Shown here: positions 1-64,000 of the stretch, piece by piece
How the letters are laid out: each line of letters begins with the position of its first letter
Numbering within the stretch: the first letter of the stretch is position 1
NCBI GenBank assembly: GCA_021613535.1
Contig: CP075497.1
Span: forward strand, 4,588,001 to 4,652,000
Length of the DNA stretch: 64,000 nt
Source: Adineta vaga
Taxonomy: Eukaryota > Animalia > Rotifera
Direction: 5' to 3'
The notes under the pieces: generated by a model
Told to the model about the DNA's origin: nothing
Seen by the model: only the letters and a program-made list of their open reading frames with translations
The model's database searches: none
Made by a program: the position numbers and the translations under genes

Positions 1-709
1 CAATCCTGAGTATTATTTTTTTAGACATAAGAATAGAAGAAAAGAAAAGGTAATAACAAATGATGAAGAGATCCGGAAATGAACACAGATTGGCCAATTT
101 AAATATGTCACTAAAAGATATGTATAACGTTTATAGAATCTTGATGAAAACATTTTGTAATTCATTGTCTTCACTAATGAAACTATCAATAATCATGATG
201 AACTGTTTTCAGAATTCATCCGAACATCTTTTCGAACTTTTCAATCAGATATATTTCTATTCTAATATGTAATCCATACTTATTAAATTAGTATTTTCAA
301 GACAGTACTCATTTTTCTCAAAATAATCTATTTATTGTTCTCGTCACACAATTTCGCTAGTCCTATTTAACGATATCTAATTAGAAAATTTTGACTAAAA
401 GATATTTTCTTACTTTCTTTCTTTCCATTAGTCTGTTCTAACATGCAATACTTTACTAAGTAAATATAATTGAATTAATGTCGGAAAAAAAGTAAGATAA
501 ACTATTTGATAAAAAGGTAACGAATTGGAAATGAATAAAGACAATATGAAATTTTCTTTTTCTATTAAATCAGACATGTCATTCACATACACAAATACAC
601 ATAGACATACATAAAGCTTGTAAGAAGAATGAATATACTATCAAGAAAAGATAAACTAATGTTTGAGAATAATCAGTAGAGAAACAAATTTACAAAGAGA
701 ATATTTAGT

Positions 710-3137
710 TTATGATGAACGTTGTTGTAAAGCATTTGCTTCGAGACTTGCTAATTCTTCTTGTGTCATTTCGTGTTGTTTATTAAGTTCAGCAATTTGT
801 TGAACAAGAAGAAGACGTTCTTGTAAGATTTTTTCTAAGATTGTTTCATTCTACATAATGAAAAAAGAACTAATGAATATTTACATCAAAAGAAAAGACA
901 AACATACATTTGAAGCTGTTGTTGTTAGACTATTTGATGCACCTGTTAAACCATTATTAGTTGCATTTCGTAACATACTCGTTGTTGAATTACTTTTCGG
1001 AAGACCTGATTCAAATAAATCATAGGATGATGGTAAATCAATTGGACTTATCATTGATGAACGTGATTCTTGTTCAAGGATTCGTCGTTGAGGAATTTGT
1101 CGAGAAAAATCATGGGTATGATTATCATTTGTTGAAATAGCTGAACCTGGTCGAGAATATTTGTTTGATATCTCATTTGATTCACTATATGTCGAATAAC
1201 GATATTGATTCATATCTGTTGGTGTCGCTATAACAAAAGAAAAGGCATTGAAATATAAATATATTAAATAAAAGAAACGTAACAAACCTGTATTCATCCG
1301 TTGAGTATAGCTGAGTAATTCATCGGTCGAAATGATTTTTGTTCGTTGTGGTTGAGAATTGTTATTATTTGTATTTGAGAAATGTTGTCTTGGTTCAGCT
1401 ATTTGATGTTCGATTCGATCTCGTTGTGTACGAGCTGAATTCATCGGTGTTGGTTGAGAAATCGAATTATTTGTTGTTTTCTTTGTAGAAATTATTTCAT
1501 TATTAACAAGTTGACAAACAGTTTGCATCATTGTTTGTAACATTGATATTTGATTTTCGATTTTTTGTTGAAAATCTAATTGAGCTTTGATAACAACTGA
1601 AAGTTGATCTTTAAGAATATTTGTATCTTGATTTGCTTGTTGACCTTTCGTACTAAGTGCACACTTAAATGAATGGAAAAAAAATAAAATCATATAAATA
1701 AAAGAAGAATTTTTTTGTTTTTACCTGTTTAACATGACCTGTTAATGAAATGAGAGCAGTGAGAAGAGCTGTACTACAAGTATTTGCTTGATTATGTAAT
1801 GATGAATTCGTTTTCTCGGATTTGAATCCTGTTATAGTTTCTAAATCATTTAATTCATAAGATAAACGATCAAGTAACTAAATAAATCAAAGGGTATGTT
1901 TTTTAGTGTCTAACAGAGAACAAAATTGACATACCGTTTTCAATTGATTTGTCGATGAAGTATTGTTAGTCAAGTCTGTTGGAGTAGTAGTTTTACCAAT
2001 AAGTTTTGATGTATCAGACATAAATGAAACATTATTAACAGGTCGAGTTCCATTTGATTGTTGTCGCGATTGAGAATACTGATTTAAATTACGAGTTGTT
2101 GTTGTTGTTGAATGGAATGGATCACGTTCAGTAGAAGATTCACGATGGTGATGATGTTGTCGTTGAGAATTTGATTTTGAATTTGAACGATTCAAACGTA
2201 CTGGTTCATTTTCAAGTTCATCTTCTTCACCTTCTTGTGAACTAACGGAAATGTTATCTAAATTCATTTAAAAATTATTGAAATTCTGTCAATAAAAAAA
2301 GATTCTTAATATACCTTCTTCCGATTGATTCCAATCTGCACCACCTGGTGAATTTAAATTCCTTATCGATGATTGTCTAGAACAAATCCAGGAAAATATG
2401 TAAAACAAACATTAACGTATTATTTATACTTTGTTGAAGAGGTTGATGTTTTTCTTGTTCGACCATTAGTTAAACTTGTAAAATGATTTTTTCCACTACG
2501 TAACTAAAAAATTCGATTATTGAAGTTCTTGTTTTTTTTTTCAAAATTCGAACTGTTTCTTACTACGCTACTTTTTGGAACGAATTTTTCTGATCGACTT
2601 GAATGTAAAACATGATTCGATTTTTGCACCAATTCATCGATCTAAATAAACAATTTCTATTGAAAGATTTGTTTTTTTTCCAAATCTCGTTATTTACGTC
2701 TCGTTCATTGAATAATATTTCACGTAAAATACCCAATTGATTACTGTTATTTTTCTTTGCATCCTGAACGGCTAGAATTGAAGAATCGATTAATATTTTT
2801 TATCATTTTTTCAAACAAAACCTTTTGCTAAAACTTTTCGTTGTTTTTCTTCTTGAATTAATTGTAAATTACGTGATTGATACGCTTGTTTTCGTCGTGA
2901 CTAAAATATGACAACAAAATCGATTTATTCCTTTTTTGTTTGTTTCATTGAAATAGAAAAATCATATATATTTACGGTTTCATCATCACTTAAACGATGT
3001 TGAGATAAATCGCCAACTGTTGACTAAAATAAATGTTCATTATTAATACGAAATCGAATTAATTCTCTTACATCCCAATCTTGATGTTTTTTTAAAGTAG
3101 TTTTCTTTTGTGGACGACGAATATTTGTTTTCGACAT
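710..3137 (-). CDS. SPICE1: Spindle and centriole-associated protein 1 (multi-exon)
   Basis: Hand-spliced N-terminus MSKTNIRRPQKKTTLKKHQDWD|STVGDLSQHRLSDDET...QLGILREILLNE resembles the SPICE1 motifs WDNTVTDLTVHR and RLSIMKEILSD. The C-terminal coil LVQQIAELNKQHE resembles ARIAELNRQS. ORFs 881-1693 and 1887-2267 are internal exons; stop at 710-712. Confidence 0.75.
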
Positions 3138-3365
3138 GTTGTTTTCTAAGTGCAAATCAATAGTATATGAATTACAAAAAATTGAACCATCAGAAATGTA
3201 TTCCTATGACAACAATCCTCTTCTCCCCTTTCATGATGTCATGAACAAAGCGTCATCTATTTCTTTTAAAATGCCTAGCAACGACATACATATATTTTCT
3301 TTTATAACATACAGATGAATTGTTACCGCAAGGTCGACAAACTTCGTTAATCAAATCTATCAAAA
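3138..3365. promoter_or_regulatory. Putative bidirectional promoter with RFX X-box-like sites
   Basis: 228-bp gap between divergent ATGs (3137 -, 3366 +). Contains TGCCTAGCAAC (3272-3282), TTCCTATGACAAC (3201-3213) and a GTTACC half-site (3322-3327), resembling the X-box GTNRCC-N0-3-RGYAAC. Confidence 0.55.
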
Positions 3366-6300
3366 ATGTTGAAAGCAGGCCTATTACCATCACCAACTAT
3401 TAATGCATTGTCATCGAATGTAGGAACTTCGAAGAATAAAATTGATACACAAACATTTGTTGAACTACGATCTGGTTTGTTGCTAGAGACAAAATTTTGT
3501 TCAGAGAAAAATAAAACATTGATTTATCTCTTAGATATTCCACATGTTCGAATATATTTTAGTGTGGATGGAACAAAACCGGATCCATTTCAAATATTTA
3601 AAACTGGCCATGTATCTACATATCTTTATCGTGGTGCATTTCGTCTTGGACCAGGACGACGTGTCGTAAAAGCTATGGCTGTTACTACGTAACTAAAGAA
3701 CTGTTAGGATTTGATGAATAATACTATTTTTCTTTAATTTTTTTCAAGTGATGGATTACGAGAAAGTAATATAACAACAAAATATTTTGATGTAGATGAT
3801 AAGTATTCAGAAGCTTATCCAGAATATCCGGAATATTCGAATGAATATCCCGATAATGATCAATCATTCAATCAAATCAATTTAAGTCCAGTACGAACAA
3901 TTTTCTTGTTCTATAGAATCATTTTCATGTGTATCAAATAGGAACGATCTCCACCATTGAATAAAACGAAAAAACCACGTCATAGTGCTGATCATCGTCG
4001 ATCAAATTCAGCTAATCAAGCAAGAAATGATTTTGGACGAACCCAATTCGACGATGGATTCAATGTGCAAAGTACTATCGAAGGTCCAATTTCACCTGTA
4101 AATTATGCAGGTACACAAATTAATATTTGGGGTTCACCAGGAGGAAATATGAGCGATGAATTAATGCATATTGCTGATCCAAGTAGAAATTATGGTTATA
4201 TGACAGAACAAATGCTTGAAGTGAGTTTTTTTCTTCTCGAGCTTTTCTTTTCTATGATTGATATTTACTATATAGCGTATTCAACCATCGAAAAATTTAG
4301 CAATTGGACCACCTCAAATAACTGATGTTGCTGAGCAAGAAGATTTTTGGGATCGAAAACCAAAACCAGTCAGTCCAGGCAATGGCAATTGGAAGAAAAC
4401 ACTGGAACATCTGTTTTTGAACATCTATAATTATGTTAAAGATGAACAAGAATTGCGTGAACTTTTTGGTTGGAAAAAATTTGGACGAGTAATTGAAAAT
4501 TTAAATAATTGTATCTTCGTCAATGTCATTTTTCCCTAGATTGAAACAGCTAAGTTAATTGATAAAGGTAATACTTATCAAATTATCACAACATTTAAGA
4601 AACCTCTTGGTGAACAATCAACATATGAAGAGCCACCACCTATTCAAAGACCACGTCCACAACGACGACCACCGAAACGTAATCGAACACCACCGGATAC
4701 TCCACCAGAAAGACCAGTTCGACCTGTTGAAACAACACCACCACCTACACCACCCCCTATCAATATTCATTCAGATGAATCCATCAATGATAAATCTACT
4801 GCTCGTTCACCACGTATCTATACCGAAGAAATTGTGGTAAATTAATTTCTATACATTTCATATTTTCTTCTTAAATACTTTATTCATATAGCAACAAGGA
4901 ACATTGGTACCATTTGCTGAATTTAATGTTCAACGAGGTGAAACTAGATTTTGTAGAGATACGTAGAATTATTAAATGATTTCTTCGATTCGTAGATTGT
5001 GAAAATCTTCGTAAAGCAATGAAAGGTCTTGGAACAGATGATGATATGCTTGTTCACATTCTTGGTAATCGTAGTAGTGATCAACGAGTGAAAATTCGTG
5101 ATCAATATAAAATTTTGTTTGGTCGGGTAAGAAATCTGTCAAATAAAATGTTCAATTTAAAAATCAATGGAAACCTATATCTAGGATTTAGCTGAGATAT
5201 TAAAAGCGATACATCTGGAAATTTTTGCAAAGTTTTAACAAATCTTCTTTATGATCCTGTTACATACGATTGTCGTGAATTGAAGCGAGCAGTGAAAGGA
5301 GCAGGAACAGATGAAGAAGCATTGATCGAAATCCTCGCTAGTCGTTCCAATAAACGTATCAAAGCAATTAATGATCTTTATCCACAACGTAAATATGCAA
5401 TTTTCTAATCATTCATACATTTCATTCTGATTCTTTTTTCTATAGTCTACTCTCGATCATTGGAAAAAGATATTGTGGGTGATACAAGTGGCCATTTGAA
5501 AAAAATATTAGTGACATTAGCACAAGGAAATCGACCAGAAACGAATGAAATCAATGAAGACGAAGCAGAAAATGATGCCAAAACTTTATATGAAGCAGGT
5601 GAAAAGAAATGGGGAACAGATGAATCCAAATTCGTAGAGATTATAGCTGATCGAAGGTTGATTAGTTAATTTTCATCAATAACCTTTGTTTTCTAATTTG
5701 TTTTATTAGCAATGCACAATTAAAAGCGATTTGTGATGCATATAGTCATTACAGTAAAAAAGATATTGAAAAAGCAATTGAATCTGAAACAAGTGGAAAT
5801 TTACGTCGAGCTTTATTAGCAATTGGTAAGTAAAGAATGAAATTTTCATTATGATGCAAAGGAAAAAACGAACCGTTAGAATCAGTAAATGACATATGAT
5901 CGTATGTTTTCTTTTAGTTCGTGTTATGCGTAGTCGGCCAGGTTATTTCGCCCAACAACTGAAAAAAGCATTAAAGGTATGTTCGATGATTTCTTCTTTT
6001 TCTTGATCAATTTGATAAAGGACACTACTTTTAGTTTCTATTCTATAAATTAAAGACAGATATAAGGTAAACGGCATGAGAAAAATTATTGACATGCAAT
6101 GCGTTTTTTTTTGCATCAAAATATCAATTTATGTTATAGCTTTTGGAAAAAATGAAATCACTTGATGCTAAACATCTATTTTGCTTGAAAAATAGTTCAT
6201 TTGAGAAGATCTTTGAGAAATAGAAAACAATACGTTCGACTTGAATAGCTTAATATATTTTTTGTTTATATAGGGTATGGGTACAAACGAAGATGAATTG

Positions 6301-7885
6301 AATCGTGTTATTATATCACGATGTGAAGTTGATATGATTCAAATTAAAGAAGAATACGAAAGTTTAATGAAACGTTCATTAGAAAAACATGTTCATGTAT
6401 GTTAAACTTTCATTTTCGTATATATTTACTGATATTAAACACATTTCTAGAGTGACACTAGTGGTAGCTATCGAAATATTATCATGGAATTATTAAAGAA
6501 TCCAAATGAACGAACTCAAAAAGCTGGCAGTGGTAAGATATCTTCTATTTCACGATCACTTCTTTGATTAAAAATATTTTTTCTTTTTAGCAAAATATGA
6601 AAATGTTGAATTACCTGGTTACAAGCAACCAGAGATTTATAAAGAAGATCTCATTGTAAATTGTTTCTTTACTTTTATTTTTTGAATTGTATCTTCGAAC
6701 ATTCATTTCTAGCAACAAGGAACAATGACAGCAAAAGTTAATTTTAATGCTGGCAGTGATGCAGATGCTTTACGAAAAGCCATGAAAGGACTTGGTACTG
6801 ATGAAAAAACTCTCATTGATATCTTAGGAAATCGAACTACTGCCCAACGATTACAAATCAAATCAGCTTTCAAAGATAAGCATAATCGAGTAGGACATTG
6901 ATTTTAAAACATTTTCTTTTGTCATCAAGTATTTTACATGAATAGGATTTGGTGCATGATTTAAAATCTGAAACATCGGGCAATTTTGCGAATTTACTCG
7001 AACGATTAATGATGGATCCAGTTGAACTGGATTGTTTTGAATTGAAACAAGGTGTAAAAGGATTAGGTACTGATGAAGAAACTTTAATTGAAATACTAGC
7101 AAGTCGTAGTAATGAACGATTGAAAGCAATCACGGAAACCTATCAAAAAAGTAAACTTTAAACGATGTCAATTTTATGATTTAAAAAGATATATTTAGTG
7201 TATGGAAAACCACTGGAAAAAGATGTTAAATCAGATACAAGTGGAGATTTCCGTCGACTACTTGTGTCATTAATGCAAGGTAGTCGACCAGAGACAACAG
7301 AAGTCAACGTGGAAGAAGCTAAAACAGATGCTCAAACATTGATTGATGCAGGACAAGCAAAATTTGGAACAGATGAAGCAAGATTCAATGTTCTATTCTG
7401 CAGTCGAAGTGATCCACAATTACGAGCAATCTTTAATGAATTTGCTAAATTAACAGGCAAATCTGTTGGTAAGATATTTATTAGAATTGCCGTTTATCAT
7501 TTTGATCTATCTGCATTTTTCTTAACAGAGGATACAGTAAAAAGTGAAACAAGTGGTGATCTTCAAAAAGGTCTCATGGCTATTATTCGATGTGTACGAA
7601 GTCGTCCATATTTTTTTGCTGAACAATTACGCAAAGCAATGAAAGTAAGATGATTTCATTTCCTTTGTCTTTTATCTAATTCGATTTTCATAGGGATTGG
7701 GCACAAAAGAATCCACATTAAATCGTATTCTAATAACACGTTCAGAAATTGATCTTGTTCAAATCAAGGAAGCATTTAGTCGTCAATTCAATCGAGAATT
7801 AGAACAAGATGTTAGTAAAGAAACAAGTGGAGATTATAAGAAGTTACTTTTAGAAATACTCAAAGATCCATCTAAACGTAATTGA
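3366..7885 (+). CDS. DZANK1-like N-terminal region fused to an eight-repeat (two-tetrad) annexin
   Basis: Continuous spliced frame through GT-AG introns: [12 protein letters not shown]...[11 protein letters not shown]|[17 protein letters not shown]...VKAMAVT|[16 protein letters not shown] (DZANK1 N-domain); [15 protein letters not shown] (DZANK1 SPGxGxW motif); a Pro-rich linker; then 8 annexin repeats (GLGTD, GAGTD, KWGTD, GMGTN, GLGTD, GLGTD, KFGTD, GLGTK), each followed by (D/E)TSG. Stop at 7885. Confidence 0.85.
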
Positions 7886-8169
7886 TGAACAATAATTATA
7901 ATTTAAAAGAAATCTTTGACATTGTAATAATGAATAAAAAGTTGATGATGTTGTGCATAAAAAATATTTATTAACTTTAAGAAAAACTTTTGTATAATTC
8001 TATGAAATATGTATTCTATCAATTTTGATAGAGTAGAGTGATGATGAACATTGCTTATACAAATGATAATAGTGAAAAGATGAATATCAGTCTACTATTT
8101 GACTATATAGAAGAGTTCTTTGAAATATAACATCGAATAATAAAAAACAGTCTTGTAACTAAGACATTC

Positions 8170-8183
8170 GTTTTCTTAGCAAC
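8170..8183. promoter_or_regulatory. X-box-like motif upstream of the ERICH3-like gene
   Basis: GTTTTCTTAGCAAC about 250 bp upstream of the ATG at 8435. Confidence 0.4.
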
Positions 8184-8434
8184 GAAACAAAATGATGAAG
8201 AGGACCTTTACAATTTTAAGTGTCCAATATTAAATATATTGTCCTAGATTTTTACCTAGTGCAGATTGTTATATAAATAAATCTCTCGGAAATATTTTCT
8301 ATATAATGTTTGTCAATTGATAAAAGCCATTCAGGACAAAGATCTGTTTTACTTTTTGTATTTCTTCATCAACTCAGTCGATTGTTTTCCATACAGAAGC
8401 CTTATTTCATTATCAAATCTTCAAACGAAGAATA

Positions 8435-9643
8435 ATGTCGACTGTTTCACGACCGATCACGTATGTTTCTACATTTATATTTCGTTTTCAAAGTTATTAT
8501 TACTATTATTATTATAGGCCATATCTTAATCTTGATGATCCACATACCCAACATTTTTTTACTAGAAGTCATGTACAAAAACATTTACGATTAGCAGGCT
8601 TGGTATGATTGTAAAATATAAAAGCGTGTTGTGATTAATTAAGTATTTTGTTTAGTTGAATAAGAATGGAGAAATTGTCACTCAAGCAGAATATGACAAC
8701 GCTCAAAAGGATGTTGCTATTGGACGTGAGAATAAAAAAAAACTCGATGAAGCTATTGTTGAAGTGTATATAATTTTATTTATGACTTCTACGAATTTAT
8801 CATAATTTTCCTTGTATGTGCATAGACTTAATGAAATGACGAGAGAACATTGGGGATATGCACGTAATCATATGGAACATGTAAAGAAAGACTTGATCAA
8901 TCAATTTCGACGAATCGAAGTAAACTCTTGTGAGATTAGTTATCAATGCTATTGTTTCTCATATAGTTACAATATCGTCGACGTATACAACCAATTGTAA
9001 TTCGACATACTCATGATGGTCGCATTCGAATTGTCAGTCATCATTTTAACATATCAGGCTTCTTTTCTTCTACTTGTATTTTCATTTTTCAGGAATCAAA
9101 TGAGCCAAAACAAACTACGCGTCATACTATCAGTGCTAATGCATCTAGAGTTCGAAATTCGTAAGCATGTTCAATTCACTCTTAAAATCATATGTAATTT
9201 TATTTATATATAGAGCTGCATCTGTCGTTGTTTCGAGAAGTCCTTCTCCACGTTCACAATCTCCTGAGAAATCAGAAATTCGACAACCATCGTATAATCT
9301 TACTACTGTTCGATACGAATTGAATGATATCAAAGATAAGCTAGTCAAGTTTGATCAACAATTTAACCGTCTTGAAAGTCAATATAAGTCTACTATCTCA
9401 ACACCAACTAGTCTTAATAATACTCAACGTTTTGCTCGATTAGTAGAACGTACCTATAACAATAATAATCTTCGATCCAATCAACAACATGTTACAAAAT
9501 TAGATTCACATGTAGTCGATCATTCACAACAAAGCCAGAATCTAATTCTGAACGAATCAGCTTTAAACGATCCTCAAACATTTATGCCATATACTGAGTT
9601 TTTACCAACATTTGATATGTTTACTAAAAAAAATTGGATTTAA
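8435..9643 (+). CDS. Protein with ERICH3 N-terminal-like motif (multi-exon)
   Basis: Spliced MSTVSRPITPYLNLDDPHTQHFFTRSHVQKHLRLAGL|LNKNGEIVTQAEY...KKLDEAIVE|TLNEMTR resembles ERICH3 YNSLMDKHLAGYFNNTRIRRHLLRSGLITRSGRILSEKEY. Last exon is within ORF 9167-9643. Confidence 0.6.
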
Positions 9644-9697
9644 ATTATTCTTTTTCTTTATTTTTAATTAAATATAAGTTTGTCGTAAAAAATTGTT

Positions 9698-12136
9698 TTA
9701 GGAAAACTTGTTAAATCCATGTGAATCCAATTTATCTCTTTCATATAAGTCCTTTTCTTGTAACGTTGCTTTTCGACAACCAAACTTTTCTTTATCAGTA
9801 TTTCGTCGTGCACGTATTTCTCCATTATCAAATTTGATTGCTGGTCTTCGATAGAACTCATACGTATTCCAATGTTCAATTTTTTTCTCAGGATCTTTCA
9901 ATATAATTGTATCTGTTAGTAACGGAACTTGTGATGGAATTAAAAATGATGGTCGACATATGACATCGATAAAAATATTTCGTATATCTTCTAGATTGAG
10001 AATATGTTTGATGTTTAATTCGGTAAAATATCGTAATAAGAGTTTTATTGCATATCGAACAACTATTTGTATACTTGAATATTTCATTTCATTCAATATA
10101 ATTTCTTGTCGTTGTGGCGAATAATGAGAACATCCTTTCCAATAACTAGTACATTGCGAACATCCAACAATTTCTGGCTGAGTAGAGTTAGAAACTGTAT
10201 CCGTCTGTTCATCATTAATCGGAAGTCGATTAATCTGTTCTTCGTACATTATAGTTAATTCTTTAGCAATTTTGTAAGCCATTTCACACAACATTTCAGG
10301 ACTACTCAAACTTCCAAGATAACTTAATACATTTACAATTCGTTTTTCATCAAGTTTTATGATCTCATCATTCGATAAACCAACAGATGAGAATTCAAAT
10401 AATCTCGTTAAAAATTGAAATATCATCGATACTTTCAACACAGAACTTGGTAATGAAAGTAAACATATATCTGTACTAACCATGCGAATCCCATCGAATA
10501 GATTACATAATTGCATAGCAAAATATCTAAAGAATATTTCTTGTGCAGGTGAATCGGAAAATACCTTCAGATTTGTTTGTATTATATCACATTTCTTTAA
10601 TTGATATTGAACAAACATATTACGAACTTCATTAACAAAACATTTATGTAATGTATTCGATTTCATACGTTCATCTAATAGTAAAACACGAAGTTGTTTC
10701 CAATTTCTATTTGTATTAATATATTTGTCAAATACTTCATTTGTTTTTAAGATACTATCTGTTGCATATTGAATATATTTTTCAATAACGAATTCTGATG
10801 CAGTGTCATCTGAATATCTATTCGTTATAAAAGAAGTAATAGTTAAACAGTTGACGGCAAGTGCTATCGTATCTTCATCTCGCCAGCCATTTGGCAGTTT
10901 AGTAATCTCATTAATACGTTCACGTGCGTTTTCGTAGTGTTTGAGAGAATCTTTCGAATATGAAGCTTGTTTTTGTATGTATTCAGCAATGATTCGAATA
11001 ATATCAGCTCGAGTTAAAATATCATGATTAAGATCAAGAAAGATTTCTGTTTCTTGTATTTTTTTTGCGAAATAAATATATAATTTTTTGTTATTATCGG
11101 ATTTGTACGAATAGATATTCGTTTGTGATGCATGAGCTGTTTGTCCAAGCTCAATTGCTGTACGATAATCGTCAACAGCTGCATCATGATGTCCCAATTC
11201 ATATTGAATCATTCCACGTGCATAAAATACATCTGATTCATTTCCATTAAGTTTCGTTGATTTATTGAAATTAATCAATGCTTTTTCAGGTTTATTCAAA
11301 ATCATGAAAGATAAACCTCGACGAAATAAAATTCGATCATTAATTCTTGATGATCCTTGTTTTATTGAATCATTTAATGCATCTTTAAAATCTATCAATG
11401 CTTTATCATGTCGATCAAGACTTGCATGACAAAGACCTCGTCGAAATCGAATATGATCATTTGATATTGGTATTAATTTACATTTCGTTCCTTTCGAATT
11501 CAATAAATCATCGAATTCAACCAGTGCATCATGATATCGACCTAATTCACTATAAGCACAACCTTTAATAAAATGATCTTGACTTTGTTCACAAACAACA
11601 ACGAGATCTTTTCGTGCTTGATCGTATTTTGCAGTACAAGCATAGGCTCGTCCACGATGAAGATAATACCATTTTTGTTTATCTTCATCGCTTCCTGAAC
11701 TATCTTCAATAGCACGAGTAAAATGTGAGATCGCTTCATCATATTGATTTAACATTGCATAAATAACTCCGATTTGAAATTGTCCTTTATGTCGATGAAT
11801 GTTTAATTCTGTATGATTTTTACATAGATTAACATAGAGTTTATAATCATCTAATGCAGAATCGAATTGATTGATTTTAAATTTAGAAAAAGCACGTTTA
11901 TATAATGCTAATAATCGTTTTGCATGTGAACAATTTTCTAAAAAGATTGTTGAACTAAAATCATCAATAGCTTGTTCATATTCAGTAAGATGAAGATATG
12001 CACAACCACGATAAAAATATCCATCCGAATCAGTTCGATTTTGTAAAATTAATAAAGTAAATTCTTCGACTGCCTTATCGTATTGTTCGTTTCGTGCATA
12101 TTGAAGGCCAGTATTGACTTGCGGTAGAGTTGTCAT
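9698..12136 (-). CDS. Intronless tetratricopeptide-repeat protein with an uncharacterised C-terminal domain (812 aa)
   Basis: Single 2.4-kb ORF. The N-terminal ~330 aa has repeated TPR consensus (e.g. GYFYRGCAYLHLTEYEQAIDDFS, VFYARGMIQYELGHHDAAVDDYRTAIEL). Confidence 0.9.
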   Translation of the reverse strand: MTTLPQVNTGLQYARNEQYDKAVEEFTLLILQNRTDSDGYFYRGCAYLHLTEYEQAIDDFSSTIFLENCSHAKRLLALYKRAFSKFKINQFDSALDDYKLYVNLCKNHTELNIHRHKGQFQIGVIYAMLNQYDEAISHFTRAIEDSSGSDEDKQKWYYLHRGRAYACTAKYDQARKDLVVVCEQSQDHFIKGCAYSELGRYHDALVEFDDLLNSKGTKCKLIPISNDHIRFRRGLCHASLDRHDKALIDFKDALNDSIKQGSSRINDRILFRRGLSFMILNKPEKALINFNKSTKLNGNESDVFYARGMIQYELGHHDAAVDDYRTAIELGQTAHASQTNIYSYKSDNNKKLYIYFAKKIQETEIFLDLNHDILTRADIIRIIAEYIQKQASYSKDSLKHYENARERINEITKLPNGWRDEDTIALAVNCLTITSFITNRYSDDTASEFVIEKYIQYATDSILKTNEVFDKYINTNRNWKQLRVLLLDERMKSNTLHKCFVNEVRNMFVQYQLKKCDIIQTNLKVFSDSPAQEIFFRYFAMQLCNLFDGIRMVSTDICLLSLPSSVLKVSMIFQFLTRLFEFSSVGLSNDEIIKLDEKRIVNVLSYLGSLSSPEMLCEMAYKIAKELTIMYEEQINRLPINDEQTDTVSNSTQPEIVGCSQCTSYWKGCSHYSPQRQEIILNEMKYSSIQIVVRYAIKLLLRYFTELNIKHILNLEDIRNIFIDVICRPSFLIPSQVPLLTDTIILKDPEKKIEHWNTYEFYRRPAIKFDNGEIRARRNTDKEKFGCRKATLQEKDLYERDKLDSHGFNKFS

Positions 12137-12393
12137 GTTAATTAACTGTTGATGTTTGTGTTTGAAGAATGTGTAAGTTACAGATGGTATTTATTCAGTT
12201 AAACAACATATGAACGTTATTCTCTATCCAAAAATTCGTATGTAGGATTGACTAGATTTCAAATTTCTTTTTTTCCTCTGGAGAATAATATAAACTATCG
12301 ACACAAATATTAGACTAAAGAAGAAAGAAAAATAGTATGTTTACATTGTTCACCGAAGTGAAGTTGTTTATTTGAATAGTAGAATATATACAA

Positions 12394-12813
12394 TTAAATA
12401 AAGTTTATTTGATCTTTGTTTGAAACAACTCCTTTTTTCACATCCGTAATCTTTTTCGATATAAATTTTGAACAACTTTCGAAAACTGTTTCATGAGCTG
12501 GAAAATATGAAAGATCATTGTTTAATAAAATCGATTGATAATAAGTTTCTTCTGCTTCATCATATGGATGTATTGTTTCAGATTCAATTGCAATAGAATA
12601 TGGATCGACTAGCTTTTCTACATATTTATCAATTGGAATCGTCATTTCAATCATTTGCTCGGAATTGATTAATAATGCTGTATAACGTCGTTTTATACTC
12701 ATATTTTCTTTTGATAAACGAAGATGAAGAATAATAAATAGAAACATCGAAATAAAAACTACGAATATGATCCATGTTATAACAAAAATATTTATACTTG
12801 CATCTGAGAACAT
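12394..12813 (-). CDS. Hypothetical single-pass membrane protein (139 aa)
   Basis: Intronless ORF from the ATG at 12813: N-terminal hydrophobic segment IFVITWIIFVVFISMFLFIIL, then basic residues, then an acidic tail. Confidence 0.5.
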   Translation of the reverse strand: MFSDASINIFVITWIIFVVFISMFLFIILHLRLSKENMSIKRRYTALLINSEQMIEMTIPIDKYVEKLVDPYSIAIESETIHPYDEAEETYYQSILLNNDLSYFPAHETVFESCSKFISKKITDVKKGVVSNKDQINFI

Positions 12814-13139
12814 TCTTCGGATAGACAATGAATAAAGACAATCTCTGAAGATCTACACTAAATTTGTGCGACGAAAAAGGAAGAGACATTCTATTAACAT
12901 ATATCTAGGGTATTTCGATGACGAACTTTCCCAAAAGATTTGTCGTCGCCATCGGCATCTTCATTTCTGTTTCGGCAAAGAAACGGGTACATGTAATACA
13001 TTCAAAAAAAAATAAAGAAATACAATGCAAGAAAAAAAAATCATCACTAAAATAAAATCATCATTAGGCTGGGATAATTCAATGCACCATAAGAGAAAAA
13101 AAAGAAAATATATTCACAGTCAAAGATATGCATATCGAT

Positions 13140-14842
13140 TTAACATTTCCATTTAAGAATTTTTCTTTCAGCAACAAATTCTCCTCGTGGTGAACTGATC
13201 TTTGGTTCCAATGTTGCTAAATAAACCGGTGTATCAGCACCTTGTTCTGGTGATCCCATTCCTTTCTGTGATGACATATCCGTTTTGATATAACCAGGAC
13301 AACAAGCATTGACAACAATATCTCGTTGAGGTTTTTCATCAAATAAACGTTGTTGAATAAAAGTAGCTGCTGTTAAAGCAACTTTACTCATTCCATAGGC
13401 ACTATTTGGGTATCCATTTTCTTCATGAGAATTTTGTTTAGCTTTTCTAAAAAGCAAAATCAAAAAATGTTTTTATTCACAAAGAAAAAAACTTTTCTTC
13501 GGAGATTTACTGAATAAAATCACTAAGAATATCAGAAACAGTTTCAATAGTTGCATTTGGTGATATTAGATTGTGACGAATTTCATTGCTTTTCACTAAT
13601 TCAAGCATTCCAGCTCGACTTGATACATTGACAACGCTAAATCAAATTGATTCTTTTTATTCACTTAAATTCATTGGTATATTATTAAACAAACCGTGCA
13701 TGATCTCTTAGCAGAGGAAATAGAGCATTACAGATATTAATTGTACCGAAAAAATTCGTCTGAGCAGTAATTTCCGCTTGATCGCCAAAGGGTGTCGTAT
13801 CATTAACCTACAGAGATGAAATAATCGTTGTTATTATAATGAGAAAAAAACAAAATCAATCAAGGAAATCATTTTCTATCTACTTTAAAAGCAATTGCTG
13901 CATTATTGATAAGAATATCTAAACCTCCATGAGTTTTTTTAATATAATCCGCAAGTCGACGAATACTTTCGACATTTGTGAGATCTAATTGATGAAATTG
14001 AACTTTATTATGAGCATTTTTATTTGTTTCTTGTAATTGTTGAACTGCATTCAAACCAAGTTCTTCATTTCTTGCTTAAAAAAAGAAATTCACGAATAAT
14101 TAATATTGCTTAATCTCTCTTCAAGATGAAAACATTATAGTCTTTTTAAAATGCGGAAATTCTATAAAAGGAAAACTGAGTTCTCGATGCTTGAGAAGAT
14201 TCTTTGATGAAAGATATATGGCACTTCATACTATTTAAGTAAAGAATCTTATTTAGATGAATGACGTTTGCACTATCTTCAATATCAAATGACACAGTCA
14301 CTCTCAATAGGAAATATATTCAATAGCAAAAGATTATTCAACATGAAAAGATGTTATGGATCATTTATCACATTTATATCTTAAGTATCAATTTTAGATT
14401 GAATATCATAATATTCATGATGTTTCAAAAAGTAAATTGAGATTTTTCTCATTATTTTTAAGTAAAATTCCTTTTTGTTTTACTTTAATATCTCAAAAAA
14501 AAAGAAAAATGTCATCATCTAGTATACGCCTTGTCTGTTAAGTAATGATAAATATATATATGCATCTTTTCACTTGAAATTAGTTTCCTGCTGATAGAAT
14601 AATTCGAAGAAAACAGTAGGTTCTTCTTTGAACTATTCAATTAGCATTTCATCAATAATGAAAATCTAATTATTAACTCACCCGTCAAATAAATAATCCC
14701 GTCAAAAACTGAACAAAGTTTATTCACAATCGCATAACCAATGCCTTTATTAGCTCCAGTAACCTTGAATAAAAATAATATTTTGAATCATATCTCATAT
14801 TCGCCTTTTGAAATTACTTACAACAGCTACTTTTTGTGCCAT
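13140..14842 (-). CDS. CBR1: Carbonyl reductase [NADPH] 1/3-like SDR (6 exons)
   Basis: Spliced MAQKVAV|VTGANKGIGY...|ARNEELG...HGGLDILINNAAIAFK|VNDTTPFGDQAEITAQTNFFGT...|VVNVSS...|...SAYGMSK...VNACCPGYIKTDM...GADTPVYLA. Typical animal CBR including the helical insertion. Confidence 0.9.
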
Positions 14843-15052
14843 GAAATATATATCACCAGAATTAATGAAAAGAAAACACAACGATCTGAAATTAGATCAA
14901 TTCTTCATTATAATTCAAAACAACATCTATGTACCAATACAAAAAAAATGGAATGAAATGTTGGACTTCAAACTGACTATATGACTAATTAACATTTACA
15001 ACATATTGCACAGATTTTCAGGTATTTTTCTTCTATTCGTTTGTACGATGGA

Positions 15053-15778
15053 TCATTTGTGTTCGTCATAATCTAAACCGTAGATTTTTCCTGTTGGTTC
15101 ATCATCAGATAATGTTGCTAAATGAACAATTGATTTAATAGCTGATTCCATCTTATGTTCATGATGATCATGATTTAATTCAATGGTTGCTAAATCAGAC
15201 GTACATGCATTCACTTTGATTTTTGTACCTTTTAAATCTTTCGCTAATTGCAATGTTAACATATTAAGTGAAGCTTTCGATGCACTGTATGCACAGTGGA
15301 AATCGGAATCCTTATTTCGTCGATGAAAATCGAGAGAACCAAAAATACTTGAAATGTTAACAATACGTGCTGATGATGATTGACGAAGTAAAGGTAAAAA
15401 AGCATTTATTACTGCGATTGCACCAAAAAAGTTAACTTCGAAGTTTTGTCGAATCATTTCTATTGATAATTCACTTGGACGTGGTTCTTTCAAACAAAGA
15501 CTACTATTATTAATGAGAATATCAAGACGACCATAGGCATTTGCAACTTCGGTAACAGCAAGATCAATTGTTGCTTGATTGGTAACATCAATTTGAATAT
15601 AAGTAACGGAAAGATTTTCAGAAGAAAGTTGTTCAGCAGCTTGTTCGCCTTTGATTTCATCTCGAGATGCAATTAAAACTTCAATACCTTTTATTGCCAA
15701 TTCATGTGCTACTTCATAACCAATTCCTTTTGTACCACCAGTGATCAAGGCAATACGATTATTGGTATTTGCAGCCAT
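15053..15778 (-). CDS. Intronless short-chain dehydrogenase/reductase, bacterial carbonyl-reductase-like
   Basis: TGGTKGIG, YGRLDILINN, FEVNFFG, RIVNISS and catalytic YSASK motifs. 241 aa, no introns, lacks the CBR1 helical insertion. Confidence 0.85.
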   Translation of the reverse strand: MAANTNNRIALITGGTKGIGYEVAHELAIKGIEVLIASRDEIKGEQAAEQLSSENLSVTYIQIDVTNQATIDLAVTEVANAYGRLDILINNSSLCLKEPRPSELSIEMIRQNFEVNFFGAIAVINAFLPLLRQSSSARIVNISSIFGSLDFHRRNKDSDFHCAYSASKASLNMLTLQLAKDLKGTKIKVNACTSDLATIELNHDHHEHKMESAIKSIVHLATLSDDEPTGKIYGLDYDEHK

Positions 15779-16264
15779 GTATGAAAAGTATAAATCGTTT
15801 ATTGCTAGTTCTATTCCTATTTTCTGTCACTGAATTCATAGATCAGAAGACTATATATCTATCTATTTATATAAAAGAAATACTATTGCAGAACGCTTGA
15901 TTACTTTTATTTTCTTTTCTTTCCACTTATATTCATTGGTTATAAATAGACGAATGGAAACTAAACATTTCTTTTTCTTCTTCATATGTTGTCAGATTGT
16001 TTATGTTTATTTATTTTGTAGGCTTTTTTCCTTTTACAATAAACCGAATTTGTCTCATGTGATGAAATGTATTCTTTTGTTTGGCAATGATACCTATTTT
16101 TCAAAAATTTAAATAGTTCTGCATGCTTTTTTATTCGAACCTTCTTGGCTAATTCCTATTGAAAAAAAATCAGATTAATTCAAAAAAATAAAACTATACA
16201 AATTCTTTCTTTTTGTTTGAGATAGTAATCATTTACACGTCATTTTGTTTATAAATTTCTATAA

Positions 16265-16697
<433 letters not shown>

Positions 16698-16864
16698 TTT
16701 AACAAACGATTTCCATGATAGGAAAATGATAAGAAAGAAACAAAAGAACAACAATTTTTTTATTCGAGAAACGAGCTTATTTTTTTTTCTTTAAACTTAT
16801 GATACTAATAAATATTATAATTTTTTTCTGACAAGAACAGATGTATTCTAACTTTTCTTTAGAT

Positions 16865-17416
16865 ATGAATCATTTAATAAATCTATCAAAACGAACGGTT
16901 TTACTAACCAATCGTTTACCGATTCAAACATCTATTCGAACTGTTCTAAATAATCGTGAATGGCGTCCAAATGAAGAAGCACCTGTCACACCTGAAGATC
17001 GTGCTGCAACAGCACGTAAATATAATATGTTACCAGAAGATTATAAACCCTTTCCACCTGAACGGAATGCTGGCGATATGCCTGATGTTGCACCCTCAGG
17101 CAGATATTTCGAACGTAGTCCTTGGGAAGATTATGATTATCCATTGGATAGACAAAATTGGAATGAACCACGTCATCCTGAAGATTTTATTAAATTCGAA
17201 AAGACACGTCTTGGACATGTAGATGAAAATCAACCAAAATTAATGAAAGAATTATCGAAATTCTTGATTCTTCCCGTTATAGTTATATTAGGTATCTATG
17301 GTTTACGTGCATTTGAATTTATGAATCCAACATTTCGTTCACCAAGAATTGAACCTGGTGTGGTTCATTATTCATTTGAAAAAGATGATGGTTCTGGTCA
17401 TGGCGTTCGATATTAG
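16865..17416 (+). CDS. NDUFB8: NADH dehydrogenase 1 beta subcomplex subunit 8 (ASHI)
   Basis: Mitochondrial presequence-like N-terminus, then PVTPEDRAATARKYNMLPEDYKPFP...GDMPD...ERSPWEDYDYPLDRQNWNEP, a single TM, and HYSFE tail. Likely ATG is 16865, just after an acceptor-like tract. Confidence 0.85.
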   Translation: MNHLINLSKRTVLLTNRLPIQTSIRTVLNNREWRPNEEAPVTPEDRAATARKYNMLPEDYKPFPPERNAGDMPDVAPSGRYFERSPWEDYDYPLDRQNWNEPRHPEDFIKFEKTRLGHVDENQPKLMKELSKFLILPVIVILGIYGLRAFEFMNPTFRSPRIEPGVVHYSFEKDDGSGHGVRY

Positions 17417-17650
17417 AAAATACACAAACTTATGCATAAACTTTTGTTCACCTAGTAGTAAAAAGCAGTTTTATTGTATTTACATAAAAACGAATAAGAT
17501 AAGAAGAAAAATATATACTATCTTCTACTTCTCATTGAAAGAAAAGAAGTTGAATCGTTTTTCTTGCTTAACAGATGGTTAATAGAGAAAATCTTCTATA
17601 GAAATATTATTGATAAATAAGATGCATAGAGAGTATAATATTTCTCTTTC

Positions 17651-17680
17651 TATCTATCTATCTATCTATATATATATATA
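17651..17680. repeat. (TATC)n(TA)n microsatellite
   Basis: tatctatctatctatctatatatatatata. Confidence 0.8.
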
Positions 17681-18125
17681 TTTATTAAATCTTTTTATGA
17701 AATTGTTTCCCGAATTCTCATTGCTATGAGTAATAATAATCATCTCATTTTTCTTCTTGCTATTCTTCTTTTTTTCTTCTACTCCACTCGTCTACTTTTT
17801 CTTGATTTCCTTCTCTTCTTTTGTGCAACATAACGTCGATTCTCTTTCTTTCTGTGTCTCTTCTGATGTGCATTGTAAACGCAATCAACCGGCAATACTT
17901 ACGCTTGTCGTTAACCATTGAATCGTTCATATTCTTCCAAAACTGAAGCAGAAAAAATCGATCGATTTCCATCTTTATTACTAATAATCAAAATATTCTT
18001 TCCTTCTTTCTTTCTTTCTTCTCGTTCTATTCTTCGTATGTTTCTGTACAAAACAAAAAGCTGCTTAAATCTAATCTATAGAAATTGTTTATTTCAGATA
18101 ATGCTGACACATCTGAAACGAGACG

Positions 18126-21100
18126 ATGTGTGAACAAACGAAACGATATTTTTCTCCACGTCTTGTTGATTACGTTATTATAGTTGGCTGTCGTCATCCG
18201 AATAAATATAATCATGTTACTCAAACACCTGAATTACTTCGACGTTATCCATTAGAAGATCATAAAGATTTTTCATTACCACCTGATGTAATCTTTTTTT
18301 GTCAACCAGAAGGATGTATTAATATTGGTCATCAACGAACTGGTTTACAACAAATAACTTCATTTGTTTTTACATTAACAGAAAAAGATTCAAATCGTCA
18401 ACGATTTGGTATTTGTGTGAATTTCTATCGACATTTTTCTCGACGTACATGTACAATACATAATCATCATCAACATAAAACTGATGGTAGTGATTCATCT
18501 GATGATAATATTGGAAAAGCAAAACATTCGATCGTACACAATCACTTGACTGTTGATGGAAATGAAAATCTGGAACGTAAACGTAAAAAACGTTTAAGAA
18601 ACAATACCTTAACATCAATTTGTCTTATCAGTCATCATCCATTTTTTACACGTTTTCGTGAATGTCTTATTATATTAAAAACAATTATTGATGCTTGCAA
18701 TGAACGATCATGCGCAAAACGAACGGGTGCATCAAGAGGAACGTCAAGGTTGGTTTCTTCAAACTTTCTTAATTATGAAAAATCAAAATTTTCTTTCATT
18801 TGTAGAGAAACTGTTTGGAGTGTTTTAACAGGACAAGCTTGTGAATGTACATCAAGTATTGTTGCTCATGAACTTCGAGAAATTGAAACATGGATATTAC
18901 GATTATTAAGTGCACCAGTTTCTATTCCAGGCAAAACAAAAATCTTAGTAAATTATTTTATCTCTTCTTAGCAATTTTACATTGATTTTTATTTAGATTG
19001 AAATACTTGCAAATCAACCTCCAATGTTATTTGCTTTACCTGATCATACAAGATTTTCATTAGTAGATTTTCCTCTACATTTACCATTGGAATTATTAGG
19101 AGTTGATTTATGTATACGTGTCTTAACATTAATTATGCTTGAAAATAAAGTATATATCGTTTTATCGAAAATAAACATAAACGGATTTATGAGATCCAAT
19201 TTTACTATGAATTTTAGGTTGTCTTTCAATCAAGAGATTATAATGCATTGACAATGAGTGTTTTAGCATTTGTAGCATTACTTTATCCACTTGAATATAT
19301 GTTTCCTGTTATTCCATTACTACCAACTTGTATGACTGGTGCTGAACAAGTAAAAGAAATGAATTATGATTTTCAATGAATTTTGAGAAATATTTTTAGC
19401 TTTTACTTATTCCAACTCCATTTATCATTGGTATACCTGCAAGTTTCTTTCCTTATAAAGGAATGGGATCAAAAAGATTTGATGATATATGGATTGTTGA
19501 TCTTGACGCTAATCAAGTTAGTTTTTCTTCATTTTCATATATTTTCATTCAAGAAGAAAACATTCACTAGATTACACCACCACGTCATGCTGAACCATGT
19601 TTTGATATTCCCGAATATGAATACAGTATATTAAGTAATCATTTAAAACAAGCATTAGGTAGTATGTCTTCTGATATTGAACCAATACAAAATTTTGATG
19701 CAATATTAAATGATAAATCATATATGACTAATCCAAAAATGTTACCATTAAAAACTTACAATCCATTCATATATGGAAATGATATTGATTCAGTTGATAT
19801 TGCAACTCGAGTAGCCATGGTTCGATTTTTTAATTCTCCAAATATACTTGGAAATTTTAATGAACATACAAGAACATTAAGATTACATCCAAGAGCAGTT
19901 GTTGCTTTTCAATATACAAGTTTTATTCGGTCAAAACCAGTTAAATCAGCATTTATTGTTCGATTAGCAAAAACTCAAGTAAATGAAAAAAAACGAGCGA
20001 ACATGTACTTTTAGAGAAAATAAAATCTTCATCCATTTATTTAGGCTGTTGAATTCTTTGCTGAATGGTCTCTATGTCCCGATAATGTCGCATTTTTACG
20101 TGTACAAACAGGTGTTTATGATCCTGCTCTAATTGGTGATAAACCAAAATGGTACAGTCGAAATTTAACAACGATACAGTTCAATATTATCGAAGAGAAT
20201 AGTACGTTGGCCCAAGCCATAAGTTCTTCAAAGGAAAATACGAATGATAATGAACAGACTCCAACAGGTTTTTTAAAATATTCAATCTAATCTATTATTC
20301 GACAACGATTTTATCTTTTAGATGAAAGTGGCAGTGATTCGGAAGAAGATAGTCCAAATTCTTGTTATTCATCATTGAGTGATTTTGTATCTGAAATGCG
20401 TAATAGTGAAATTTGTGGAGAAATTCGAGGTATGATAAAACATCACTTAGTTTGTTAGAAATCAAATGAAATTTTCATTTCTCTTTTGTATAGAAAATAG
20501 ACTCTATCCTGAGAATCAGGAAAAAACAGCATTTGTAGAATATTCAAGAGTTTATAATCCACCGGAAGAATTACAAATTCCTGAAAGTATGAATGCAAAT
20601 AACAATGCACGTGAATCAAATCAATCAATGAGTGAATCAACAATAAGTTCCAGTTCAAATTCAGATTTTAATTCTCAACATCATTCACCTGTCGATGAAA
20701 AGCATAATATATTAGCTGATCTATCAGAAAGTATACTAGAAATTGATTCGAAATCTAGTTCAGCCACAATTACACCTATAGCGAAAAGTTTTCCAAAGTA
20801 AATCAAATTTCTAAATTTTCTTTTGAAAAAAAGACAACGAATCCTTGTTGTTTTCTAGGCCATTATTCGATCTGAAATCATTGCAATCGATACAAATTCT
20901 CCTCAATCATCACCAGCAGCAACTCGTCGTCCATTTCCATTCATTATTCCAAAACAAGATAGTCAAAATTCTGAAAGTAATATATCAATTAGTTCACCAG
21001 CAATCGCACAAACATCTGATGAAACTTCTAATAAAATGTCAGAATCAATCAGTATGTATTCAATTGAGAAGAACATTCGAATATTTTCTATTTCATATAA

Positions 21101-24100
21101 ATAGTCTCAACGGAAAGTTCACCAATTTCTCGAGCTAATCGTCCATCACCGTTTCCTTTTCCACAACCAAATCGTCAAGTAGATAGATCAAATTTGAATA
21201 AACATGGTACACAATATTTCAATACAATAATTGCTAATCGACAACGTGATTTTATTCGACAGCAAAGTGTAGAATTAAAAGCAAATACACATAGTGAAAA
21301 TCAGCAATTTTTAAAAGAAATTGTTAGCAATGTTCTCGATGGATTAGGAATTGGTTGGTTGAAAATTAATCGAGTGAAGAAATTGATGGAAGATGAAAAT
21401 TATCGAAATTTTGTATTGAGTCGATTGAATGTTAATTTGGATAAGAAATATTCGGATGAAGATGATCATATTGAAGATGTTGTAAGTGATGATTGCATTA
21501 TTTTATGAATGTTGAAAACTGTCATATTTTTTTTAAAATTAATTCAGAAAGTTAGCCGAATGGTATTCAAAGGCATGACAAATATATTACGTGCTGTTAT
21601 ACAAGGTCTCGAAGCAACTTCAGAAAATAATGGTGTTGGTGGAATGGCATCAACATTTCAGTTATTAGAAATAGCTCATACACATTATTGGGTGAAAGAT
21701 ACAACAACGCGAAGTGATATAAGTCCAATGTCGGAACGTGATAGTCCACTTAATGGTAGTCACGAAAGTTTAGCATCAATCGACCCAAATATTTCATCGA
21801 ATCTACCTTCTCTTCAAAAACCAACCAATGTCATTGCTAGTCCAACAGCAAATTTTGTTGCACAATTAGGTAAATAAAAACCGATGATGATACTGTGGTT
21901 TTGAATATATTCAAGAAAAGTGTTGATACGAAGGAATTATAAATATTTTCAGGGAGTTTTTGGCGTGAATCAAAATCAGTAATTGCTCGTAGTTATGCAT
22001 CTGCAACTCAAGCAACAATGGCTTTTGCACCCAGTGTAGAATTACATACCAATCCAAAACATTCATTTTCACCACATGCTCCATTTCATTCTATTCTAAC
22101 TATTAGTCCATCATTATCGGCGAATTTAATTTCAAATGATCGATCACCATCAACAAGACAACCTCAAGCAATGATGAATCAACCGAGTTTTTCTCAATCG
22201 ACTGGTATATTGTCGTATTTTCTCTGTTTGATTCCTTGTCTATGAATATCACGTTTGTTAGTTTGTGCTGCTCGTCATTCTATGTAGTTTCAATAGATTT
22301 TATTAAAACGAAACAATCGTGTGTAATTATCTATTTAGATGTTGCGGATGTGAATGGTGATGATTATCAAAATATAGAAATTCCATCAGAAGTTGTTTCA
22401 AATTCGGCTGAAACGAATGATTCAAATAAAACAAGTAAAACAAAAATTTACTTGTTATTTATTTTCTCATTTTACACTTGTATAGTTATAGATCAACAAG
22501 ATCGACCTGATTCATTGAATTTAATGAATGAAGTAAGTTATCGAAATCATATTGCGAAGAATTTAAACTTTATAAATCAATTGATTAGCAAAAGGTAAAA
22601 ACACGTATTGATATATCACGTGCTAGTTCAATGGCAACGGATGAAGGAAGTGGAGTAGATTCTGTATTATCCAGTCGACGTGAATCGAAAATGACTCTTC
22701 ATTCAATTCGAACATCGCATCAATGGAATGATGATGATGATAAATTAAAAATTAGACGTTTATCAACGGCATCAACTGTAAAAAGTTCACTATCGGCTGG
22801 ATATAGGTATAGAGAATTGAATATATAATGATTATTTCTATTTTATGATAATTTAGATTTCATCATGGATCGTTAATACAAGTAGCTGATAATAATAATT
22901 TACTTGTCAATGATAAACAATATTTATTTGAAGTCCTTGTTGGAAGTTCACGTAGTCATCTATGGGATCAAATGCAAATTTGGGAAGATGTTTTTCTAGA
23001 TGCAGTTGCACAAGAACGTGATATTATTGGTCTTGATCAAGGACCAGCAGAAATGATGGAACGGTAGAAATAATCAGAAATTGAATCGTACATCTGTTTT
23101 TTGTTTTCTCTTCGTTTAGTTATTATTCATTATCAAATTCAGATCGAAGACGTTTGGAATTAGATGAAGATCGTTTATTAGCTGTGATGCTTTATAATTT
23201 AATTGCATTTATGACCATGATGCGTGTGAGTAAAGATGAAATTCGTCGGAAAATTCGTCGAATGATTGGCCGATGTCATATTGGTTTAACAATGAGTCAA
23301 CAAGTGAATGAATTAATTGATAATATATCAAATTTGGTAATATATATATAATCTCTAGAAAAAAATTTGATTGTCGTTTTTTTTTCTTCATTTTATTGAT
23401 TTTTAGAATGGTAATGATATTGATTTAAGACCAGCTGGTAGTCGTCTTTTACAAAAACAAAGTTTTACTGTACATTGGGGAACTGATAATACAGGTGATA
23501 TGTTATTTATGGAGGTAATTCAACTGAAAGATTTGCGATAGAAATTTTTAGATTCATTTGAATTATTTAGGTTTGGGATGATTGTCTGATTCTACGAAGT
23601 GTACTTGGTGAAGTTTATGATCGATGTTGGTTTGAAAAATTAGTGAATATGACCTTTTCTCCTAAAACGAGAGTACTTTGTCTATGGCGAAAAGTTGAAG
23701 GTGAAACACAATTAACTAAATTCTATACAAAACGAGTAAGATAATGTTGATTTGAATTGTTCATATTCATAATTTACAAATTTCTAGTGTCGAGATCTAT
23801 ATTTTGCAATCAAAGAAGCTATGGAAAAGGCAGCCGTTCGAATGAAAGGAACATTACCAGGTAAAAGAAGTTCAAATGAATAATTTATCAATCATTCGAG
23901 GTTTTTTTTAAACAGGTCAAGAAGTTGGCGGAGAATTTCCAATTAAAGATATGAATACTGGTGAAGGTGGACTTTTACAAGTTTGTCTTGAAGGAATTTG
24001 TTTAACTTTTGAAACTGAAAAAGTAAATATAAACATCCTTTTTTGATTAATATTTCTGTTCATTGTCTATTTATTTTTTCAAAGGAATTCATTGAATTAC

Positions 24101-24643
24101 AAAAAATTCGAAAATGTACAACACAAAAAGGCGATATATTTGTTCTAGAAGAATTTGGTAAAAATCTATTATGCTAATTTTTCCTCAATCATTTATCTTA
24201 TCTATTAGATTCTAATTCCAAACAACTACATATTCGAAAATACAAATCTTCTATGGTATGTATAATTGTTTAGTATCTATGTAGTGAATGTATTTATGTG
24301 ATAGAATGCTTATTATTTAATATATATATATGTGTTGTACGTGTCTTATATGTTTCGTAGGCGAATAGAATTTTGCTTGCTTTTCATCGTGTTGTATCTA
24401 TTCTATTGGAACGGCGAAAATTGTCGTCAGTGAATGGAATTAATCATCATATAAACAAGGAAAAACCAAAGTCTTAGGTATTATATGAGTAGATTAATGT
24501 GTTAAAATCGACGACAAATTGTTATGAAATCGATTTTTATATATTTTGTTTTATTGATTCGATTCTAGGCTGATCGCATTTGTTATGCTGTTATTTGTGT
24601 ATTTTCATATATGGCAGCAGGAAATGATCAACCATCGCAATAA
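18126..24643 (+). CDS. MADD: MAP kinase-activating death domain protein / Rab3-Rab27 GEF (DENN), multi-exon
   Basis: [11 protein letters not shown]...[30 protein letters not shown]; [25 protein letters not shown]; [22 protein letters not shown]; SENQQFLKE; [10 protein letters not shown]; terminal exon [18 protein letters not shown]. Confidence 0.95.
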
Positions 24644-25652
24644 ATCTCAAGTTTTATTCCGACAAATAAATCAGTGATAATGATGTTGATTTTATTCTTC
24701 TTTTTTCGTTCAGCACCTATTCTGTTCTGTCTTCCTTATCATCATTTTCTCTCTCTCTCTCTTCTAGTCATATTCAATCTTCATTTATAGCAATAATCTA
24801 GTAAACTAGAATGATGTTTATATATTTCATCTAATATATGTCATATTATTTTGTTTTGTGTTTCTTTTAATCGTGTTTTGAAAACAAATATACATATATT
24901 TACTCTCATATACAACTATATGATTAAAAATTTCTTACGGAAACCTTTGACGTTAGAAAAAGAAAAAGAAATGAAAGATTAAAACTCAATTATAATTGCT
25001 AATAAAAAGAGAACGACATAAAATCGTGGGTGTTTTCTTTACAATCATTTCCTTACAAGTGCATACCTGTATGAGTAGAATATGATCATAAACATAACCA
25101 ATCTTCTCGTCGAATTCATGTTAGTATGCATTTGATTTTTGTCAATTTCTAACCACCTTCGCAAGTCAATAAATAACATCGTATTGATTCCATTAGTCAA
25201 CGAAATGAAGAAAAGAATTGATACTTGAAAACATATCAACTTTTCTTCTACGTTTCAGTTTGCTTCCGATACGATAGAATAAAATTTGAATGAATAACAC
25301 ATGTAATCCATCATCATATAGACATATTCTAGTCGCACAAGAGAATTTTCGTTGTCTATCTGGCTTGAAAAATGAATTTTTTTATGTGTAGGAGGAGTAC
25401 AAGTGAGAATCGATAGAGATGATGTGTCGCAAACAGAAACAATCAAATATTCGTTTTTTCGTATGACTCAGCAAAAGCGTCGGCAGAAACAAAAAGAATC
25501 GCTCTTTTTTCAGTCATTACTTTTTGAATGATCTTTACATGCATTTGTTTCTCTTATTCATCGGAGTCACTATACCTTCTTATAAATACTTACTACATAG
25601 GTTGTAATCGAATTAGTTTCGACACTTTTCTTGTGATACTTCCTTGGCGACG

Positions 25653-26016
25653 ATGAAAGTAACAAATTTCTTTATCCTTTGTGGTTTGATAATTATCTTA
25701 TCAGGTAGAACATAGTGAAGACATTTTATGATTAAATTCATATGAAGATTTTGTTTTAGTACAAGCACGACCAACTCAATTTGACAAAAAACAACTATCA
25801 TTTGAAGATTACTTGAAACGATTGACGTTGTTAGCACATCAAAATACCAATATCGATAGTGATGATAGTGATTCATTATCTATGAGCATGGAAGATTCTA
25901 CACCAATAACTAAACGTGGCTTTCTATTTTTCCCTGATCGACGTTCTACCAAACGACATTATCGTCCAATGTATTCTTATGGACGAAAATCTCACTGGGA
26001 TACATTTTTTGGATGA
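25653..26016 (+). CDS. Neuropeptide precursor (exons 25653-25704, 25760-26016)
   Basis: Signal peptide MKVTNFFILCGLIIILSVQA, an acidic spacer, and dibasic sites flanking GFLFFPD, HYRPMYSY-G-RK and C-terminal SHWDTFF-G. Confidence 0.8.
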
Positions 26017-26262
26017 AAAGCATTATGTAGACAATAAAATCGATATCGCTCTTCCAAATTATCTCTAGTCATAGATACGTATGATGGTTTGTTGTGTAAT
26101 AATTTCTCATGATTTTATTTTAAATATATTCTTTTCATTGTTTTGTTTTATGCATTAAAAATTATTTCTTCTTCGTATCTTCTAGCTATCGTTTGTTGAT
26201 TTTATTCAAATTGCTTGTATGTAATGAAAGAAAAAGAAATTAGAGTTCATTCTGTATTTAAG

Positions 26263-27332
26263 TTAATTGAGACGTTTACAATCTTTTGCCGCATAGGCGA
26301 ATACTTGTAATGCTCTAAAGTAAAGAGAAAAAAAACAAACGATATATTTTCATACAACGAAAGTAAATATCATTTATAACGCTCATAAAATTGTATCGAG
26401 ACTATTTTTTTAAGGACAAGTGAGGAAACGTTTTTAATAGATTTATGATTAATAAATATAAAATGAAATAACAAATTTTTGAAGTATCCATGGAAATTGG
26501 GAGAGTGAATGAGTCAATCGTTAACAATATTGTGAAAGATGCAAACAATCATCTCTATGTTTGAACACGGTAGTATCAAAGAAAAACAATGTCTTTCTTT
26601 CTTTTAAAGGTCAATACTATCTCTATTTTAAATGACATTTATATTTATCTACGCATCCTTTTCTCATTCGTCAGTACATTTTTGAAAACAGATTGATTTC
26701 ATCTGTATATCTATGTCATAAAATACAAAATAAGAACTATCTTATTCTCTCAATAAATTTTACCGTGGTTTTTTCATCATCACTGTTGTTGCTTGTTTCA
26801 TAAATATCGATCGGTTATCTTTAAATACTTGACAGAAATTTTTTTCATTTGCATAACATTTAGTTAATATAGAAAAATATTTTCCTTCAAATGCATTACA
26901 ATTGAGTGTTTTACGTTGTTGAAAGATTCGAGTAAGAAAGTTTTGAGTACAGTTTTGAATATTAATCATCATTTCTCTTCCCTATTCAAATCAATTTCAG
27001 TTTAGTTTACAAAAGAAAGAAAAGAATCTTACTTCTGGAGTGAATTGAAGAACAATACTTTTAGGAAATTGTTTACATAACTCAAGTGCCCATGCAGTGA
27101 CACTTTCATCATTACATCGATAACGTTCATGGAAACATTGATGAAAATCACAAGCTGTTTCTAAACTTTGCGATTTTTCATAACATTCTTTGATTTCTAG
27201 TAAAGAGAAGCAAAGAAGATCATTTTCAATTGTTTTAATGAAGAATTATCAACCTTTTTGACTCATTTTAGCACCATATATAAATGTCGTAAGAAAAACT
27301 AATGATATAAATAAACGAAACATTCTTACCAT
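26263..27332 (-). CDS. Secreted cysteine-rich protein, stanniocalcin-like (4 exons)
   Basis: Signal peptide (MVR)MFRLFISLVFLTTFIYG, then CDFHQCFHERYRC...ELCKQF...FTPE|GREMMINIQNCTQ...LNCNAFEGKYFSILTKCY...NFCQV...|ALQVFAYAAKDCKRLN*. Cys spacing recalls stanniocalcin-like proteins. Confidence 0.6.
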
Positions 27333-28324
27333 CAACAACAAGTAAAATACACAAATGAATGTATTTTTCTATTTATCTTTGACTTTTTATTCTCTTTTTA
27401 ATATACGGTTTTGAATTACAAAAAAAAAGAGAAGAACGTCTATTTATCTCTTTATTGTTATATAAGCAATCGAACAGTTGAAAAGGTGATGTAAGTACAT
27501 AGATAAGTGGAACTGAATTTTCATACATAAATAAAAGATAAATATTTGAAGTATCAACAAAGAATTATCGATGTAAATTATATAATATTATTTATTTTAT
27601 TCGATTCAAGTGTTAAAGAAATCAAATCTAATATGAACTTATTACCGAAAAAAATGATAATTTTGTCAAATAAGATATGTTTATAATCATCGTTGAATTG
27701 CAGTCGACTACTGTATGTATAACATTTTGAATCAATTCATCGAATACTTAGTTCTGAATCGAGAATCCATATTCAAAGTATTTTATCTCTACGTACCTCT
27801 ACATTCAATAATTTTTCTTTTGATATGTCGCTCGTATTTGTCACGGATGAATGACGTTATTAATCAGTATTCGATTGATATTTCTTTCGTTCGTTATTGA
27901 AGACTTGCACATCGACACTGTAATTTATTCGTAGTCGGTTGTTTTTTCCACGTTTCCTCATAGTCCTTGAGTATGCTTACTTTTCGAACAGTCAGCAAAT
28001 AACATTTCGTTTTTTTCTCGTAGCTTTCCGACATGATTTAACGCAAAGGCAAAACTTAATCAATCATTTTATGAACATCGTATATTTTTATTGTCTAATG
28101 AGTCGCGAATATCTAAGAGCATTGCAATATACATTTAAGTGAGGAAAGAAAATAGCCATATATCGTTTCTTCGTTAGATTACTTTACTAATGAAACATAA
28201 CGAAATATTTGATATTATGAGACAAAAAATAGTCCGCTTTTTTCTTACTTTTTCAGACGGGAATATAAACACAAAATACCATCAGTTTCGTATCTAATTC
28301 GACTTTTCGATCTTATTGATTACA

Positions 28325-28492
28325 ATGCACGGTAAAGCTATCATTGGAGCTGCTATTGTCTTAATGTTTACCTTGGTAGTAACATGCGATGGAAGATCTA
28401 TTAAAAACAAGGCATTCTACGAAAGACGATCAGAAGAAACAACGACTGCAAAACCTGAAACTTTTTCACTATCATCTGTATCCGATTTATGA
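28325..28492 (+). CDS. Small secreted peptide precursor (55 aa; below the ORF-track cutoff)
   Basis: MHGKAIIGAAIVLMFTLVVTCDG-RSIKNKAFYERRSEETTTAKPETFSLSSVSDL*: clear signal peptide, RR site, GC-richer than flanks. Confidence 0.6.
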   Translation: MHGKAIIGAAIVLMFTLVVTCDGRSIKNKAFYERRSEETTTAKPETFSLSSVSDL

Positions 28493-31400
28493 ACAATCTA
28501 ACATCAGATATAAATCATTCATAGAAATAGTTGAATAGATATATATTTGAAATGATACGTATACGATATATTTCAAAATACTTTCGTTGATCATGTTTGT
28601 TGATTAGAAATTAGAAAGATTATTGAACAACTAACGGTCTAAGATATTCATTGTCGAAATCATCTTGAATTATTATTTAAGTTTATACAGCATAAATATT
28701 CATCGAGTAAAATATACGAATTTTCATATAGCAGAAATAATTCATCTTCAGTTTGATAGTCACTTTTTATAAAACAGTTCAGAGTTTATGATTTGTCAAG
28801 CAAGATTCTTGAATTTGTGAAACAACAATCTGTTCATTAATTATTTGATGTTTAATATTTTAAATCGAATAAAAACTTTAAATATCAGTAAAGTAAATGC
28901 TTTGAATGGATAATTCTCTTATACATTCCAATACTATTCGATATCAATATATCTCTATAACATATATGTTATTCATTATTACTTTGTATGTTTTGTGAAT
29001 ATAATAATGATTTGATTTAGACATTAATGATATAATACTGAATATTATAGATTACGATCAACTTAATATCACATTTAGAAGATATTTGAATGCAGATATA
29101 GTCTAATCGATTCATTTATCGTTTGATTTAAATTATTCTACTGCAATGAATATCTAAAGTTTCTCATTAAAGGAATATTTTGAATATAATCATATTAGAT
29201 ACAGTTCATTAATCATAAAACATTAATTGTTGTAGCTAAATTGAAATTTCTTAGGTGATCTTGTGCAGAATCTAAATAGATTATGATATGATTTCTTCGT
29301 TAAACTTACACATTGACATTTAGCACATTAGTACATACTAATTTTTTCAAGAAATCATATATTAGAATTGAACATTGTAGTCTATTATTCATCATATACG
29401 TCGTTTTCTATCGTATATTGTCAGTTAATTCTCAATTTCTTCTAGTTAAATAAAATGAATGAATATTGACCTTGGTATTTATTCATTCTTTGTTTGGTAT
29501 TGAATCTAACATATTTGTAGATACTGAATGTGCGATTCAATAAAATAAATGAACAAGAATTAATATGTTTCATTCATCTATTATTTGATCGTATAACTAT
29601 TCTATTTATTATAAATTTTTGAAATGAAGAGAAGAATCAGATAGTCGAATTGAAGATGATAAGATTTATTCTGATATTGTCTGATTGTGAGTATCATCGT
29701 TTGAAAATCATTTGAATTCTGAATCGAGAAGAGTTTTCGATTAAGAACATGTTTTGACTTATTTACTGACTAGATGATGATGAATTATCTCAAAATGAGA
29801 GAATAATTATATTTCCTAGGATAGAATATTTGAATCTATAATGATAAGATGTATTCAACAATAGTGAAATCATAAATATTCTATCTGAATAACGAATAAA
29901 CCTTTTGAGAAAGAAAATATTTGGATAACCATAGCAGTGACTCATTCATATATTATTTTGTGTTAATAGCCTCTATTTGAAACACATTTGAAAATTTAGT
30001 CGATCGTCAAATTTGAATAAGATAGTTTTTAAATACTTATTCATATATAATATCATATCTACTCTACGAATACAATCATCATTGTATATCTTGTACAAAA
30101 TAATATGAAAATATTGTTTTCAGTCTTTGTTTCAGATACCACCATCTGTTAAAAATGACATTCTATTCTTTATCTGACTATTGATTATTTGAAATAATTG
30201 AACATCATATAGAATATTTTGTTCATTGATCATGTACTGAAGATTGTTCTACATTACTACATATAAATATGTTAACTCCATCAAATATGAAAATCGAAAG
30301 TGCTTATGATGAATTCTATTGCCATTGGATAGATTTAATTATTTTTATATTCACTTTTCCATGTATTACTGAATGCCATATTTGAATACATTCATAATGG
30401 TCTGGTTTATTCATTGATTACCTAATAGATAATTATTTTAGTTATGAGAAACGTTTAGATACTTTTGAGAAAAATATTCAATCAAAACTATTATATTGCT
30501 CATTCATTAAGTATTCGATCGAAGATTTGATAAAATACTAATAAATCTATTTGTCAGTTTACAATATATTCAATCAAATCTATATTATTGTCTATTCAAT
30601 TATCATCTGATAAGATATTTCTTGAACTATTTCATATCTATCGTTTACTTTAGTGATATATTCCGATTGAATGCTAATCTAAGTTATTCATGTTCCATTT
30701 ACTTTCGAATCTTTTACATGAAACATATCAACAAATGTTTAACTGAGATATGAGTATACAATGATACTCACATTCATTCAACTTTCATGTGATCATAAAT
30801 ATTCATTATATTAGCAAGATCAGAAGTTTTATCACGACATATAGTAGTACAAACTGATATATTTATTTATTCATTTATTACTACATTCTGAAATCATCTG
30901 ATTTGGAAAATATATTACAAATTATGTCGTTCTATATGAGAATATATCACGATATGATTTATTCATTTGTCATGAGAGGTCTCATCCGAATGTATAGTGA
31001 ATATCAAGCATAGCTTACTTGGATATAGTTCTATGGACGATTCAATTGTCTTATCAATCTATCTTGTGAGTGTGTCTCTTTTATTGTAAAGTATATTTAC
31101 TTATTCACTCAAGAACATATGCGAACGCATGATACTATAAATGATTTCACTATTTTGTAACATAGAATCATAAATCGAGTAAAAATACCATGTATTATTA
31201 AATGAAAGACTTGAATAAAACAACGTTATATTCTATTGGAAAACTATGCGACAAATATTTCTATAAACAAAAACACAACGAACTTATTTTGCCATAGAAT
31301 ACACGATAAAATGATCTGTTCATTAGACATTTGATTGATTACATAGTATCCATCGAGAAATCTTATATATAATAAAATACAATACAAGAAAACACTATTT

Positions 31401-34400
31401 CCTTATAATTTATTCATTTGGTATATGAATTTGCGTTGTGTTGTAGAATAACTATTTAACATTATCATAATGTCACTTACTTGAATAGAATATTCCTTTG
31501 ATTGATTCATTCAACATTTGTTTTCGAGTCTTTTTATTCGATAATTATCTCATTTTTACTCGAATGTTATATTCGAACATAATTATTCTTTAGTCTATTC
31601 ATTTGTCATATGATGATAGATTGTTTATAGTTACACATATTTTTCTCTTTTTGGAAAGTTTATTTAAAAATATCTATGTAAGAAAATGATATATTCATTG
31701 GTTGTTTGATATTGACTATTCTTCGTAGAGAATGATTTGATATTTCGTGAAGAAAAAGTATTTGAATGAATGATCGTGTACTCATCTATTCATCGATGAC
31801 ATAGTTCATATATGTTCGTATAAAAAGATAAGGTGAGCTTCAGATGCACAATATATTTGAACGAAAAAAAGTTATACTTTATTCAAAAATCATTCAACCA
31901 TCGATTGTAAATATATGAATGAAGATCAAACATTGTATTAAATAGGATATTTGAAGAAAATTATGACCACATTAATTGTTCATGAATTATTCTATGTAAC
32001 ATCAAGTGTAGTAGAACAAATTTTTAGCAAAGCGTAATTGCAATAATCGAATATATAATTTTGTAAGTTATTTATAGAACAGTTAATAACTATTGCTATC
32101 CTCTAGAGCTAACTTGATCGGAGAGTGAATGATATTTGCGAATCGACATATGATAACATTCATTCAACTATCAGTATCTATCAGATTATTTAAAATAAGA
32201 AGAAAGGAAGTATTTCGCATTGAACGTAGTATTTGAACAAAAATATCGTTTGCTCGATTCATTTATCACCACATTTTATTATATAAAGTCAATTGCTTTT
32301 GTATGATTATGTAATATTTCATATAGTTGAATGTTCATATCGTCTGACATATTCATTAATGATCTCAAACTCAATCTTATATAGAAGACCATAAACAATT
32401 GTTCTATCAAAGACGATAATAGAACTCAATCCTCATATCATTCATTCACTAGTTGCTTGATTTTGTTGTCTTAAAAAACAGCATTCAATTATACATCTTA
32501 GTAAATCAAATACCTGTATATAGTTCTAATTTAATTTATTCTTAAATTATTTGACAACAAATCGTAAGAAATGATAGGAAATGATACTATATCATCAATT
32601 ATTATTGAATAAAATATTGCTATAACAAATTCATCCATCATTTCATTTCAAATGTCAGCATTCAATCAATATCAAATACTCTATCAAATCAATATTAGAA
32701 TAAGATCTTGATAGAATTTATTCAATAGTCGTGCAATGATAAATTTCATTTGAATATTAAAAATGAATATTTTATCTATCGATATAAATGAATATCAATA
32801 TCTTAACCCTTATTTTACTTTTGTATAATATTGAATAGTCTCGATCAATAAAAATTTTATATTTCATCAGATCATATATGTGAATAATATGATCATCGCA
32901 ATTGTTCATTTATGAAATGATAATGTTCCATCTCATCTATTGACAGATTCGTTTTTCGCCAAACATATACTTAAACAAAGATTTACTAAGAACTATTCCT
33001 TATTTATTTGGTGTTTTATCTTTTATCGTGTAAATGTTCTATTTTTTCATCAATAACAAATTTGAATACAAATCTATGATGGGTTTTTCACTTATTACTT
33101 GATATTATGCACTCTGAAATGAAATAAACATCTTACAATGTTAAATGGAATATTAGAACAGATCGACGAATAATTTGTTCTTTAATTAGTCAATATTCAA
33201 AGTCATATAATGATGAAATTTGTCGTTTCAAATCAATTTAATATTTGAATTTACATTGAACTTCTCGCTTGATTACTCATTATCTAATCTTTAATTGTCT
33301 TGTGTTGTTTAAAATCTATTATTTTATTCATAAAATAGTTGAATATGATCATCAAATCGTTTGTTCATGAATCATTTTCTCTTAATAGAGAAAATCAGCT
33401 TTTACTTAAATGTTATTATTGATAATGCATATGAATAAAATTTGGCCAGAAGTAAGTTGTTTATAGATATTTTACTATCAAGTAATTTTTTTATTCTCCT
33501 ATTTTAGAAAACGACATTTTATGTAAAGATGATCACGGAAACAGGCAAAAGACTTAGTTTTTTTTTCTTCTAATTCATTTAATTATCACTATCTTTCTCT
33601 TAAAATTCTATTAATAAATTTCAATAAAGCAATTAGTTAGAAACATATTTAGATTTCTTTACTGACGTAAAAAAAAGATCAAAAATAGTTTTTGATCAGT
33701 ATAATTTTTTAACTGCAAAATGTAATTCGATATGTTTCATATACATAACTATCCATGATGATTTTCAATGAATGTGTTCATGAAATAGATTGATTCCATT
33801 TCGACTTTGTACAAAAATGTTTCATGAAAACAAAATCTATTTATTCTTTCTCTGATAGTCTGCTCATAGTAATAGATATGTTATTCGTAGATCTTCTATT
33901 TTCGTAAACAGACATGAATATCTGTCGTTCTATACTTCTTTGATTGCATATATAATTTAGCAATATGTTTTTTTATCTATAGAAATATGCAACTACTCTA
34001 TCACTGAAAATATTTCATTAATGTGTGAATACTACTTTTGATTAATGTTTCATTACATATGCGCATATATGTCGTCTTACTTTTTCCATATTAAGGTTAT
34101 AATGTCCTTGTGAACGTATAGATAGAAATAGAAAATTATTGTTTAATGGAAATGAAAAGATGATCATCGACTTTGTATTTGAAATTAATTCTTTTCAACC
34201 ATATTGTGTAACTTTATAACGAAAGATCTGCAAATGGAAATGGATGTGCATTATAAAGAGGAATAATTTGATTAGTTCGAAATATGATCATGATCAATGA
34301 TTTTTATAATTGGCATATTCATTCAATATGAAATGCTTGTTGAATGAAGTTCTCTTTAAATGATTTGTATACTTATTCTAATCTATATGATTACTTGAGA

Positions 34401-36143
34401 ACAGAAATCAGAATTTATGCGAAATGCATCAGTGATTATATGAGTCGAATTCACTATGTATTTGTTTATGGATAAGATTAAATATTATATTTTCTCAGCA
34501 AATGCTTTACAACTGGAGTTCACTTTATCAATATTCATGTCGAATTCTCAAAAAGTTCAAAACTAAATACTAAACGACAACAAACAACAGATGTATATCA
34601 TTGTCTCATAAAAAATTGCTTGAGAACATGTAAAACGACATTTATTGATGTATATCGCACATTCATTTACAGATCTTGTTGAAATAAAAAAAACAACAAG
34701 TGACATTGACCAATTACCGTTCAAATGAATCGATTGAGAACTAGCTGGTTTATTTGTTGCTAGTAAAATAGATTTTGTCAACCATTTGGTCTCTTGATGA
34801 TTGCAGAGGGTTTGCCTATTGATTTCCTCAAAGTGATATACGACGCATAAAAGAATATACAAGTTTCTTAACAAAATCTTCATTTCAAAAGGTCTAACAG
34901 ACCGCAAAATTCTCTATTATAAGTCACACAATCGATAAGGAACTAAAGCAACCCTATTAAAACTACTGTAGTTCTGTTTATACAAAAACGAACATTCCTA
35001 CTAGAAAATTGATCTTTGGATTAACCTTTCAAATGTTTACTTATTTGATAACGATTCCCAAATGTGGATTCATTTCTTCTTATTTAGATAGTTTTTTCGA
35101 AGATTATTATTCATTCAAAGCAGATTCATCGACTCAAAATACTTTAAATTCGAATATGAAAGAAAAAGTCAGAGAAAAAAATCCATTGATTTATGAACTT
35201 CTACGAAATATTTTCAACATAGATGTCATCACATTTCTCTCATAAATGATTGCTTCGAGTATCAATTTAAAAATAAGTCAGAAAGTTTGTAATTAAAATT
35301 GTTCTGACTTCTGAATATGAGTATATCTTATTACTTTTTGAATAAGTGTGAAATCTAGTTAGTTTACATGATCGAGTTAAATCCACATCCGATCATCCTA
35401 ATTACTGTCAATTCAACAATAATATAATGGAACAAATCAAATATTGACAGAACTATTCTTCCCATCGAGACACTCATTGATCCTTGCTTTCCATTCTCTT
35501 TCTATATCTTAAACTATTGACTGAACTATCTAATTTACGTTAGATATTGCGAGATGAATAGAAATTCGTATGATAATTTATTTTTGTTTGTATAATTATT
35601 ACAGCTGTTAGTTTTTTTGTTACTTGAATATAGAAAGAGAAGAGAAGGAAAAGAGCGATCGAGATAAATGCATATGCAATCATGATGGCAACAACAGCAA
35701 CAGCTTTTCTTTTCTCTTTTCTTTTTTTCTTCTTCTTCTTCTTTTTGCCATCATTTGCTCTATTGCATGACAGAGGATAGAAACTCGTAATTGATGTAAT
35801 AAGAGAAAAAGGAAAAGAAGTCTTTGAGACGATGCGGATAAAGAAAATGTGGGAAAAGGCGGAAGTGTAAGCAAAAAAAACCGAGATGGAAAGGCAAATA
35901 TCTAGAAAATATGGACGCGAAAGTACAGAACAGAAGGAAAGAGAGAAAGAAGACAAAGCCAGGAAAAAATTTCTCATAATAATACTCATGTATACTATTC
36001 TAGTCGAAAGAACGAGAAAAGAAAGACAATCGCAAACACGCGCAAAACTTTTCTCATTGAGCAATATGTGACAACATTGTGTTAACGCACATACATAATC
36101 ATACATTAAAATTGTCTTATTCAATGCTGTTCATATTTAAACA

Positions 36144-39100
36144 ATGATTTCAAGGTGGAAGATATCAATTCTTTTCATTTCAATTTATATTGTTAATTCA
36201 AACACACAAGATTCGCCTTTTCAAGATATTCCAAATGTGTCCTTTACAAATACATCAAATTTATTAGCATCGTAAATATCTTTTTTTTCTATTTAGAGTA
36301 AAACGATTATGTTTGATCTTTTTCTTCCGTACTTCTCCTCCCTAGAACAACAACAATATCGGCAAAAACAAATCAATATCTTCGCGATCAATTAATTCGC
36401 TTAACCGATCAATTTTCATCGATAAAATTACGTAGTACTGATCATGTTCTTCGTCAAATTTATACACAATCATTAAATAGTTTTATAATTGAAAAACGAA
36501 ACTTAACCGAACTCGTTACTGAAATGGCTAATTACACGAATCGTGCCATTATGAAAAAACTCGAAGCTATCAGAAATTTAGTTAGTATTAGTGAACAATC
36601 CTATCGAAAATTTGCTGAAACGGATAGTAGTATTCGAAATATAACTGCAGCATATATGTTGGTAAGTATTGAAGACATCTATTCTATTTAATTATGATTT
36701 CTTTTTTAGCAACATGGATATCTAAATTCGAAAGTGGTGATTAATGAAACAAGTAATTCAACACATGAAAATTCTCCTATCACACGAACAACAACAACAA
36801 CAACAACAACGAGTACAATGTCAGCAGTTACAAGTAATGCTGATATGGAAAAGACAGTAACAAGTGGATTATCAACACGTGCACCACAATCGACGAGTAC
36901 AAATAGGAATGAACCTTCACCAAGTGAAACTGCACATGAAGATCATCGAGAAAAAAAAGAAGAAGAGTAAGAATAAAATTTATAGATTTCTATTAAAAAA
37001 TTCTTTCTGATTTTTATATAGTGTTTTATTAAAACAACTGATTATTCAACCAAAAAAACATTTTGGTGGTGCCTTTGTTAATGTAACTCATAGTACAGTT
37101 CATGTTCCTACAATTATTTATTCGTTAAGTAAGTAATACGAAAAGTATACAGACATTTGCATTCTATTGAATTTTATCTTTAGATCAAGAAATTCTTTTA
37201 ACTGCAAATTGGTCATATAATCTCAATCAAGCATTCATTGATAATTATAATCAAGATCCTGAATTAACATGGCAATATTTTTGTAGTCAAACAGGTCTTT
37301 ATCGTGTATGGCCTGGTCATAAATGGGAATATCCCGAAGGTGATATAGACGAACTTGATTTATTTGATTGTCGTGTACAAAATTGGTATATTCGAGCAAC
37401 ATCATCACCCCGAGATGTTATTATTTTAATTGATGCAAGTGGATCGATGACTGGATTGAAACGATCAATTGCTATTCAAACAGTTGAAACTATACTTGAT
37501 ACATTATCCGATGATGATTTCGTACAAATTATTAAAGTAATAGGAAAAGATGATGAATATAAAGTTGAATAATTCGATTGTTTTAGTTTCAAGAAAATGC
37601 AGAATATATTGACGATTGTTTTACTGATGGACTTATACAAGCTACAGTCGAAAATCGACATGTAAATCTATTACCATTGATTTTTTTCTTCTTAAGACAA
37701 GTCTGACGATATTTTTTAGAAATTTCGAACATCAGTTAATTCAAGTTTTAATACCGAAAACATTGCTAATTTTTCCCGAGCACTTAATATGGCATTTGAG
37801 TTATTAGATAAAGCACGATTGCAAATCTCTCGAACTGAAAATGCAAGACTATTATGTCAATGTCATTATTTATCATCTGATAATCAAACAGATGCACAAC
37901 GTGAAGCTTTTTGTCCATCCGATTTTAATGGTTTGAAATGAATAGATTGAAATTAGAAATGATAAGTTTTTATTCATTTTTTAGCAACAAAATATAAGTC
38001 AGATGAATCAATCTTTTTGGATAGTACAGGTTGTAATAAAATGATTATGATTGTTACTGATGGAGCAACGGAAACAGCGGCACAAGTTTTTCAAACTCGT
38101 AATTGGTCTCCTAATAATGTTTCAACATGTCATCCTTACGAAGTAAACATATACACAAAAGGAAATTATTCAATTTATGTCAATATGTTGTTTTTTTTTT
38201 TTAGACAAGAGTATTTACGTATATGATTGGAAGAGAATTAGGTGATCCAAAACATATCCGATGGATGTCATGTGCTAATAAAGGTGAGAAGATAAAAAGT
38301 CGATTTTGTTTATGTCATGGATAGATCGGAAATAACAGAGATGATGTTCATTTTTATGAATACTCTTGAGAGATAACGAATAAAGATGAACGGAGAAAAG
38401 TTGTTAGAAGATAAAAAGAACGATCGTGTTATTCAGAAACTATCGAATAAAATAAATATATTATTTTTTAGGTTATTTCGCCCATGTTTCAACATTAGAA
38501 GATATTCAAGAAAACGTTGAAGATTATATTCCTGTTACTGCACGTCCTATAGCAATGTACAATGATCATGTTACTGTTTGGAGTAGTGTTTTTCTTGATG
38601 TAGAAAGAACGTTACCAATTAAAGCATATAAATGGTTTGCGTATAAAATTCCTGATTTATCGATATCAATGGAAGAATTTAAAAATAGATCGAAGGTAAA
38701 CACTTTCTTGACTAGTTAATCAAGTTGTATTATGTGATTGTTTTGAAATCTAGCCTGCTAATTTGATGATTTCAATTGCTCAACCTGTTCTTAATCCACC
38801 ACAGAATGTAAGATGACTTGAATGAAAATGTAATGAAAAGAATCGTTAACGAATATTTCATTAGGTACAAGATGCTACTATTTTATTGGGTGCAGTTGGT
38901 GTTGATATTCCTGTTAAACTTTTACAAGAATTTTCACCAAAATATCGAGTATGATGAATGAATTCTGTTTGATTGAGAAATAGATTTTCTCATTTCTCAT
39001 TCTAGCTTGGTGTTCATGGTTATTCATTTATGATTAATCATAATGGATATTTGATGTTTCATCCCGATCTACGGCCCGTGGTATGTTGATTTATTTTCAT

Positions 39101-42100
39101 TTGATTGCTTTCAATGAACAAAAAATTCGAAAAAAAAAGATTATTTGAATTTCATATTTCCTACTATTGACCTATTCTTTCTAGTTGGGTCCATATCGTA
39201 AACAAAATTATCATTCAATTGATTTGGATATGGTAGAAATTCCTGAAAATCTCATGCGTTTTGTTCATGTAAGTTTACTTGAATTTAGTTAAGCAATGGC
39301 ATCTAATTCAAATTTTGATTTCTTTAGCCATTACCATATAGTAAAATTCAAGCGGTAATATCAATGGAATCATTATGATCATTATTATTATTTTAATTTA
39401 TCGATTGTTTTTAGATTCGAAAAGAAATGATTCAATGTGTTGAAAATCAAACAAAAGCTCGAGTTAAAAAACATCTAGATGATATGGTAAATTTCAGAGT
39501 TAATTTAAAAATGAATAAATCTTATTTCTATCGAATATTATAGAGACGAGCGGAAGAAGTTGAACAAAACTATTATTATGCTACATTAGGTGATAAAGAA
39601 TCCAATCCATTCAAGTATATATCTATATCTAACCTCAGAGAGAAAATATTGACTGAATAAATCGTTTTTTGCTTACTTAGTTTGGGTATTGTTGTTCGTT
39701 TTCCATATGGTGAATATGATACTCGAACAACAGTTCCTGCAACTGAAAAAGTTCAAATAGGTATTTTTGTTTTTGAATGTTATCATTTGAAATGCATTCT
39801 TCTCGATTGTGTTTAGCTCTTCGTTTTATTCGTCAACGAAATGTTCGTATTTCTGATTGGATCTATTGCAATTCGACAGCAGAAGATGATATTGGCGATA
39901 CTGAAGAATCATTTCGTGGTTATCTAAAAGAAAAAATCGATATGGAAAAGATTCCTTCATGTTCGTCAAATTCTTTCTTCGTTCGATTTCATTCTATTTT
40001 CAATCTATGTTCAGGTCCATATGAAGCTAGTCAACAATTAATTTATATGATGATTGAAGAATTATATATCATGAGTAAATTTGAAAATTGGACAAAGACT
40101 GGTATTACTGGTTCTGAACATCCTACACCATTGAATAAAGCTGCTCATGAACAATTCAAAGAATATCAACATGAAAATCATTTACATTGGATATTCTTAG
40201 GAACACGATCTGGTATAACTGCATATTGGAAATTATATGATTTAGCAAATGAAGATCATATGCGGTATGTTAAGATTTAATTTCGAAGATAAATACGAGA
40301 AGATTTGTTTTTTTTTTAGACAATTCAGTGATGCGAATCCGAATTCAATCGAAGCAAGTTATTATGAAAGAACAATTAACGCTACTTATGTATATGGAGC
40401 TGATCATGTTGATGGTGAACATCATGTTTATTCACTTTTCTATGGAGTATCAAGTGTTCCTTCATCAAATACACGTATGTACTAGTATTTGATTCTGTTT
40501 TTTTTCTTGTTTTTACACAAAATCTTTCTTTGAAAACAAAATAACGACAAATGTTCATTTCCTGCTTAGAAATGAAGAATGATAATCATACTGATTCGAC
40601 AGGTATTGATTCTATATATAGTAGATCTTTATTCTAGTTGTTGTATTTAGTTCTTTTTTTTGGTGGAACAGAAAAAAAAACTATCAATTTGAAATTTTCT
40701 TGAGAATAAATCTGAATGATTTGTCTTTTTAATAGAAGCAACTACTGGTCAAACAACAACAACATCAACAGGAGCATCACTTACAACACAAATGTATTTG
40801 GTTATTACAACAGCGATATGGATGAATAAAACATCGAGTAAATCAAAAACGAGAACGTCCCAAAATGCACAGAATGTTCCATTTGGAGTTTTTGGAGTTA
40901 TGTTGCCATATAAAACTGTTCGATCGACACATTTTTCTAATCTTTGTGTAAGATTTGTATTGAAAATGATTGAAAATTTTAGCTCAGATATTTCTAGGCA
41001 AAAATGGATTCGGGTATTTGTTATATTATTGATGAAAATGGTTATATTATGTTTATTAGTCAACCAGAAGGAACAGATAGAACGGTAACGAATTGGATTA
41101 TGAATAGATTCTTTTTTATGGAAGAATTTTTTTTTCTTTTTTCAGGAAGATATCGGAAAGTTTCTTGGTGAATTTGAAGGTGCACTTATGCAAGATTTAG
41201 TGGCAAAGAAGATCTTTTCTGAGTAAGTTCTTTTGTTAAGAACGGAAAATACGATTGCTTATTTAGTTTTTGTTTGCATTGAAAAGAAGATTTTCATTTT
41301 TCTACTTTTTTAATAGAATAAAGATGGTTGATTTTCAAGGTGTTTGTTTAAAACGTGCAATACGACATGAACGAAGTGCCGGTGGTCTCTTTCGTGGTGT
41401 ATGTCAAATACTTACACTATTCATTAATCTTTCATCATATTTATTTCTTCTTAGATTCTCCAAACAATTTCTATGACGATATGGAATCTTATTAACCATA
41501 TTGCAATGTAATGCATCTTCTTCTTTGTATTTTTTGTTTCTAATCGATCATTTTCTTATTAAGAATTCTCGTTCGTGATATAATCTATTGGCCACAATGG
41601 ACTTATGCAGCCAAAAAACCAAATGTTGCTAATCAAAATGCGACAGTTCCTAAACGAGTACCTGAAACTCATACGTTGGAAAGTCTTAGTAATATTCTCT
41701 TAACCCATATTGATTTTCGTCGTCCAGTATTAGATTATAAACAAACAAATATGAGCAAAGAGGATGATACTTTAGAAAGAACACCTGTTTCATGTATTGA
41801 AGAGTTTAACTTGTATCTTTCAACATGGAAAGGTTGGCAAGGTCCATTACCTTCAAAAGATAATCAAGCTGCATGGGAACAAGTTGAACGTGAAAATTCA
41901 CTTCAAAATACGATTAGTTGTACACATATAGCGAAAGAAACTCCAGAAATCGTCGATGATTTTTATGGAAATACTTCGAATGGAACAAATTTTTCAACAA
42001 CAATTCCAACGCCACCACCACCACCGATTGCTGAATCTTTCAGGTATAAAAAAACAAAAGAAAATCTTTAAACATTAATTTCTGCTTTTTTATTCATAGT

Positions 42101-42406
42101 TATATTATATCAAAGATTCCAAAAAGTAATTTAATGATGATTTATGTCAATCATTCAAGAGAAACATCACAATTATGTGAGAAATTAATTATTAAACGTA
42201 AACCAGTTAAATTCACTCAAGAAGATCTGTGTACACGATTGAAAACAACACCATATCGTGAGCGACCACATAAATGTTTCTTTGTTCATGATGATGAAAG
42301 AAAACTATTTCAAAAATGTTCAAATGCAATTCGATGGACTAATTCTTCATTGTTTAGTTACATAATTTTGATTATTATTTTGTCGTATTATCATCTAAAA
42401 ACGTAA
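36144..42406 (+). CDS. Voltage-gated calcium channel alpha2delta subunit (CACNA2D family), multi-exon
   Basis: Signal peptide; HSTVHVPTNY; NYNQDPELTWQYFCSQTG; WYIRATSSPRDVIILIDASGSMTG (MIDAS intact); CNKMIMIVTDG; GVHGYSFMINHNGYLMFHPDLRP; CYIIDENGY; C-terminal YRERPHKCF...CSNA plus hydrophobic GPI-type tail. Confidence 0.93.
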
Positions 42407-43149
42407 TAGAAAGGAATATTTGACGCTGGTTGCCCGGTGTGTATGCATATGCTTCTTTGTGTGTGCGTGTTTGTTTGTTGTTTTTTTTGATTGATTTCAA
42501 CTTAAGAATATAGATGTTCTGTACAAATTGTGGTTCCCTATTTGTTTTTGTTTTTTTTAAAGATATTTCCTCTTTTGATAGAATGCTCGTAATCAATAAA
42601 ATATTTTAATTAAGAAAAACAATTCTCCTTCTTTCCTCTTTCGTACTTTTACTACGATCAATAATCTTTTCTTTTCATTGATGGATTTGTTTTAATACTA
42701 AACTAGTTGTATCTTTGTATTTTATTGCCACATCAGGCAGATGAAAAGTTACATTCGGAGAATAGATGAACGAGGAGAAGAAAGAAAGAAAGATAGGAAT
42801 TGAACTAAGCGAAGCACAAAAGCTAGTGAGAAACTTCTTTTTTAATCATTCACATTAAATAAAGAAAAGATATTAGATATCCATTATATGTATGTTTGAT
42901 GATGTAATATTTTGTTTTTAAAAAATGATAGAGAAATAGACGAAGAAGAAGAAGAACATCGACCAGATAATAACAAAAAGAAGGATAAGAATAATAGCAG
43001 AAGAAATGGTTTTCTCGTGTGTAGATTTTAGTTTTGTTTATATCGCATGTCTTATACGGTGATCAAAATACAATAAAAAAAGAAGCGAAAAAAAAATGAA
43101 AAAAAAGAACATGGTGGAATTAAGAATGTCTATGAGTGGAAATAGATTT

Positions 43150-43786
43150 CTATTTAGACTTGACTTTTTCACTAATTATTGCAGCCAAATCAAGATCCGC
43201 CTTGCAAGTTGCTTGAATATGATTACGAATACCTTGAAGCGCATTTTTCAAAGCATCTTTGCTTGATGCACATAACATTTTACGTTTAATTGTTGCCGTA
43301 TCTGGTGCCCTACATATTCGCAAAACAAATTTTTATCAAAACAATCCAGTGAAAATTTTTACCATGCAATGAAATAGATTTCTGAGCGAGCACCTTCATT
43401 GGTTTCATAGAATATATCAATGACTGCATATCGTACATCATTTTCTGGCAATGCATCAAGCATTTCAGCCCATTTTTGATCTAAATAATTCGATTAGAAA
43501 CATGAAAAGAAAGACAAAGTACGAGAGGTTACTTTTTTCAGTTGCAGGTGCATTTTGTGGTACTTTGTTAACACCTTCATTTAATACAACAATTTTTGAT
43601 ATATCATCACTGAAACCAAGTACGAGATAACCAGTGTTTTTTTTAATTTTAAATTCGTGAAATTTTTCAATCACGGAATTATCAACTTTAACACCAGATG
43701 CCTTTGAAAGAAAAATGAAAAGCAATGATTAAAATTAATTTAAGAAAAAAAACAAAGAAAATATCCATTTTCTTATTTCTTACCAT
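43150..43786 (-). CDS. Cofilin / actin-depolymerizing factor (ATG-only first coding exon)
   Basis: M|ASGVKVDNSVIEKFHEFKIKK...LPENDVRYAVIDIFYETNEGARSEIYFIAW|APDTATIKRKMLCASSKDALKNALQGI...QAT. Confidence 0.93.
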
Positions 43787-45093
43787 TTTGATATGTTCAC
43801 AAAGATAAAATAGGTTTGTCTATGATGGTCGACGAAGAAAATGAATCTGCAAGAGATGATGATTTTATTAGTTCGGATCGTCTCTACTTCTTTCTTCTCT
43901 TTTCTGTCGATGTTTTTCTTTCAGAATATCTAGAGAATGCGTCATTGTTTGTTGAAATGAATCATCACGGGGGTGATCATAGCCAAGCATGTATTCATTC
44001 TTTCTCTCTCTCTCTCTCTTTCTCTCTTATGTTTTAGTAAAGTCATTCTCATCAAGAATAGGCCGTGATCCATGTATTTTCTTCTTATTCAAATAGACAT
44101 TTATGTCCAACCAAGGAAAGTTCTTAGAAATTAATAGGATCACTTACTGATCCAGACATGTTTGACGATAATATTGACTAACTGTAAAGAGAGGGAAAAA
44201 AATGTTGCTGTTGAAAACTACGGAGAATAACGAATGGATGTTGGTCACGAAGATCAAAAATAAACAAAAAAAAATACTGATGAGATAAGGCAACAACCAC
44301 GAAAGCACGAAAAAGAAAATGCGAAGGAATAAAGAGTAAAGACTTGACACAATCTGCCTATTTCTCTACCCACTTGTTGTTTGTTGAATTACAGGGCAGA
44401 TAGCAAGTAGAGGAAAAAGACTCGAGAGAGCAAGTATATTACTCATGATTTTTCTTTTTTTTTGTTCTTTCGGTTTTTTTTCATTTAATTTTCGATGTAA
44501 GCGAGAAGACCAGGCCAGTTGATATAATGACCAAATAAGGAGATATGTGAATCAGACGGGAGAGAGAGAGAGAAAAAGAAACGAACGAATAAAACGACAA
44601 CAACAGATGTTAGTTTAGTAATTTAACTTATTCAGTATGACGATTTATAGAAGTGAGACATATCATGAAATTAAATGAGAAATATATCCTAAAAAAAAAT
44701 TTTTTTTAAACTTAATTATTCATTCATGATTATAGTCAATTGAAGGAGACAAAAATTTTATTTCACAGTTTGTGCAGCAATTGGTCTGAAATGAACCATT
44801 CAGATGAGGGTTAGTCATTAGAAAAAGAAAAAGAAAGATTTAATATCCATGAACATGAACTTAAATTAGTTGAAAGAGGTCTTGATCAACTAATAAAGGG
44901 ACCTTTTATAAGATAATGAAAAGATTGGTTGCAAAGACGTTTTATTATTTTCTCTCTCTCTTTCTCATACTTGTTGAATTTAAGAAAATCTATTGTCATT
45001 TAAATGATTTTAGAATTCATAGACTATGCTCATAAAATGCATGATTTGAGAACATACATAAATCACTACTTGATTATCTGAAGACTCTGAATG

Positions 45094-45222
45094 TATGTGG
45101 GTAGTTCCACGGGTAGTCTACCACAAAATGTTGGCTATGATATATAAAACCTAATATGCAAAAGAAAAATTTGGAGATCTTGTGTTTTTGTGGTTGAGTA
45201 CCCATGGGATGACCCTAACATA
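45094..45222. mobile_element. MITE-like element with imperfect ~35-bp terminal inverted repeats
   Basis: Left end tatgtgggtagttccacgggtagtctaccacaaaa; reverse complement of right end tatgttagggtcatcccatgggtactcaaccacaaaa. The right end recurs at ~48082-48137. Confidence 0.6.
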
Positions 45223-45279
45223 TTGATTTGTTTCTCGAAATTTTCAGCATTCTTTCATAAATGCTATTTGTTTATTTTA

Positions 45280-46345
45280 ATGGAAAAGAATATTCCTTCA
45301 TCATCACGTTCAAAAACAGCACTATTATATATCGCTGCACTTCGTCGTCAATTAGATGCAATTGAACGTATTGAAAAAGGAATACTCATGAAGTTAATCG
45401 TTTAAATCAAATAAAAAAAGAAAGTGTAATTAGTTTATCAACAATGTCACAACAAACAACGTGATGTACAAAAATATAAAGAACATCTTGTGGAACGAAC
45501 AAAAGAAATTCATGGTAGCATGTAAAAATATACTGATGAAATTAAATTATTAAAATTACGTTTTTCACATTAAAATATTCGTTTAACATTTGTTGGTTAT
45601 CGTGATGTTGATTTACGTCCAGAAAAACAATTTAGTATTTTAGATTTTACTAATGAAGAAAAGTTTCATTCGTTTTTTGCAACTGTTAAATGTGAACAAG
45701 GTGGTGATGCTCGTGAAGATGCTTGGTGGTTTAGAAAAACTCAGTGGACTTAGTTGGAAACAATCATTAAGAGTTTTAATGCATATTGCTGATTATCCAT
45801 CACATGGACGACGTTATCATAATTTAGCGGAGGTTCGTGATGATTATATTCAAAATGATAATGATAGACTCATTTGATCTCATCATATTCAGAAATTAAT
45901 TGATTTATAAATCAAATATTTCTTTGGTCGTTTAACACAATATACAGATAAAATGAAACGATTAATAAAAATCATTGATTTCTATTAAGATATATGATCA
46001 GTTGTGAAGTTCATAGCAGAAGGAGAAAAGGTATTTGCAGAAATAATTGTCATTTAATTAATCATTTTTTAATCAAATAGAATCAGCATTGAATATTGAT
46101 TGATATTTATAGACAGATCATAAAAATATAGATCTGTAATGTAATGAAAATTTCTTATTTCTATTTTAGATACTTATTCATTTTCATATTATGCCTGCTT
46201 TAACAAAATCTGACGGTCGTAATCGAGATAATAATGAAAGGTTGCATCTATTGTTCTTTTATTCAATAATCATTATAACATGTATTAATTTAGATCAACA
46301 GAATTAAATCGTCTTGCTTCAACAAATAATAATTATCGATTTTGA
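45280..46345 (+). pseudogene. Decayed vWA-domain gene (alpha-kinase vwkA-type vWA)
   Basis: FVGYRDVDLRPEKQFSILDF...CEQGGDARED / frameshift / GGLEKLSGLSWKQSLRVLMHIADYPSHGRRYH, with in-frame stops and truncations on both sides. Confidence 0.7.
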
Positions 46346-46422
46346 AAAATAAGATATGATAATCATTTAGAAACCTTGAAATACTGTTCAAAAGCAACAA
46401 CATGAAGGGTGTTGGACGGCAA

Positions 46423-46543
46423 AGAGCGAAGTGTGGAGGTTGAATAGTTTAAAACTCGAAGCTTCGACTTCTACATATATAAGTTTAGAAGTCGAAGAAG
46501 AAGTTTAATACTCGAATCGAGTTAACGATTTCTGCACTACTCT
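46423..46543. repeat. Small palindromic (MITE-like) segment
   Basis: Perfect 12-bp stem cttcgacttcta (46462-46473) / tagaagtcgaag (46486-46497), repeated actcgaa, and weakly complementary ends. Confidence 0.4.
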
Positions 46544-47914
46544 TTAATTGTTTATTTGTTGGTATCTTCTTTTGTTTATTCTTTGATATCTACTCATGAT
46601 CTTATTGATGTTAAAGTACCTCAATAAGAAGAAATAATGATAATAAATAAAATTCGTGTAAACAAACAACAAACTGAGAATTTTTATTTAAATTATGAAT
46701 GATTAAGTGAATAGCTATTTTACTGATCATATATTTTTTACCTCATTGATCTCAGATATATTTTACTTTCCTTTTCAACAACTCATTTTTTCTTCTCGTG
46801 GAAATATTTCAGTAAAAGACTGATGATGTTGACGACACTATTTACATTGCAAGGACTAGACATGAGGAATTTGTAACAGCAAAAAATATGCACGAAACAC
46901 AAATGTTTAACTTAAATAAATGATAAACATCTATCCACTTTAATAATGAAGATTATTTTTTCGTCGTAAGAGAGAGACAAAATCAATACAAATAATTTGT
47001 TCATTTAAAATGACAATCTAAATTAGATAGTTTTTCATTGTTTATCATTTGCATTTTGGCTGAGGATGAGTGTTGGTGTTGATTTGATCTTCGATTTCTC
47101 CTACATTCTCACCCTCACGATTCTTTTCGTATTGGTCTTTTAGATAGTTTATATGCCCTTTTTGACATACATGTATGCGACAGTCAGCCACCACATAACT
47201 ATTTATTTATTCATAAATTCTTTTTCAGTGAATCTTATTTCGGGTACTTGTACATTGATGAATATTTATGTCGAAATATGATCGGCATATAGTTTTATCA
47301 ATATTACTGAAGAAAATTGTTTGAAAACTAGAAGATTTTAGAAAGGAAAATGTTGTTCTTGAGAGTGCGGGTGTATATCTCCTTCTTTCACACCCTCACG
47401 CACATCCGCACCCTGTTTTGATTTGTTGGAGAGATTTGTTTTGTTCATCAGTTCTATTGGTTCGAAGAGTAAACTTAGACAATCAAGGAGTTTGATGTTT
47501 TTCGACAGACAATAGTGAATTCATCTGTGGGACCGAATTGATGAACTCGTCGGATATCTTTGATTCGTCCTAGAAGAAAAGGTTTCTACATAGTATCGAA
47601 ACACTATATTCCTTACCATTTAATTGTTTAAACCGATCAGAAAGTAACGTTTTATTTATGTCCTCGATGGTAGTGTACTCTCGAGATAATAAGCATTGAT
47701 TGGTGGTTCATTGGTATTGTTTGATTTAGCAGCCTATTCATTGATGTTCTTCGTCTAACAGAATGTGATGGTTTCCAGTATGATCGAGTTAGGCCAATAT
47801 GAGACGGACGAGGACACCATTCTTTGTTTTGATACGGCATGTCAAGAAATCTTGTAGAACTTACTTTAGCACGACAAGACGTTTTAGTGATAACCACAAA
47901 TAAAATCACTTACC

Positions 47915-48137
47915 CATTCCATAGATTAACTACTGATATATGAATATGAATCAGACGTATTGCGGATCGTCTGTAATACTTTTTACTGACCGCTAGAATC
48001 TGGTCGGTATGCATGGCGCCATGTTTACTGTATTGTATATTCTTACACAAATGAATGTTTCATATCATGTTCAATTAGAGAAGAAAAAATTTGGAGATCT
48101 TGTGTTTTTTGTGGTTGACTATCTATGGAATGACTCA
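47915..48137. mobile_element. Second, longer copy of the MITE-like family
   Basis: cattccatagat (47915-47926) is the reverse complement of atctatggaatg (48121-48132). aaaaatttggagatcttgtgttttt..gtggttga is shared with 45166-45197. Confidence 0.55.
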
Positions 48138-48451
48138 TGTACGTTCGAGTCGTTTATAATATTCTTTAATATTATTTGTGTATAAACTGTTTATCGAAGA
48201 ATTACAATACTCTATTATCGATTTGGTAAAGTATAACGAATGATTTCTGTTGACTTTCAACTCATATTTGCAAAGCTCCACTAAGAATCCTTTCTTCATC
48301 TTCTAGCGGCATCTTTTCAGATTGAGGTAGGAACATCACTATCGATTGGATACGTTGTTAATCAACAATTAGACTTTTATACTGACACTGACACGTTGTC
48401 TGAATGAATTTTCATATTTATTATTTCTAATTCAATTCCTAATTAATAAAA

Positions 48452-49310
48452 ATGGAATCATTACTTAGTCAGACATCTGTTCTAATTCGCGAACTTCAAA
48501 ATGATTTACTTTCTTATGAAAATTCACAAGATCGTACAAACGATTCATCCCATATTGAGCTCATTACGAATAAAATTCAACGTCTATTAGAAATATGTGA
48601 TCGACTTGATATACATGTGAATAAAGAACCAGCACAGCGACGAGCACAATCAAGACAACGTGTGAATGAAATTAAATACGATATTAGACACTATAAAGTA
48701 TGTAAAACTTCACAATGTTATTACAAACATCTGATTATATTTCTAAAGAATTTGCGATACAACGGAGTTTTCGTGATATAAATCGAAATCTTCAGTAGTA
48801 CGATTGAAATTCTAGTTGATTCTCCTTTCATTGCATAGTTCATCAATGAAATATCATTCAGTTATATATTATTCGATTAATTTTAAATTTCTCTTTGATT
48901 AGAGTGCATTCGATGGTATAACTAGTAAAAAACAACGACGAGATGAAGCTGAACGACAGAGAGAGTTATTACTTAATCATAAATTTACATCATCAAATAA
49001 CTCTTCCAATGGTGAAACACATATAAATATTGATCATTCATTAGAATATTCTCAACGACTTGATTCCGTACATGGCCATGTTGATGGCTATCTAGAACAA
49101 GCACGTTTAACACTCAGTAATCTTCAATTACAAGGATCTACTCTGAAAAATATTCATAAAAAAATGATATCTATGGCAAATCTCTTAGGTTTATCGTCGA
49201 CTGTTATACATTCTATTGAACGACGTTCAGCAAGTGATTGGTGGCTTTTATTCGGTGGAATGATTGTAACTCTTATTTTGATGTTCATTCTTTATAAATG
49301 GCTTGTTTAG
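48452..49310 (+). CDS. GOSR2: Golgi SNAP receptor complex member 2 / membrin (exons 48452-48697, 48903-49310)
   Basis: CDRLDIHVNKEPAQRRAQSRQRVNEIKYDIRH...ERQRELLL...MANLLGLSSTVIHSIERRSASDWWLLFGGMIVTLILMFILYKWLV*. Confidence 0.92.
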
Positions 49311-49666
49311 AAAAGAATTCTTTCATTTTAAATATATCAAACATAGTTATATCGTTTCTTTTCTTTTTCTTTTCTTTTGTCGATTCTTTAGAATATTTTC
49401 TTAGGGCGATGACGACAGCAACAATTCAATTATAAGTAGAACAGAATGAAAAAAAAGCAACAAAAGAAAAAGAAATAGAAACAAATTTTTTCTTTAACAA
49501 CATGAATTGACATCCACCGCAACAGTTGTTGTGTGTCGCATGTTATTTTGTTTGTCGTCGTTGTTATGGAATGACAATCAAATTTAAAGGTACGAATGTG
49601 AGCAGAAAAGAAAGATCAAACAACAATCTTCACATTCACAATTGATATACTTTCAAGACAAACATC

Positions 49667-50522
49667 ATGGGTTGTGGAGCAAGTAATGATACATCACGTG
49701 TACAAGAACCAGCATTAAATAAAAAATCTGTTTTACCTCCAATTGATTCACGTCCAAAGAAGAAAGTACCGTCAGCTAAATCAAATGGATCAACTGATAG
49801 TGGAATTGAAGACTCTGAACCTATTGTTAGATGTAAGTTTTATTTCTTTCATTGATCTGTTCAATTCGAAATTATTTAGCAAAACCTCCTGTATCAAGAA
49901 TCCCTGTACCAATTGAAAATTTACACGTTGAACATCATCAAAAATCCCGTTTAGGCCATGGTGAAACATTTGATATAATTGCTGCACCTAAACCAGGAAG
50001 TTTAGCACCATTAAAACATGTTCCTAAATTTCTTCTCACTGAAAAACCAACAACATCTGTAGATTCTGATTTACAAGCGAAACTAGTTGCCAAACAAGAA
50101 CGTGCTTCACGTAAACGTCAAGTATGTAAATAAATATTATTTTAATCTATTACATAATAATTTTGTTTTTGTAGGAAATTGAAGATGCACGTCGTTTAGC
50201 AGCGTCAAGAATAGGTCATCGATCGACAACAAAATCAACCGTACCACCAATAACAACACCAGAACCCTTACCAGCTACAACAACAATGTCATCCTCATCA
50301 TCCAAACGTGATGAACGTCATCAACAATTATCAATGCTTCGTGATAAACTTCGTCAAAATGGAAGTTATAATAGTCTCTATGATTCTGTACATTCACCTC
50401 GTACACCAAGAAATGAATCGGTATCAAGTGGAATGACAGATGTAGCTAATTTAACACCACGTCGAGGTGGTACTTCTATTGGTGCAACAAAACCTTCAAA
50501 CTTCAAACCCGTTTATGACTAG
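49667..50522 (+). CDS. N-acylated stathmin-domain-containing protein 1-like (3 exons)
   Basis: MGCGAS acylation motif, TDSGIED, GETFDII...P...LVAKQERASRKRQ|EIEDARR stathmin-like helix; resembles the STMND1 layout. Confidence 0.55.
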
Positions 50523-51077
50523 TTAATTATCTGATAATTACCTTTTCTTCTTATTCGTTTTGTGTATACGCTCTTTCTTGTTGACATTAATACATAATAA
50601 TTAAACTACCGGTGAAAAATGTCAAATCATGTTTTTTGTTTTTGTTTTTGATAACAATCATCATCTTTTGTAAACACTTTAACATCAAATAGAGATTGTT
50701 TAATTAATTCAAAAAGAATTGACGAATATATTAAAGAAAACAAATATTTAATCTTGATATGTTTAGAAAAAAAAATCCCAAAATGAACATTGAAACGAAA
50801 TCTAATTATTTTATCTTCTTCTTTTCTTTTCATAATAGATGATTTTGATAACTAATATTTCGATTTAATAACAAAATTTCGCATCTCAAATTACGTTCTG
50901 CTATTTTATATTGAATTACCTTCGATATATACAAAAGAATTTACTAACGATTCCATTGGTAGCACACACAAGCATTTGTTGCAATCAAATGGCAGATCGT
51001 TTGAAATCCAAGACAAACTTTGCTATTTTTTTTAATAAGAAAAAACGAAAGAAAGAAAGACGTATTTTCATTTGTAG

Positions 51078-54000
51078 ATGAGTACTTGGGAAAAATTTAA
51101 AGATAAACTTTCCAATCCCATTTTTCATTATGGAGTTGGTAAGAATATTTTCATTGATATGACTTCTCAAATATTCGATGAACTATTTTCTTTTTCTTAA
51201 GCAATATGTTCATTTACTGCGTCATCGCCAGATCAATTATCGTTATTATTAGGTGATAGTGTACATGTTCGAGAACAATGTGATGGTATGAAATTAATAC
51301 AATAGATGTTTTTGGAATGAAATTATTTTGCATATTTTAGAATGGTATTTTGGATCATTGGCGAATAAACCACAAGTATCAGGAATTTTTCCTAAAACTT
51401 TTGTTTATTTAAAACCAATTATTGTGGATAATAATCAGTAAGGATGAGTATTTTGAAAAGATTCCTTCGATTAATTCATATTTTTTTTAATCAGAATCAC
51501 AAGTTTTACTAATGAAGATTCTTTAGCAAGTGATTTAATTGGAATTTTACGAGAATGGGGTATATTTTGTTCAATTTATCTGAATTATCATCTTTGATTC
51601 GTTTATTTAGCACATCATATCGAACAATTCTATAAAGTATACTTGAGAAAAGTATTGAAGAGAAGTATTTTTCATGCGACGTTTTCTCTAGGATGATCAA
51701 AAAGTGAAAGTAAATATCGTATCAAAATTAATGACAGATCTTATTCGACATCGACATCGATTAATGTGTTTTTCTCATACGCAGGTTTCTTATCTTTCAT
51801 ATTTCGATTCTTTCATTCCTATCGAATACATCTATTTAGGAAGAATTAATTGAATTAAAACAAACTATTGTCGATCTCATTGATCAAGGCACACGGTAAA
51901 ATGATCGTTTTGTTGATTGATATTATAATTAATCTTTATTCGAATAGACTTTTACAATTGGATTTAATTATACGTGATAAAAATTTAAATGTTGCTAATC
52001 CATCCGATACAAGTACACATGATCTATTACATTCGTTGATGCGTATTGTAAAGAAATCTCTACATGATGTAAATTTATTTGTTGAAAATCGAAAAGAAAA
52101 ACAACTTCATTTTAGGTTGAAAAACCACGTCCGCATCCTGATTTTCAACTTGCAAATACTCAATCAATGTTAGTTACATTAGAAAAAATCGAGATATCAA
52201 TTGGTGATAATATTGAATTATGGTGTACACTATATGATTATTCATCGGATGATAGTGGTGTCGAATTAATTCCAAGTGAAACATTTGTTATTCGAGATAA
52301 AGAAGCTCTTCGTACTCAAGAACATACAGTTGCTTTTACAGATATAAGTCGTTCACGTTCAATGAAATCCATGGCAAGTCTTAATACAATATCTGTTAAA
52401 TATCTTGTCTTATATATAATTCGAACTGGACCAATGTATACCAATGATCATAATATAAAAGATTTATCCGAAGGAAATACTAATACATTAAAGAAGACTA
52501 AAAATGAAACGAATGATTTACGTCGACCGTATATGGTGGCATGTAAGATCAAAGAATTTGATGAAAGAAATTATCTTTTTGAATGAATACTTTTCTTTTT
52601 TCGAAGTAATTAATATGTCTCAACAACTTGATTGTCATAGTCGAATGAAAGCATCATCATCAGAAAAGGAATTGATTGTACCATTTGGTTTTAATACGTA
52701 ATAATTTCGAAGTTTTATTTCTTAAATTGATCTTCTCCTTCTTTTTTGTAGTTGGGATGATCGTGATACACTTGTTTCTGTATTTCAAAAAATGACGAAA
52801 TCAAATGATGTAGAATTATTAAAAAAACATACGTTAAAATTACAAATTCTAAAAGGAGGATTTCGTGAAGTAAATAAGATGGTTTTTTTTAAATTTTATA
52901 ATGAATTGAATTGATTTGTTAACATAGTTGAAAACAGATTATCCACATTTACTTCATGGTGATGTATGTGTTTGTCGTAAACTTGATTTTCCAGAAGTAA
53001 TCAATGCAGATGATCTTCGAAATGATATTTATGTGACAGTTTATGGAGCAGAATTTAGTAAAAGTGGAAATTATGAATATACAGCAGAACTTTGTGATGA
53101 AAATGAAAATCCTATATCGGTAAAATGAAATGAATTTCTACATTTTTTGCCAAAAAAATCATATGTTTGGTTTTGTAGGGTTTATTAAATGTTGGTGTGA
53201 ATTGTACAAGCGATCTTCTTCATCGATCAATTGTTTGTATTAAAACTGATAAACCAAAATGGAATGAAACATTTCGAGTAAGATACAAATTATCTTCAAT
53301 AATATCCTTCACATTCTTTTAGATTGCAATTCCATTTTCTATCAGTGCAGAAGATATGCGTCAATATCATGTTCGATTTCTATTCAAACAACGACATTCC
53401 AATGATGGTAAAATTTCTTCTTTTTAAATTATAGAAAATAACTCTTCGAATGATCCTTTTCAGTTAAAGATAAATCCGAAAAACCATTTGCATTAACATT
53501 TTTACCTTTAATTGAAAAGGCTGGAACAGTTATACAAGATGGTCATCGACATTTAGTTGTCTACAAAGTTTGTCTTGAATAAAACAAAATGTTTCTCAAT
53601 TATTTCAAAAAACATCTTTAGATTACACAACGAAAATCCGAAACAAATCTATCAGGCTATATTAATTTACAAGCTGTACAAATAAGTGCACCAATTAATT
53701 TAGCAAAAGATTCCTACAATGGTTCACATCGCTTATCACTTGATGAAGCTTCGTCACGTTTTTATCAACCATCGGATTATTTTTCTCCAAGTTATCGTGA
53801 ACATTTTCTTGTCAAAGTCAAAGTTGTTTCAACACAATTAACACAAATACGTAAGAATGAAATTCTTTTAGAATATTAATTTTAATCGATTTTTTTCATT
53901 TAGCAATTATTTTAACTCTCTTAACATGGACACCAAAAGATTCTTCAATTTATCTACTTGAATTACTTGAAAAATTTGTCGATCATCTCGGTGGAATTAA

Positions 54001-57000
54001 TCTATCGCATACAACTTTATCTGAACAACGAACATTAAATATGATCTTACCAACCGATATTATCGAACGTGCAACAGAAGTCGTGAAAAATTTACAAAAT
54101 ATTTTCGATAAACTATTCGAAATCTTAACATCACAAGAAAATGAATTGAAAACACGAGAACAAGAACAATTCGCTATTCCAATTGATCTAGATAAGATTC
54201 ATCAAACAGCATTTCATGCTTTAGTAAGACATAACTTAAAATCAAATAATAAATAAATAAATGAATTTCTTTTAGATTTGTATATTAGATTTAATTTCAA
54301 TGAAACAATTTGAATCCTTTCGAACTGTTCTTGATGATTATATTAAAAATAAGTTTAGTTCAACATTAACATACAAGTAAGTCTTTTCATCGAAGATTTT
54401 AATGTTATTTTTCGATGATTTTTAGTGTTTTACTACATTTAATCAATATTACATTGACAAAATATGTTGAACATAATCGATCTGATTTAAACATGACAGC
54501 GTATTGTGTTAAAATGTTAAAACAACTTGAATATCTTTTCAAATTAATCGTTCGTTCACGTGTTTTATATGCAAAGTAAAATTTTCGATTGAACGAAGCG
54601 AAACAAAAAAAAAAAGAATTTTACTTTAGATGGAAAAATAATGCAGATCAAAATCAATTTGATCACCTTTTGAAAAGTGTTTTACGTTCATTTACACGTG
54701 TTTTAACATTTTCCGATGATCATGCATCGGCAGCACAAGGACTTATTCTTCGATTCTATCCGTCGGTTGTTACTGAACTTCTTACAGCGAATGTATTTAA
54801 TGCTGTTATACTCAGGTAGGAGATAAGAAACAAAGAATGATTCAGACGTATGTTTGATTTTAATTAGTGAAATCACAGCACGAGAATTTCTGGCTGCATT
54901 ACCAGCAAAACGATTAACTCCTCAGAAATTACGTTGTTTAAATGATTTAGCACGTGGTTTACTTATGCAAATTCCAGGTTTGTTACGAAAACATTTTTTT
55001 ATATATATATTTGAAATTTATTTCATTCATTTAGAAAGTCGTCCAATCATTCTCAAAGTGATTGTAACTGATGTTTCGATGTTATGTAATAATTTTATAA
55101 CTGAACGACAAAATTCCGATGATTTTCGTTTATCAATGGTGAATCAACAATCATCCACTTTCTTTATTGATCAAAAAGATCGAGATCATCTAACTTTATG
55201 TTCGAAAATTGTTGGACATATCATGGATCATTTATTTACTCGAAAAGTAAATCTTATTCATCTAGATTTTCATTGATCTATTTCAATCTCTTAGACTACT
55301 GGTGATATTGCAATAATTGTAGAAAAACTTCTTCGAGTATTCATGCAAATTTTACTTGTTATTCGTGTAAAAGAACGTGATTTAGCTGTAAGTTACATGA
55401 ACAATTGTAAAGTTTTTATTCCTAAGTATATTTAGATTAATTTTGCAACTGGTATTATTGCCATACTTCGTACCATGGATGATGAACATTATATAGAATT
55501 CTTACGACAAATGGATGATATAAGTTTACATGATTTTTTTCTCGATGCATTTGGTTTAATTCGCGATCTTGTCACAATACCGATTTTTTCAAATGATTGG
55601 TCAGAAATGCTTCTATTACAAAATGCGTAAATGAATTTTTCTTCGAAAAACAATCAACAACTGAATATTTATTTAATTCTTTAGAATCTTTGTTCGTGCA
55701 ATGAATAAATTCGTCTCTCGTTTAGTAGACAATCTTGCTCATTTCAATGAACAAGTTTGTTGATGAAATCAATTCTAATTCTTAACAGAAAACTTTTTTC
55801 CGTTTTCCTCATAGTCGATCATCTTATGGCAATTATATTTCGAATGTATTGTTCAATTTCTTATTCAACCATGTTTACAATTAGAATCTTTTACAACAAA
55901 TAAACGCAAACGAATTTTATCACGATATAAAGATTTACGTATCGAAGCATCAAATGATTTGAAAACCATGTGGTTTTGTTTATGTTTGTTGAAATGAAAA
56001 AACTATTTCCATCATTCATTTGTTTTCTTTTCTTTTGATGATCTAGATGAACAACATAAATTATATTTTATTCCCAATCAAATCTATGGAATTATTCGTG
56101 TCAGTCTTCTACCTGTTCAAGATATTCGTACAGCCATGATACGAGTTTTATGCGATATGATTTATGTAATCAATAAACATAAAGAAAATTTATTAATATT
56201 TGAAAATGAATTTGTTACCGTTATGGATCGATTTGCTAATGAACCTTTAGTTGATAAAAATTTTAAAGAATATTTAATCAATGCGTATGTATTAAATGAA
56301 TTTCAAGAATTTAACATTTCTTTATTTTCTTTTTTGATAGAATTGATGATTTTTGTAAAGCAAAAAAACTTGCAAGAAATGGTTCGAAATTAGTTGATAT
56401 GATTGATAATCTTCTTTCGAGAATTATTGAATTACGTGCTGCTGTTAATGATAGTGAAACAGCAGCTTTAGATCTTCAAATGCATTGTGTCAGAAGTCTT
56501 ATGGTAAAAACGAAATTCAATTGATAATCAAAATGAAATCAACTGTTCATTTTTTTTTTAGGAATTTTATGAACGACTTGGTCATTTACCAATGTATATT
56601 AAATATATTTATCAATTATATGACATGAATTATCGTTTACAAAATAAAATTGAAGCTGGACATACGTTGATGTTACATGCAAGATTACTTGATGTATTTC
56701 ATTTGTTTGAAAAATACAAAAATATGTTGATGTATTTCATTTGTTTTAGTGGGATTCAGAGAAAATTCTAGAAGATGTTCATATAAAATATTCTCGAATA
56801 CAACAAATCGTTAAAACACATGATCAATTGAAAAAGAAATTATATACTGATATAATTCAATTGTTTGATGAAGGCGATGTAAGATTATCTTATGTTTATC
56901 TTTCTATAATGAAGAATTCTTTGTTTATAGGCTTGGGAAAAAGCGATTGAACTCTGTAAAGAATTACAAGTTCAATATGAACAATCATTTGAATATGATA

Positions 57001-59301
57001 ATCTCAGTTCATTATTAGTAAGAGAAGATATGTTCTATTTGGTGATATAAAGTTGTTGTCTTGGAATTTAGTTAAATCAAGCTCGACTCTATGTACATAT
57101 TATGGATGTGAGTAAACAACGTTTTGAACAAGAATATTTTCGTATTGGTTGTTATGGAATTGGTTTTCATGATTTTCTTCAAGTAAAATGAGAATTGTCT
57201 GTTATTTTCATTATGAAATTGATTTCTTTCTAGAATCAAGTGTTTGTTTATCGAGCTGAACCAGGTCAACGATTGAGTGATGTTCGAGAAAAACTTCAAA
57301 CTATTTTTCCACATTCAATTCTTCTTGATCCAACAATTAATATTGAAGAACATCATCGTCGAAGTGCTTCACAATGTAAAATAAACTGTTCTGAAACCAA
57401 CTTATCGTCATTGATCGTTTTCTTTTTTTTTTCTTTGAAGATGTTCAAGTACAAGTTGTTCAACCTATATCCGATGAGAAAACTAAATTTGGAAATCGAA
57501 ATATTCCTGAATCAATTCTTCGGTAAAGGATCAGATTTTCATTTGGAAGAAAATCATGTGATTTTTGTTTAGTTACTATCGTTCAAATGAAGTACGTCGA
57601 TTTACTTATACACGTTTATTTGTACATGAAGATGATCGTGATGCAACATCGGATATTGCCGTAAGATTTGATCTATTTATGTGAACAGGTTCATTTCTTG
57701 TTTATAGAAATTCTCAGCAGAAAAATATGAATTTTCTACAGCACTTTCATTACCAAATACAACTCGGTGGATCCCCGCTGGTTCATCAGCCAAAGTAAAT
57801 ATTTATTATTGAATGAATAATAAACAATTTGATTTTTTTTGTAGACCATCTTAACACCATTAGAAAATGCGGTGCATTTATTAGAAAAAACTAATCGAGA
57901 ATTAAAAGTACTTGTTGAAGCAAATGAAACTGATCGTGAACTTAATGTTACACCATTATCCGGCAAAGTTAGAAGATAATTGATTAACTCTAAACTTCAT
58001 TGATTAATCTCTTTTAGACAGCAGGTATTCTTGATGCTGCAGTGATGGGTGGTGCTAGTGTAATTGAACAAGTAAATTAAGACTTCTTCGATTGATTGAT
58101 TGATTGAAAAGAGCTAATGTTTATTTCATAGGCATTTCTATCCAATGAATATCAAATGAAACATCCTGATGATTATACACGAGTTTTGATCGAGAAAGTG
58201 AAACAATTATTGGCCGATCAAGTATTTCGAATAATATTTTATTGATTAAAATATTATTATTTCGATTTCAAATAGATTCCTTTACTCGAACGAGCATTAA
58301 TCATAATGCGACAGAAATCAAAACCAGAGATCATACCTCATGTTGATCATTTAAGTAGTCTTCTAATTCATCGACAGCGTTCTGTTGAACAATATTGTGG
58401 CAAACAAGTAAGTTTTACTTTGATATTATTTTCATACATTCATTTCTTTCAATTCAATAGACAAATAGTTTACGTTTAAGTCTCTTTATGTAAGTTTATT
58501 GATTAATAACCATTTCATATAGAAAAACTTCAATGTATATTTAGACCATCCAGTGATTTATCGTCAAATACATCAATTCATAGTCAACGTTCAAATAATG
58601 ATCCACAATTACGACAAACGGATATATCCCGTAAGTAAATCATTCATAGTCTATCAATATCATTTCTATTTTATGAATAGGAAGTCGAACATCATCAACA
58701 AATTCAACTAGTACCATCTTCAAACCAACTACAACATCTTCACCACAAAAAACACCGATTGAATTAAGAGAAGAAGTAAATAAGAAAACTATGCAAAATT
58801 TCTCGATCAATCTTTTTATTTATTTATTCAATTTAGTTAACAAGTGTACGACCACGTCGTCCACCACGTACAGCACCATCATTGAGTTCATCAGTTAGTT
58901 CTTTAGCAGGAGCATCGAATGATTCGCCGCGTTCTTCAACAACTGATATGAATATTAGCGGTCAATTTATCATAGGTAAAAATTATACAGAAATAGAAAA
59001 TTCCAATGATCTTCTATTTCATTCTTTAGCATCGGCTAGCCAAACTTTATTATCATCGGAAAGTTTAAATGTTGAATCATTTGAAGAAATAACATCATCG
59101 AAGATTAATAATAACAAAACTTCCTTGTCGCCTACTCACCAATTAGCGAATAAACTTCGTGCATTAACAAAATCTTCTGAAGTATAATTCTTCTTTTTTC
59201 TTTTTGTTTTCCAATCTTTATTTATTTTGCTTTCCTTCTAGCAATTACCCAGTGACATTCCGCCACGTCCACCACCAAAACCGCCTAAATTTTTACGTTG
59301 A
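51078..59301 (+). CDS. Dedicator of cytokinesis, DOCK-A/B class Rac GEF (SH3, DHR1, DHR2, Pro-rich tail)
   Basis: MSTWEKF...YGVAICHF...LSLLLGDSVHV...WYFG...GIFPKTFV (SH3); LREW; RKLDFPEVINADDLRNDIYVT; PKWNETF; EAGHTLMLHARLL; EYFRIGCYGIGF; DHR2 catalytic loop GILDAAVMGG; ends PPRPPPKPPKFLR*. Confidence 0.93.
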
Positions 59302-59605
59302 AATCTTCTTTTTCTAGTCAGATAAACTTCTACAAAAAATATCTTATCTTCACTTTCACTCATTTTTTTTATATTATTCTCTATGAAATAGGTCGACATT
59401 TATTTTGTTCTATAGTAATACTGTATTTCTACAGCGTGATTATTCTTCTCTCAGAAGTAAAAGAAAACACTTCTCTTTTCATTTATCTTCAAATTCAAAT
59501 ATATACAAATGAATAATATCATATGACGATTTCTTCATTTAGCGCGAATATACGCAATGGTTATATTTCATTAAATCATTCACTACATTCGAGTTGTAGA
59601 TAAAC

Positions 59606-61169
59606 ATGACTTCTAGTTTTCAAGAGATTTCTTCTTTGATTATATCAAATAGTTCATATAATAAATCAATTGAAAGTTATGATTCAATTGATCAATCGAT
59701 TTTTATTCAAATAGAAAATCACCTATCAAAATTAACCGATAAAGATGATGAATTATTTTCATCGGAATTTGATTATTTATCTCCATTATTACTCTTTCTT
59801 CTCGAACATATTCCATTAGAAATTGATTTAAATGTATTAACATCAACAGAAACGAATTATCATCAAATATCTTCAACGACAAGAAAATTATATAAACCAA
59901 ATCTTCTTCCTACGAATCAAAGTAGACCTGATTATTCATTTCAATCACAAACTATTCTGAAACATCTCTTTCAATATCTTCAAATAAAAACTCTCGAAGA
60001 ATTTCTTCAACTTAAACAAAATTCTCAACCGATTTATTTCCATTGTTTTCATCTGTTAACACCTTTATTATTGAAAACAACATATCATCAATATCCAATT
60101 GCTATGGAACTCTTTGTTCATATAATCAAATCTTTAAAACAATCATCATCATTATCCGAATCGTTTGATTTGATATTCTCTATTTGTCTGATAACATTAG
60201 ATGATCCATCCATAGATATGAAACTAATCAGTCTTTATCTATTAGATCATTTACAAAAACATTGTACATCAACGGAATTATTATTATTCAATCGTGCCAA
60301 TGTTATCATGTAAATAAAATAAAAACGAGTGAGATATAAAGATTGAAGGATTAAACTAATTGAAATAGTTTCGAGGAAAAACATTTGGATATTTCTTCTC
60401 TGAGTATATGAGCAATATCAAATGAACGATGTTCTTTATAGACAAAATACAACATCACATATGATATTTGACGATCGTAAGTATCATCTCTCTCTCTCTC
60501 CTCATTCTCACATGTAGTTCCATGCACGCTTCTTCATTTTCTGAAATTGAATTAACACTATAGAATAACATTTCATTCAGGTATGGTCTGGAACAAAATC
60601 TACATCGTCGTGGTGATCGACTACCATTTTTTGAATGTTTATTAGCCACAACATTTCGTTGGTTAATCATTCTTGAAAATGAAGTTTATTCGGGTAAACA
60701 TTTATTCATTCGTACAAGTCAATTGATCGAACGATTTATTCGTGATGCTATATTAGAAACCAATATTGAATATCGTCGTTGTCTGTTGAAAATACTTCGA
60801 AGTTATTTAAATCGTCTTCAATTATTTGCTATTCGACATTTAAATCATTTTCTTGAACTTATTGATGATTCAATCGATAATCGATCATTAAGATATAGTT
60901 CTTTCGAATTTCTTCTATTGATAATTCAAATATTAAAACCAAGGATTAATGTTCATCGATTAGATATTATGAAAATAATCATTCGTTGTTTATTTCGAAT
61001 CTTTCACGAAGAAAAAGACAATGTTTCATTGATAAATCTAGTAAAAACTTGTTTAAAAGAATTACAATTATCTACAAAGGAAAATTATGTTCAAGATGCA
61101 TTTCAATCATTAATTGAAACAACTGAGTTAGATTTATCTTATCGAGAATTTTTACAAACATTTCTGTGA
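59606..61169 (+). CDS. TTI2: TELO2-interacting protein 2 (exons 59606-60309, 60581-61169)
   Basis: LITLDDPSIDMKLISLYLLDHLQKHCTSTELLLFNRANVIM|YGLEQNL resembles TTI2 LLISDDY..ENKILGVHCLHHI...LLQYNRAQVLY; ETNIEYRR...LQLFAIRHL...KPRI. Confidence 0.8.
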
Positions 61170-62229
61170 CTTGCCTTTTTCTTTTAATAAACATTTTGTG
61201 ATACTCGGAAAAAGAAATGTTTTTAATTTAGTCGACTGCAGATGGCTTGCAAGGCAAATGTTCGAGTTTAATTATTTAAAATCAAGTACTTTTGTCAATC
61301 CTCTTGACACGAGAGAATTTCACGCCCTTTCACAATCAAGTTTAATATGGTTTTACTCCTTTTTTTCTTTTCAAAGATTGTTGAAAAAGACGAGAGTGAA
61401 AATTGAAATGATTGTTCATAAAACTTATTTGAAACTGTCACAGGAGAAGTTCCATCATATTTTGAAAAGTTTTCTTTCCTATTCTGCTCTAGAACATTTT
61501 TCTTTCTCTTACTTGAAAATATATTCTTTGATGTGTCACGAATAAACAGAAAAGAGAAACTAATCCCTTCTCTCTATGTGCAAGAAAGAATCTCTAGAAT
61601 TGTTAAGTATATACAGACATATACAATTAATGATTAGCTTGAAGGAATACTTTCAAAAGTCAGTTTCATTTTCTTTCTACTTCGTCGTCGTCGTCGTCTT
61701 ATTATTATTATTATTTCATCTTCGCTGTCATTTTCTTTACTTTAATCAGTCAAGTTGATGATCGACGAAGAATAAACAGAAAAAAAAATTGAGAAAGGCT
61801 ACGATCGTCAAAGTTGCTGGCATTCTGCATTCTCTCTTTTGTTTTGTCACAAGAAGGTTACTTCTGTAGGCGGAAGGAACAAACGAGAATTCGTCTCCAT
61901 TAGCGTCATTTGTCAATACTCGCTTTGATAGACATCTTATATTAGGAAAGGAAAAAGAAATTTACGGTTTTTGACAAACTTACAAAGAAAAAATAGAAGA
62001 AAAATTTTTATATCGAATAGAAAATAGGTTAACTGTTGTCATAATCAAAACGGTAATTTTTTTACACAATATCAACGCTCCGAGAGTTTACTATTCTTTC
62101 TTAATTTTTGTTTTTCTTCTTCGTGTTAAGATAACCTATAATCTTTCGCATACCATCATCATTTTCCAAGGTAAGATTTTAAACTTGAGATTTCAATAAA
62201 AGAAATCTATCAAGTACAATTCTAGTACC

Positions 62230-63516
62230 ATGACAACTGAAAAAACTCACAATGAATCAAGTATAATTGATCGTCTCGCATTGAGTCGTGCTCAACATCT
62301 GAAATCTCGCAATAATCGTCGAAAATCTATATCTGATGAAGAAGATGATGCCATATCTGATTGGTCAGAATCAGATCTTGAATGTAGTCCATTGAGTGAT
62401 TTTGAATCGACATCAAATATCGATGGTACAACAGAATGTAATTATTATGATATACCATTTGATGATATCAATGATCAAATCGATGAAATCTTGCCGACAG
62501 AATCTGATTTACTTGCGAATGGATTACGTTTAAGTGACACAGCTTTACCGGTAATCAATGATAGTACAACAAGTACTCGTATATCATTTTCAACTGATAT
62601 AGACAGATTTAAACAACAAGAACAATCGTTGAATATCAACAATAAACAACCATCGACACAAATTCGAAAACCACCACAGACACCTTTATTACCTGCAAGA
62701 CGAATTCAAACTAAACAAGTATCGCCACGTCGTTTAACAGCAAATTCTCATATTTTACCTCCATCAACTCATGTATCATATAATCGTAAAACGATAACAC
62801 CAAGTCATTCACGTTTATATTTACGTCGTGGAACAGTATCAACTAATATGAGTACAAATACTCATTCAACAAAAGAATCAACTTCATCATCAAATAGTTC
62901 TATTCAAAGTAATGATGAAAATCATCATCATCATCATCACCATCATCCTCCTCCTTCGCTCTCTACGCATCAAAGACATGTTACAGTTTCACCAAATTTT
63001 AGTCATACATCGACAAATAATAATAATGTTATTTCACGTATTTACGAAGTGAAAAAACTCTATGTTGATGATTATGATTATGGTCGTTTAAGTGATTTAA
63101 CGATGGTCAAAAGTGTTCCATCACGTAGTCGACAAAAATGGGGTACTATCGTTCATCCACCATTTCCATTAGGCTATCAACATATCCCACCTGAACAAGT
63201 CTCACAAACTGTTGAACGTCTTACAAGTCCCGTTCGACGTCGTGATCGACATACGCCTGTTCAAACACCATCAAAACGTTTTCTATCTGTTGAAGAAACA
63301 GATGCATTGGTAACACAATTATTCCGATTTATTCATCAAGTTGAAATTCAACTTTTTCTCTTTTTTGTTTTGTAGATAAGTCGATTAACTAAAGTCAAAC
63401 CAATTCGATCTCCCGATCAATATTGGCCGATTCATCAACAAACTCGTGCTGTAAAAAGTTTAAATAATACATTAAAAACAAGTAATAATTGGAAAGGTGT
63501 TGGCATATCAGCCTGA
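62230..63516 (+). CDS. Hypothetical low-complexity protein (exons 62230-63309, 63376-63516)
   Basis: Long ORF with an acidic then Ser/Thr/Arg-rich region and a His tract. A phase-0 GT-AG intron joins a last exon ending NWKGVGISA*. Likely 5'UTR intron at 62171-62225. Confidence 0.75.
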
Positions 63517-63792
63517 ATGATTTCATTTCAATGTTGTTATTTTTTTTCTTGAACTTCAGGGTTTCCTATGCGTTGTGCTTTTTCTCGAAAAGAAATACAT
63601 TTTTTTTTCATTAGAATTCAACTAAAAAGAACTGAAATCGGTTTTGTGGCTTTACCATTTTAATTAAAACCCATGTATATAATCATTTTACTTTTCGTTT
63701 TTATTCGAACAAACACAATAACAAGAAAAGATGAAGATAACTAATCAATGTGTTTGTCGGTTGTTAGGGGTGTTATATATGTTTCCTTTTCT

Positions 63793-64000
63793 TTATTGTT
63801 TTTCATGAACAGCTTGTGCCATAAATAATTTCGCTAACCCTTGTGCTGCAAATTGTGTGATATTATCACATTGATTATTGATGTGAGAAGCATTGAGTAA
63901 TGCATTACGTCTTGATTGTGAATAACCTTTTGTCATACGATCGAAATCTTCTTCATTTCCATCATTGCGACGATTTGAATCACGTTGATTACGACGACTT
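63793..64000 (-). CDS. EIF3H: Translation initiation factor 3 subunit H, 3' end (partial)
   Basis: RRNALLNASHINNQCDNITQFAAQGLAKLFMAQAVHEKQ* matches eIF3h [35 protein letters not shown]. Confidence 0.85.
   Translation of the reverse strand, partial: SRRNQRDSNRRNDGNEEDFDRMTKGYSQSRRNALLNASHINNQCDNITQFAAQGLAKLFMAQAVHEKQ

Follow-up and report, generated by a model that had tools for sequence, protein, structure and literature searches.

A DZANK1-like head joined to eight annexin repeats in Adineta vaga: an expressed fusion gene and a putative Ca2+-gated microtubule–membrane tether

We analysed a 64,000-nt window of the AT-rich Adineta vaga genome (contig CP075497.1, positions 4,588,001–4,652,000); all positions given here count from the first letter of this window, and all features lie on its forward (+) strand. 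Positions 3366–7885 constitute a single expressed and spliced gene, with an ATG at 3366 and a TGA at 7883–7885. Its 20 exons total 3192 nt (1063 codons plus the stop, counting one base that the window lacks; see below) and encode a protein of approximately 1063 amino acids. cDNA-like contigs of 3229–3311 nt from runs X11, X12 and X16, which come from three studies, span approximately 3316–7956 with all introns spliced out. The contigs start at 3315–3318, giving a 5′ UTR of 3316–3365, and the 3′ UTR (7886–7956) extends to the end of the longest of them (X16).

The transcript contigs pass every GT..AG intron, including the phase-0 intron 4837–4891 that leads from the head and linker into the annexin part. 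Here, 55 nt are spliced out (4836|4892; joint 4835/4891 in the contigs), and a contig from a fourth run, X18, which carries a different organism label, spans the same junction. The sequence-only reading had proposed one spliced frame from a DZANK1-like head into annexin repeats through the intron ending at 4891, and the contigs of the three studies, together with X18 at the junction, bear this out. Transcripts X11, X12 and X16 also lack an additional in-frame intron of 60 nt (3475–3534; joint 3473/3534), and 20 residues that had been read as part of the N-terminal domain are therefore intron sequence. An Rfam scan of 3000–8300 gave no signal above chance, and intron 5977–6273, unusually long at 297 nt, showed no folding above chance.

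The head is encoded by exons 1–6. Exon 1 (3366–3474) comprises the start codon and an N-terminal peptide that aligns from its methionine with the N-terminus of the canonical DZANK1 on C2. Exon 2 (3535–3688) forms the core of an Fn3_assoc/CHB_HEX_C-like N-domain and is the best-conserved part of the head. Exon 3 (3749–3891), which is preceded by a phase-2 intron, contains the end of this domain (D-G-L-R-E-S...) and an acidic Tyr/Pro-rich stretch. Exon 4 (3942–4220) encodes a basic, probably disordered stretch followed by a conserved island (4080–4133), which is the counterpart of the DZANK1 G-T-Q-T and a candidate binding site for LC8 light chains. Exon 5 (4276–4488) contains S-P-G-N-G-N-W and a helix-rich segment homologous to DZANK1 residues 458–511. 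The first 26 codons of exon 6 (4540–4617) form the last DZANK1-like segment (...T-T-F-K-K-P versus canonical ...T-I-F-Q-K-P), and the remainder (4618–4836) is a Pro/Arg-rich linker that ends in a conserved P-R-I-Y-T-E-E-I-V.

Homology, fold and Pfam searches were carried out with the predicted protein exon by exon. The genome contains two ordinary DZANK1 genes, on C5 and C2. These canonical genes show Pfam matches to Fn3_assoc (8e-10), DZR (1.6e-10) and Ank (6e-8), and one of them matches the DZANK1 chain 11xu_G1 in the PDB at 1.5e-17. Exons 1, 2, 3 and 5 of the fusion gene give collinear tblastn matches to the two genes (E 0.013, 3e-7, 6e-5 and 5e-8, respectively), and the position of the phase-2 intron before exon 3 is identical in both. 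In hhalign comparisons with the canonical DZANK1, the N-domain aligns with 98% probability (E 2e-13) and the S-P-G-x-G-x-W helical segment with 96.5%. A search of PDB sequences with exon 5 returns DZANK1 as the sole match (E 0.006, residues 458–511), and with exon 2 DZANK1 is the best match (E 0.024, residues 39–86); exons 4 and 6 yield nothing meaningful in the same search. Pfam alone leaves the N-terminal domain below cut-off. AlphaFold2 predicts two helices for exon 5 on its own (15 sequences; mean pLDDT 68), a fold too small to serve in structure comparison.

Exon 5 was also used in two broader searches. The ESM Atlas search provided no lead (scores <0.9), and library-wide phmmer retrieved nothing beyond short fragments of read-through ORFs from relatives and a single distant fragment (P0010), with no full-length annotated protein; matches P0008, P0009 and P0011 were rejected as repeat or low-complexity matches.

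Judging from these sequence comparisons, residues 1 to ∼225 and ∼255–325 are derived from a DZANK1 paralogue. They share with DZANK1, in the same order, the N-terminal peptide, the Fn3_assoc-like domain, a T-Q island, variable among orthologues (see below), at the place of G-T-Q-T, and the S-P-G-x-G-x-W segment with its following strands. Thus, apart from the 20 intronic residues, the proposal of a DZANK1-derived head agrees with hhalign, tblastn and the PDB matches. Since two ordinary DZANK1 genes are retained in the genome, the fusion gene is a diverged paralogue rather than an orthologue.

Two parts of DZANK1 are missing. Whereas the zinc ribbons occupy ∼1.3 kb of exons in the canonical genes, the fusion gene has a single 93-codon exon (exon 4) in this place. 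Exons 1–6 are free of CxxC motifs, and indeed of any cysteine, and give no match to Pfam DZR (PF12773); the head therefore has no zinc ribbons, as had been noted from the DNA. Also, the C-terminal ankyrin repeats of DZANK1 are replaced by a linker and eight annexin repeats. Ankyrin repeats were not found in the fusion gene, where Pfam identifies Annexin at the C-terminus; Ank is present only in the canonical DZANK1 genes of the genome.

Annexin repeats 1–4 (tetrad 1, 4892–6532, defined by Pfam and transcripts) are encoded by exons 4892–4936, 4996–5126, 5185–5388, 5446–5656, 5710–5825, 5918–5976, 6274–6396 and 6451–6532. A linker exon (6591–6655) ending in P-E-I-Y-K-E-D-L-I connects them to repeats 5–8 and the stop codon (tetrad 2, 6713–7885; exons 6713–6889, 6946–7150, 7199–7468, 7529–7644 and 7694–7885). 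Pfam Annexin (PF00191) matches every exon tested from 4998 on with 1e-10 to 1e-20 per exon, at or slightly under the curated cut-off, and together these exons cover all eight repeats of ∼70 residues. Each of the eight repeats has G-x-G-T or K-(W/F)-G-T, with the acidic residue of (D/E)-T-S-G 39 residues after the threonine; the spacing was counted by hand, across exon borders for repeats 1 and 5. The exon translations thus confirm that GT and the acidic cap are kept throughout, and all eight predicted type-II Ca2+ sites are intact.

The best PDB matches of the annexin part are annexins VI, XII and A7. Across the whole genome, a tetrad-2 exon has its nearest relative in the corresponding exon of tetrad 1 (51% identity), whereas matches to the remaining annexins have E values of 3e-7 or weaker, and the P-E-I-Y-K-E-D-L-I before tetrad 2 is a copy of the motif preceding tetrad 1. 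By these relationships, the two tetrads are an internal duplication within this gene family.

Vertebrate annexin A6 (PDB 1avc and 1m9i) likewise carries two tetrads on one chain with a linker in between, and it is the top PDB match only since both of its halves contribute to the score. However, its tail is short, whereas the head of the fusion protein comprises ∼400 residues, and the intactness of all eight Ca2+ sites, judged by sequence, also sets the fusion protein apart from A6. The octad of A6 is of separate origin; in the fusion gene, each tetrad has the other as its nearest relative in the genome, and the duplication took in the pre-core motif with its intron as well. A common origin with the A6 duplication is ruled out by this proximity of the tetrads and by a distant relative with a single tetrad (see below). 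Annexins A7 and A11, like the fusion protein, have a Pro-rich segment directly ahead of a Q-G-T-type core start, and A7 ranks among the top single-tetrad matches in the PDB. Both A7 and A11 have Pro/Gly/Tyr-rich heads of low complexity, whose EF-hand partners include sorcin and ALG-2, and annexins with such long Pro-rich heads have roles in membrane aggregation and repair. In contrast, the fusion protein has folded DZANK1-type modules upstream of its Pro-rich part. Alpha-giardins, the annexin homologues on flagellar and disc microtubules of Giardia, place an annexin fold on microtubule-based and flagellar structures and may serve as a functional analogy only; they have a single tetrad, no DZANK1-like module and an unrelated origin.

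The architecture is found elsewhere. All 20 exons are present, in order, on five metagenome contigs (L006, L033, L035, L039 and L041), and parts of the gene are found on approximately 10 shorter contigs. The N-domain is 78–96% identical in most close orthologues, 64–74% at more diverged bdelloid-like loci and ∼50% in a distant lineage. Compared with L006, the head has a dN/dS of 0.26 and the annexin part one of 0.17, indicating that the architecture is under purifying selection. In the distant lineage (contigs L013, L018–L020 and L043–L045), L045 shows the same ribbon-less head and Pro-rich linker followed by one annexin tetrad and then a stop, and the fusion is therefore older than the octad. 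The junction ...I-Y-T-E-E-I-V | Q-Q-G-T-L... and its intron are shared by many orthologues and the distant lineage. By homology, the fusion gene belongs to a conserved family, which also exists with a four-repeat annexin, and is not a one-off. A literature search on DZANK1 with annexin and on rotifer, Adineta and bryozoan annexins returned no description of this architecture. The combination of a DZANK1-like head with an annexin octad thus appears to be undescribed, consistent with the initial impression that it is uncharacterised.

The T-Q island is less constant. T-Q-I of exon 4, at the place of the DZANK1 T-Q-T, is invariant in approximately 10 orthologues but degenerate, altered or lost in others, and it is also lost or altered in the distant four-repeat lineage. 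LC8 binding can therefore not be a universal function of the family. The canonical LC8 gene of the genome is split by introns, and a separate intron-free LC8-like domain is also present.

DZANK1 has been linked to vesicle transport in photoreceptors. The protein is located at basal bodies and microtubules, pulls down only DYNLL1/2, and interacts with NINL through its zinc-finger region, to which the interaction was mapped (amino acids 244–317; PMC4617706). In bovine transition-zone doublets, dimers of DZANK1 and of LC8 have been assigned as A-tubule MAPs, that of DZANK1 by AI docking (preprint; bioRxiv 10.64898/2026.06.11.731632). Since the zinc ribbons are absent from the fusion head, the mapped NINL-binding part is gone, and the functional proposal that had invoked NINL calls for adjustment.

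We propose that the annexin octad would bind acidic phospholipid membranes upon a rise in Ca2+ and that the DZANK1-like head would position or dimerise it on DZANK1-decorated structures, the microtubules of the ciliary base and transition zone, perhaps via LC8-type light chains. In ciliated cells, this would make the protein a Ca2+-gated tether between microtubules and membranes or vesicles, in which the annexin substitutes for the ankyrin module of DZANK1. Extrapolated from the sequence, Ca2+-dependent membrane tethering at ciliary-base microtubules is a plausible role. The reading as a whole, an expressed fusion of DZANK1 head and annexin octad acting as such a tether at the ciliary base, is in our judgement probable, if by a modest degree. 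Several points speak against the tether, namely the absent NINL-binding region, the loss or alteration of the T-Q island in some orthologues and the distant lineage, the reliance of the transition-zone assignment of DZANK1 on AI docking in a preprint, and the 1-nt frameshift of the window copy.

Some of the same observations would suit a head that is a mere dimerising or scaffolding module without a ciliary address. The protein would then be a bivalent or multivalent annexin for membrane aggregation, repair or vesicle coating anywhere in the cell, e.g., under desiccation and rehydration stress. The missing NINL-binding part and the patchy T-Q island are consistent with this, as are the activities of A7 and A11 with their long Pro-rich heads, A7 being among the best PDB matches, and the description of both DZANK1 and LC8 as dimers. 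However, the head is best conserved in the parts that it has in common with a protein for which only contexts at the ciliary base and microtubules are known, and dimerisation of the head is here only presumed. We therefore regard this explanation as possible but rather unlikely.

The window itself could be taken to indicate a pseudogene or null allele in this genome. It lacks one G at 5195/5196, and with the canonical acceptor (5184|5185), the frame breaks and terminates within a few codons. However, all four transcript assemblies, including those of three studies under the same organism label, read 18 nt here against 17 in the window, represent two synonymous haplotypes and keep the frame open. 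The site is flanked by two synonymous haplotype differences, a typical position for a consensus error, and dN/dS indicates constraint on the gene. A pseudogene or null allele is thus very improbable. The claim that neither a stop nor a separate start interrupts the frame holds for the transcripts, and no start follows the junction intron outside the annexin core, but it fails for the frameshifted DNA of the window.

That a short DZANK1-like gene and a neighbouring annexin gene were merely co-transcribed or mis-assembled into one contig is hardly credible, for although contigs are no proof of one molecule, splicing of the 55-nt intron preserves the frame, no stop precedes it and no start follows it outside the annexin core, and the junction motif is conserved with its intron into the distant lineage and was duplicated along with the second tetrad.

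The tether reading can be extended further. The fusion may be a ‘Rosetta stone’, in which the DZANK1 head is a self-sufficient docking module for the doublets of the ciliary transition zone and basal body, which at least two invertebrate lineages have wired directly to a membrane binder gated by Ca2+; we put this forward as a speculative and rather improbable idea. If true, it would provide a Ca2+-switchable link from microtubule to membrane at the ciliary gate and would imply that ordinary DZANK1 uses its ankyrin end for this same side, towards membrane or vesicle cargo. Even if the head does no more than dimerise, the gene would still represent a new annexin subfamily. It adds to the annexins, whose N-terminal heads determine function, an independently evolved eight-repeat member and its four-repeat sister form. 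DZANK1 is a poorly understood protein of the ciliary base, and a fusion retained by selection delimits those of its parts that are able to work without zinc ribbons and ankyrins. Its joining to a membrane-binding annexin hints, in a form that can be tested, at a DZANK1 pathway that may end on membranes.

The gene lies on the forward strand in a region of eukaryotic character (G+C 30%, GT..AG introns of ~55 nt). Chaining the open segments of the three-frame forward translation gives one reading that opens with the ATG at 3366 and closes with the TGA at 7883–7885. The stretch is contained in 20 sequencing runs according to the run index; several of them contain only around half of its words, the pattern expected of spliced RNA. 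We aligned four runs (X11, X12, X16 and X18) on 2900–8300; these data are contigs and serve as evidence of presence and splicing, not of abundance or transcript ends. X11, X12 and X16, from three studies with organism label A, each provide one contig of 3229–3311 nt on 3316–7956 with all introns removed. Among the introns spliced out is the 55-nt GT..AG intron that separates 4836 from 4892, and its excision brings the first annexin exon next to the Pro/Arg-rich linker. A 651-nt contig of X18 (organism label B) spans the same junction. The single spliced frame from a DZANK1-like head into annexin, proposed in the sequence-only reading, is borne out by X11, X12 and X16, and its head–annexin junction also by X18. 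The same reading took 3475–3534 as coding, but an in-frame intron is located there and is removed in the transcripts.

The claim that no stop interrupts the frame holds for the transcripts but not for the window DNA as written. At the start of the exon that begins at 5185, the window has 17 nt (5185–5201) where all four transcript assemblies have 18. One G is absent at 5195/5196, which shifts the frame of the sequence as written and leads it to a stop. Once this base is counted, the 20 exons total 3192 nt, corresponding to 1063 codons plus stop. The 18-nt site occurs in the transcripts as two haplotypes that differ synonymously at two positions, and since the missing G sits between these heterozygous positions, it is probably a consensus error.

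At 6530–6532, where the exon that closes tetrad 1 ends, ATT is found in X11 and X16 transcripts and GTG in the window and X18; two residues of the linker between the tetrads differ as a result, and the variation looks allelic. The intron at 5977–6273 is 297 nt long, compared with 51–92 nt for the others; Rfam gave no match for it, and shuffled sequence folds equally well. A divergent minus-strand gene, seen in 2900–3261 with a 48-nt intron (3024–3071), starts near 3137, which leaves only ~180 nt between it and the point where the annexin-gene transcripts begin. It is expressed, as contigs of X12 and X16 show, and a bidirectional promoter probably serves both genes. A TPR-rich ORF on the minus strand (9698–12136) comprises 811 uninterrupted codons, an unusual length for an intron-dense genome.

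Fused-gene searches were run exon by exon, with every exon as its own query. Against Pfam alone, exons 1–2 gave only a sub-threshold match to Fn3_assoc/CHB_HEX_C. In the window's own assembly (100.8 Mb, 6 contigs), exon 5 finds a single strong copy, and the fused gene is thus without a duplicate; two weak matches lie on contigs C5 and C2. A domain search identifies both loci (C5:9380701–9383856, L002/L008, and C2:10779529–10782690, L003/L009; both minus strand) as ordinary DZANK1 genes with Fn3_assoc (E 8e-10), double zinc ribbon (1.6e-10) and ankyrin repeats (6e-8). One of them matches the PDB DZANK1 chain 11xu_G1 (E 1.5e-17). The separate canonical DZANK1 that the first reading had proposed to look for exists twice in this assembly. 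The two genes are 62–69% identical in the compared segments and are probably a duplicate pair left from genome doubling.

Matches between the head exons and these canonical genes are collinear, with E-values of 0.013 for exon 1 (aligned from its initiator Met), 3e-7 for exon 2, 6e-5 for exon 3 and 5e-8 for exon 5. Among all PDB sequences, DZANK1 is the sole match of exon 5 (E 0.006, residues 458–511) and the best match of exon 2 (E 0.024, residues 39–86). When profiles of the fused family and of the canonical genes were compared, the exon-5 segment reached a probability of 96.5% (E 8e-10) and the N-domain one of 98% (E 2e-13). The fused gene and both canonical genes also have in common an intron after A-V-(T/S) that interrupts the following codon between its second and third bases. 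Collinear exons, PDB and profile matches and the common intron together argue that the head is a diverged DZANK1 paralogue, and we hold both the fused architecture and the DZANK1 homology of the head with high confidence. Whereas canonical DZANK1 has zinc-ribbon exons, the fused gene has one 93-codon exon at this place, and its head contains no cysteine at all, in keeping with the CxxC ribbons having been read as absent. The canonical ankyrin end is replaced.

Pfam matched Annexin in all exons tested, from 4998 to 7882. The exon translations contain the eight annexin repeats originally read, each with its GT and acidic cap: G-x-G-T is present in each except repeats 3 and 7, which have K-W/F-G-T, and in 8/8 repeats the acidic residue of (D/E)-T-S-G follows 39 residues past the T. 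G-x-G-T with a downstream acidic residue is the annexin type-II Ca2+ site. The closest solved structures are annexin VI, annexin XII and annexin A7, annexin VI scoring highest only because both its halves match. For a tetrad-2 exon, the best match anywhere else in its own genome is the corresponding exon of tetrad 1 (51% identity); other annexin genes score far lower. Moreover, the motif preceding tetrad 1 (I-Y-T-E-E-I-V/intron/Q-Q-G-T-L) recurs before tetrad 2 (I-Y-K-E-D-L-I/intron/Q-Q-G-T-M). Both observations indicate that the octad arose by internal duplication, separately from that of vertebrate annexin A6.

Relatives were traced from fragments found in a library-wide search to contigs of other organisms, and 19 further loci came from scanning metagenome contigs with aligned relatives of exon 5. 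The complete, ordered set of 20 exons is present on L006, L033, L035, L039 and L041 (42–90% identity per exon); ~10 shorter contigs carry consecutive parts, several spanning the head–annexin junction. Pairwise dN/dS of the window gene and L006 amounts to 0.26 across the head exons and 0.17 across the annexin exons (Nei–Gojobori, summed over exons). The fused gene is a real, conserved domain fusion. In one orthologue lineage (L010, L039–L041), exons 3–5 form a single ORF, two introns being gone, and exon 4 is reduced to ~25 residues that retain S-T-Q-D-W.

A distant lineage (the family of protein fragment P0010; L013, L018–L020, L043–L045; G+C ~0.4, 39% identity in exon 5) has the same ribbon-less head and an intron at the same place directly after ...G-R, with a Pro-rich linker leading into annexin. 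In L045, a contig of 13 kb, a stop follows four annexin repeats. From this shared head with a four-repeat annexin, we infer that the fusion predates the annexin doubling.

The T-Q island, a conserved head stretch in exon 4, is invariant in ~10 orthologues, changed in L037 and L010/L039, missing in L012 and L036, and cut down to A-G-T-V-F-Y-P-S in the distant lineage. The corresponding G-T-Q-T of DZANK1 is an LC8-type motif. Since the island is altered or absent in some relatives, LC8 binding is not the common denominator of the family; in the window's lineage, binding through this motif is possible. Dynein-light-chain domains (PF01221) occur at 13 places in the assembly (e.g., L021, L022 and L024–L026). 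Two ORFs of ~285 residues combine a low-complexity N-terminus with a well-conserved C-terminal LC8 domain, and the most canonical LC8 copies (contigs C4 and C1) are split by introns.

Vertebrate DZANK1 localises to basal bodies and microtubules; its zinc-finger region (aa 244–317) mediates NINL binding, and the dynein light chains DYNLL1/2 were the only proteins it pulled down (PMC4617706). In a preprint, AI-aided docking assigns a DZANK1 dimer, together with an LC8 dimer, to the A-tubule of the bovine transition-zone doublet, close to the inter-doublet linker (bioRxiv 10.64898/2026.06.11.731632). In the fused protein the part that binds NINL is gone; it retains the N-domain, the helical segment and the island at the G-T-Q-T place. 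The head would dock or dimerise the protein on DZANK1-type sites on ciliary-base microtubules, the octad would bind acidic membranes as Ca2+ rises, and annexin in place of the ankyrin module would form the membrane or cargo end. We put forward such a ciliary tether tentatively; the main rival, a non-ciliary multivalent annexin, seems nearly as likely to us. Literature searches turned up no description of a DZANK1–annexin protein, in keeping with the first reading, to which no characterised protein of this architecture was known. If the head of a ciliary tether does dock in this way, the fusion would be of greater significance.
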